A DNA stretch of 28,894 nucleotides. Source: an uncultured Gammaproteobacteria bacterium (GTDB lineage: Bacteria; Pseudomonadota; Gammaproteobacteria; Arenicellales; JAANXG01). Below the pieces are notes generated by a model. The model was not told the origin of the DNA. It saw only the letters and a program-made list of their open reading frames with translations, and did no database searches. Below are positions 1 through 28,894 of the stretch, one piece after another. The position numbers were made by a program, and so were the translations under genes. The stretch covers positions 1 through 28,894 of the forward strand of contig CAMYKW010000038.1 of NCBI GenBank assembly GCA_947259175.1. Direction: 5' to 3'. Every line of letters starts with the position of its first letter. Within the stretch, counting starts at the first letter, position 1.

Positions 1-2063
1 GAGGGCATGACGATGACCTCGACCTTGGGCATCTCCCTGATCAGCATCGACGGATAACTATCGAAATTCCGCTGCTCGACCGCGCCTTCGTTGATGGTGC
101 ATTCGCCATAGAGCAATGCCGACAGGCCATAGACAAAGGAGCCCTCGACCTGGGCCTCGATCTGCTGCGGGTTGACGGCATAGCCGGGATCGGTCGCCGC
201 GACGATTCGATGGATCGTGAGTTGACCTTGTGTATCGACCGACACTTCTGCGCACGCGGCGACATAACTGGCAAAGGTGTTGACCACCGCCAGACCGCGG
301 TGCACACCGTTGCCGGCGGGCGCGCCCCAGCCGGCTTGTTCCGCCACCGCCTCGAGTACCGCCAGACTCCTGGGATGCTTGGCCATCAACTTGCGCCGGA
401 ATTCCAGCGGGTCCTTGCCGGCCGCGTGCGCCAGTTCATCCACGAAGCATTCGATGTAAATTGCGTTCTGGTTGATGTTTACCCCCCGCCAGAAGCCCGG
501 CGGCACCGGCGGGTTGCGCATCGCATGCTCGACCAGAAGATTCGGCACCGTATAGCTGATGGCGTGGTCGCCGTCGGGCAATAGACCCTGGAAGGTGATC
601 ATGTCGGCGCCGTTCTTCAACCACTGGGGTCTGACCGAGGCCAGGATGGATTGCCCGGAGATACGAACATGCAGCGCGGTGAGATTACCCTCGCCATCCA
701 GTCCCCCGGTCAGTTTGCATTTGGTGATCGGATGGTAGTGGCCGTGGGTCATGTCTTCTTCACGGGTCCACAGCAGTTTCACCGGTGTCCCCGGCAGCTG
801 CCTGGCAATGGCGACGGCCTGCTTCACATAATCATGAAATGCGCCGCGCCGGCCAAAGCCGCCGCCCAGATGGATCTTGTGAACATCACAGTTGCCGATG
901 GGCAGACCGGCCGCTTCGGCCGTGGCCTGAAGTGCGGCTTCGCCGTTTTGCGTCGGGCACCACACCTCGCAACGCTCCTGGGTCCAGCGCGCGGTGGCAT
1001 TCATCGGCTCCATGGTGGCGTGGTTCTGATAGGGATAACGGTAGGTCGCCGCGATCGTTTTTGCAGCCGCCGGTAACGCCTGGCTGACATCACCGTTCCG
1101 GTTGCCGACGAACACCCCCTCTGTCGACGTTAATCCTTCATCGAGCATGTCGTCGATCGTTGCGCTGCTCACCTCGGTGTTCGGCCCCTTGTCCCAGGTG
1201 ATCGGCAGCGCATCCAGCGCCTTTTTCGCCTGCCACCAGGTCTCGGCCACTACGGCGACGGCGTCATCGTCCACCGCGACCACCGCGCGCACACCGGGCA
1301 TGTCGCGCACCTTTTCGGCATCGAAGGCTTTGACGGTGCCGCCGAAAACCGGGCACGCCTTGATGGCGGCATTGAGCATGCCGGGAAGCTGTAGATCCGC
1401 CCCGAAGATCTGCCTGCCGTTGAGCTTGTCGTCGGTGTCCAGGCGTTTGACCGGCTTGCCGATGATCTTCCAGTCTTTGGGGTCCTTGAGCTCGACATGC
1501 TCGGGGGGGAACAACTCGGCGGCCGCCGCGGCGACCTCGCCATAGGTGATCGAGCGCCCGCTGGGCACATGGGTGATCACGCTGTCGGCCACTTGACATT
1601 CCGCCATCGGGACACCCCATTGGTCGGCCGCAGCTTCGATCAACATCTCCCGGGCGACGGCGCCCCCCTTGCGTACGTACTCGTGACTGGTGCGAATCCC
1701 CTGGCTGCCGCCGGTGAGGAAACTGCCCCACACCCGATCGCGCGCGAGATTCTGGCCGGGTGTCGGATACTCGGTGGTGACCATTGACCAGTCACACTCG
1801 AGTTCCTCCGCCACCATTTGCGCCAGACCGGTCAGGGTGCCCTGGCCCATTTCGGATCGCGCGATACGGATGATGACGGTATTGTCGGGTTCAATCACGA
1901 CCCAGGCGTTGACTTCCGAAATTTCAGTCTTTGCCGCGCCGGCGTCCGCCAGTGCGCCGCGGTTGGTGAAGGGCAGATAAAGCCCGAGAGAAAAACCGGC
2001 GCCGAGCGTGGTGCCGCGGATGAGAAATTCACGGCGCGAGACATCGATGCGTTGATTTTTCAT
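1..2063 (-). CDS. Aldehyde oxidase/xanthine dehydrogenase-family molybdopterin-binding large subunit (IorB-like), 5' part only. The C-terminus lies beyond the window start.
   Basis: A manual minus-strand translation from ATG 2063 gives MKNQRIDVSRREFLIRGTTLGAGFSLGL (a TAT-type RRxFL signal). It stays in frame for 687 codons to position 1, with family-typical segments (GGGFGRR, NPAYxEG-like). The six-frame track shows no long ORF here because the gene has no stop inside the window. The ATG overlaps the upstream gene's stop as ATGA at 2060-2063. Confidence 0.85.
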   Translation of the reverse strand, partial: MKNQRIDVSRREFLIRGTTLGAGFSLGLYLPFTNRGALADAGAAKTEISEVNAWVVIEPDNTVIIRIARSEMGQGTLTGLAQMVAEELECDWSMVTTEYPTPGQNLARDRVWGSFLTGGSQGIRTSHEYVRKGGAVAREMLIEAAADQWGVPMAECQVADSVITHVPSGRSITYGEVAAAAAELFPPEHVELKDPKDWKIIGKPVKRLDTDDKLNGRQIFGADLQLPGMLNAAIKACPVFGGTVKAFDAEKVRDMPGVRAVVAVDDDAVAVVAETWWQAKKALDALPITWDKGPNTEVSSATIDDMLDEGLTSTEGVFVGNRNGDVSQALPAAAKTIAATYRYPYQNHATMEPMNATARWTQERCEVWCPTQNGEAALQATAEAAGLPIGNCDVHKIHLGGGFGRRGAFHDYVKQAVAIARQLPGTPVKLLWTREEDMTHGHYHPITKCKLTGGLDGEGNLTALHVRISGQSILASVRPQWLKNGADMITFQGLLPDGDHAISYTVPNLLVEHAMRNPPVPPGFWRGVNINQNAIYIECFVDELAHAAGKDPLEFRRKLMAKHPRSLAVLEAVAEQAGWGAPAGNGVHRGLAVVNTFASYVAACAEVSVDTQGQLTIHRIVAATDPGYAVNPQQIEAQVEGSFVYGLSALLYGECTINEGAVEQRNFDSYPSMLIREMPKVEVIVMP

Positions 2064-2542
2064 CCCGACCCCCCGCGCTTGTTGCGGCCTTTATTGATCC
2101 GGGCAGCCAGGTGAATGCCGCGCCGCACCCGGTTGAACGTCCCGCAGCGGCAGATATTGGTGACGTTCGCATCGATGTCGGCATCGCTGGGATCCAGATG
2201 GGCTGCAAGCAGCGCAGCCGCCGTCATGATCATGCCGGGTTGACAGTAGCCGCACTGCGGCACGTCCAGTTCTTTCCATGCCTGCTGCAGTGGATGACTG
2301 TTATCCGCGGAAAGCCCTTCGATGGTGACGACTTCCGTCGATTCGTCGAGTGCGGAGACCGGCACGATACAAGAGCGCATCGCCTTGCCATTGACATGCA
2401 CCGCGCAGGCGCCGCAGATGCCGACGCCGCAGCTGTACTTGGCGCCGGTCAGGCCCAGCTGCTCGCGGAGCACCCACAGCAGGGGGGTCGCCCCGTCGAC
2501 ATCGACGTCGAATAACTTCCCGTTTATCTTCAGTTTAGCCAT
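2060..2542 (-). CDS. (2Fe-2S)-binding small subunit of an IorAB/aldehyde dehydrogenase-type molybdoenzyme
   Basis: The protein starts MAKLKINGKLFDVDVDG. It carries two 2Fe-2S cysteine clusters (SCGVGICGACAVHVNG and QCGYCQPGMIMTA; NICRCGTF). The track ORF 2060..2629 has a spurious N-terminal extension. The true ATG is at 2542, and the stop overlaps the iorB-like start. Confidence 0.9.
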   Translation of the reverse strand: MAKLKINGKLFDVDVDGATPLLWVLREQLGLTGAKYSCGVGICGACAVHVNGKAMRSCIVPVSALDESTEVVTIEGLSADNSHPLQQAWKELDVPQCGYCQPGMIMTAAALLAAHLDPSDADIDANVTNICRCGTFNRVRRGIHLAARINKGRNKRGGSG

Positions 2543-2815
2543 GTTCGGCCCTCTACAGTGAGTACGGGTCTCGCGACCCACAGAGTAAACATCAGAGCAA
2601 AATGATCGAAACGGCAGATTCCGTTGCATCGTCGACTATACGTCATGTCGTCGGAGTCAGCACCCTTTGGCTGTCAAAGACGAGCGCTCTTTTCCCTCAT
2701 CGATGACAACGAGATACGGGTTTTCACCGGCAATCCTGGACATCTTACGGCGCACGCCCGAGGGGGTGTTAAAACATGTAGACGTCGCCCGAAGATATGC
2801 TTGCCGTAAACCGGC

Positions 2816-2839
2816 GGGTCCGGCATTGATGCCGGACCC
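2816..2839 (-). terminator. Perfect GC-rich hairpin just downstream of the vWA gene stop (GGGTCCGGCA-TTGA-TGCCGGACCC). Candidate operon terminator with a weak U-tract.
   Basis: A 10-bp perfect stem with a 4-nt loop, read directly, sits 19 nt past the stop at 2858. There is no strong T-run on the minus strand. Confidence 0.35.
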
Positions 2840-2857
2840 GCTCAACCTCTTTTGCAC

Positions 2858-4057
2858 TCAGTAGGCCGGAGCGGCGGCGTCATACTCCAAACCTAGTTTG
2901 CTCGCCTGCTCGCGAACCGTGTGGTAGATCTGCGTGTCCAGCGAGTCCTCGGCGCCGCCCAGTTGTTTGACCTGTTTCTCGAGATAGGCGGAACGCCGTT
3001 GCGCGAGTTCTTGGATCTCGCCCTTCAGTTCATTGCGCCGCGCCGCGGTTTCGGTAATGACGGCGTTCTGTTCCGCTTCGGACAAGTCGTGTATCGACGC
3101 GGGCAGGTGGTCGCGGGCGATCCCCGACAGATCAACGCGGCCGCTGGTCACATCCTCCACCAGGTCGCCCTCTCCTGCAAGGTTGACGGCGCCGCTTGGG
3201 GAGACGTTGAACGCCGCCCGGCGCGCCCGCGTGCTTATCGAAGAGGTCGCGTGCAACTTTTCCGTCGCCTCGACCTTGTTGTCGTGTTTGACCTTTGCTT
3301 CCGCTGAACCGTAGTACAAGCGGGTGTCATCGAGCTTGCGGGACAATTCCGAGAGCTTCTCGTCAAACGGGCTGATCAACGCGACCGCACTGCCCGATTG
3401 TTCCACCTGGAAATAGCGACCGGCGCCCAGTTGCGCGACCCGTTTCCAGGTCTGCAAGGTGTGCGCATTGCGGCCGCACTGGATGGTGTTGATCACGATG
3501 CCTCTTTGTTTGGCCACCGCTAATGTCTGCGGGTATTTCACATCGTCCTGATAATCCATGTGCGGTGGGGCGTCACCGACCAGGAATACCACCCGGTAGG
3601 TGTTCGGGTCGTGGCTCCAGGACATCTCGTGGACCCCCTCGTATAAGGCCCGGTTCACGCTCTCCGGCCCGTCCCCGCCGCCGGCGGCGCGAAAGTCCAT
3701 CAGCGTCGCGTACATCGAATCCAGATCACTGGAAAGATCCACGACCCGCGTCACATAAGCATCGCCTCGATCCCGGTAGGCGACCAGGCCCATCTTGATC
3801 TCCGGCGCCGACTGCGCCGACGCCAGGGTGCTGGCGATCGACCAGATCTTCTCCTTGGCCGCCTGGATCAGACCACCCATGCTGCCCGTGGTATCCAGTA
3901 CGAACACCACCTCGATCTTGCCGGCCTGGGTTGCCCCCGGTGGGATGGGCAGCGGATCGACTGTCGCGACGGTGCCGTGGCTTTGGGTCAACGGGTACAT
4001 CACCACCGTCCCGGCAGTGAACACAAATAGGGCCAGTGCGAATAGTTTCGATTTCAT
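2858..4057 (-). CDS. Secreted von Willebrand factor A (vWA) domain protein with a C-terminal coiled-coil/low-complexity region
   Basis: The protein starts MKSKLFALALFVFTAGTVVMYPL (signal peptide). It has the vWA MIDAS motif VVFVLDTTGSMGG and a C-terminal ELKGEIQELAQRRSAYLEKQVKQL coiled coil. The GAGGA RBS sits 11 nt upstream of ATG 4057. The track's 616-aa ORF carries an Arg/Gly-rich extension that is not real. Confidence 0.8.
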   Translation of the reverse strand: MKSKLFALALFVFTAGTVVMYPLTQSHGTVATVDPLPIPPGATQAGKIEVVFVLDTTGSMGGLIQAAKEKIWSIASTLASAQSAPEIKMGLVAYRDRGDAYVTRVVDLSSDLDSMYATLMDFRAAGGGDGPESVNRALYEGVHEMSWSHDPNTYRVVFLVGDAPPHMDYQDDVKYPQTLAVAKQRGIVINTIQCGRNAHTLQTWKRVAQLGAGRYFQVEQSGSAVALISPFDEKLSELSRKLDDTRLYYGSAEAKVKHDNKVEATEKLHATSSISTRARRAAFNVSPSGAVNLAGEGDLVEDVTSGRVDLSGIARDHLPASIHDLSEAEQNAVITETAARRNELKGEIQELAQRRSAYLEKQVKQLGGAEDSLDTQIYHTVREQASKLGLEYDAAAPAY

Positions 4058-4077
4058 CTTTCTATCCTCGTGTTCGA

Positions 4078-4647
4078 TTAACGGATTGAAGAAAATTTGC
4101 GCAACGCCGACTCGGCAGCCTGATGCGCCGCCTCGAAGCGGTCGGCGAAGTCCACGGCCGGCGGCCGACCCCGCGTTGGCCGGCGCCAATGGGAGGGGAT
4201 GGCGACGAAAAGCGCCTGTACCAAAAAGAAACACCAGATTCCCAACCACAGGCTGTGGGTTTGCACCCCCGCCCACACCGCGGCCACCAGGGCCAGACCG
4301 TTGAGACCGAGGTCGGCCAGTGCCGACAAGGCACTGGTGTGAAAGTAGAGCGAGCGCACCAACCACACCATGCCCACGTGTGCCACAACGTAGGCCGGTA
4401 ACGGCGGCGCCAGCCACCACGTTGCCGCGGACAGCATCAGCCATACCGCGACCACGGTGACGCGGCCGACGCGCTCCTGGCTGCGCGCCAATAGATAAAG
4501 GATATAGGCGAAGCCGATGCCGGCGATTACCAGACGATGTACGCTGCCGGCGGCGAATAACATCACCGGCACGGTAAACACCGCGGCGCCGAACACGCTG
4601 GCGACCAACGCCACCACCACGCCCTCGAAAAAGCTGGGCCGTTTCAT
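4078..4647 (-). CDS. Polytopic inner-membrane protein (5-6 predicted TM helices) of unknown family
   Basis: Hydrophobic segments VVVALVASVFGAAVFTVPVMLFAAG, LVIAGIGFAYILYLL, VVAVWLMLSAATWWLA, LVAAVWAGV and IWCFFLVQALFVAI. The start ATG overlaps the PspA-like stop (ATGA at 4644-4647). Confidence 0.7.
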   Translation of the reverse strand: MKRPSFFEGVVVALVASVFGAAVFTVPVMLFAAGSVHRLVIAGIGFAYILYLLARSQERVGRVTVVAVWLMLSAATWWLAPPLPAYVVAHVGMVWLVRSLYFHTSALSALADLGLNGLALVAAVWAGVQTHSLWLGIWCFFLVQALFVAIPSHWRRPTRGRPPAVDFADRFEAAHQAAESALRKFSSIR

Positions 4648-5177
4648 GATCGCCCCCTGTTCTGCTTTTCACGCAGAAAGGCCACTTCCACCTCCTCGTC
4701 CCGCACACTAATGTCCGGCGTCATCCACGTTTCATCATTGTCATGGGTGTCCTCCTCGGTAAACAGCTCGACCTTTTGCCGCATGGCGGCCAGGCGGCCA
4801 CGATTTTCCTGCAGCCGCTTGTTGAGCTCGGCGACCGCGTCCTCAGCCGAGTCGTGCTTCTGAGCGAGGACTTTGCGCAGGCGTTCCACTTCCAGCTTGC
4901 GCTTGATCAGGGCGCGGGCGAGATCTTCCTTGTCCGAGGCAAAGCACACATCCAACTCTTCCCCAATCCTCCGCAGTGAGTCGCCGAGGTCGCCGCGGCG
5001 ACCGGCCAACTGCCGGAGTTCATAGGTCAGCACCTTGACCTGCTGCTCGTCGTGGGCGATGTCGTCCTCCATCTCCCGCACCGCCTGCTTGAGCAGGACT
5101 TCGGGCTCCTCGAGCCGGTCAAGGACCGCGTGAAAGTCGGCACGGAACAATCGGGATACGCGGGTAATCAACGCCAT
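4644..5177 (-). CDS. PspA/IM30 (phage-shock protein A / ESCRT-III-like) family protein, short form
   Basis: MALITRVSRLFRADFHAVLDRLEEPEVLLKQAVREMEDDI aligns with E. coli PspA ([35 protein letters not shown]). DKEDLARALIKRK matches EREDLARAALIEKQK. The GGAGGTG RBS sits 6 nt before ATG 5177. The track start at 5186 is a GTG extension. Confidence 0.8.
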   Translation of the reverse strand: MALITRVSRLFRADFHAVLDRLEEPEVLLKQAVREMEDDIAHDEQQVKVLTYELRQLAGRRGDLGDSLRRIGEELDVCFASDKEDLARALIKRKLEVERLRKVLAQKHDSAEDAVAELNKRLQENRGRLAAMRQKVELFTEEDTHDNDETWMTPDISVRDEEVEVAFLREKQNRGRS

Positions 5178-5332
5178 GGTTTGCACCTCCGTTCATGATT
5201 TAGTGAAACATGCAAACAGTTTAGGAACCGTGCGACGCCGACTGTAGGCCGGGTTTGGTAAACGTTTACGCTCCCGGTTTACAAATAATTTACATGTCAC
5301 TGCGCGCCCAAGCTGCTACGCTTTTCAACACC

Positions 5333-6034
5333 ATGGAACGTAAGATTCGCATTCTCATTGTTGAAGACGAGGCCGCAATTCGCACCGGGCTGACGGATGT
5401 CCTGCTGTACCACGGCTACGAAGTTGACGAGGCCGCGGATGGTCCCGCCGGACTCGAGAAGGCGCTAACGGGCACCTTCGATCTGATCCTGCTGGACATC
5501 ATGCTTCCGGGACTGGACGGTTACGAGATCTGCAACCGGATTCGTTCACAGGACCGCGAGCAGCCGATTATCATGCTCACCGCAAAGACCAGCGACGACG
5601 ACATTATTCAAGGCCTGTCGCTGGGCGCCGACGATTACATCGGTAAGCCTTTTTCGGTGGCGCAGTTGGTGTTGCGCATCCAGGCGGTGCTGCGCCGCGC
5701 CCGGATCGGCGTCGATATTCGCAACCATATCCGGCTCGGCGATGACATCGAGGTGGACACGCGCAATCTATGCGGCCGCCGTGGTGGCGAGCGGTTGTCT
5801 TTCACCCGGCGCGAAGTGGAGGTCCTCCAGTACTTGCGCGCCAACTCGGAGCGGCCCGTGTCCCGTGACGAGTTGCTGAGCAAGGTCTGGGGCTACGCGC
5901 GCAATCTGGGAATTGAAACCCGAACCGTAGACATCCACGTCGCCAAGCTCCGGCGCAAGCTCGAATCTGACCCGGCCGCGCCGCGCCATCTTGTTACCGT
6001 ACGCGGGGCGGGTTATCGCCTGTTGACCGACTGA
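5333..6034 (+). CDS. OmpR/PhoB-family response regulator
   Basis: Receiver domain (ILIVEDE...DLILLDIMLPGLDGY...IMLTAK) plus a winged-helix output domain (LSFTRREVEVLQYL...TVDIHVAKLRRKLE...VRGAGYRL). The stop TGA sits 1 nt before the kinase ATG. Confidence 0.9.
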   Translation: MERKIRILIVEDEAAIRTGLTDVLLYHGYEVDEAADGPAGLEKALTGTFDLILLDIMLPGLDGYEICNRIRSQDREQPIIMLTAKTSDDDIIQGLSLGADDYIGKPFSVAQLVLRIQAVLRRARIGVDIRNHIRLGDDIEVDTRNLCGRRGGERLSFTRREVEVLQYLRANSERPVSRDELLSKVWGYARNLGIETRTVDIHVAKLRRKLESDPAAPRHLVTVRGAGYRLLTD

Positions 6035-6035
6035 T

Positions 6036-8117
6036 ATGTTGCGCGGGTCGATCCACACTTGGGACAAAAGGCGGTTGCGGCTGTGGCTGGCGGTGTTCTT
6101 CGCGGCATTGGCCATCCCCACCGGCGTGCTCGTACGCCAGGCCTACAGCCAACTGAAATGGGAGGCGTTCCAGCGCCATCGGGTGATGGCCGAGGAGCTT
6201 GTCAGCCGCATCGACCGGCGATTGATCGAACTGATCAACACCGAGGAGGGGCGTTCGTTCGCTGACTACGCGTTCTTGATCGCCGCCGGCGATCCCGCCG
6301 CCGGTTTCTTACAACGTTCCCCGCTGTCGGTATATCCGGTGACATCGGATATCCCAGGCCTTTTGGGCTATTTTCAAGTCGACGCGCATGGGGTGTTCAC
6401 CACCCCCCTGTTGCCGCAACCGGGTGCGGCGCCGGCGGCTTACGGCGTTTCGCAACCGGAGCTCGGGCAACGCCAGGCGCTGCAAAAGCGCATCCGGGAA
6501 ATCCTGACCGAGAACCGCCTGGTCCATGCCGACGGCAAGGGTCTCACCGATGTACGGCCCGCGTCATCCTACGCACCGTCGCGCGAGGGCATGCCGGCGG
6601 AGACGCGGGCCGATGACGGGGGGTTGGATGAACCCGCGGCGCTCGCGAAAACATTCATCGCCGAGTCAAAGTCGGAGTCGGCGCAGTCCGCGTTCGACCG
6701 CCTCAACGAAGCCGGTGCACCGGCGGCGACCAAACACAAACTGCCCCGGGCCCTGGGTCGCGTGGAGGACATGAAGCTGGACCCGCGTTACCAGGCCAAG
6801 TCGCGCGACGATGCCCCCGCGGCGCCGGTTCTGAGCGACGCCCCGGCGCCCGGCAAGCGTGTCGTGCGCAAGGAACGTGGCGCGCTGCCGGAGCAGCAAC
6901 GGGTTGGCGCGGAGGAAGTACGCGCGCTGGAAACAGCGGCGGAACCCGAATTCCGCATCAGCATCTTCGAAAGCGAGATCGATGCATTCGCGTTTAGTTT
7001 GCTCGACAGCGGGCATTTTGTGCTGTTTCGCAAGGTGTGGCGTGACGGGCAGCGCTATGTCCAGGGCGCGTTGCTCGAACCCGAGGCCTTTTTCCGCGGT
7101 GTAATAGAGTCGGCATTTCGCGCTACCGCGCTGTCCCGGTCCAGCGACCTGGCGGTCGCCTTCCGCGGCAATGTGTTATCGGCCGTCAGCGGTCAGGTCT
7201 CACGCGAGTACCTGTCGAGTACCGAGGAATTGCGCGGCGCCTTGCTTCACCAGGCGCCTTTGTCCGCGCCGTTAAACGATCTGCAACTGGTGTTCAGCAT
7301 TAACCGGCTGCCCGCCGGGCCGGGAGGCATCGTAATCACCTGGGTCGCATCGATTCTGGCGCTGGTGTTGTGCGGCGGGTTTTATCTGATGTATCGCCTG
7401 GCGCTGGGGCAGATCGATCTCACCCGGCAGCAACAGGACTTTGTTTCCGCCGTCAGTCACGAGCTCAAGACCCCGCTCACCTCCATTCGTATGTACGGTG
7501 AGATCCTGCGCGAAGGCTGGGCCGATGACGAAAAGAAAAAGACCTACTACACCTACATCCATGACGAGAGCGAGCGCTTGTCGCGTTTGATTTCCAATGT
7601 GCTGCAATTGGCGCGCATGACGCGGAACGACCTTGCGGTCGACCTGCAGCGGGTTCCGGTCAGTCAACTGATGGACGGCATGCGTTCGAAGGTTGCATCC
7701 CAGATCGAGCGGGCGGGATTCACCTTGAACCTGGACTGCGATGAGGAGACCGGCCGCCGAGTGCTGTCCCTCGACGCCGACTTCTTTACCCAGATCGTCA
7801 TTAATCTGGTGGACAACGCCATCAAGTTCTCCGCCAAAGCTGACCGCAAGGCCATTGACATATGCTGCCGGCGTCTACGGGATGGCGGCGTGCAGTTCGG
7901 CGTGCGCGACTACGGTCCCGGCGTGCCCGGGGAGCAGATGAAGAAGATCTTCAAACTCTTCTACCGCTCCGGGAACGAGCTAACCCGCGAGACCGTAGGG
8001 ACCGGGATCGGCCTCGCGCTGGTGCACCAGCTCACCCGGGCCATGAACGGCAAGGTCGACGTGGTCAATCGCGATCCGGGGGCCGAATTCCGCGTGTCCT
8101 TTCCCGCCGCGCGTTAA
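6036..8117 (+). CDS. Sensor histidine kinase with a large (~390 aa) extracytoplasmic sensor domain
   Basis: TM1 covers residues ~14-34 and TM2 ~424-446. The H-box is SHELKTPLTSIRMYGEIL, the N-box is LVDNAIKFS, and the G-boxes are RDYGPGVP and GTGIGLALV. Confidence 0.9.
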   Translation: MLRGSIHTWDKRRLRLWLAVFFAALAIPTGVLVRQAYSQLKWEAFQRHRVMAEELVSRIDRRLIELINTEEGRSFADYAFLIAAGDPAAGFLQRSPLSVYPVTSDIPGLLGYFQVDAHGVFTTPLLPQPGAAPAAYGVSQPELGQRQALQKRIREILTENRLVHADGKGLTDVRPASSYAPSREGMPAETRADDGGLDEPAALAKTFIAESKSESAQSAFDRLNEAGAPAATKHKLPRALGRVEDMKLDPRYQAKSRDDAPAAPVLSDAPAPGKRVVRKERGALPEQQRVGAEEVRALETAAEPEFRISIFESEIDAFAFSLLDSGHFVLFRKVWRDGQRYVQGALLEPEAFFRGVIESAFRATALSRSSDLAVAFRGNVLSAVSGQVSREYLSSTEELRGALLHQAPLSAPLNDLQLVFSINRLPAGPGGIVITWVASILALVLCGGFYLMYRLALGQIDLTRQQQDFVSAVSHELKTPLTSIRMYGEILREGWADDEKKKTYYTYIHDESERLSRLISNVLQLARMTRNDLAVDLQRVPVSQLMDGMRSKVASQIERAGFTLNLDCDEETGRRVLSLDADFFTQIVINLVDNAIKFSAKADRKAIDICCRRLRDGGVQFGVRDYGPGVPGEQMKKIFKLFYRSGNELTRETVGTGIGLALVHQLTRAMNGKVDVVNRDPGAEFRVSFPAAR

Positions 8118-8245
8118 ATTATTAAACGCCCGGCTTGCGAGACGATACTCCCCTGTTCCTCCGGGTTCGAGTTGACGCCAGTGTAAGCTGGATCCTCAAA
8201 CCCGCAACGGTAAGGCGGCGCAAATGATCGACGCCGACGAGTGCG

Positions 8246-8995
8246 TCACGGTTTTCGCGCCCGAAAGGTAGCGCCGACGGTCGTCTCCGCGGTGCGGTAG
8301 CCGGTGAATGAGACGGTCTCAATGGCCGTAAAACCTGCTTGTGCAAGCATGCCATGGTAGCGCTCCGGCTCGACCGTGCCCGACACGCAGTCGGCCCACG
8401 ACTCGCAAGCCGTCGCTGGCGAGGCGGCCGCGGCGGGATCGCGCACCATATCGGCGAACTGTAAGCGGCCGCCGGGCCGGAGCACGCGGTAGATTTCCTG
8501 GAAGACACAAAGCTTATGCGAGGTGAGGTTGATCGATCCGTTTGAGATCACCACATGGGCGCACGCATCTTCCACCGGAAGGTCCGTCATGTCCGCCTCG
8601 TGTATCTCCAGGTTGTCGACAGCCGCCAATCGCGCATTGTCCCGGGCCTTCGCCACCATCGCCGGCGTGACGTCGACGCCGATGACTCTGCCCTCGTTGC
8701 CGACCAGCAACGCCGCGATACAGGCATCCGCGCCCGCACCACATCCCAGGTCGACGACGGTCTCGCCGGGGTGGATCGGCCCCAGGGCAAACGGATTGCC
8801 CACCGCGGCCGCCGATTCCCACAGCCGGTCCGGCAGCCGATCCAGCCAGGCCGCGTCGTAGCCGTGGCGACCGGCGTTCTGTTTCCCTTTGCCCCAACCG
8901 AAGTCCTGATCCGGCCGCAGCGCCAACTCGGTATACAGCGCATTTATCGCAGCGACCGATTCGTCTTGCGCAACGGCTCTTTTGGCGTCACTCAT
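8246..8995 (-). CDS. Class I SAM-dependent methyltransferase, ArsM/UbiE-like
   Basis: SAM motif I (VVDLGCGAGADACIAALLVG), a post-I acidic motif (RVIGVDVTPAMVAKAR) and VLRPGGRL. There are several conserved-looking Cys residues. ATG 8995 (MSDAKR) was chosen for its AGGG RBS, but 9016 is an alternative start. Confidence 0.75.
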   Translation of the reverse strand: MSDAKRAVAQDESVAAINALYTELALRPDQDFGWGKGKQNAGRHGYDAAWLDRLPDRLWESAAAVGNPFALGPIHPGETVVDLGCGAGADACIAALLVGNEGRVIGVDVTPAMVAKARDNARLAAVDNLEIHEADMTDLPVEDACAHVVISNGSINLTSHKLCVFQEIYRVLRPGGRLQFADMVRDPAAAASPATACESWADCVSGTVEPERYHGMLAQAGFTAIETVSFTGYRTAETTVGATFRARKP

Positions 8996-9171
8996 GCATA
9001 ATGCCCTCATCTCCAAATTGCGTTGAGCGATTTAAAGCTATTACACACCACCGCGCAACACGGTGACGCCGACCGGGTGCACGGCAAACACCCATGCAGG
9101 GCGTTGCCCATCTATCCGGAACTACTTATGATGCACCGGCACCCCGGCCATCCCTGATCAAGAAAATCATT

Positions 9172-9924
9172 ATGTTGCTATTGGAAGACAAAATGGCGGT
9201 GGTAAGCGGCGCCGGAGCGAGCAACAGCATCGGCGCGGCCACCGCACGCGTGTTCGCCGCGCACGGCGCGCGCGTGGCCCTGCTCGACGTCAACGAAGCC
9301 GCGGTGCGGGAATCCGCCGCGGCGCTAGGCGAACCGCATCGCGCCTTTGCCGTCGACGCCGCCGATCAGCTTCAGTGCCAACAGGCCGTGGCCGATATCG
9401 TCACCGCGTTCGGTCGCATCGACATCCTGGTCAACAGCGTCGGTGTCGTCCACGGCACGCGGATACTCGATATCACCCAGCAGGAATATGACCAGGTCCT
9501 AGACAATAATCTGCGCGGCAACTTCCTGCTGTCGCAAGCGGTGCTGCCGCACATGAAGTCGAGAAAAGCCGGCAACATCATCTGCGTCTCCTCGATCGCC
9601 GGCCAGAGCGGCGGCGGGGTTTTCGGCAGCTCGCACTACGCGGCCGCCAAGTCGGGCATCTTCGGACTCGCGAAGGCGCTGGCGCGGGAGCTCGCCGCGG
9701 AGGGGATCCGCGTGAACGCGGTGGCCCCGGGTCCGGTGGACAACGATTTCACCAAGGGCCGCATGACCCGGCAGATCAAAGACGACCTCGCCGCCAAGGT
9801 GCCGCTGGGGCGTCTGGGCACGCCGGATGACGTCGCCAACGCCTGCCTGTTCCTGGCCTCGGACCTGTCCAGCTACATCACCGGCATCGTGTTGGACGTG
9901 AACGGCGGTTTGTTGATCCACTGA
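9172..9924 (+). CDS. Short-chain dehydrogenase/reductase (FabG-like 3-oxoacyl reductase family)
   Basis: Catalytic tetrad region (SSIAGQSGGG...YAAAKSG), the NNLRGNF and PGPVDNDF motifs, and IVLDVNGG at the C-terminus. The nucleotide fold is AVVSGAGASNSIGAATARVFAAHGARV. An alternative start is ATG 9193. Confidence 0.85.
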   Translation: MLLLEDKMAVVSGAGASNSIGAATARVFAAHGARVALLDVNEAAVRESAAALGEPHRAFAVDAADQLQCQQAVADIVTAFGRIDILVNSVGVVHGTRILDITQQEYDQVLDNNLRGNFLLSQAVLPHMKSRKAGNIICVSSIAGQSGGGVFGSSHYAAAKSGIFGLAKALARELAAEGIRVNAVAPGPVDNDFTKGRMTRQIKDDLAAKVPLGRLGTPDDVANACLFLASDLSSYITGIVLDVNGGLLIH

Positions 9925-9966
9925 CCGCCGGGACGTCAACCGGCCCGTCGAAACCCTGTCTTGCAG

Positions 9967-9982
9967 GCGCCCCGCCGGGCGC
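9967..9982. terminator. GC hairpin GCGCCC-CGCC-GGGCGC between the convergent SDR and soxZ genes, followed by GGCGTTTAC. Possible bidirectional terminator.
   Basis: A 6-bp stem with a 4-nt loop, read directly. It lies within 45 nt of both stop codons. Confidence 0.3.
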
Positions 9983-9987
9983 GGCGT

Positions 9988-10311
9988 TTACACCACTTCT
10001 ATCCGCGCCTGTTTCTCGATGGCGCTGCCGTCTTCGCCGGTCCACAGGAAGCGGAAAACGCCGCTCTCGGCGATACGGGCGTGGAACGACAGATAGGGAT
10101 CCGACGCGGTTCCGGCGTCCAGGTCCGCGCGAAACACCTCGCGGCCGTTGAACAGGCACACGAACCGGCCCGCCAACGCCTTGGGCACCGCCTTTCCGTC
10201 GAGGGTTCGCCGCCACCCGGATTCCATCGGATGGTTGAGCTTGGTCATCAGGCGAACGACTTCGTTTTTGGCCGCCGTGCGCGGCGCCTTTACGTGAATG
10301 GAGTTTCTCAT
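9988..10311 (-). CDS. soxZ: SoxZ sulfur-carrier complex subunit
   Basis: HPMESGWRR and DPYLSFHA motifs and a length typical of SoxZ. ATG 10311 overlaps the soxY stop (TAATG) and has a GGGAG RBS. An in-frame ATG at 10320 is an alternative start. Confidence 0.85.
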   Translation of the reverse strand: MRNSIHVKAPRTAAKNEVVRLMTKLNHPMESGWRRTLDGKAVPKALAGRFVCLFNGREVFRADLDAGTASDPYLSFHARIAESGVFRFLWTGEDGSAIEKQARIEVV

Positions 10312-10754
10312 TATCCGCATGCTCCCGCGCCGCCGGTTATCTTGCAGCGCGCCTTACCGATACGAACGCTGCCGTCACTCATCTGGGCAGCGGCGACCAC
10401 GATTTGCGTCTTGATCAGGCGTATGCGTGTCGAGATCTCCGCCTTGCCGTTGGCCGGGCTGAGATGAAACGAAGCGATGGCCGGTGTCGGGTTGCGTTCT
10501 GCGACCACGTGGATGGCCTTGACGTGGTCGTCTTCGGTCATCGGGCTTTCGACCGAAATCCGCATCGGTACATGACGCGCCTGGTCGGTCACCGCCGGCA
10601 GGGTGATGGTGACACCGCCTTTCAGCTGTTCGGCGCCTCCCGTCAATTTGGCCAACAGTTGCTTGGCTTCCCGCGGGGCGGCTTCGGTGTCGCGAAGCCA
10701 CCCGGCCGCGGACAGGGCAACCATCCACAGCAGCAGCTCGCGTCGACTCAACAT
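10311..10754 (-). CDS. soxY: SoxY sulfur-carrier protein (TAT signal) with an atypical C-terminal motif
   Basis: MLSRRELLLWMVALSAAGW is a twin-arginine signal. The LTGGAEQLKGGVTITLP...STRIRLIKTQIVVAAAQMSDGSVRIGKA backbone matches Paracoccus SoxY. The C-terminus reads CKITGGAGACG instead of the canonical VTIGGCGG. The track ORF has a spurious 68-aa extension. Confidence 0.85.
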   Translation of the reverse strand: MLSRRELLLWMVALSAAGWLRDTEAAPREAKQLLAKLTGGAEQLKGGVTITLPAVTDQARHVPMRISVESPMTEDDHVKAIHVVAERNPTPAIASFHLSPANGKAEISTRIRLIKTQIVVAAAQMSDGSVRIGKARCKITGGAGACG

Positions 10755-10786
10755 GGTGGGGTGTCCTCGGAACTGTTCATGGGTTG

Positions 10787-12355
10787 TTAGGGCCTGTTTT
10801 TCAGATACACGACAGCACGCAATCCGCCGTGCGCAATCACAACGATCAGGGCGATTAGCGCCAGGGCGTAGCCGATGCGGTCGATCCACGGATCGGCATC
10901 GCGCCCGGGGATGTAAACGCCCGCCACGTGTTGCAGACGGCCGTTGTTGCTGTGGCACTCGCCGCAGCGCAGCGCCTCATCGGCCGGCGCCACCATGTGG
11001 GTGATGGGCCAGGACATCTCGGTGGTGACGAATCCGTAGCTGCCGCTGTAGGTGCGGTCAACCGCCTGCATACCCGCGGCGATGGATCGATCCCAGTTCA
11101 GCGTCTTCCAGTAGCCTTGTTTGGTGGTGGTCAGCGGCGTCACCAGGGTCTTCGATTCCACGTCGTACGGCTGCTTGCCGCGCATCACCTTCACCGGCCA
11201 GATGCGCGTGTCCCGCGCTCCCGGCTCGCCGAGGAAGCGATTGATCGGCACTACGCCGTTCGGGTCGATGCGGTCGTCCCGCAGGGTGTAATGCACCGTG
11301 CCGTTGAACCAGCGGTACTCCGGCGCCTGGTGCTTGGCCCACAAGAAGTCTCCCTTCTTCGAGTTGTAGACCTCCAAACCGTTGGCGTCTTCTCTTGAGA
11401 GCTGTTTGCCGTCGGCGCCGAGCTCGCCCGCGGTGGACCAGTCCCACCACATCTTGGTGGCGTAGTCGCCGCGGGAGAACGCCGGGATGTGGCAGGTCTG
11501 GCATGCGATCCTGGCCGTGTGGTCGTTGAGCTTGGGCGTCGAATCGTGGGGCGCCGCGCCGTGGCATGCGCGGCAGGTGGTGCGGTCGCTGCCCGCGCGG
11601 CCCGGCACGCCGACATCCGCGTTATCGACCGCCGTAGGCGTGTAGCGGCTCCCTTTGACCTCGTGCCGGGTTGCGGTATGGCAGGTGGAGCAGGTGAAGT
11701 TCAGCCCTTCCGCATCCATGTGCACATCGACGAAATAATCCGGATGCGCCAGGGTGGGGTCGATGTCGCCGTGCTTCACCGCCTTGGCGCCGCCGCCGGC
11801 GAAATGACAGGTGCCGCAGGTGCGCCGACTCGTCGGTCCGACCTTCTGGGCGAACTGCTCCAGCTTGAGCCGCCGCTTGCCGGGATTGCGCAACTTCTCA
11901 CGGGAATAGAGCCCGGTGGTGTCGTGGCATACCAGGCAATCGACGTGTTCCTCGGAGGCGAAATCGAAGCTGCCGTCGGTCCACCCGTAGCCGATGTGGC
12001 ACTTGGTGCAGGCCGCCATGTTCGGGGCCGCGGCGATGCAGAAGTTGTTCACCACATGTCGTTTGCCCAGCCGCTGGCCGGTCGCCGGGTTGTCGTATTC
12101 CCAGGTCCAGTGCTTGGTCCGGTGGAGCTGTTTGGCGGCGTTGGTGTGACAAGCAAGGCACGCCCGCGTCACCTCGGGGCCCGATGCGAATTTGACCTTG
12201 AGCTCGTCGAACTTGCTGTGATCCGCCGTCGACGAATGCGGCCCGGCGGCTGCGTGCACCGGCGTCGTGACGCTGACCAACCACATCACGATCAGCGACG
12301 CACACAAACGCAAGACCGACGCTTTGAAGTCCGAGTGATTAACTGTTTCGCGCAT
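10787..12355 (-). CDS. Octaheme c-type cytochrome (OTR/ONR-sized, 8 CxxCH) with an N-terminal signal peptide and a C-terminal hydrophobic anchor
   Basis: Eight CxxCH motifs (CLACH, CTKCH, CLVCH, CGTCH, CSTCH, CRACH, CQTCH, CGECH). The signal peptide is LRLCASLIVMWLVSVTTPVHAAA. The C-terminal segment is IGYALALIALIVVIAHGGLRAVVYLKNRP. Confidence 0.85.
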   Translation of the reverse strand: MRETVNHSDFKASVLRLCASLIVMWLVSVTTPVHAAAGPHSSTADHSKFDELKVKFASGPEVTRACLACHTNAAKQLHRTKHWTWEYDNPATGQRLGKRHVVNNFCIAAAPNMAACTKCHIGYGWTDGSFDFASEEHVDCLVCHDTTGLYSREKLRNPGKRRLKLEQFAQKVGPTSRRTCGTCHFAGGGAKAVKHGDIDPTLAHPDYFVDVHMDAEGLNFTCSTCHTATRHEVKGSRYTPTAVDNADVGVPGRAGSDRTTCRACHGAAPHDSTPKLNDHTARIACQTCHIPAFSRGDYATKMWWDWSTAGELGADGKQLSREDANGLEVYNSKKGDFLWAKHQAPEYRWFNGTVHYTLRDDRIDPNGVVPINRFLGEPGARDTRIWPVKVMRGKQPYDVESKTLVTPLTTTKQGYWKTLNWDRSIAAGMQAVDRTYSGSYGFVTTEMSWPITHMVAPADEALRCGECHSNNGRLQHVAGVYIPGRDADPWIDRIGYALALIALIVVIAHGGLRAVVYLKNRP

Positions 12356-12445
12356 ATCGATCACCACAATCGTCCGCCGTCAGGGCCCGGCCACAAACCC
12401 TCTCCGGGCCGGGCTCATCGAAGTTCAGAAAGTTCAGATCAACGT

Positions 12446-13573
12446 CTAGTCCGGAGGCGAGGCCGTGGGTATGCTGCCGTCCTTGTGGAACTGCACGTTG
12501 GCGTCGAGGAAGTAGACCTCGAGGGCGTCGCGCTCCAGTTTGACGATGTCATAAGCTTCGCCGCCGCGTGCGCCGGTGGAGCAGAAAAAGATGATGGGTT
12601 TATCCGCAGGCAACTCACCAACCTTGTCTTGCAGGTCGTCGACCGCCATGACCACCGCCTTGGCGTAGGTCCCATCGGCCTCCACTTCTTCCGGGTCACG
12701 CACATCGTACCAATGGAATTGGTCGGAGTGGTTTTTGATCAGGTTGTTGAACGAGGCGATGGTGATGATCCCGGCCTCTTCACCGGTTTCAATCTTGGCC
12801 GCGTCCGATGGGCTCGCCGCCGCCTTCGCGAGTCCTCCCGCGGCGCCGTATTCCGCCTTCCAGTTCGGATAGCCCGCCTGGAACAGCTTGACGTTGGTGT
12901 AGCCTTGGGCCACGGCCTTGGCGGCGGACTTGGGGCTCAGCGGGCACTTGTAGCCGCCGCAGTAATAGATGAGTTCGGTGGCTTTATCGGCCGGCAGCAT
13001 GTTCAGCTTGGCGTCGAACTCGCGGTTGGAGACGTTGATGGCGCCCGGCACATGGCCCTTTTTGAATTTGCGCGCCGGTCGGGCGTCGACGATGACGGCG
13101 CCGGAAGGCTTATCGACCAGTTTCTTTACATAAGCGGCGCTCACGCCGGTAACGCGTCCGGATTTTTTCCACTCGGGGTAGCCGGCGGCGTACACCTTGA
13201 TGTTGGTATAACCCAGCGCCTCCGCCTTCGCCGCCGACTTGTGGCTGAGCTTGCACTTCAGGCCGCCGCAATAAAAAATCAGCAGCGTCGACTTATCTTC
13301 GGGCAATAGGTGCGTCAGTTTGTCGAACTGGCTGTTGGAGATGTTGATGGCTGGAACGATGTGCCCCTTGTCGTATTTCCTCGCCGGCCGCGAATCGATA
13401 ATCAACACATCGTCTTTTTTCGGGACGGTGGCGTACTGGCTGACGAACTCCGTATCCACGATGTGTTTGTATTGCGCCGCGGTTTGCTGTTGGGTGTCCG
13501 CCGCGGCCGGGAGCGCCGGCACCGCGAGCAGACAGATCAACGCGGCGGTATACAGTGATGTTGCTGGTTTCAC
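12446..13573 (-). CDS. Periplasmic triple-rhodanese (sulfurtransferase) domain protein
   Basis: The GTG start gives MKPATSLYTAALICLLAVPALPAAA (signal), with GAGG 9 nt upstream. There are three rhodanese modules with active-site loops FYCGGLKC, YYCGGYKC and FFCSTGARGG. Confidence 0.85.
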   Translation of the reverse strand: MKPATSLYTAALICLLAVPALPAAADTQQQTAAQYKHIVDTEFVSQYATVPKKDDVLIIDSRPARKYDKGHIVPAINISNSQFDKLTHLLPEDKSTLLIFYCGGLKCKLSHKSAAKAEALGYTNIKVYAAGYPEWKKSGRVTGVSAAYVKKLVDKPSGAVIVDARPARKFKKGHVPGAINVSNREFDAKLNMLPADKATELIYYCGGYKCPLSPKSAAKAVAQGYTNVKLFQAGYPNWKAEYGAAGGLAKAAASPSDAAKIETGEEAGIITIASFNNLIKNHSDQFHWYDVRDPEEVEADGTYAKAVVMAVDDLQDKVGELPADKPIIFFCSTGARGGEAYDIVKLERDALEVYFLDANVQFHKDGSIPTASPPD

Positions 13574-13784
13574 GACAAGTACCTCACTCAATCTGTGCGT
13601 CCCTTCGGGGTGGACTATCCCAGGATTAATAGGCGTTAAATTATATAAGAATATAACCAAATAGCTTTGATCGAGGTCAATGAACGCGGCGATCGCAAGC
13701 GGCTCCGATGACGACGGTCCGCGCCGTTCGTCCATCCCGATAGATCAGGTAAACTGCTCATCGCGATCCAGGAAATGAGTGGTT

Positions 13785-14378
13785 ATGAAACACGAATACA
13801 AGCCCAGGTTTTATGTCCCGCTGCAGGCGGGAATCACCTACACGCGGCCGCAGCCCGCGGCGGACTATGTGCACCTCGACAACCCGGCGATCGATGTCAT
13901 GACGGACTTTCGCGACGTGGTGCCCAGGACGACGAAACCCTCGGTGCCCATCGACGACGCTCTGGAAGCGATGAAACAAAAGGGCGTGCGCTCGCTGCTG
14001 GTCACCGGGGAGAACGACGACATCATCGGCGTGGTGACCGCACAGGACATCCAAGGTGAAAAGCCGATTAAACTCTCCGAGGAAACCCGAATCGCTCACG
14101 CGGCCATCACCGTCGAGCACGTGATGACGCCGCAGTCCGAACTTTCCGTTTTGAAAATGATCAGCGTCGAGGAAGCGCAAGTCGGCCACATCGTGGAGAC
14201 CTTGCGGGAACTGAAAAGACAGCACCTGCTGGTGGTGGATGTCAATGAAGCGACCGGAGAGCAATGCATCCGTGGCATGTTTTCGACCAGCCAGATCGAC
14301 AAGCAAATGCATAAGGACCCCGACGACGAGATCGCATCAGCGGAATCCTTGGCGGAAGTCGTTCAGACCATGGGTTGA
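13785..14378 (+). CDS. CBS-pair domain protein
   Basis: Two CBS motifs (VRSLLVTGENDDIIGVVTAQDI and QHLLVVDVNEATGEQCIRGMFSTSQI). ATG 13785 follows a GAGTGG RBS. Confidence 0.8.
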   Translation: MKHEYKPRFYVPLQAGITYTRPQPAADYVHLDNPAIDVMTDFRDVVPRTTKPSVPIDDALEAMKQKGVRSLLVTGENDDIIGVVTAQDIQGEKPIKLSEETRIAHAAITVEHVMTPQSELSVLKMISVEEAQVGHIVETLRELKRQHLLVVDVNEATGEQCIRGMFSTSQIDKQMHKDPDDEIASAESLAEVVQTMG

Positions 14379-14713
14379 ATCAGTACCGTGAATGGCTTGC
14401 TCCGCCGCTGCGTGGGCGCAAGCGCCGCCAACGGAATTCATTCTGGCGGGGTGTGTCGAGTTTCCGCGAGGGGTTGAAGCGAGAAGGCGTGCCCGGAACC
14501 CACCGGCCTATCGGCATCAAGCGCCGGTAAAATAACGGTTTGGAAAGCAGGGAAATAGAGGCGCATTTGACCTGAAGCAAGGACTCGATCCTAGGCGGGG
14601 TGTATTAATTCAATGAGTTGAACGCGGCAATTCGCGTGTTCAGGGGAACGTGCAATTTCACCGGTCACCGCAAGCACCGGTGCTCACAACAACTCCGTGC
14701 GGGAGGTTGAGAG

Positions 14714-16219
14714 ATGAAGACTGCCCCATTGCCAGGCAATGAAACGGCGCGGCTTCGGGCGTTGAAGGATTTCGCCGTTCTCGATACCCCGCCGGAACCC
14801 GCTTTCGATGACATTACTGAGCTCGCCGCTCAGGTTTGCAAACGCCCCATGGCGCTGGTTTCGCTGATCGACGAGGACCGTCAATGGTTCAAGTCCAGGC
14901 GAGGCGTGGAGGCGACCGAGACATCGCGCGATGTCGCCTTCTGCGCCCACGCGATACTGAATCCCGGACACGTCATGGTGGTGGCCGATGCCCAGCGCGA
15001 CGAGCGCTTCGCGGACAACCCGCTGGTAACGGACGAACCCCACCTGCGGTTTTATGCCGGCGCGCCGATGGTGACCGACAGCGGTGAGGTCCTGGGCACG
15101 GTCTGTGTCCTGGATCGCGAGCCCGGTGAGATGAGTCCGGCACAGATCGGCGCCCTGCAGGCGCTCGCGCGTCAAGCCATGGCACTGCTGGAGTCGCGGC
15201 GCACCGACGTCGCGTTACTGCGTGCGGAGCTGGAGAAGGCGCGTTATCAGGTCAAGGCCCTGGAGGGGAGGGTGGCCCTTCAGGGGGGGATGCAAAAAGC
15301 GCTACGCGCGGAGCATTCGTTTCGCGAGGCGGTGGTCGAGCGCGCCGCCGAGGGTATATGTGTCGGCCACAACATTCCCGTGTTCCCCTTCTTCAGGTTT
15401 ACGGTGTGGAACGAACACATGACCGAGATCACCGGTTTCACATTGGATGAGATCAACCGCCGCGGTTGGCTGCGAGTCGTCTGCCCGGATCCGAAGGTTC
15501 AGCGATTGGCGATCGAGCGCTCCAAGCGCATGCGTGACGGGGACGATCTTCGTTATGAGCGCTGGGAGATTACCCGCGCCGACGGACGGCGACGGTCGGT
15601 GCGTCTATCGACCTGTAAATTGAATCTCGCAAAGGATTTGAAGCATTTGCTCATCTTGATGTACGACTGCACCGACGAAGAGAATCTGCAACGGGAGGTG
15701 ATGAGCGGGCGCACGGATACGTTGACCGGGGTAAACAGCCGGCGCACCTTCAGGGAAGAGACCGGACTGCTGATCAGGCTCGCCGCGCGCACCGGCACGC
15801 CGAGTGTACTGGGTATCCTGGACGTCGATGATTTAAAGACCGTCAACGACGAGATGGGACGCGCTGCGGGTGATCTGCTGCTGGCGCGGTTGGGGAAAAC
15901 CCTGCTGGCGTCGACGCGTGCCACCGATGTCACCGGGCGTTTGGGAGATGACGAATTCGGCGTGTTTCTGCCGCAAACCGACACCGCCAACGCGAAGATA
16001 TTCTTCGGCCGATTGCACCGCCGGCTGCTGGATTGGATCCGCGAACAGGAGTGGCCGGTAAACATTAGCCTGGGCGTCGCGGTGTTTCCCGTCGTGCCGC
16101 CGAGCGAAAGCGAGGCGCTGCAATATGCCGACAGCCTGATGCACCGGGCGAAAACGGGGGGTGAGAAGCGCATCGTCTACGCGGAATATCCCGGCGACGA
16201 CACGGGCGAAAACGATTAA
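14714..16219 (+). CDS. GAF-PAS-GGDEF signalling protein with a non-canonical GDDEF active-site motif
   Basis: GAF region (LVSLIDEDRQWFKSRRG...FYAGAPM), a PAS-like middle, and a GGDEF domain with RLGDDEF at 15944-15958. A GGGAGG RBS sits 7 nt upstream of the ATG. Confidence 0.9.
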   Translation: MKTAPLPGNETARLRALKDFAVLDTPPEPAFDDITELAAQVCKRPMALVSLIDEDRQWFKSRRGVEATETSRDVAFCAHAILNPGHVMVVADAQRDERFADNPLVTDEPHLRFYAGAPMVTDSGEVLGTVCVLDREPGEMSPAQIGALQALARQAMALLESRRTDVALLRAELEKARYQVKALEGRVALQGGMQKALRAEHSFREAVVERAAEGICVGHNIPVFPFFRFTVWNEHMTEITGFTLDEINRRGWLRVVCPDPKVQRLAIERSKRMRDGDDLRYERWEITRADGRRRSVRLSTCKLNLAKDLKHLLILMYDCTDEENLQREVMSGRTDTLTGVNSRRTFREETGLLIRLAARTGTPSVLGILDVDDLKTVNDEMGRAAGDLLLARLGKTLLASTRATDVTGRLGDDEFGVFLPQTDTANAKIFFGRLHRRLLDWIREQEWPVNISLGVAVFPVVPPSESEALQYADSLMHRAKTGGEKRIVYAEYPGDDTGEND

Positions 16220-16340
16220 GCGTCCAGCGTTACCTGTGGGAGCGCCTCGTAGCCGCGAATAAAATAATCGCGCATGCAATGCGCTCCCCCGGGGATTCGA
16301 TCGGCGGCGACGGCGTTTTAAGCAGAGCCTTATATGTCGC

Positions 16341-16745
16341 CTACAACGGGTAGTATTCGCCCAGGGCGCGCATGACGTCGCCGCGGCTGATCACCCCGAC
16401 CAGTCGTCCGTCGTCCACCACCGGAAAGCGGTGGAAACGTCCACTGATGAACGACTGGACGACGTCCAACAGGCTGTCGTCGGCATCCACGGTCTCCGGC
16501 CTCAGGGTCATATGGTCCTTAACGATCCCGCCCAGGGTGCCGTGGTAATACGCCTGCACGGACAACGCCAGCACGTCGCGTTCGGTGAGGATGCCGATCA
16601 AGTCGCCGGCGGCGTCGATCACCGGTGCTCCGGAAATCTGATTTTTTATCAGGGCATGGGCGGCCTGGAGAATATCCGTGTTCGGATCCAGCGTAATCAA
16701 TTCGGTCGCCATATAGTCCCTGACGACCATGGATCGTTTTTTCAT
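16341..16745 (-). CDS. CBS-pair domain protein, translationally coupled to nqrM
   Basis: MKKRSMVVRDYMATELITL...GAPVIDAAGDLIGILTERDV...RFPVVDDGRLVGVISRGDV. A GGAGG RBS sits 8 nt upstream. The ATG overlaps the nqrM-like stop (ATGA). The track ORF has a 51-aa spurious extension. Confidence 0.85.
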   Translation of the reverse strand: MKKRSMVVRDYMATELITLDPNTDILQAAHALIKNQISGAPVIDAAGDLIGILTERDVLALSVQAYYHGTLGGIVKDHMTLRPETVDADDSLLDVVQSFISGRFHRFPVVDDGRLVGVISRGDVMRALGEYYPL

Positions 16746-16936
16746 TCCGATTCCTCCCCCACTGCACGGTCCTTGCACTCGCCCCGGCGACGTTGCGGGC
16801 ACACGAGGCAACGCAGTTTGGCGGGCAAGGTCTTTCCGCAGCCCCCGGACAGCGGTTTTCCGGCGACCAGCAGCCCCAGGCCCAGGCCCAGGCAGCATAG
16901 CGCCACGATGATCAGGGTGCCTATGAATGTCGCCAT
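16742..16936 (-). CDS. nqrM: NqrM-like (DUF539) small membrane/Cys-rich Na+-NQR maturation protein
   Basis: The 64-aa protein MATFIGTLIIVALCCLGLGLGLLVAGKPLSGGCGKTLPAKLRCLVCPQRRRGECKD has one TM helix plus a Cys-x-Cys-rich tail resembling Vibrio NqrM (SGSCGG...CDCPEPC). It starts 4 nt after the nqrF stop. It is hidden inside the track's 91-aa ORF 16742..17017. Confidence 0.7.
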   Translation of the reverse strand: MATFIGTLIIVALCCLGLGLGLLVAGKPLSGGCGKTLPAKLRCLVCPQRRRGECKDRAVGEESE

Positions 16937-16940
16937 GGAC

Positions 16941-18161
16941 TCAGTTTCCGAAGTCGTCGAGCAGGATGTTTTCCTCATCCACACCGAGGTCATCCAACAG
17001 TTTGATGACCGCGGCATTCATCATCGGTGGGCCGCACATGTAGTATTCGCAGTCCTCGGGCGCCGGGTGTTGTTCGAGGTACTCCGTATACAATACCTCA
17101 TGGATAAAACCCGTCAAGCCCTGCCAGTGGTCTTCCGGTTGGGGATCGGACAGGGCCAGGTGCCAGCGGAAATTGTCGTGGGTCCGGGCCAGTGTGTCGA
17201 AGTGCTCGACATAGAAGGCCTCGCGCAGACTGCGGGCGCCGTACCAGAAGGTCATTTTGCGGCGGCTCTTTAGCCGGTTCAACTGGTCGAAGATGTGCGA
17301 TCGCATCGGCGCCATGCCGGCGCCACCGCCGATGAATACCATCTCGGCGTCGGTGTCCCTGGCGAAGAACTCGCCGTAGGGCCCGGACACGGTAACCGTA
17401 TCTCCGGGTTTCAGGTTGAAGATGTACGACGACATGATGCCCGGCGGCGCCTTGGGCGCATCAGGGGGTGGTGTGGCGATGCGCACGTTGAGCATGACGA
17501 TATCGTTTTCTTCCGGATAGTTGGCCATGGAGTAGGCGCGCAGTACCGACTCCTTGACCTCGGATCGTAGTTTGAACAGGCCGTAGCGTTCCCACTCGTC
17601 GCGGTATTCCGCCTCGATGTCGAAGCTCGCGTAGCTCAGCGTGTGCGGCGGGCACTCGATCTGGATGTAGCCGCCGGCCTTGAAGTCCAGGATCTCGCCC
17701 GCGGGGAGCTGTAGCACCAGTTCCTTGATGAAGGTGGCGACATTGTCGTTGGAACGCACCGTGCACTCCCATTTCTTCACCCCGAATATGTCCTCGGGGA
17801 TGTGGATGCGCATGTTCTGGGTCACGGTCACCTGGCACGCCAGGCGCTCGCCTTCCGCGGCTTCACGCTTGGAGATCAGCGATGTCTCCGTCGGCAGCAG
17901 CGATCCGCCGCCTTCCAGCACCTTCACCTTGCACTGGCCGCAGGTGCCGCCACCGCCGCAGGCGGAGGGCACGAAGATTCCCACATTCGCCAATGTGCCG
18001 AGCAACTTGTCGCCCGCCGGCACGGCAAGGTCGCGCTCCTCATTGGCGACGATATGCACGTCACCCTGGGGAACCAGCCGGGCGCGGACCTGCTGTATCA
18101 GTAGGGTGAGCACCAGCAGGATACCGGTGAACAAGGCGACGCTGAGTAGGATTTCCAACAT
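16941..18161 (-). CDS. nqrF: Na+-translocating NADH:quinone oxidoreductase subunit F
   Basis: Near-identity of blocks with Vibrio NqrF ([70 protein letters not shown]). The track ORF has a 182-aa false extension. Confidence 0.95.
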
Positions 18162-18172
18162 AGTTACGTCCG

Positions 18173-18781
18173 CTACAACTGAATCCCCGCCAGGCCGATG
18201 AACGCCAGGGAGATCAGGCCGGTGGTTACAAAAGTGATCCCCAAACCCTGCAGGCCTTCGGGGATGTCGCTGTATTTCATCTTCTCGCGCAGCCCGGCGA
18301 GCGCCACGATGGCGAGCGCCCAGCCGACGCCTACGCCCAGCCCATAGGCCACGCTTTCGGTAAAGGTGTAATCGCGTTGCACCATGAACAGCGAGGCTCC
18401 AAGGATGGCGCAGTTGACGGTGAGCAGCGGCAGGTAGATACCCAGGGTGTTGTAGAGCACGGGGACGAACCGGTGCAGCACGATTTCCAGAATCTGGATC
18501 ATCGCGGCGATCACCGCGATCTGGCTGAGCAGCCCGAGAAAACTGAAATCGAGATGACCCAGTCCGATCCAGTCCAGCGCACCCTGCCGGAGCAGCAGGT
18601 TGTAGATCAGGTTGTTGAGCGGAACGCTGATGCCTTCGACCACAATCACCGCAACCCCCAGGCCGAGGGTGGTCTTGACCTGTTTCGACACCGCCAGGAA
18701 GGTGCACATGCCGAGAAAATACGCCAGGGCGAGGTTTTCGATGAAAACCGAACGGAAAAAGATTTCGACAAACCCGTTCAT
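18173..18781 (-). CDS. nqrE: Na+-NQR subunit E
   Basis: [33 protein letters not shown]... is typical NqrE. A GGAGGTGGAAGG RBS sits upstream. Confidence 0.95.
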
Positions 18782-19437
18782 TGTCCTTCCACCTCCCGCG
18801 GCGCGACGATGGGCTTGAAATCCGGCTGCTCCTGCTGCTCGGGCTTCCAGCTTCTGATGCCCCACACCATGAAACCGATGATAAAAAATGCGCTGGGCGC
18901 CAGCATCAGCATCTCGTTGGGCTGAAACCAGCCGCCGTCGCGCGCCAGTTCCAGGATCTTCACTCCCATCAACGAGCCGTTGCCGAACAATTCGCGGATC
19001 GTGGCCACGAAGATCAGGATGGCGCTGTAGCCCAGGCCGTTGCCGATTGCGTCGGCGATGCTGCGGCGAACGCCATAGTTCATCGCGCACGCCTCGGCGC
19101 GGCCGAGCACGATGCAGTTGGTCACGATCAGGCTGATGTACACACTGAGCGCGCTGGCGGCGGCGGGCAGGTAGGCGGTGAGCAGCTGGTCGATCACCGT
19201 AACTGACGTGGCGATGACGGTAATCTGTACAATCATGCGCACACTGCTGGGCAGATGGTGGCGGATCAGGCTGATGGTGGCGTTCGAGATGATGAGCACC
19301 GCGGTCAGGGCCACGCTCATGATCAGCGATGAGGTGAGCGAATTGGTGATCGCCAGCGCGGCGCAGATGCCCAGCACGTGCAGCGTGAGCGGATTTTCTT
19401 TCAGCAGCGGCGTGGTGACGTATTGCTTGAGTGACAT
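18778..19437 (-). CDS. nqrD: Na+-NQR subunit D
   Basis: [18 protein letters not shown]...[12 protein letters not shown]...GNGLGY matches NqrD. It overlaps the nqrE start by 4 nt. Confidence 0.95.
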
Positions 19438-19439
19438 GT

Positions 19440-20258
19440 TCAGGAGCCCCCGTTTGCGGTGCTTGCGGTCTGGCTGGGTGGTTGTTCGCGCAGCTGATTG
19501 AGCAATGGCTGGAATCCGTGCGGACCCAGCCAGTAGTGCACCAGCGAGGTGACGGCGTCGCCGGTGATGGTCGCCCCGGTCAGCGCATCCACGCGGTGCA
19601 GCGCCGCCGGCGAGTCCGGCGCGATCCTGCCGGGGCCGACGGCGAACACCGGATCGCCGAGATCGTCGTACACTTTACGGCCCCGCCACTTGGCGAGCCA
19701 GTCCGGCCGCGTGATCTGGTCGCCGAGGCCGGGTGTCTCGGTTTGCTCGTAGAAGCTGGCGGCGGCGATGGTGTTCATGTCCCCTTCCAGGGCCAGGTAG
19801 CCGTACAGCATCGACCACATCCCGGCTCCGCGGATCGGCAGGATGATGCGCTTCAGTGCGTTTCCCTCCCACACCAGGTAAACCGTTGCGAAGCGGCTGC
19901 GGGTGCCCAGTTTCGCCAGGTCCTGGTTGGCGGGAACCGCGACTGCGAGTCGCGGATCGCCGGCGGAGCGCCGCTGGTCGAAGGTGTTCGCGTCGATGGA
20001 ATCGTCGAACCCACCCGTGTCGATATCGGCGATGCGCATGTCCAGGCTCTTGAACAGCGCCAGCATCTGTTCGTCGTCGAGTCGTTGCCCCGGTGCGACC
20101 AGTCCGGTGAGTTGCATGATGTTGCGGCTGCGCTCGAGGAGCTGATTGTTGAGATGGATGGGGCGCAGCAGCACTACGGCGGCGGACACCAAAGAGGAGC
20201 AGATCACCGCCACCAGGGCGACGACGATGACCGCCTTTCTGGGATCGTTGTTATCCAT
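19440..20258 (-). CDS. nqrC: Na+-NQR subunit C (FMN-binding)
   Basis: The [17 protein letters not shown] and ETPGLGDQI motifs and the [12 protein letters not shown] flavinylation motif. Confidence 0.95.
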
Positions 20259-21420
20259 CGGCGCCGACTTGCTGGCGCCTGCGGCGCCTTTTGATATTGC
20301 GTTCCGTCGCTATGTAATCGATCAACGGCGAGAAAACACTGGCCAGCAGGATGGCGAACAACACGCCCTCGTAATACGCCGGATTGGTGGCGCGGATGGT
20401 CACCGTCAGCGCGCCCACAATCAGGCCGAAGGTCCACCGGCCGGGGTCGGTCATCGGGCCGGCGACCGGATCGGTGGCGATGAACACCACCCCGAACATG
20501 ATGCCGCCCATCACCATCTCCCAATACCAGGGGATGGCGAACAACGCGTTCTCGGGAGCAATGGCGTTGAACAAGGTGGCGGTGACAATCAGTCCGATGA
20601 ATGCACCGGCGATGATCCGCCACGACGCGGTCCCGGTCCACACCAGGAACAGCGCCCCGATGAGGACGCCCAGCGAAGACACCACGCCGATTGGTCCCGG
20701 CTGATCGCCTATGAACATCTGCCAGAAGCTGTAGCCCACGGCGGGGATCACTTTGATCCCGCCTTCCTCTCTGACCAGCTCCAGCACCGTCGGCTGGTCG
20801 TAGCCCGCCACCGGTACCCAGGGATTCTCGCCGTACATCAAGGTGGGGTATGAGAACACCAGAAACGCCGCCCCGAGCAGCGCGGGATTGAACAGGTAAC
20901 GTCCCGACCCGCCGTAAATCAACTTACCCACCACGATGCCGAAACTCATACCCACCGCTACTTGGTACATCGGCGCGGTGGCGGGCATCAGCAGGGCGAA
21001 CAACCAGGCGATCACCAGCAGGCCCTCATCGGGCTCGGTGTTGCGCAGTTTGGCGAACAGCGCCTGCCAAAACGCGCCGACAAGTAACGCCATTGCGAAG
21101 ATGGGCAGAAAATACAACAGCCCGTGCACGAAACAGGCGACGGGGTTGTAGGCATCGAAACCGACGCCGAACTGGCGCAGCACGCCGGCCCGCCACCCCG
21201 GTACCCGCGCGAAGCCGAAATCGGCGATCGCCAGATTGGTCTGGTGTCCCAGGCTCCACGCGCCGATCAGCCACGTCGGCAGGCTGGCGATGACGAAATA
21301 ATTCCATACCCGTTGCACGTTGCTGGCGTCCCGGATGTGCGGAGCGGTGAGCGTCGATCGCTTCGACGACCAGAAGAAGCGGTCTTGCATCAAGCGGAGA
21401 TTTTTTCTGATCTCGGACAT
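20251..21420 (-). CDS. nqrB: Na+-NQR subunit B
   Basis: The LLPIFAM...LFNPALLGAAFLVFSYP...ATDPV...NPAYYEGVLFAILLA...ERNIKRR blocks match NqrB. The start ATG overlaps the nqrA stop (TGATG). Confidence 0.9.
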   Translation of the reverse strand: MSEIRKNLRLMQDRFFWSSKRSTLTAPHIRDASNVQRVWNYFVIASLPTWLIGAWSLGHQTNLAIADFGFARVPGWRAGVLRQFGVGFDAYNPVACFVHGLLYFLPIFAMALLVGAFWQALFAKLRNTEPDEGLLVIAWLFALLMPATAPMYQVAVGMSFGIVVGKLIYGGSGRYLFNPALLGAAFLVFSYPTLMYGENPWVPVAGYDQPTVLELVREEGGIKVIPAVGYSFWQMFIGDQPGPIGVVSSLGVLIGALFLVWTGTASWRIIAGAFIGLIVTATLFNAIAPENALFAIPWYWEMVMGGIMFGVVFIATDPVAGPMTDPGRWTFGLIVGALTVTIRATNPAYYEGVLFAILLASVFSPLIDYIATERNIKRRRRRQQVGADG

Positions 21421-22781
21421 CAGCCACCGCGTTCTATTTCGTTGAGGTTCATGCGCAGCGCCACCCCGTAATCCTGTTTCGCCGGGCACACGAATGAGCA
21501 CAGCGCGAGGTCTTCTTCATCCAGCTCCAGGCAACCCAGGGCCTGGGCCTGGTCGGTGTCTTCGACCAGCAATGCGCGGAACAAGGGCGACGGCAAGATG
21601 TCCAGCGGCATCACCCGGTCGAATACCTTCATCGGCAGCATGCTGGTGTAACGCCCGTTCATGGACGTATCAAAGACGATTCGTTTGCGGTGTCCGCTGC
21701 GCTTGACCAGCGCGGCGCCGGCGCTGTATCTGCGCGGCCACCAACCTAGCCAGCCGAACCTGCGCCGTTCGCCGCCCTCGCCAATGACACTCACCTGGTT
21801 GTGATAGCGGCCGAGATAGGCATTGCCGCCGGCGGCCTTGCGGCCGGTGAGCACGGACCCGGTAATCACCCGACAGGTGCCCGGCTCGTCGATTTCGCCC
21901 CTTACGAGGTCGTCGGTGGAGGCGCCGAGGCGCGTGGCCACGAGCCGGGGTTTACGCACACAGTCACCGCTGAGGGCGACCACCCGCCGGGTGTCGATGG
22001 TGCCCGAGGCCAGGGTATGCCCGATGGCGATGACATCCTGATAACCGATGTACCACACGACACGGTCGCGGCCCGCGGGATCGAGAAAGTGGATGTGGGT
22101 GCCGGCGAGACCGGCGGGGTGGGGTCCCTGGAACGCAACATGCTGCACGCGCTCCACGTCGCCCACCGCGACATCCCAGTCCGATCCGGTGCACAGGTGT
22201 ACCGGGCCGTCGGTCAATCGCGACAACACGCGCAGGCCGGTGGCGAAGGCATCGGCTTGGGGGGCGACGATTACGCGCGGATCGGCGCACAGCGGCACGG
22301 TGTCGATGGCAGTGACGAAAATCGAGCATGGCACGCCGTCTGAGTGCGGCACCCGGCTGTACGGCCGGGTGCGCAACGCGGTCCACAGTCCCGACTGCCG
22401 CAGGCGCTCCGCGAGTTCGGCGCGGTCCGCGTGTGCGATGTCATCGTCGCCCAGCGGGTCGAACATCGGCGGCGTATCGCCGCCTTCCGCGAGTTCGATT
22501 TCGATGCACTCCAGCGCGCGCCGCGCGCCGCGGTTCACCGCCACTACGGTGCCCTTGCCCGGGGCGGTGTACGGCACGCTGAGATCGCGTTTGTCGATGA
22601 ACAGCGGTTGACCCAGGTCTACCTTATCACCGGGCTTGACCAGCATCCTCGGCTTCAGCCCCGGGTAATCCCGGCCATCCAGCGCCACGCGGGCAATTTT
22701 GGGGCCGTCTACGATGGACTGCTCCGGGGCTCCGGCGATCGGGATATCCAGTCCCCTGCGGATGCGTATTGTACGTGTCAT
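21420..22781 (-). CDS. nqrA: Na+-NQR subunit A
   Basis: MTRTIRIRRGLDIPIAGAP...GPHPAGLAGTHIHFL...YLGRYHNQVSVI...LELDEEDLALCSFVCPAK matches Vibrio NqrA block by block. The track ORF has a 48-aa extension. Confidence 0.9.
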   Translation of the reverse strand: MTRTIRIRRGLDIPIAGAPEQSIVDGPKIARVALDGRDYPGLKPRMLVKPGDKVDLGQPLFIDKRDLSVPYTAPGKGTVVAVNRGARRALECIEIELAEGGDTPPMFDPLGDDDIAHADRAELAERLRQSGLWTALRTRPYSRVPHSDGVPCSIFVTAIDTVPLCADPRVIVAPQADAFATGLRVLSRLTDGPVHLCTGSDWDVAVGDVERVQHVAFQGPHPAGLAGTHIHFLDPAGRDRVVWYIGYQDVIAIGHTLASGTIDTRRVVALSGDCVRKPRLVATRLGASTDDLVRGEIDEPGTCRVITGSVLTGRKAAGGNAYLGRYHNQVSVIGEGGERRRFGWLGWWPRRYSAGAALVKRSGHRKRIVFDTSMNGRYTSMLPMKVFDRVMPLDILPSPLFRALLVEDTDQAQALGCLELDEEDLALCSFVCPAKQDYGVALRMNLNEIERGG

Positions 22782-22812
22782 CGATCTGAGCGCCGCCGTC
22801 GACTGGTGTAGA

Positions 22813-23442
22813 TTATCGCGATCTTGCCGCCAGCCTGTGCACATTGTGACAAGTTGAGCATTTGAGATCTTCGAAGGTGATGGTCGTGTCCTTGAAACGG
22901 GGGTGTTCGACTTTTCTCTCGTCATGGCAGCGGTAGCACGTCGCGTTTTGTCCTTCCTTGTCCATCATGCGGTCGGTCTCTGTGTGCAACGAATGACAGG
23001 TGGTGCAGCTCAGTAACGCCCAATCGTGTGCGCTGCTGGCGAACACCACCGCCCGCTCGCCCTCTGCATCCGGCGCGTGGCAGGCGAGGCAGGCGCGTAC
23101 CTGATCGTCCCGCGGTGAGGCTTCGGGCCCTTCGCCGAACCGAACCATGGAAGGGAAGCCCTTGCCGCCATGCGCCCGTGAGACGTGAAAGCTGCCGGGA
23201 CCGTGGCAGTCCTCGCAGCCGCGCCGGGTCATCGGATTATCGGCGCCGTGCACGCCGGTCTGGATCGTGTTGATCTTCTCGCCGGAGTGGCACACCAGGC
23301 ACCCCTGGGTGCCTTCATCGGTAAATATCGGATGACGCTTGTTGTTCTGTGAGTGTGCCAGCGGAACGCTCAAGGTAAACATCAGGCACGTGGATACGAT
23401 ACACCGTAGCCGGCGTTGGGCGGTCAATGAATTCTTGTCCAT
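22813..23442 (-). CDS. Small hexaheme c-type cytochrome (6 CxxCH in ~180 mature residues) with a signal peptide
   Basis: CLVCH, CEDCH, CLACH, CTTCH, CYRCH and CSTCH. The N-terminal hydrophobic segment is LRCIVSTCLMFTLSVPLAHS. The stop lies only 31 nt upstream of nqrA. Confidence 0.8.
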   Translation of the reverse strand: MDKNSLTAQRRLRCIVSTCLMFTLSVPLAHSQNNKRHPIFTDEGTQGCLVCHSGEKINTIQTGVHGADNPMTRRGCEDCHGPGSFHVSRAHGGKGFPSMVRFGEGPEASPRDDQVRACLACHAPDAEGERAVVFASSAHDWALLSCTTCHSLHTETDRMMDKEGQNATCYRCHDERKVEHPRFKDTTITFEDLKCSTCHNVHRLAARSR

Positions 23443-23632
23443 TTCCTTAGGACTTTATGTATAGACTCGGGTTGAGTGACTCGGCGCATCGCCCCGGGCG
23501 GCGACGCTGGGAGCCGCATGCAAAACACGCCGAGACGGGGCGTTGTGCCCGCGATACTTCTGATCGCGGCAGTTCGATTCGAACCGGGCAGTGCGCATCA
23601 TATTCATTTCCTTTTCATTCGACAATAAAGGC

Positions 23633-23648
23633 GGTGGAATCAATTCCA
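23633..23648. promoter_or_regulatory. 16-nt perfect palindrome GTGGAATCAATTCCAC, ~190 nt upstream of the cytochrome-nqr transcription unit. Candidate operator.
   Basis: A 7-2-7 inverted repeat read directly from the sequence. Confidence 0.3.
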
Positions 23649-23829
23649 CGGATAACCGTCACGCACCGCTTGGGTGCATGGTGTGCGTCGACCGCAAATC
23701 GCCGCTGTGAGTCATCGGCGGGCGGCTGGACTATCGCCGTGGCGGCGTAACGGGCGGACACGGAGGATGAGCCGGCCCGATTTAATTCGCAGCCGGAAAG
23801 ACCTGCGCGGCGCACGGTCGCGATGTGCG

Positions 23830-25548
23830 CTATTTCTGCCCGTCCTGGGGCGCGGCCGGCGGCGGCTGGGTTGCGTTGAGCATGCGCACGAGATTGGATG
23901 CGCCAAGCACCGCCGCGGCGCCCTCCAGGCTGGAGCCCTGGGTGCCGACCTGGACCGTGGGCACCTTGATGATGTCCGGGTTCGACCCCGCCACCGCGAG
24001 TACCTGTTTCAACAACTGTAACTGCATGACCCGGTCTTCGCCCAGCACATTGACCTGCGCCTCCTGGCCCTGCGCGATTTCGATCAACTTCAGTTTCTCG
24101 CCCTCGCCTTCGAGCTGGAGTTGCTGTTTGCGGTGCTCGGCGGCGGCCTTGGCGATCTCTGCCCGCACCAGAGTCGACTGCTGGTCCGCGGTGGCCCGCT
24201 CGCGCTCGACCTTGATCCGCTGTTGCTGTGCCTTCTGCTCCTCGGCATAGGTGGTCTGCAACTGGGTGGCGAGCTGTTCGCGCAGGCGCGCGACCAGCAT
24301 CTCCGGGGGGATCGCCGGTTCGCCCATGCGCACCTCCTGGATGGTGACCCCCGCCTTCTTTCCCTCCTCGATGATCGCCTCTTCGACGAGCGCGGTGATG
24401 GTGTCGCGGTTTTCGATGAAGTCGAGCACGCGGCGATCGGGATGCCCGCCTATGGTGCGCAGTATGTCGCGGATCGCGGGGGTGATGATATTGTCTTCGA
24501 CCTTTTGCAGATCGCCGACCGAGGCCACCACCTTCGGCGCGTCGTCCGGATGCACCTGCACCACCACGCGCATGTCCACGGGGATCGTCCAACCCTCGAC
24601 GCGCACGTTGATGGCGCGGTCCGCGGCATCCTCGGGTATTGCTTCGTTGGTGTTCTGTACTTCCTGCTTGATGGAGCCGTCGTCCTCCAGCACCAGGTTG
24701 ATCTTGCGCGTCGCGTAGCCGCCTTTGTAGGCCCAGGTCTGCACCCGGGTGGGTATGATGGTCGCGACGTAAGCGTTGGCGTTCAGATAGTAGCGGCCCG
24801 ACGGCAATGGCTTTTCCCAAACGCCCACGCAGCCCTGCGGCACCAGCGGCATGGACAACTCCTTGCCGCCTTCACCCTTGAAGCGCACCAGGGGATCGGG
24901 GCACGTGTTCACGGTTTGCACATTGGAGCGGATCACCGCCACGTGACCGGTGGCCACGTCCAGCGCCTTCATCCGCTTGACGTCGAACAGATACTGATTA
25001 AGACGGTAGCGGCCCGGCCTGAGCACCGTGAGTTGTGGGCCTTTCTGGCCGCCGCCCCCGGAGAGGAAATGGACCGCATCCAGCATGTTGGTGAATTCGT
25101 TCTCCGGCCAGGGGTCGGCGAGGAACTGACCGTCGCGCAGCGGCCTTCCGTCCTTGGAGACCAGCAGGCCGTACTCGCCCTGGGGGATATCGATCACGGG
25201 TTTTTCCTCGATACGGTACAACACGTTCACCAGGGGTATGAAGTGAAATCCCGGCGGCAGCGTCTTCGCCTGCGGCCCCTTTTCTCCGGGCATGGCGACA
25301 ATCTGGCCGGGCTTCATCCCGGGGCCGGTGTACACCCGATTCATGTGGCCTACGCTGTCGGCGCCGATGATGACGAAGGATCGGGAGATGAACCCGACGA
25401 TGCCCAACAGGACTGCGGCCAAGCCGATATAGCGGTTGAGTTTGATGTTCTTATCGCTATCGGCGTACAGTCTGACGATGAACGTATGTTTGCGGACCAG
25501 CCAAATGCCGAGCAGCAGCAGTAATACCGAAACGATGGCGACGAACAT
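23830..25548 (-). CDS. Flotillin-like SPFH/band-7 family membrane protein
   Basis: Two N-terminal TM helices (MFVAIVSVLLLLLGIWLV; IGLAAVLLGIVGFI), an SPFH core, and a C-terminal Glu/Ala/Gln-rich coiled coil (AEEQKAQQQRIKVERERATADQQ...). An AGAGGGA RBS is present. A hairpin GCGCAC-N9-GTGCGC sits just past the stop. Confidence 0.85.
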   Translation of the reverse strand: MFVAIVSVLLLLLGIWLVRKHTFIVRLYADSDKNIKLNRYIGLAAVLLGIVGFISRSFVIIGADSVGHMNRVYTGPGMKPGQIVAMPGEKGPQAKTLPPGFHFIPLVNVLYRIEEKPVIDIPQGEYGLLVSKDGRPLRDGQFLADPWPENEFTNMLDAVHFLSGGGGQKGPQLTVLRPGRYRLNQYLFDVKRMKALDVATGHVAVIRSNVQTVNTCPDPLVRFKGEGGKELSMPLVPQGCVGVWEKPLPSGRYYLNANAYVATIIPTRVQTWAYKGGYATRKINLVLEDDGSIKQEVQNTNEAIPEDAADRAINVRVEGWTIPVDMRVVVQVHPDDAPKVVASVGDLQKVEDNIITPAIRDILRTIGGHPDRRVLDFIENRDTITALVEEAIIEEGKKAGVTIQEVRMGEPAIPPEMLVARLREQLATQLQTTYAEEQKAQQQRIKVERERATADQQSTLVRAEIAKAAAEHRKQQLQLEGEGEKLKLIEIAQGQEAQVNVLGEDRVMQLQLLKQVLAVAGSNPDIIKVPTVQVGTQGSSLEGAAAVLGASNLVRMLNATQPPPAAPQDGQK

Positions 25549-25754
25549 GGCATCCCTCTTCCTGGTTATAGTCCACTTAGTATAGATCGCATTCCGGACA
25601 TTGCCGCCGCAGCCGGCTCTGCCCTCCACGAGGAATTATTTCTCGGCCGCTCTCGACCCACTACGATCAAAAGCGCATTGTTGTTCACGGAACTATCACG
25701 GCAATGAGGGCAACATAGGCGCGTGTTTAACGCTGTCTATCATCACGAAAAACG

Positions 25755-26156
25755 TTGTTAGCTACAATCACGCCCCTCTACGCCGCACTCTTGGCTTTAT
25801 ACTTTTTCGCTTTGAGCGTGCGGACATTCCGCTTACGTCGAGTTCTGAAAATTCCCATCGGCGACGCCAATGACCCGCGCATGATGCGAGCCATGCGGGT
25901 GCACTCAAACTTCGCCGAGTACACACCCTACGCGCTACTGTTGATATTCATGGTTGAGTTGGGCGGAGGCCATGGCTGGCTTGTGCACGGGCTTTGTATT
26001 TGCCTGATGCTCGGCAGGCTTTCCCATGCAGTCGGGGTCAGCAAGATTTCGGAGAATTACCACTACAGGGTATTTGGCATGGCAATGACTTTCACCGCCC
26101 TGGTCGGCGCCGCGGTACACTTGCTCTCGGCCTACGCTTTATCCCTGTTGTCATAG
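25755..26156 (+). CDS. MAPEG-family (YecN-like) membrane protein
   Basis: RLRRVLKIPIGDANDPRMMRAMRVHSNFAEYTPYALLLIFMVELGGGHGWLVHGLCICLMLGRLSH parallels E. coli YecN (VVRLRMQYRVAYGDGG...AIRIHGNAVEYIPIAIVLML). The only in-frame start is TTG 25755, with no clear RBS. Confidence 0.7.
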   Translation: MLATITPLYAALLALYFFALSVRTFRLRRVLKIPIGDANDPRMMRAMRVHSNFAEYTPYALLLIFMVELGGGHGWLVHGLCICLMLGRLSHAVGVSKISENYHYRVFGMAMTFTALVGAAVHLLSAYALSLLS

Positions 26157-26306
26157 GCCGGATTGATAACCGAAAGGATATTGATGCGGGGATCGGTGCG
26201 CCGGTCGGGTCGCTGATGATGAGGCATGGTCCTGGCGTCAGCAAGCGCTTGGCACCGACCGCATCGACAACTGCCGCTTTGCGAGCACCAGACACAGGAG
26301 ACTAAG

Positions 26307-27221
26307 ATGACTAACTTGGGATCAGTTTTCGAACAACGGTGCGATGCCGTTCAGTCCTGCAGTGCGATAGAACTACTGATCAGACCACGCGACCGGGATC
26401 TGGGCGGCTTCTCGGTGCGACGGGTGTTGCCGACAAAGGAACGAAAGATGGTCGGCCCTTGGATTTTTTTTGACCATATGGGCCCGGCGGACTTCGAGGC
26501 CGGACAAGGTATCAACGTAAGGCCGCACCCGCATATCAATCTCGCAACCGTGACTTATCTGTTCGAAGGAGAAATCCTGCACCGCGATTCGCTCGGTAGC
26601 CTCCAGAGCATTCGGCCAGGCGATATCAACCTGATGGTCGCGGGCCGGGGAATCGTACATTCAGAGCGCGAAACGCCGGCGGTCACCGCGGAACCGCATC
26701 GACTCCACGGTCTGCAACTGTGGCTCGCCCTGCCCGACGCGGATGAAGAAGTCGAATCGGCTTTCCACCATTACCCGGCCGCAGAAATACCCTCGGTCAC
26801 GGTGGCGGGCGTGTCCCTGCGCGTAATGATGGGTTCAGCTTACGGCGCGACATCGCCGGTCAGGGTGTTCGCCGAGACGCTCTACGTCGAGGCGCATCTT
26901 CATGCAGGCCAATCCATTGCTCTTCCGGATGCCGAGGAACGCGCGGTGTACGTGGCCAGTGGCAGCCTGTCGGCGCGGGGCACGCCAATCCCCGAGCATT
27001 CGATGGCCTTGTTTTCCGACGAAACAGGAATCAGCTTGGAGGCGGAGGAGGAGGCGCGCATCGCGGTGATCGGCGGCGCCAAACTGGGCCGGCGCTATAT
27101 CGAGTGGAATTTCGTTTCCAGCCGCAAGTCGCGGATCGAAGCGGCGAAGGAAGATTGGAGGGCGGGCCGCTTTCCGAAAGTGCCCGGCGACGATAAGGAG
27201 TTTATTCCCCTGCCGGACTAA
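26307..27221 (+). CDS. Pirin-family bicupin protein
   Basis: HPHINLATVTYLFEGEILHRDSLG is the pirin metal-binding cupin motif. The C-terminal cupin repeat is present. An AGGAG RBS sits 7 nt upstream of ATG 26307. Confidence 0.85.
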   Translation: MTNLGSVFEQRCDAVQSCSAIELLIRPRDRDLGGFSVRRVLPTKERKMVGPWIFFDHMGPADFEAGQGINVRPHPHINLATVTYLFEGEILHRDSLGSLQSIRPGDINLMVAGRGIVHSERETPAVTAEPHRLHGLQLWLALPDADEEVESAFHHYPAAEIPSVTVAGVSLRVMMGSAYGATSPVRVFAETLYVEAHLHAGQSIALPDAEERAVYVASGSLSARGTPIPEHSMALFSDETGISLEAEEEARIAVIGGAKLGRRYIEWNFVSSRKSRIEAAKEDWRAGRFPKVPGDDKEFIPLPD

Positions 27222-27330
27222 CATCCGCCCTTATGATCGGTAAGACACACTCGTTGCGGGACGCGGCAGGGTCGCTTATTTAAAGAGAGTTCGGTGCACG
27301 GTGCGGGCATCTGACGCTGATTCTGTGTGA

Positions 27331-27345
27331 TGCAACAATGTTGCA
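27331..27345. repeat. Perfect 15-nt palindrome TGCAACAATGTTGCA, in the intergenic region at the GC-content transition
   Basis: Read directly. It is a candidate protein-binding site or recombination site. Confidence 0.3.
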
Positions 27346-27592
27346 GCGCGATAGGCTGAAGAATACTCGTTGCGTGCCTTCGCAATTTTAGTATCTTCGC
27401 ATTCACGACGCGGAGGAAGCAGGAGTTCTATTGACACGACCCTATGTCCGCTTTTCTTTATTGATATATCTTAATTTATCTCAAGGTATGGTCATGCCAA
27501 TTCAATGGGGCACAATGAATCAGGCCGAGATAAACGACAAATCAGCAGCGGGATTATCGGACACATTTGGGTTCATAAATAGTTAGGTATCA

Positions 27593-28018
27593 ATGAAAGA
27601 ACTTTTGAGACGATGGTTCCTTGTTGTAGCGATAATGATGGCCCAAGGATCCGCAGTACTGGCTGATGACTGTGACGTGAGCTTAGAAAGTCTGTTTTCG
27701 AAGTTATTGGATATAAAAGGAAGAGGAGATGTAGATGCGTTTCTGGAGTTCTTTCATTCGACAGGCAAACTGCTTATGGAGGGAGGGCTCAAAAAGGATC
27801 CTGGGCTAAGGCAGAGAACAATTGACCAATGGAATTACAACCTCGAGATGTATAAGAATTACGAAGTGGCAAATGTTTTTCTGTCTCGGAATTGCATGAT
27901 TGGAATACTAGAATTGTCGAGAAAGAAGGACACGGATTCAGGACCACCGGCTTTAGAGGTATTGTTTGTTAAATTAGTCGGGGGCTGGAAATTCGTATAT
28001 GAAATACACGTAAACTGA
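27593..28018 (+). CDS. Hypothetical small secreted protein encoded in a low-GC (~42%) patch
   Basis: A signal peptide (MKELLRRWFLVVAIMMAQGSAVLA), an AGGT RBS, and codon usage unlike the host. No recognisable family. Confidence 0.55.
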   Translation: MKELLRRWFLVVAIMMAQGSAVLADDCDVSLESLFSKLLDIKGRGDVDAFLEFFHSTGKLLMEGGLKKDPGLRQRTIDQWNYNLEMYKNYEVANVFLSRNCMIGILELSRKKDTDSGPPALEVLFVKLVGGWKFVYEIHVN

Positions 28019-28112
28019 TACCTATTCATTCGAGTGCGACGCTCTGAATCGCGCGCTTCAATGAGACCGTTAGGCGCCATAATTTTTCTCATTCGTGGCT
28101 CCCTCAGTGCGC

Positions 28113-28118
28113 TATAAT
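28113..28118 (+). promoter_or_regulatory. Consensus -10 hexamer TATAAT, 6 nt upstream of the antitoxin ATG. Suggests a leaderless or near-leaderless TA transcript.
   Basis: A perfect TATAAT read directly. TA operons are commonly autoregulated at such promoters. Confidence 0.3.
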
Positions 28119-28124
28119 TGCATT

Positions 28125-28346
28125 ATGAATGAACCTCAAATCGACATTGAGAAACTGGACATCGAGCAACGCTTGCGTCTCATCGAGCGTCTGTGGGACA
28201 GCCTTAGCGGAGATCTGCAAGCCTTTCCATTGACGGCTGGGCAAGAAGCCGAACTTGATCGGCGCTTGGATGAAATGGAAGCTGAAGATGCGGAAGGGAT
28301 ACCATGGGAAGAAGTCATGAAGAGGATACGGGCCCGGTTGGGTTGA
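28125..28346 (+). CDS. Type II antitoxin (putative addiction-module component, TIGR02574-like), partner of a RelE/ParE toxin
   Basis: MNEPQIDIEKLDIEQRLRLIERLWDSL...EAELDRRLDEMEAEDAEGIPWEEVMKRIRARLG is the characteristic small acidic antitoxin pattern. Confidence 0.75.
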   Translation: MNEPQIDIEKLDIEQRLRLIERLWDSLSGDLQAFPLTAGQEAELDRRLDEMEAEDAEGIPWEEVMKRIRARLG

Positions 28347-28636
28347 TTCCCGTCGAGATTCGTCCTGCGGCCGCCGCTGATATCGAAGAAGCGGCTCTTT
28401 GGTATAACTCCCAGCGACCGGGTCTAGGTGTGGAATTCTTGGACGAGCTTGCCTTCGCGCGGCAATCGATAGTTGAGGCGCCTCAAAGATTCCCAGTGGT
28501 CAAGCGGGACACCCGGCGAGCTCTTTTGAGGCGATTTCCATATGCTTTGTATTACCGCGTTTATCGGGACCGCATTCTTATCGTTGCGTGTATGCACGGC
28601 CGGAGGCATTCAAAACGGTGGCAGAGACGCAAATAA
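28304..28636 (+). CDS. RelE/ParE-family type II toxin
   Basis: IPVEIRPAAAADIEEAALWY...FPYALYYRVYRDRILIVACMHGRRH shows ParE/RelE conservation. The start is uncertain: ATG 28304 overlaps the antitoxin by 43 nt, and TTG 28343 overlaps its stop as TTGA. Confidence 0.7.
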   Translation: MGRSHEEDTGPVGLIPVEIRPAAAADIEEAALWYNSQRPGLGVEFLDELAFARQSIVEAPQRFPVVKRDTRRALLRRFPYALYYRVYRDRILIVACMHGRRHSKRWQRRK

Positions 28637-28894
28637 CACCTAAAGCGCTGCAGCCGATGTGCCTACCCGTCACGCAGCTGAGCCTAGACGTTACGTTCAT
28701 CCCGCAAAAGCGGACGCTTAAATTGAGATTGATGATCAGAAGTTCCTGCCGTTTCCGCAAAATATAGTCAAATAGGCGTATGTCCGGATAGGGCAGATTC
28801 TGTTGAAAAACTCGATGATTGAATGCTCGCCATGAGATAATTGTAGCTCCGAGTTTCAAAGGGTTTCTTCCCATGATGGGACACCTACCGGCGC

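Follow-up and report, generated by a model that had tools for sequence, protein, structure and literature searches.

A conserved five-gene locus linking a short PspA-like protein, a six-helix membrane protein and a predicted exported vWA protein to a two-component system

Introduction

The PspA/IM30/ESCRT-III family has a central part in maintaining membranes. A 28,894-nucleotide stretch of DNA from an uncultured gammaproteobacterium of the Arenicellales (contig CAMYKW010000038.1, positions 1 to 28,894; "the window" below) encodes a short member of this family directly upstream of genes for a polytopic membrane protein, which we call Mem, and a protein with a von Willebrand factor A (vWA) domain. 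An initial annotation of the window proposed that the three form a trans-envelope stress unit. The locus raises the question of whether this combination is an accident of one contig or a functional module, and, if it is a module, how it is controlled and what its unfamiliar members might do.

Gene arrangement and operon structure

The three genes lie on the minus strand in the order pspA-like (4644-5177), mem (4078-4647) and vwa (2858-4057), and their order, strand and junctions as originally described are borne out. The pspA stop codon and the mem start codon share an ATGA (CGA TCA TGA / ATG AAA), and this 4-nt overlap is kept in 63 of 78 loci. The mem gene ends in TAA and is followed by a 20-nt spacer, TCGAACACGAGGATAGAAAG, which contains the GAGGA ribosome-binding site that had been pointed out (4065-4069, minus strand) and leads to the vwa ATG at 4057; the corresponding spacers in other loci are mostly 10-40 nt long. 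The pspA start requires correction from GTG at 5186 to ATG at 5177, which is almost certain: the homologues all begin with MALITR, and a GGAGG ribosome-binding site (5186-5190, minus strand) lies 8 nt upstream of this ATG.

Sixteen nucleotides past the vwa stop is a terminator-like hairpin, GCGGGTCCGGCAT-CA-ATGCCGGACCCGC (2814-2841, minus strand), with a weak T tract. The initial annotation had also closed the unit with a hairpin here, of 10 bp; the hairpin is present, with a stem of 12-13 bp. The 70 nt past the stop fold with an energy of -33.4 kcal/mol, and the median minimum free energy downstream of vwa across loci is -29.3, versus -19.2 in intragenic controls, with values of -25 or below in 48 of 72 loci. 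A consensus terminator scan did not call the hairpin at 2814-2841, and an Rfam search of positions 2400-8300 gave no match. Judged from its junctions, the pspA-mem-vwa cluster is a conserved, tightly coupled operon.

The description of a three-gene unit was correct in that the three genes are co-conserved, but it missed a divergently oriented two-component system (5333-8117) that belongs to the same conserved unit. The response regulator and histidine kinase genes are on the plus strand, divergent from the minus-strand pspA-mem-vwa. The full conserved unit thus has five genes, encoding the histidine kinase, the response regulator, PspA, Mem and vWA, in about 5.3 kb.

Conservation and distribution

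We collected 80 genome loci by way of Mem and 80 metagenome loci by way of PspA. In the genome loci all five genes are found, with order and orientation unchanged, as far as each contig permits. In the metagenome loci, Mem is present in 69 of 69, the response regulator in 50 of 50, the kinase in 39 of 39 and vWA in 47 of 48, so that a survey of the neighbourhoods of PspA homologues, as had been suggested, upholds the linkage to vWA. The contrary outcome, that the genes would not be co-conserved, was checked and failed; co-conservation is strict. Clustering of open reading frames in the loci returned just these five real families as conserved, and independent gene calls with Pfam labels located the same module in a complete Thiorhodovibrio genome and in divergent members. 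The gene set recurs in about 160 independent loci and the overlap is kept in 63 of 78, which puts the arrangement far outside what chance would give; the five genes are passed on as a single unit, while the flanking genes vary. Identities track each other across the five genes in related gammaproteobacterial lineages, and by this measure the module has spread vertically through them.

Sulfur-cycling Gammaproteobacteria of sediments carry the module widely, and most of its carriers are uncultured. Cultured carriers include strains of Thiorhodovibrio, Thiocystis, Thiorhodococcus, Imhoffiella, Sedimenticola and Litoribacillus, among them Thiocystis violacea, Sedimenticola hydrogenitrophicus and Litoribacillus peritrichatus. 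A pairing of PspA with a vWA protein was not found in literature searches that took in the accessible portions of dedicated Psp phylogenomic surveys, PMC11237479 among them. Those portions mention no vWA partner, in agreement with the initial annotation, which had noted that canonical psp operons contain none. What appears to be new here is the association of PspA with an unclassified Mem and a predicted exported vWA protein, both absent from the searched portions of the PspA surveys.

The three proteins of the pspA operon

The assignment of the 177-aa product of the first gene to the PspA/IM30 family is secure. It matches PspA_IM30 (PF04012) with an E-value of 5.8e-17 and 62.5 bits (cut-off 33.9), over positions 4-137 of the 220-position profile. 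Residues 1-138 align to E. coli PspA(1-144) (4whe, E 5.4e-07) and residues 1-140 to Vipp1. Profile match, alignments and homologue conservation agree on an amphipathic helix alpha0 followed by an alpha1-alpha2/3 coiled-coil hairpin, and the N-terminus is the best-conserved part of this PspA family. Profile positions 138-220 are unmatched, and the canonical alpha4/alpha5 of the ~220-aa protein are missing. Instead, the protein carries an acidic linker that varies and a C-terminal motif that is conserved, DEEVEVAFLREKQ. Because alpha4/alpha5 are absent, it is uncertain whether this protein forms rings, rods or polymers as PspA or Vipp1 do.

Mem, of 189 aa, was described as a protein with five or six transmembrane segments and no recognisable family, and both points stand. 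Six transmembrane helices and a cytoplasmic C-terminal helix are predicted, the helix count coming from a low-confidence AF2 model (pLDDT 62.8). Neither Pfam nor NCBIfam has a match for Mem, scanning 26 of its homologues against Pfam at E <= 10 brought up no consistent family, and a profile search against PDB sequences found nothing meaningful. The Mem family itself comprises at least 955 clusters at 50% identity. Its conservation is concentrated in the cytoplasmic loops, in TM6 and in the C-terminal tail.

The 399-aa vWA protein has an N-terminal hydrophobic segment, a Pro-rich linker, the vWA domain and a helical C-terminal region. The domain assignment holds on three profiles (VWA_4, 50 bits against a cut-off of 27; VWA, 34.2 against 23.8; VWA_2, 28.9 against 27), and the putative MIDAS motif noted in the initial annotation is present as DTTGS. 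The MIDAS-type residues D55, T57 and S59, together with D162, are invariant in 32 vWA sequences. A variant clade, in which the vWA genes have diverged to ~25% identity, has DTSGS, but GN where others have GD. Foldseek matched the AF2 model to vWF A1 and integrin I domains with probability 1.0 over ~190 residues, although the model is itself of low confidence (pLDDT 63.4). The protein thus resembles the integrin I and vWF A domains in its modelled fold and in a DxTxS metal-site motif, and differs from them in its low identity (12-20%) and in a C-terminal helical region of ~170 aa that is specific to this vWA family. Neither profile nor single-sequence searches of PDB sequences with the vWA protein found a meaningful relative.

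In the N-terminal helix of the vWA protein, T14 and Y-P21-22 are conserved, and the variable Pro-rich linker comes next. The hydrophobic segment that prompted the assignment of a signal peptide is present; it may be a signal peptide that is cleaved off or a signal anchor that is not. The conserved C-terminal region, which ends in Tyr, is helical as proposed, but the "long coiled coil" reduces to one 39-residue helix in the low-confidence model. Hydropathy and charge distribution place both the vWA domain and the sensor region of the kinase outside the cytoplasm (predicted). Because the AF2 models of Mem and vWA are both of low confidence, the topology and contacts considered here rest on sequence heuristics.

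The two-component system and the shared intergenic region

By profile matches, the first divergent gene (5333-6034, plus strand) encodes a 233-aa response regulator of the OmpR/PhoB family, with a REC domain and a winged helix (Trans_reg_C, OmpR-type). The second (6036-8117, plus strand) encodes a 693-aa sensor histidine kinase with transmembrane segments at about 14-36 and 425-458 and, between them, a predicted periplasmic region of ~390 aa. This region matches no known domain, and its profile found nothing meaningful among PDB sequences. Its variable sequence holds short invariant acidic motifs (AFDRL, LGRVEDLKLD and RKExxALPE). HisKA follows directly after TM2, with no HAMP match.

The initial annotation had found no sigma-54 promoter upstream of pspA, and our search of the coding strand there for TGGCAC-N5-TTGC-like sequences was likewise negative; a sigma-70 consensus scan gave no canonical promoter. 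The intergenic region does contain a direct repeat, GTAAATTATTTGTAAA (5278-5293, minus strand), of the form GTAAA-N6-GTAAA with an 11-bp period, which is a predicted binding site for the response regulator. The repeat occurs in 74 of 75 intergenic regions and has only 76 matches in all 1.6 Mb of locus sequence; in the window its single match is the one described. Nearer to pspA is a conserved promoter-proximal block (5244-5263, minus strand) consisting of GTTTAC (family TTTTACC) and, 13 nt later, GGCCTAC (family TGTCTAC); the TTTTAC-to-TGYCT spacing is 13 nt in all 67 scored regions. A -10-like hexamer, TAAACT (5218-5223, minus strand; family consensus cTAgacT, TAnnnT), is also conserved across loci. 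The repeat keeps a fixed spacing to these elements (30-31 nt for TTTTAC, with TGTCTAC a further 13 nt on) and to the -10-like box, while its distance to the response regulator start is variable.

Tandem half-sites of the GTAAA type are binding sites of OmpR-family regulators, with CpxR and RpaB as precedents. The CpxR box is GTAAA-N4-8-GTAAA (PMC5063474), and the HLR1 motif of RpaB has the same core, reversed (PMC6525291). The conserved repeat and the linked two-component system would together account for the missing sigma-54 promoter.

Comparison with known systems

The linked two-component system places the module closer to Lia than to PspABC. In LiaIH-LiaGFSR of Bacillus subtilis, a PspA homologue with a small membrane anchor is under two-component control. 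The present locus is similar in that a pspA homologue is linked to a two-component system and in that sigma-54/PspF control is absent. The regulator here is of the OmpR/PhoB type, whereas LiaR is of the NarL type, and the kinase has its ~390-aa periplasmic region where LiaS is intramembrane-sensing. Pfam gave no match here to a LiaF, LiaG, Toastrack or LiaI-LiaF-TM domain, an exported vWA protein (predicted) is added, and the host is a Gram-negative gammaproteobacterium.

With PspF-PspABC(DE) of the Enterobacteria the module shares the PF04012 effector, whose alpha0 and coiled-coil hairpin can be aligned with E. coli PspA from the first residue on. However, the PspA here lacks the C-terminal third of the profile and has a C-terminal motif of its own; there is no PspF, no AAA+ activator and no sigma-54 promoter, and neither Mem (26 family members, E <= 10) nor any neighbour matches PspB or PspC.

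The regulators of the module and of CpxAR are from the same OmpR/PhoB family, and the repeat fits the CpxR consensus (PMC5063474), a resemblance at the level of the motif only; with RpaB/HLR1 it has the TGTAAA/TTTACA core in common (PMC6525291). The two-component system is nevertheless not CpxAR by equivalog models, the regulator scoring 126.7 bits against the CpxR cut-off of 341 and the kinase 100 against 486 for CpxA. The kinase is also about 240 aa longer than the CpxA profile (693 aa against 463 positions), and there is no CpxP.

Proposed function and alternative explanations

We favour, with restrained confidence, the explanation that the locus is a self-contained, Lia-like five-gene module for envelope stress or membrane maintenance, of the Psp type and under two-component control. 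The kinase would use its large periplasmic region to sense an envelope signal and would phosphorylate the regulator, which would bind the GTAAA-N6-GTAAA repeat and activate a sigma-70-type promoter of pspA-mem-vwa. PspA would be a cytoplasmic, membrane-binding effector of the ESCRT-III type, and the translationally coupled Mem would be its membrane receptor or anchor, in a role like that of LiaI or PspB/C. PspA could dock through the conserved cytoplasmic loops and C-terminal helix of Mem, possibly by way of its own C-terminal motif. The vWA protein would sit on the periplasmic face, where its N-terminal helix, which is conserved, and its flexible linker probably tether it and where its metal-ion site might bind an envelope ligand or the periplasmic region of the kinase. 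From the predicted topology, the translational coupling and the conservation patterns we infer that Mem may physically bridge PspA to the vWA domain, as the initial annotation had suggested. It is distinctly doubtful that vWA, Mem and the short PspA make up one trans-membrane complex in which metal-dependent ligand binding in the periplasm is coupled to an ESCRT-III-type protein being assembled or released on the cytoplasmic face. If they do, the result would be a bacterial integrin-like outside-in link from an adhesion domain to a membrane-remodelling polymer, with its own two-component control.

The two-component system may have PspA, Mem and vWA as its effectors, or they may be accessory sensors that feed it. 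As an accessory sensor complex the trio would inform the kinase about a ligand, a metal or a mechanical state in the periplasm, as inputs or feedback modulators like CpxP, LiaF and DbfQ, with the output regulon elsewhere. Small periplasmic modulators beside two-component systems are known, DbfQ being an example; the kinase and vWA are both predicted to expose large periplasmic parts, and the invariant acidic motifs of the kinase are of the kind that a MIDAS site could bind. Yet at the loci of the variant vWA clade the kinase sensor is not unusually divergent, and this lack of co-divergence does not speak for a tight vWA-sensor interface. In the Psp and Lia systems, moreover, a PspA homologue is known to be an effector, and the sole conserved regulator-type repeat stands at a fixed distance from the pspA promoter, so the operon is, at the least, an output. 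We consider a purely accessory role rather unlikely. Proteins with vWA domains also occur in ter and Bat stress clusters, and the invariant MIDAS motif would suit a TerY-like or BatA/B-like protein of a system against metal, ion or toxic-anion stress. Here the site would sense or sequester periplasmic divalent cations, and membrane protection by PspA would be secondary. The five-gene set is closed, however, with no TerD, TerC, TelA, MoxR or DUF58 gene conserved nearby and no Pfam match to those families, and this role for the module seems improbable.

The variable flanks, like those of a mobile cassette, could also indicate an anti-phage or conflict system built on a PspA-like protein. Against this, the spread of the module is vertical, its genes diverging in step, and it encodes no nuclease, NTPase or toxin domain. 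PADLOC gave weak matches to PspA (coiled-coil-type), to the regulator (receiver-domain; best E 5.9e-06) and, in a single weak case, to the kinase, and none to Mem or vWA; a defence function is very improbable. Finally, the initial annotation had itself allowed that vWA might be a CoxE-type maturation factor for the adjacent iorAB-like molybdenum oxidoreductase, since the window has an iorA-like gene (2060-2542) and an iorB-like gene (3-2063) immediately downstream, on the same strand. That linkage is absent elsewhere: none of the 80 genome loci and only 1 of the 80 metagenome loci has iorA next to the module, which refutes the idea. The vWA protein also has no VWA_CoxE match and carries an N-terminal export or anchor segment, and a strong hairpin stands between the vwa and ior units, so that a role in iorAB maturation has next to no probability.

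Significance

To our knowledge the known bacterial partner sets of PspA (PspBC/PspF, LiaI/LiaFSR, PspM, Band-7 and others) all lie in the cytoplasm or within the membrane. To these the Lia-like module would add a large, strictly conserved PspA partner that is predicted to be periplasmic and to carry a metal-ion adhesion site, and it adds an unclassified six-helix membrane family. As a compact 5.3-kb system with a predicted operator, a response regulator, a histidine kinase and three structural genes, it may show how PspA function is linked to what happens beyond the inner membrane.

Gene arrangement

The minus strand of the window carries three genes in tandem. These are pspA (4644-5177), encoding a short PspA/IM30 protein of 177 aa (Pfam PF04012, E 5.8e-17, 62.5 bits, cut-off 33.9); mem (4078-4647), encoding a 189-aa membrane protein without a Pfam or NCBIfam match; and vwa (2858-4057), encoding a 399-aa protein in which VWA_4, VWA, and VWA_2 each scored above cut-off. 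The gene order and family matches agree with the initial annotation, as do the overlap of the PspA stop and Mem start as ATGA and the 20-nt mem-vwa spacer containing GAGGA. The closing hairpin is present after the vWA stop, at 2814-2841, as a GC-rich stem of 12-13 bp rather than the perfect 10 bp reported. The unit had been extended to a GTG at 5186; we place the PspA start at ATG 5177, because MALITR opens all of the homologues and GGAGG lies 8 nt upstream.

Divergent from pspA, across a shared intergenic region of 155 nt, are the genes for an OmpR/PhoB-type response regulator (5333-6034) and a 693-aa histidine kinase (6036-8117), the latter beginning one nucleotide after the regulator gene.

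Elsewhere in the window are genes for a multihaem c-type cytochrome containing an MtrC/MtrF-like domain (10787-12367, minus strand), a double-rhodanese protein (12446-13735, minus strand), and a GAF-GGDEF protein (14714-16219, plus strand), a set in keeping with a sediment gammaproteobacterium that cycles sulfur or metals. ARAGORN called a 94-nt tRNA-Pro(agg) at 8849-8942 on the minus strand, within a methyltransferase ORF (8246-9016); in view of its length and position, the call looks spurious. G+C content is 0.48 at 27000-28894, compared with about 0.62 in the remaining window. Encoded in this low-G+C part is a small protein whose N-terminus has a hydrophobic segment (27593-28018); a pair of short ORFs that overlap each other (28095-28346 and 28304-28636) is arranged in the manner of a toxin-antitoxin pair.

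Conservation of the five-gene module

The unit consists of five genes, not three. A Mem alignment searched against one genome per species gave 190 confirmed matches, from which 80 loci were kept. Every one of these with sufficient contig reach had the kinase and regulator genes divergent from pspA-mem-vwa in the same order. When all ORFs of these loci were clustered, the five genes were the only real conserved families; the remaining recurrent clusters were shadow ORFs over module genes, and the flanks varied. In the other direction, aligned members of the short PspA subfamily led to 80 metagenome contigs, and among the testable ones pspA was accompanied by mem in 69 of 69, by vwa in 47 of 48, by the regulator gene in 50 of 50, and by the kinase gene in 39 of 39. 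Gene calls made independently and labelled with Pfam domains also showed the module, both in a Thiorhodovibrio genome that is complete and in the Mem relatives of greatest divergence within reach. The five genes thus form one evolutionary unit, robustly conserved across many gammaproteobacterial lineages, mostly uncultured, with several cultured strains also carrying it.

Of 78 loci, 63 keep the 4-nt overlap of pspA and mem; the spacer between mem and vwa is usually 10-40 nt long, and stable hairpins follow vwa (median MFE -29.3 kcal/mol, versus -19.2 in intragenic controls). The three genes are an operon. Co-conservation in related genomes, on which the initial annotation had staked its proposal of a three-gene unit, favours a functional unit; pspA, mem, and vwa do belong together, and the divergent regulator and kinase had been missed.

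In two Thiorhodovibrio loci (L161 and L162), vwa is followed by a DUF4424 gene of the same orientation (7946/8051-8908); by ORF clustering it is not a conserved neighbor in other loci. Some modules occur in bins named Halobacteria archaeon, Bathyarchaeota, Flavobacteriales, or Bdellovibrio (loci L011, L013, L018, L027, and L065, and the further entry P0402). Apart from the variant vWA of L011, the proteins of these five loci are 47-67% identical to those of the window by tblastn, as in the gammaproteobacterial loci; P0402 is 57% identical to another entry, P0268, and L013 and L018 are two near-identical module copies within one "Halobacteria" bin. The odd taxon labels most likely reflect bin contamination rather than true cross-domain spread.

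The initial annotation had raised the alternative that the vWA protein is a CoxE-type maturation factor for the molybdenum enzyme encoded by the adjacent iorAB. The iorA-like gene downstream in the window adjoins the module in none of the 80 Mem-found loci and in one of the 80 PspA-found loci, and a Pfam scan found no CoxE-type signature in the vWA protein. On these two grounds, the alternative is refuted.

Encoded proteins

PspA aligns from its first residue with E. coli PspA(1-144), and with Vipp1 up to about residue 140, so it has both the amphipathic helix alpha0 and the coiled-coil hairpin. It lacks the last third of the PF04012 profile and ends instead in a linker that is acidic and variable, then a strongly conserved motif, (D/E)EEVEVAFLREKQ.

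The family to which Mem belongs is large and uniform, forming at least 1442 clusters when grouped at 90% identity and at least 955 at 50%. Nearly all members are stand-alone proteins of about 185-195 aa; few are named, most of those as "hypothetical protein". Fold, Pfam, and PDB profile searches yielded no relative, in line with its earlier description as a protein of no recognisable family. Five or six transmembrane helices had been proposed; the low-confidence AF2 model (pLDDT 62.8) has six, joined by very short loops, and in addition a C-terminal helix. The distribution of positive charge would place both termini in the cytoplasm. Conservation peaks in cytoplasmic loops 2 and 4 (RSRERVGR, RSLYF), TM6 (WCFFLVQALFVAIP), and the C-tail helix (DRFxxAHxxAExA), and R38 and D112 are invariant within transmembrane segments.

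The vWA protein has more than 8000 homologues and is highly conserved over its full length, with DTTGS and a later Asp invariant among those aligned. The predicted fold is a generic vWA fold, and sequence search of the PDB found no relative. In the AF2 model, which is poor overall (pLDDT 63.4), the C-terminal ~170 residues are predicted best; they are helical and include a helix about 39 residues long. Two lysines precede a hydrophobic segment (residues 3-24), which predicts export of the remainder. As to the proposed signal peptide, the conservation of T14 and Y-P21-22 and the variable, Pro-rich linker after them fit an uncleaved anchor; a cleaved one is possible.

A divergent clade (loci L007, L011, L014, L031, and L033) keeps the full-length vWA architecture, colinear end to end with the main family at only about 25-30% identity. 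It has DTSGS or DTSSS, and GN replaces the MIDAS GD. PspA, Mem, regulator, and kinase are at ordinary divergence in these loci; the vWA protein either was replaced by a paralogue or evolved faster.

The kinase has transmembrane segments at about 14-36 and 425-458, with HisKA directly after the second. Its periplasmic region is conserved at both ends and variable in the middle, and has no Pfam or PDB family match. Residues about 160-300 are low-complexity and variable, with invariant AFDRL, LGRVEDLKLD, and RKExxALPE. These short motifs look like docking peptides in a disordered segment.

Control region

Comparison of 75 pspA-regulator intergenic regions (157-496 nt in the compared loci) revealed a conserved block: aTGTAAAt-N4-tGTAAA, TTTTACC, TGTCTAC, and cTAgacT, then RBS-ATG. 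From the repeat start to TTTTACC is 30-31 nt, from there to TGTCTAC 13 nt, and from TGTCTAC to cTAgacT about 20 nt. Of the 75 regions, 74 contain the direct repeat GTAAN-N6-GTAAA, which is essentially confined to this position: both strands of 1.6 Mb of locus sequence hold only 76 copies. In the window it occurs once, at 5278-5293. Its distance to the downstream elements and pspA start is constant and that to the regulator start variable, and it is therefore part of the pspA-mem-vwa promoter. Also in the window, a perfect palindrome, GTAAACGTTTAC (5258-5269, minus strand), gives a third GTAAA half-site; most other loci have a single TTTTAC element only.

Dimers of the OmpR/PhoB family bind tandem repeats with an 11-bp period as their standard geometry. 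At the motif level, the repeat core agrees with a CpxR consensus of GTAAA-N4-8-GTAAA from the literature (PMC5063474), and the reverse of the core is the RpaB HLR1 half-site, (G/T)TTACA(T/A)(T/A) (PMC6525291). With 126.7 bits where the model requires 341, the regulator does not qualify as a CpxR orthologue; its highest scores, ~200 bits to the RpaB, MtrA, and PhoB models, are all under the respective cut-offs. A predicted operator of regulator type is thus conserved at the operon promoter, and we infer that the regulator binds the direct repeat and activates the operon.

A promoter search found no sigma-54-type site on the coding strand upstream of pspA, as had been claimed. About 45 nt upstream of the pspA ATG lies a -10-box-like TAnnnT without a good -35, which fits an activator-dependent sigma-70 promoter; such a promoter would explain the missing sigma-54/PspF control.

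Relation to known systems and proposed role

The module is not a canonical PspF/PspABC system. Functionally, the closest known system is Lia of Firmicutes, in which a two-component pair governs a PspA homologue together with a small membrane anchor. The module itself falls outside that system: its regulator is OmpR-type whereas that of Lia is NarL-type, its kinase has a large periplasmic domain, its vWA partner is new, and Pfam scans detected no LiaF, LiaG, Toastrack, or LiaI-LiaF-TM domain. The vWA protein is absent from two phylogenomic Psp surveys that describe many partner sets (PMC11237479, main text and one supplement; PMC9239133, main text), and full-text literature searches returned no paper connecting PspA with a vWA protein, which bears out the earlier view of this partner as foreign to described psp systems. 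The module is a putatively two-component-controlled PspA system with two partners not met in the literature searched.

The observation behind the trans-envelope stress proposal is confirmed, and its interpretation is partly supported and enlarged to five genes. In the main rival the flow is reversed, and PspA, Mem, and vWA would serve the kinase as an accessory sensor or as a feedback device. In the variant vWA clade the kinase sensor shows no matching divergence, so there is as yet no support for a tight interface between the vWA protein and the kinase. There is little support for a metal/Ter/Bat-type or a defence-type system. The accessory-sensor and effector readings are mutually compatible. 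In the effector reading, the most likely one and inferential as a whole, the kinase would detect an envelope signal and the phosphorylated regulator would switch on pspA-mem-vwa. PspA would be the membrane-binding effector on the cytoplasmic side, and Mem, its translation coupled to that of PspA, would be its membrane receptor in a LiaI or PspB/C role; the vWA protein would act on the periplasmic face, where its metal site may bind an envelope ligand or the kinase.

What the first reader, a model, noticed from the sequence alone, without database searches (positions are those of the whole stretch)
9988..13573. Non-canonical sulfur-oxidation module: triple rhodanese, membrane-anchored octaheme cytochrome and SoxYZ, without SoxAX/B
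Four co-directional minus-strand genes sit on one apparent transcription unit. They are a periplasmic protein with three rhodanese domains (two CGG active-site loops), an 8-heme c-type cytochrome of OTR/ONR size with a C-terminal hydrophobic helix, and SoxY and SoxZ. No soxX, soxA, soxB or soxCD lie anywhere in the 28.9 kb. In the canonical Sox system the heme partner that loads thiosulfate onto SoxY is the SoxXA cytochrome. Here the only heme protein in the operon is an octaheme of the family that includes tetrathionate reductase and octaheme nitrite/sulfite reductases. This suggests a previously undescribed pathway. The octaheme might perform thiosulfate/tetrathionate or sulfite redox chemistry on, or deliver electrons from, SoxY-bound sulfane delivered by the rhodanese. 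The C-terminal anchor would keep it at the membrane near the quinone pool and NQR.
Basis: partly seen in the sequence, partly recalled or inferred. Interest (0 to 1): 0.75.

Follow-up and report, generated by a model that had tools for sequence, protein, structure and literature searches.

The report
Octahaem reductase with its own SoxYZ
A compact four-gene cassette pairs a membrane-anchored relative of the Shewanella octahaem tetrathionate reductase with its own long-armed version of the sulfur carrier SoxYZ and a triple rhodanese; the pairing is real, recurs in many bacteria, was noted once before in clam symbionts, and its chemistry has never been tested.

Summary
Four co-directional minus-strand genes at 9988-13573 encode a secreted triple rhodanese, an octahaem OTR-family cytochrome with a C-terminal membrane helix, a Tat-exported SoxY and a translationally coupled SoxZ. 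No other sox gene lies in the 28.9-kb contig.

- **Family:** the cytochrome is a clear OTR-family member (TIGR04315 580 bits; PDB 1SP3 E=6e-117). All eight CxxCH motifs, the Lys that ligates haem 2 and a nearby Cys are invariant in 81 sequences.
- **Carrier:** the SoxY is a distinct paralogue with a longer arm (…GGAG[G/A]CG). In SoxY-seeded metagenome loci this arm type sat next to an OTR in 8 of 8 cases, against 0 of 46 for other arm types.
- **Cassette:** only the four genes are conserved across 20 loci. About half also carry a PhsC-like cytochrome b, separate or fused to OTR; this window has none.
- **Sister clade:** there SoxYZ is replaced by a DUF302 protein ending in a glycine-rich arm and a terminal Cys.
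- **Prior work:** the otr-soxY-soxZ synteny was published in 2024 for lucinid clam symbionts, which also keep soxB. "Previously undescribed" and "without SoxAX/B" are therefore overstated.

I think the enzyme most likely makes or breaks S-S bonds on the carrier cysteine. I lean towards reduction, but the direction is open.

The parts
12446..13573 (-). Secreted triple-rhodanese protein, 375 aa. Domains 1 and 2 have CGGxKC (Cx4C) loops; domain 3 has a canonical CSTGARG loop.
   Evidence: Three PF00581 domains, 139 bits. GTG start with a GAGG ribosome-binding site and a Sec signal peptide. All five Cys are invariant in 25/25 homologues. Present in 16/20 SoxYZ-linked loci, and partly visible at the cut end of three of the other four (L001, L005, L085).
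10787..12367 (-). OTR-family octahaem c-type cytochrome, 526 aa, with an N-terminal signal peptide (alternative ATG start at 12355).
   Evidence: TIGR04315 580.5 bits against a cutoff of 375. PDB 1SP3 E=6.1e-117 over residues 54-482. 8 CxxCH motifs, invariant in the alignment of 81 sequences (two rows are gapped at a motif).
12062..12064 (-). Codon of Lys102, the equivalent of Lys56 of S. oneidensis OTR, which ligates catalytic haem 2 (C120-T-K-C123-H124).
   Evidence: Alignment to 1SP3. Invariant in 81/81. Role of Lys56 taken from PMC3769277.
12038..12040 (-). Codon of Cys110 (NNFC motif, = Cys64 of 1SP3), an invariant non-haem Cys eight residues after the Lys ligand.
   Evidence: Invariant in 81/81. 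A catalytic role is my inference only.
10820..10876 (-). C-terminal transmembrane helix of the octahaem (residues ~498-516), with an invariant His513-Gly514 near its cytoplasmic end.
   Evidence: Kyte-Doolittle 2.33. The helix and the His-Gly are present in every full-length proteobacterial relative among the 80 loci and absent from 1SP3.
10311..10754 (-). SoxY paralogue with a long arm, 147 aa, Tat signal SRRELL. C-terminus ...KITGGAGACG; the carrier Cys146 codon is at 10317-10319.
   Evidence: PF13501 100.8 bits, but below both NCBIfam SoxY cutoffs. Identical to P0001. Paracoccus SoxY 2OX5 E=1e-16, with a 2-residue insertion before the Cys. The arm type is shared by ~104 of the top 120 clusters.
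9988..10311 (-). SoxZ paralogue, 107 aa (110 aa if it starts at 10320), no signal peptide. Its start overlaps the soxY stop (TAATG).
   Evidence: PF08770 63.7 bits; TIGR04490 58 bits, below the cutoff of 76. Junction sequence. SoxZ follows SoxY in all 20 loci.
13574..13700 (-). AT-rich, promoter-like leader upstream of the rhodanese gene, divergent from the CBS-domain gene at 13779.
   Evidence: Read directly from the sequence: ttgacc...tatatt/tataat, then the GAGG ribosome-binding site. The consensus scanner did not call it, so this part is inferred.

Best explanation
This is a self-contained periplasmic sulfur-redox cassette.

**Components**
- The enzyme is an OTR-type octahaem cytochrome, held on the outer face of the inner membrane by a C-terminal helix.
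- The dedicated SoxYZ paralogue presents sulfur species covalently bound to the thiol of its C-terminal Cys. That Cys sits on an arm two residues longer than in canonical SoxY.
- The secreted triple rhodanese loads or unloads sulfane sulfur, or resolves mixed S-S species through its Cx4C loops.

**Proposed reaction.** The octahaem makes or breaks the S-S bond between the carrier Cys and the bound sulfur group at its Lys-ligated haem 2.

**My preferred direction is reductive.** Tetrathionate, a polythionate or polysulfide sulfur reacts with the carrier thiolate to give SoxY-Cys-S-S-SO3- (or a persulfide). OTR then cleaves this adduct with two electrons, which regenerates the carrier and releases thiosulfate or sulfide. 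In about half of the relatives the electrons would come from quinol through a PhsC-like cytochrome b, either adjacent or fused. In this contig, which has no cytochrome b, they would come from an unidentified donor.

**Shown:** the identity of the four proteins, the conserved catalytic residues, the membrane anchor, and the strict and exclusive co-occurrence.

**Inferred:** that the SoxY arm is the substrate, the role of the rhodanese, the direction of electron flow and the electron partner.
For: **1. Family membership and active site.**
- TIGR04315 scores 580 bits against a cutoff of 375.
- 1SP3 matches at E=6e-117.
- The 8 CxxCH motifs, K102 and C110 are invariant.

**2. An exclusive link between arm type and enzyme.**
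- In SoxY-seeded metagenome loci, long-arm SoxY has otr upstream in 8/8 cases.
- Canonical (VTIGGCGG) and AAC[LT]E arms have it in 0/46, Fisher p=1e-9.
- In OTR-seeded genome loci, SoxYZ is present only in one monophyletic OTR clade: 12 loci plus the window.

**3. A cassette.**
- Only these four genes are conserved across 20 loci with otherwise unrelated flanks.
- The gene order varies: the rhodanese is upstream in gammaproteobacteria and downstream of soxZ in Rhodospirillales.

**4. An independent parallel.**
- In the sister OTR clade, 43 loci carry a membrane-anchored DUF302 protein directly upstream of otr.
- Its glycine-rich tail ends in an invariant Gly-Cys-stop.
- This is a second, unrelated 'Cys on a flexible arm' next to the same enzyme.
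- In all, 72 of 80 loci have some thiol-bearing partner.

**5. A quinone link in relatives.**
- A PF01292, PhsC-like cytochrome b follows otr in 65 sister-clade loci.
- In L082, L085, L086, L088, L089, L091, L094 and L095 it lies between otr and soxY.
- In L003-L006 it is fused in frame to OTR.

**6. Biochemistry of a membrane-anchored relative.**
- BOGUAY_2386 has N- and C-terminal TM helices and a thiosulfate-reductase-type cytochrome b among its downstream genes.
- It reduced tetrathionate at 22-93 umol/min/mg and nitrite at 1.3 umol/min/mg (PMC6449678).

**7. Chemical precedent.**
- Tetrathionate converts carrier-protein Cys residues to S-thiosulfonates (PMC4175335).
- TsdA works through a Cys S-thiosulfonate (PMC4423706).
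- Both points come from abstracts listed.
Against: - No experiment links any OTR to any SoxYZ.
- Free tetrathionate is already a substrate of OTRs in vitro, so the need for a carrier is unexplained.
- This contig has no cytochrome b (tblastn E>0.3), so the electron partner here is unknown.
- Most hosts are sulfur oxidisers, and SoxYZ is so far known only from oxidative pathways. That favours the opposite direction.
- The OTR assays used methyl viologen, which says nothing about physiological direction.
- Eight of the 80 loci have OTR plus cytochrome b with no recognisable thiol partner.
Confidence: 0.55

Rival explanations
1. The octahaem replaces SoxXA and oxidatively couples thiosulfate, sulfide or rhodanese-delivered sulfane sulfur to the SoxY cysteine. 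The electrons pass through eight haems to periplasmic cytochromes or to the quinone pool. The loaded carrier is then processed by other enzymes, for example a canonical SoxB encoded elsewhere.
For: - The hosts of the cassette and of the sister clade are mostly sulfur oxidisers: Thiodiazotropha, Ectothiorhodospiraceae, Sedimenticola, Thiobacillus, Sulfuricella.
- SoxYZ is known as the carrier of an oxidative pathway, and the SoxXA reaction is chemically the reverse of tetrathionate-type S-S cleavage.
- This contig lacks cytochrome b, so electrons need not go uphill to quinone.
- Sulfide-to-persulfide coupling would be downhill to quinone in any case.
- Related thiosulfate/tetrathionate haem enzymes (TsdA) run in both directions (abstracts).
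Against: - No hydrolase or SoxCD-type partner is conserved in any of 20 loci, so a loaded carrier would have no exit within the cassette.
- The cytochrome b in relatives is PhsC-like, a reductase-side type.
- The thiosulfate/tetrathionate couple is +198 mV (PMC9562282 abstract), above ubiquinone.
- OTR family members have been shown to act only as reductases (Mowat 2004 as cited).
- Relatives keep a complete canonical Sox system with its own SoxY, so no replacement is needed.
Confidence: 0.25
2. The cassette is a periplasmic thiol-repair or detoxification system rather than an energy pathway. It would remove thiosulfonate or persulfide adducts (from tetrathionate, polysulfide or reactive sulfur species) from envelope cysteines. 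SoxYZ and the Cx4C rhodanese domains would act as thiol-exchange shuttles, and OTR as the electron source.
For: - A TlpA-like periplasmic redoxin accompanies the sister-clade DUF302-OTR-cytochrome b loci in 26 cases.
- Rhodanese domains 1 and 2 carry Cx4C pairs. Their best NCBIfam match is the rhodanese part of TsoB, a rhodanese/DsbD fusion whose equivalent positions are Ux4U. That suggests a redox-active pair.
- The cassette also occurs in organisms I do not know to be lithotrophic sulfur oxidisers, such as Aestuariirhabdus, and the sister clade in Aromatoleum, Caenispirillum and Ideonella. That judgement is from my own knowledge.
Against: - An eight-haem enzyme with a quinol-side cytochrome b is a heavy investment for repair.
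- No stress regulator is conserved beside the cassette.
- The TsoB match is domain-level only: 110 bits against a cutoff of 805.
Confidence: 0.1
3. The octahaem is really a nitrite or hydroxylamine reductase, as Shewanella OTR can be in vitro. On this view SoxYZ and the rhodanese are unrelated neighbours.
For: - Shewanella OTR and BOGUAY_2386 both reduce nitrite in vitro.
- Lys-ligated haems are typical of nitrite ammonifiers.
Against: - The co-occurrence is exclusive (8/8 against 0/46), with translational coupling and a conserved four-gene block in unrelated genomic contexts.
- The nitrite rate of BOGUAY_2386 was roughly 20-70 times lower than its tetrathionate rate.
- No nitrogen-cycle gene is conserved nearby.
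Confidence: 0.05

Closest known systems
otr - soxY-S3 - soxZ island of lucinid clam symbionts (Ca. Thiodiazotropha; PMC11237559, 2024)
   Same: Same gene set and order: rhodanese, otr, soxY, soxZ. Same arm signature (...KITGGAGGCG). The symbiont loci L003, L004 and L006 are 67-70% identical in OTR and 65-68% in SoxY.
   Different: In the symbiont loci OTR is fused in frame to a cytochrome b561 domain (736-783 aa); the window has no cytochrome b. The paper called signature 3 unique to lucinid symbionts. Here it is also found in Ectothiorhodospiraceae, Rhodospirillales and Magnetospiraceae MAGs, in Aestuariirhabdus sp. Z084 and in about 100 metagenome clusters. No function was tested there or here.
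Octahaem tetrathionate reductase of Shewanella oneidensis (SO_4144, PDB 1SP3)
   Same: Eight CxxCH motifs, Lys ligand of haem 2, the NNFC cysteine, and an alignment along the whole catalytic domain (E=6e-117).
   Different: The Shewanella type is soluble (~460 aa) and has no C-terminal helix. It has no cytochrome b, SoxYZ or rhodanese. In S. algae the neighbours are a monohaem cytochrome c and DUF3373.
BOGUAY_2386, tetrathionate/nitrite-reducing octahaem of orange Guaymas Beggiatoaceae (PMC6449678)
   Same: An OTR homologue with N- and C-terminal hydrophobic helices. By its description it belongs to the membrane-anchored proteobacterial group, and it is the only such member that has been assayed.
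   Different: Its downstream genes include a thiosulfate-reductase-type cytochrome b and phs/psr-like genes, not SoxYZ. I did not have its sequence, so its clade was not placed in my tree.
Canonical Sox system (SoxXA, SoxYZ, SoxB, SoxCD)
   Same: A Tat-exported SoxY with a C-terminal Cys on a glycine arm, and a SoxZ without a signal peptide encoded directly downstream. A haem protein is the presumed partner at the arm.
   Different: The arm is GGAGACG rather than GGCGG. Both proteins score below the NCBIfam 'true' SoxY and SoxZ cutoffs. There is no SoxXA, SoxB or SoxCD in the cassette, and the haem partner is an unrelated octahaem.
Polysulfide reductase with the Sud sulfurtransferase of Wolinella succinogenes (established knowledge, not tested here)
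   Same: A periplasmic rhodanese-type protein that hands sulfane sulfur to a membrane-bound, quinol-linked sulfur reductase.
   Different: Psr is a molybdoenzyme with a NrfD-type anchor, and no covalent carrier of the SoxYZ type is involved.
Quinoprotein-dehydrogenase-associated SoxYZ-like carriers (TIGR04557) and AACIE-arm SoxY paralogues (TIGR04487)
   Same: They set a precedent that SoxYZ paralogues with altered arms are dedicated partners of non-Sox periplasmic redox enzymes. TIGR04487 is the best NCBIfam match of this SoxY (126.9 bits).
   Different: The score is below the cutoff of 172. The arm motif and the partner enzyme differ, and none of the AAC[LT]E-arm loci examined had an OTR.

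Membership tests
OTR family octahaem c-type cytochrome (TIGR04315 / PDB 1SP3) | Profile score above the curated cutoff | tested here: met
   580.5 bits against a cutoff of 375, covering the full profile 1-440.
OTR family octahaem c-type cytochrome (TIGR04315 / PDB 1SP3) | Eight CxxCH haem-binding motifs | tested here: met
   Residues 70, 120, 144, 184, 226, 265, 289 and 468, aligned with those of 1SP3 and 79 relatives.
OTR family octahaem c-type cytochrome (TIGR04315 / PDB 1SP3) | A Lys remote from any CxxCK motif that ligates catalytic haem 2 (Lys56 in 1SP3) | tested here: met
   K102 in GKRH aligns with K56 in GKKN and is invariant in 81/81. Ligation itself is inferred from the alignment.
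OTR family octahaem c-type cytochrome (TIGR04315 / PDB 1SP3) | Tetrathionate reductase activity | not testable with these tools
   Known only for Shewanella OTR and BOGUAY_2386, from the literature.
Canonical thiosulfate-oxidation carrier SoxY (TIGR04488, GGCGG arm) | Equivalog score above the cutoff and a C-terminal GGCGG motif | tested here: not met
   93 bits against a cutoff of 125. The C-terminus is GGAGACG, with a 2-residue insertion before the Cys compared with Paracoccus SoxY.
SoxY superfamily (PF13501) | Domain match, Tat signal, and a C-terminal Cys on a glycine-rich arm | tested here: met
   100.8 bits against a cutoff of 28.4. RR and the arm positions G142, G144, C146 and G147 are invariant in 12 diverse paralogues.
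Canonical SoxZ (TIGR04490) | Equivalog score above the cutoff | tested here: not met
   58.3 bits against a cutoff of 76. Pfam SoxZ is met (63.7 against 25).
Complete Sox multienzyme system | soxXA and soxB (with or without soxCD) encoded with soxYZ | tested here: not met
   None are in the 28.9-kb contig or in any of the 20 related loci. The rest of this genome could not be inspected.
Rhodanese sulfurtransferase (PF00581) | Rhodanese fold with a catalytic Cys at the start of the active-site loop | tested here: met
   Three domains, each with an invariant loop Cys (C102, C205 and C331 of the 375-aa protein). Activity was not tested.
TsoB rhodanese/DsbD selenoprotein (NF045694) | Full-length match, including the DsbD part and the Ux4U loops | tested here: not met
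   110 bits against a cutoff of 805; only the rhodanese region matches. The loops here are Cx4C.
otr-soxY(S3)-soxZ island (PMC11237559) | soxY with the signature-3 arm directly downstream of otr and upstream of soxZ | tested here: met
   The gene order is confirmed in the window and in the Ctena and Thiodiazotropha loci L003, L004 and L006, which fall in the same OTR clade.

The most novel reading that the evidence does not exclude
Membrane-anchored OTR enzymes would not primarily be reductases of free tetrathionate. They would be oxidoreductases of sulfur adducts on protein cysteines.

- Their native substrate would be a Cys carried on a flexible C-terminal arm: SoxY here, a DUF302 'Gly-Cys' protein in the sister clade.
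- This would define a new, widespread way of wiring carrier-bound sulfur to the membrane electron-transport chain. It would be functionally parallel to SoxXA but evolutionarily unrelated.
- It could also explain why the physiological role of OTR has stayed unclear since 2004.
Probability: 0.35. Interest if true: 0.8.

Novelty: new variant of a known kind. Interest (0 to 1): 0.6.

Why it matters
OTR has had a crystal structure since 2004, but its natural role is still unclear. SoxYZ is the textbook sulfur carrier, yet paralogues with altered arms keep turning up beside non-Sox enzymes.

This cassette ties the two problems together through a strict genomic link, and it gives a concrete hypothesis that ordinary biochemistry can test: the SoxY arm adduct is the OTR substrate. 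If that is right, it adds a new carrier-dependent branch to periplasmic sulfur metabolism. That branch would be present in symbionts, sediment gammaproteobacteria and alphaproteobacteria, and so would affect how tetrathionate, polythionate and persulfide turnover is inferred from metagenomes. Today these genes are annotated as 'thiosulfate oxidation carrier SoxY', which probably over-calls Sox-type thiosulfate oxidation.

Tried and rejected
- **Source genome.** Exact look-ups of the window's OTR (two start choices), SoxZ and SoxY found no contig on record. The cluster look-up gave no name or accession. I could therefore not identify the organism or check the rest of its genome for soxXAB. The nearest relative is an Ectothiorhodospiraceae MAG (L010, 76-83% aa identity).
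- **TsoB lead.** The top NCBIfam hit of the rhodanese is a domain-level match far below the cutoff. The paper that defines Tso (PMC12013261) is not held.
- **Cytochrome b in the window.** None was found.
- **Extra conserved neighbours.** I looked for regulators, SoxB, sulfite dehydrogenase, NQR and c-di-GMP genes.
- **RNA structures.** The hairpins between rhd and otr and after soxZ fold no better than shuffled sequence (z = -0.58 and -0.35). The consensus scans found no terminator, and the one promoter-like hit was no more than the ~0.8 expected by chance.
- **A hidden carrier.** I found none in the 8 loci that have only OTR plus cytochrome b.
- **Clade-specific OTR residues.** Only five substitutions and one deletion of roughly 13-15 residues near residue 160 distinguish the SoxYZ clade. 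I could not interpret these without coordinates.
- **Structure prediction.** Not run.
- **ONR or MccA identity.** Rejected, because TIGR04315 is the only family scoring above its cutoff.

Full report
**1. What is in the sequence**

The region 9988-13573 holds four co-directional minus-strand genes.

- **Rhodanese (12446-13573).** The long ORF runs up to 13735, but the real start is the GTG at 13573. That GTG is preceded by GAGTGAGG and followed by a Sec signal peptide, MKPATSLYTAALICLLAVPALPAAA/DT. The protein has three rhodanese domains.
- **Octahaem cytochrome (10787-12367).** It has a signal peptide and exactly eight CxxCH motifs. Its C-terminal hydrophobic helix covers residues ~498-516 and is followed by a basic tail.
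- **SoxY (10311-10754).** It is 147 aa long, has a twin-arginine signal, and is identical to database protein P0001. P0001's only contig is 28,894 bp long, so the window is a whole contig.
- **SoxZ (9988-10311).** Its ATG overlaps the soxY stop as TAATG.

The intergenic gaps are about 78 and 32 nt. The genes on either side run the other way: an SDR gene at 9094-9924 and a CBS-domain gene at 13779-14378, both on the plus strand.

The rest of the contig holds these genes:
- a methyltransferase and a histidine kinase/response regulator pair;
- a GAF-GGDEF protein, nqrA-F, and a hexahaem cytochrome c;
- an SPFH protein, a pirin, a MAPEG protein and a ParE toxin.

There is no sox gene and no third c-type cytochrome.

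**2. Identity of the parts**

*The cytochrome.* It is an unambiguous OTR-family member. TIGR04315 scores 580 bits against a cutoff of 375, and the Shewanella OTR structure 1SP3 matches at E=6e-117. Lys56 of 1SP3 ligates haem 2 (PMC3769277) and aligns with K102. K102 and the nearby NNFC cysteine (C110) are invariant in 81 sequences, and so are all eight haem motifs.

*SoxY and SoxZ.* Both pass their Pfam models but fall below the NCBIfam 'true' SoxY and SoxZ cutoffs. Compared with Paracoccus SoxY, the arm has two extra residues before the Cys and one Gly after it instead of two: KITGGAGACG against KVTIGGCGG.

*The rhodanese.*
- Domains 1 and 2 carry YCGGxKC loops, that is Cx4C. Domain 3 carries CSTGARG.
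- All five Cys are invariant in 25 homologues.
- The best NCBIfam match is the rhodanese part of the selenoprotein TsoB, whose loops are Ux4U.
- This hints that the Cys pair is redox-active, but the match is domain-level only.

**3. Comparative genomics**

*OTR-seeded genome scan.* A scan of species-representative genomes with the OTR found 469 relatives, and I kept the best 80 loci.
- All 80 matches extend to the query's C-terminal residues 517-525, apart from two loci cut by a contig end or a frame break (L013, L007).
- Every full-length ORF has the C-terminal helix with an invariant His-Gly. 1SP3 and the ~460-aa Shewanella-type proteins lack the helix.
- In a neighbour-joining tree, the 12 OTRs followed by soxY-soxZ form one clade together with the window.
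- That clade includes an Ectothiorhodospiraceae MAG at 80% identity, Ca. Thiodiazotropha and Ctena symbionts, and Rhodospirillales and Magnetospiraceae MAGs.
- The triple rhodanese lies upstream in the gammaproteobacteria and downstream of soxZ in the alphaproteobacteria.

*SoxY-seeded searches.*
- About 104 of the 120 closest clusters carry the long arm (GAGGCG 66, GAGACG 19, GGGGCG 8, GTGGCG 7). Canonical VTIGGCGG and AAC[LT]E arms appear only below about 50% identity.
- In metagenome loci seeded with SoxY, all 8 long-arm loci with upstream DNA have otr. None of the 46 loci with other arms does (p=1e-9).
- Clustering all ORFs of 20 SoxYZ-linked loci shows that only the four genes are shared. 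This is a portable cassette.

*Cytochrome b.*
- In L082, L085, L086, L088, L089, L091, L094 and L095 a separate cytochrome b561 (PF01292, PhsC-like) lies between otr and soxY.
- In L003-L006 it is fused in frame to OTR.
- The window and its nearest relatives have none.

*The sister clade (OTR 49-57% identical).*
- It has no SoxYZ, even at phmmer E<=10.
- In 65 loci it has the cytochrome b immediately downstream of otr.
- In 43 loci it has an upstream membrane-anchored DUF302 protein whose 12-20-residue glycine-rich tail ends in an invariant Gly-Cys-stop.
- Another 16 loci have the same triple rhodanese, often with a YeeE-type sulfur transporter, or that transporter alone. The DUF302 protein and the rhodanese almost never occur together.
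- In total, 72 of 80 loci place a protein thiol next to the enzyme.

*Soluble OTRs.* The Shewanella-type and Malonomonas OTRs have none of these partners.

**4. How it most likely works**

The recurring theme is an OTR with a membrane helix next to a protein that offers a cysteine on a flexible arm. I therefore propose that the enzyme acts on a sulfur adduct of that cysteine.

The chemistry has precedent:
- Tetrathionate turns carrier-protein cysteines into S-thiosulfonates (PMC4175335).
- SoxY-Cys-S-thiosulfonate is the first Sox intermediate (established knowledge).
- TsdA uses a Cys S-thiosulfonate intermediate (PMC4423706).
- An S-thiosulfonate on a protein is the unsymmetrical analogue of tetrathionate, which is the known OTR substrate.

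I lean towards reduction for three reasons:
1. The one assayed relative described with both TM helices and a thiosulfate-reductase-type cytochrome b downstream reduced tetrathionate 20-70 times faster than nitrite (PMC6449678).
2. The cytochrome b is of the thiosulfate-reductase type.
3. Thiosulfate oxidation at +198 mV (PMC9562282 abstract) would be uphill to quinone.

The oxidative reading stays alive. The hosts are mostly sulfur oxidisers, and sulfide-to-persulfide coupling would be downhill. This particular cassette also lacks the cytochrome b and could hand electrons to periplasmic cytochromes.

The rhodanese probably moves sulfane sulfur to or from the arm. Its Cx4C loops may resolve mixed S-S species. 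All of this section is inference, and none of it has been tested.

**5. Comparison with what is known, and novelty**

The synteny is not new. A 2024 study of lucinid symbionts described soxY-S3 downstream of otr and upstream of soxZ, drew a rhodanese in the island, and suggested a role in tetrathionate metabolism (PMC11237559). All of those symbiont genomes also have soxB and a canonical SoxY. 'Without SoxAX/B' therefore cannot be read as a replacement pathway, and for this contig the rest of the genome is unknown.

What goes beyond that paper:
- the arm type and the cassette are far more widespread than lucinid symbionts;
- the link between arm type and OTR is exclusive;
- cytochrome b is a frequent fifth member, sometimes fused to OTR;
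- the membrane helix with its His-Gly is universal in this group;
- an unrelated DUF302 'Gly-Cys' arm protein takes the place of SoxYZ in the sister clade.

DUF302 genes are also known between soxA and soxB in Acidithiobacillia, with no known function (PMC5037610).

I rate the locus a new variant of a known kind. The parts are known, the combination is recognised but uncharacterised, and this is a version without cytochrome b.

**6. Verdict**

The direction, the claim to be first and the 'no SoxAX/B' argument are not supported.

- Interest: 0.6.
- The carrier-substrate model is the most novel reading still open. I give it a probability of about 0.35.

Noticed in passing
L014-L078 (43 loci), directly upstream of otr; e.g. 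L044:186-731: A ~181-aa protein with an N-terminal TM helix, a DUF302 domain, a KPAPPLIK hinge and a 12-20-residue glycine-rich tail that ends in an invariant Gly-Cys-stop. No NCBIfam model matches it. It looks like a second, unrelated swinging-arm cysteine carrier for the same enzyme family, and it is almost mutually exclusive with the triple rhodanese.
   Followed up: partly
window 10820-10876 (OTR residues ~498-516) and the same helix in L001-L080: The C-terminal membrane helix carries an invariant His-Gly near its cytoplasmic end, whether or not a cytochrome b gene is present. A haem b ligand or a quinone-site role is conceivable but unexplained.
   Followed up: no
L003:6001-8130, L004, L005, L006: In Thiodiazotropha and Ctena symbiont genomes the OTR reading frame continues through the membrane helix into a complete cytochrome b561 domain (736-783 aa). 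This is a natural OTR-cytochrome b fusion.
   Followed up: partly
L024, L025, L031, L038, L056, L062, L067-L070, L074, L076-L080 and others: A betaproteobacterial subclade has otr, cytochrome b and the same triple rhodanese, often with a YeeE/YedE-type sulfur transporter (PF04143) between them. That points to thiosulfate or sulfur import linked to the enzyme.
   Followed up: no
window 22813-23442 (-): A secreted 209-aa hexahaem c-type cytochrome (NrfB-like, six CxxCH) is encoded immediately upstream of nqrA. It is an unusual neighbour for the Na+-NQR operon, and the only other c-type cytochrome in the contig.
   Followed up: partly
window 27000-28894: GC content drops to 0.48 in 27-28 kb, against ~0.62 elsewhere. 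Just downstream lies a ParE-type toxin ORF (28304-28636). This may be a small mobile or foreign segment at the contig end.
   Followed up: no
window 8849-8942 (-): ARAGORN calls a 94-nt tRNA-Pro(agg) inside the methyltransferase ORF (8246-9016). Its length and position suggest a false positive.
   Followed up: no
OTR alignment, window residue ~160 (between haems 3 and 4): The SoxYZ-linked OTR clade lacks a segment of roughly 13-15 residues that is present in the sister clade linked to cytochrome b and DUF302. Only five fixed substitutions separate the clades.
   Followed up: no
P0004 and other database entries: Long-arm SoxY proteins are annotated in public records as 'thiosulfate oxidation carrier protein SoxY'. 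One is attributed to a 'Halobacteria archaeon' MAG, which is probably a binning error. Such labels may inflate inferred Sox-type thiosulfate oxidation in metagenomes.
   Followed up: no
L164 (Shewanella algae AP024615.1): The soluble Shewanella-type otr sits in a monohaem cytochrome c - DUF3373 - otr arrangement next to a molybdopterin oxidoreductase gene. This context is quite different from that of the membrane-anchored clade.
   Followed up: no

Follow-up and report, generated by a model that had tools for sequence, protein, structure and literature searches.

What does a SoxY carrier do when an octaheme cytochrome lies beside it and the usual Sox enzymes do not? SoxYZ is the textbook swinging-arm carrier of inorganic sulfur oxidation. 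OTR is a family of octaheme c-type cytochromes for which a structure has been solved, and whose physiological role was, to our knowledge, never settled. Both are encoded in the window, by which we mean the whole stretch of DNA that was analysed, 28,894 nucleotides from an uncultured gammaproteobacterium. Here, four genes follow one another on the minus strand in the order rhd, otr, soxY, soxZ:

12446 to 13573, minus strand: rhd, a periplasmic triple-rhodanese protein of 375 residues, from a GTG at 13573 with a GAGG Shine–Dalgarno sequence and a signal peptide
10787 to 12355, minus strand: otr, an octaheme c-type cytochrome of the OTR family (TIGR04315, 580 bits against a cut-off of 375)
10311 to 10754, minus strand: soxY-S3, a 147-residue carrier of the SoxY fold with a long arm (Pfam SoxY, 1.7e-28)
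9988 to 10311, minus strand: soxZ, the partner gene, 107 residues from an ATG at 10311 (Pfam SoxZ, 1.3e-17)

The cassette is flanked by an SDR, a methyltransferase, a two-component system, CBS and GGDEF proteins and an NQR-like cluster, none of which has to do with sulfur metabolism. Searching the 28.9-kb window turned up no canonical sox genes and neither the cytochrome b nor the small cytochrome c that partner OTR in relatives. A scan of positions 9800 to 14100 for promoters and terminators gave no terminator-like site and a single promoter-like site inside the rhd coding region, which is what shuffled sequence leads one to expect.

That the third gene encodes a SoxY, as the initial annotation had it, is near certain. 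The open reading frame as listed mechanically runs from 10311 to 10958, with its stop codon at 10311 to 10313 on the minus strand. Translation most likely begins at the ATG at 10754, where a GAGGA Shine–Dalgarno sequence precedes the codon by 8 nt; the 147-residue product from this ATG is identical to a protein already in the database (P0001) and falls in the length class of all its homologues. Its nearest relatives, at 76 to 78% identity, come from MAGs of uncultured Gammaproteobacteria. Against the SoxY superfamily profile PF13501 it scores 99.5 bits (gathering cut-off 28.4), and it matches the solved SoxY structures 2OX5 and 2OXG at 1e-16 with 36 to 38% identity. An AF2 model, for which 23 family members served as input, has a mean pLDDT of 81 and a confident core. 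Compared with the PDB, the model has only SoxY chains among its top matches; 2OXG from Paracoccus superposes at TM 0.88 and an rmsd of ~2 Å. The last β-strand of the model takes in residues 130 to 139, and the tail, residues 140 to 147, is a coil of low pLDDT. Three features within the gene matter for what follows:

10674 to 10754, minus strand: the Tat (twin-arginine) signal peptide MLSRRELLLWMVALSAAGWLRDTEAA, with its predicted cleavage site before a Pro
10344 to 10346, minus strand: Cys137, the upstream cysteine, situated in the last β-strand at the foot of the arm and variable between lineages
10314 to 10337, minus strand: the carrier arm, T140-G-G-A-G-A-C146-G147, with the Cys146 codon at 10317 to 10319

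Tat export and an adjoining SoxZ are as expected of a canonical SoxY. The N terminus, MLSRRELLL, is a twin-arginine signal in which R4 and R5 are invariant both in 23 S3 sequences and in a 31-sequence SoxY alignment. The ATG of soxZ overlaps the stop of soxY (TAATG), which points to translational coupling. SoxZ itself keeps the HPME[ST]GWR motif and, with a score of 58, lies below the SoxZ_true cut-off of 76. What the window does not have is the canonical C-terminal GGCGG (the protein ends in GGAGACG) or any sox enzyme across its 28.9 kb. The protein sits below the curated equivalog cut-off of TIGR04488, SoxY_true_GGCGG (91.4 bits against 125). It also lies below that of TIGR04487, SoxY_para_1 with its AACIE arm (125.4 bits against 172), yet this is its top-scoring NCBIfam match.

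On the minus strand the gene closes with CGC TGC AAG ATA ACC GGC GGC GCG GGA GCA TGC GGA TAA, which translates to R-C-K-I-T-G-G-A-G-A-C-G-stop; the protein ends GKARCKITGGAGACG and then the stop. Counted from its first Cys, the motif spans 10311 to 10346, one base more than the range first assigned to it.

Such a SoxY has been described before. Sudo et al. (2024, mSystems; PMC11237559) catalogued six swinging-arm signatures, among them SoxY-S3, whose gene stands between an upstream otr and a downstream soxZ on an island that also contains rhd; they called S3 unique to lucinid symbionts, and in qualitative terms they came to the same suggestion as ours on its partnership with OTR. The window has this very synteny. 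Its protein is a SoxY-S3, because the proteins of Thiodiazotropha and the Ctena symbiont belong to its clade at 65 to 69% identity and carry the same arm; we took the S3 signature from these sequences and not from the published logo. Our literature search found no paper besides that of Sudo et al. linking OTR with SoxY, and two candidates (PMC4989316 and PMC5728499) proved irrelevant. The variant and its otr/soxZ/rhd synteny have been known, then, since 2024, and the window holds a further member of SoxY-S3, not a new kind of system. What we add is comparative rigour and a wider distribution: the family also occurs in free-living or uncultured Gammaproteobacteria, Rhodospirillales, Magnetospira thiophila, Afifella and Magnetococcales.

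A search for homologues gave 120 clusters, 71 of them with the long arm; the next group had the canonical VTIGGCGG, and a few had AAC-type arms. Loci were gathered by a SoxY-S3 profile scan of one genome per GTDB species and by tblastn with the window proteins, together with an OTR-seeded metagenome scan; SoxB was looked for with a probe from a canonical locus. Sorted by arm, the loci carry the following neighbours:

30 loci with the long arm: OTR at 30, SoxZ at 30, rhodanese (RHD) at 29, SoxB at 0
62 loci with the canonical arm: OTR at 0, SoxZ at 58, RHD at 0, SoxB at 49

The linkage is not circular, because 16 of the 30 long-arm loci came without OTR as the query (15 through SoxY queries, plus the window itself), and all 16 have OTR, SoxZ and rhodanese. 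Neither the profile scan nor tblastn found an OTR at a locus with a canonical or AAC-type arm. In every long-arm locus soxY lies directly behind otr or otr-cytb. The gene order is otherwise shuffled among lineages (rhd-otr-Y-Z, otr-Y-Z-rhd, rhd-rhd-otr::cytb-Y-Z), and the flanking genes are unrelated. The four genes occur together in the Ctena symbiont and Thiodiazotropha, an uncultured marine contig, Magnetospira thiophila, Magnetococcales HHB-1 and a JGI metagenome.

The initial annotation had proposed that this SoxY serves the octaheme rather than SoxXA and SoxB. The comparative side of that proposal has held (OTR at 30/30 long-arm against 0/62 canonical loci, SoxB at 0/30 against 49/62), and the long arm never appeared in a canonical sox operon, where it had been feared to be widespread. 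Comparative genomics thus points strongly to the neighbouring octaheme, and not to SoxXA/SoxB, as the probable partner of SoxY-S3. The partnership itself we infer from co-localization and co-inheritance, which do not prove physical interaction.

The window's OTR has a Sec signal peptide, eight CxxCH motifs and ~50% identity over 430 residues to the OTR structure 1SP3 (E = 6e-117). The homology stops ~40 residues before the end of the protein, and beyond it lies a C-terminal transmembrane helix with a conserved His. Equivalents of Lys56, which ligates haem 2 in OTR (PMC3769277), and of Cys64 (both within LGKRHVVNNFC) are invariant in the 11 linked OTRs we aligned, as are the eight haem motifs. 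We placed 99 OTRs, 28 of them SoxY-linked and 39 evaluable as unlinked, on a neighbour-joining tree. All 28 SoxY-linked OTRs fell in one clade, and each of the 39 evaluable unlinked ones fell outside it. Since the SoxY-linked OTRs are monophyletic, SoxY-S3 and SoxZ were recruited once to an OTR lineage and then co-inherited across Gammaproteobacteria, Alphaproteobacteria and Magnetococcales. Only four OTR positions (P204, F212, D301 and E332) separate the linked from the unlinked.

At most OTR loci without SoxYZ, otr is followed by a cytochrome b, often with a rhodanese, a small monohaem cytochrome c and YeeE-like transporters. The cytochrome b is fused or adjacent at 59 of 70 unlinked OTR loci and at 19 of the 29 other S3 loci, and the same rhodanese is present at 22 OTR loci that have no SoxY. 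Because these unlinked sister loci carry YeeE-like transporters and the same rhodanese, the whole OTR group is sulfur-related. The carrier is not intrinsic to OTR catalysis, since closely related OTRs (at L088 and 38 other evaluable loci) go without SoxYZ.

The protein encoded by rhd has three Pfam rhodanese domains, each with its catalytic Cys kept, in CGGxKC in domains 1 and 2 and in CSTGARxGE in domain 3. The CxxxxC spacing in domains 1 and 2 equals the UxxxxU spacing of the selenoprotein TsoB; the literature on TsoB and the Tso selenoproteins yielded this spacing match and no functional data.

We read SoxY-S3 as a dedicated covalent sulfur carrier for OTR, working in a periplasmic rhd-otr-soxY-soxZ module, and would put the chance that this model holds as a whole at roughly 60%. 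A second explanation, which we regard as unlikely, gives the carrier to the other enzyme of the cassette. SoxY-S3 and SoxZ would serve only the triple rhodanese, as a periplasmic buffer or trafficking route for sulfane sulfur, and OTR would act on free tetrathionate, thiosulfate or nitrogen oxides and merely be co-regulated. The many sister OTR loci that have cytochrome b, with or without rhodanese, and no SoxYZ speak for it, as does the activity of the Shewanella enzyme, which in vitro reduces free tetrathionate, nitrite and hydroxylamine (cited in PMC11237559 and PMC3769277). It has trouble, however, with the distribution: SoxY-S3 is never without OTR (30/30), the rhodanese manages at 22 OTR loci without SoxY, SoxY linkage is monophyletic on the OTR tree, and soxY follows otr or otr-cytb directly at every locus.

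The arm itself bears on the other explanations. Its consensus, K-[IV]-x-x-G-x-G-[GA]-C-G-stop, holds in 71 of 71 long-arm clusters and at all 30 loci, the window included, and G144, C146 and G147 are invariant in the aligned S3 family. Measured from the MSDG motif, the carrier Cys stands at +22 with one residue after it in all 71 long-arm clusters, against +20 with two residues after it in the 41 canonical clusters. In AAC-type arms (..AAC[LIT]E..) it stands at +20 with 4 to 5 residues after it. Relative to VTIGGCGG, then, the long arm holds its Cys two residues further from the fold and has a single Gly behind it. The remodelled terminus with a Cys one residue from the end, which had been called from the translation of the DNA in this one gene, recurs in every one of the 71 clusters. 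The 'AGA' insertion by which it had been explained gives way to a different account: the HMMER alignment gap in the arm is of two residues (KITGGAGACG against KVTIG--GCG), a two-residue insertion before the Cys combined with the loss of one terminal Gly.

A variant arm alone would be weak evidence for new chemistry, because arm signatures vary widely across the SoxY superfamily. The superfamily has ~2,600 members as 50%-identity representatives, with many arm variants; S3-like arms are only a handful among the best 150 of these ~2,600.

Could SoxY-S3 simply be an alternative carrier for ordinary SoxXA and SoxB encoded elsewhere, with an arm change that is neutral or fine-tuning? S3 genomes can hold canonical sox genes. 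A single MAG has a canonical soxYZB locus (L076) besides its S3 cassette (L018), and Thiodiazotropha possesses soxB, according to PMC11237559. The SoxY fold and the partnership with SoxZ are also retained. Against this, the arm geometry is strictly kept and distinct from the canonical one (71/71 against 41/41), the score lies under the SoxY equivalog cut-off, and SoxB is adjacent at none of the 30 S3 loci. With a canonical SoxY in the same genome, moreover, these enzymes would have no need of another carrier, and because L018 and L076 share one MAG we take the S3 cassette to be an extra system and not a replacement. We consider a mere alternative carrier distinctly improbable.

Poorer still are the prospects of SoxY-S3 and SoxZ as a protective scavenger or regulator, which would sequester reactive sulfur species before they could harm the octaheme enzyme. 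What speaks for this is an analogy, the speculation of Sudo et al. on SoxYZ-S4 and methanol dehydrogenase (PMC11237559). Scavenging would not call for an arm whose length and end are so strictly conserved, or for inheritance so strictly tied to a single OTR subclade.

When the sequence was first annotated, the possibility was raised that a sequencing error hides an ordinary GGCGG terminus. Such an artefact, whether of sequencing or of assembly, is refuted: the same arm recurs in 71 clusters and at 29 loci on contigs and assemblies other than that of the window, and these loci, together with the window, keep the frame and place the stop directly behind the last Gly. The Gly, Ala and Cys codons of the arm differ among these 30 loci by many synonymous changes, and because frame and stop are kept despite them, the arm is evidently under purifying selection. 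The long arm is far beyond chance or error.

The second Cys is another matter. It had been placed seven residues upstream of the carrier Cys; Cys137 is in fact nine positions upstream of Cys146, with eight residues between them, and the AF2 model puts it in the last β-strand, not in the flexible arm. At this position (−11) the 71 clusters have Cys in 49, Ser in 20, Ile in 1 and Thr in 1. By lineage, it is Ser in Thiodiazotropha, Val at locus L093 and Gly in Magnetococcales (one genome), and several alphaproteobacterial loci, Afifella among them, have Thr. Because Cys137 varies across lineages it is dispensable for the function of the family, and the disulfide or persulfide relay between two cysteines that had been imagined does not survive as a general feature.

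How might a carrier dedicated to OTR work? Cys146 would hold sulfur as persulfide or thiosulfonate adducts, and the two extra residues of the arm would fit it to reach the active site of OTR, formed by the Lys-ligated haem 2 and the neighbouring conserved Cys. There, OTR could make or break the carrier-Cys-S-S(-SO3) bond in a two-electron reaction, a protein-bound analogue of the tetrathionate/thiosulfate couple, and so stand in for the SoxXA of the canonical system. The rhodanese would load or unload sulfane sulfur. Electrons would be exchanged with the membrane, and in many relatives the fused or adjacent cytochrome b would be the route.

The direction of flow can be argued both ways. Because a cytochrome b is fused or adjacent in many relatives, a supply of electrons from quinol and hence the reductive direction is favoured; yet the S3 hosts are sulfur oxidizers. 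Quinol-driven reduction also fits the potentials, that of the tetrathionate/thiosulfate couple being more positive than that of ubiquinone. A bolder claim, that the physiological substrate of one OTR subclade is sulfur held covalently on the long arm of SoxY-S3 and not a free oxyanion, we advance tentatively, at a little short of even odds.

If this bolder claim is right, rhd-otr-soxYZ would be a carrier-based sulfur redox pathway, independent of SoxXA and SoxB and linked to membrane and quinone. OTR, whose in vivo role has been unclear since 2004, would gain a defined substrate, and a second class of haem enzyme, unrelated to the first, would prove to have recruited SoxYZ carriers. The co-inherited module of OTR, SoxY-S3, SoxZ and rhodanese offers a concrete, testable hypothesis for SoxYZ and OTR alike, in a family whose hosts include chemosynthetic symbionts as well as marine Alpha- and Gammaproteobacteria. 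The geometry of the arm, longer by two before the Cys and shorter by one after it, is a simple handle on specificity. Experiments are feasible because cultured strains, Magnetospira thiophila for example, carry the complete cassette. Aestuariirhabdus sp. Z084 is a further candidate carrier, with a contig that breaks off just behind otr.

Of the known systems, the cassette of Thiodiazotropha and the Ctena symbiont is the closest. Its S3 proteins (P0038 and P0041) fall in the same clade as that of the window, and the synteny, rhd-otr-soxY-soxZ, is the same. Their arm reads KITGGAGGCG, with Gly at −3 and Ser at −11 where the window has Ala and Cys. The window's OTR has a transmembrane anchor only, whereas that of Thiodiazotropha is fused to cytochrome b. 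The OTR of Shewanella oneidensis (SO_4144; 1SP3) shares with the window's enzyme the sequence identity given above, the eight haem motifs, Lys56 and Cys64. Unlike the 1SP3 chain, the window's OTR has the C-terminal transmembrane helix, and it belongs to the separate, SoxY-linked clade.

The canonical SoxY of Paracoccus pantotrophus (2OX5, 2OXG; TIGR04488) has the Ig-like β-sandwich in common with the window protein (TM 0.88). Both carry a Tat signal, pair with SoxZ and bear one invariant Cys on a flexible, Gly-rich C-terminal arm. The two part ways in the lengths of the arm before and after that Cys and in the company they keep: S3 is always beside otr, nearly always near rhd (29/30) and never near soxB (0/30), and canonical SoxY loci have SoxB at 49 of 62. 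The SoxY paralogues of TIGR04487, with the AACIE arm, and the fused SoxYZ-like proteins of TIGR04557 also have remodelled arms and links to non-Sox enzymes; their arm motif (..AAC[LIT]E..) and genomic partners differ from those of the window's SoxY-S3 with its GGAGACG. In the canonical system SoxXA couples thiosulfate to the SoxY cysteine, and the haem of SoxA is Cys/His-ligated. In its proposed role OTR would resemble SoxXA as a c-type haem enzyme that carries out a two-electron S–S reaction on the carrier Cys. The folds of the two are unrelated, and OTR is an octaheme enzyme with a Lys-ligated active haem, anchored in the membrane and linked to cytochrome b.

Only four alignment columns distinguish the octaheme cytochromes (OTRs) encoded beside SoxY-S3, the SoxY-fold carrier subfamily with a long C-terminal arm, from the unlinked OTRs of loci without soxYZ. 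They are P204, F212, D301 and E332 (residues of the window OTR, numbered along the ORF at 10787-12367), each with at least 90% conservation among the SoxY-linked OTRs and present in at most 10% of the unlinked ones. On this alignment evidence they are candidates for a role in specificity or docking.

The C terminus of every OTR in the group is a transmembrane helix in which a His and an Arg are conserved (..GV.AHG.LR..). In Thiodiazotropha, Magnetococcales and Aestuariirhabdus the helix leads directly into a cytochrome b (PF01292) fused to the OTR; many unlinked loci encode the cytochrome b separately, in a downstream gene. Neither form was found within the 28.9 kb of the window. The regions concerned, in the window and in two compared loci, are:

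Window 10787-10900, OTR C-terminal end
L001:7304-7973, OTR C-terminal helix/cytochrome b region
L088:7613-8209, OTR C-terminal helix/cytochrome b region

Sister OTR loci that lack soxYZ carry a conserved gene for a small monohaem cytochrome c immediately 3' of otr-cytb (positions within each locus):

L110:4764-5189, small monohaem cytochrome c
L117:5394-5948, small monohaem cytochrome c
L119:7349-7912, small monohaem cytochrome c
L155:5330-5800, small monohaem cytochrome c
L166:7140-7643, small monohaem cytochrome c
L124:7252-7650, small monohaem cytochrome c
L158:7121-7519, small monohaem cytochrome c

The protein is about 130 residues long and has a CTSCH or CTACH haem motif; a Cys two residues from the C terminus is conserved (...DGDxPASCS). 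This Cys could be an alternative carrier where SoxY is missing. The small cytochrome is found in six SoxY-S3 loci too. In the sister loci, genes for YeeE/YedE-like transporters and for the triple rhodanese of the S3 cassette often come next.

Elsewhere, the window holds an NQR-like gene cluster (16941-23442, minus strand), with an NrfB-like multihaem cytochrome c immediately before it, an unusual NQR neighbour:

22813-23442 (-), NrfB-like multihaem cytochrome c
21420-22925 (-), NqrA domains
20251-21501 (-), NqrB/RnfD-like gene
19440-20258 (-), FMN_bind gene
18778-19437 (-), Rnf-Nqr membrane subunit
16941-18707 (-), NqrF-like 2Fe-2S/FAD/NAD protein

P0004, a SoxY-S3 at 82% identity labelled 'Halobacteria archaeon' by NCBI, looks like the product of a mis-binned contig, because all other members of the SoxY-S3 clade are proteobacterial. 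On two MFD03804 MAG contigs (L005 and L007), frame breaks appear to split or truncate otr and rhd, with soxY and soxZ intact. The breaks may, among other explanations, stem from assembly indels.

The window rhodanese (12446-13573, minus strand) has a YCGGxKCxLSxKSA loop (CxxxxC) at the active site of domains 1 and 2 and a classical CSTGARxGE loop in domain 3. The OTR family TIGR04315 includes a Sec-containing member, as listed in a 2026 review. The best NCBIfam match of the rhodanese is NF045694, the selenoprotein TsoB, whose UxxxxU has the same spacing as the CxxxxC of domains 1 and 2.
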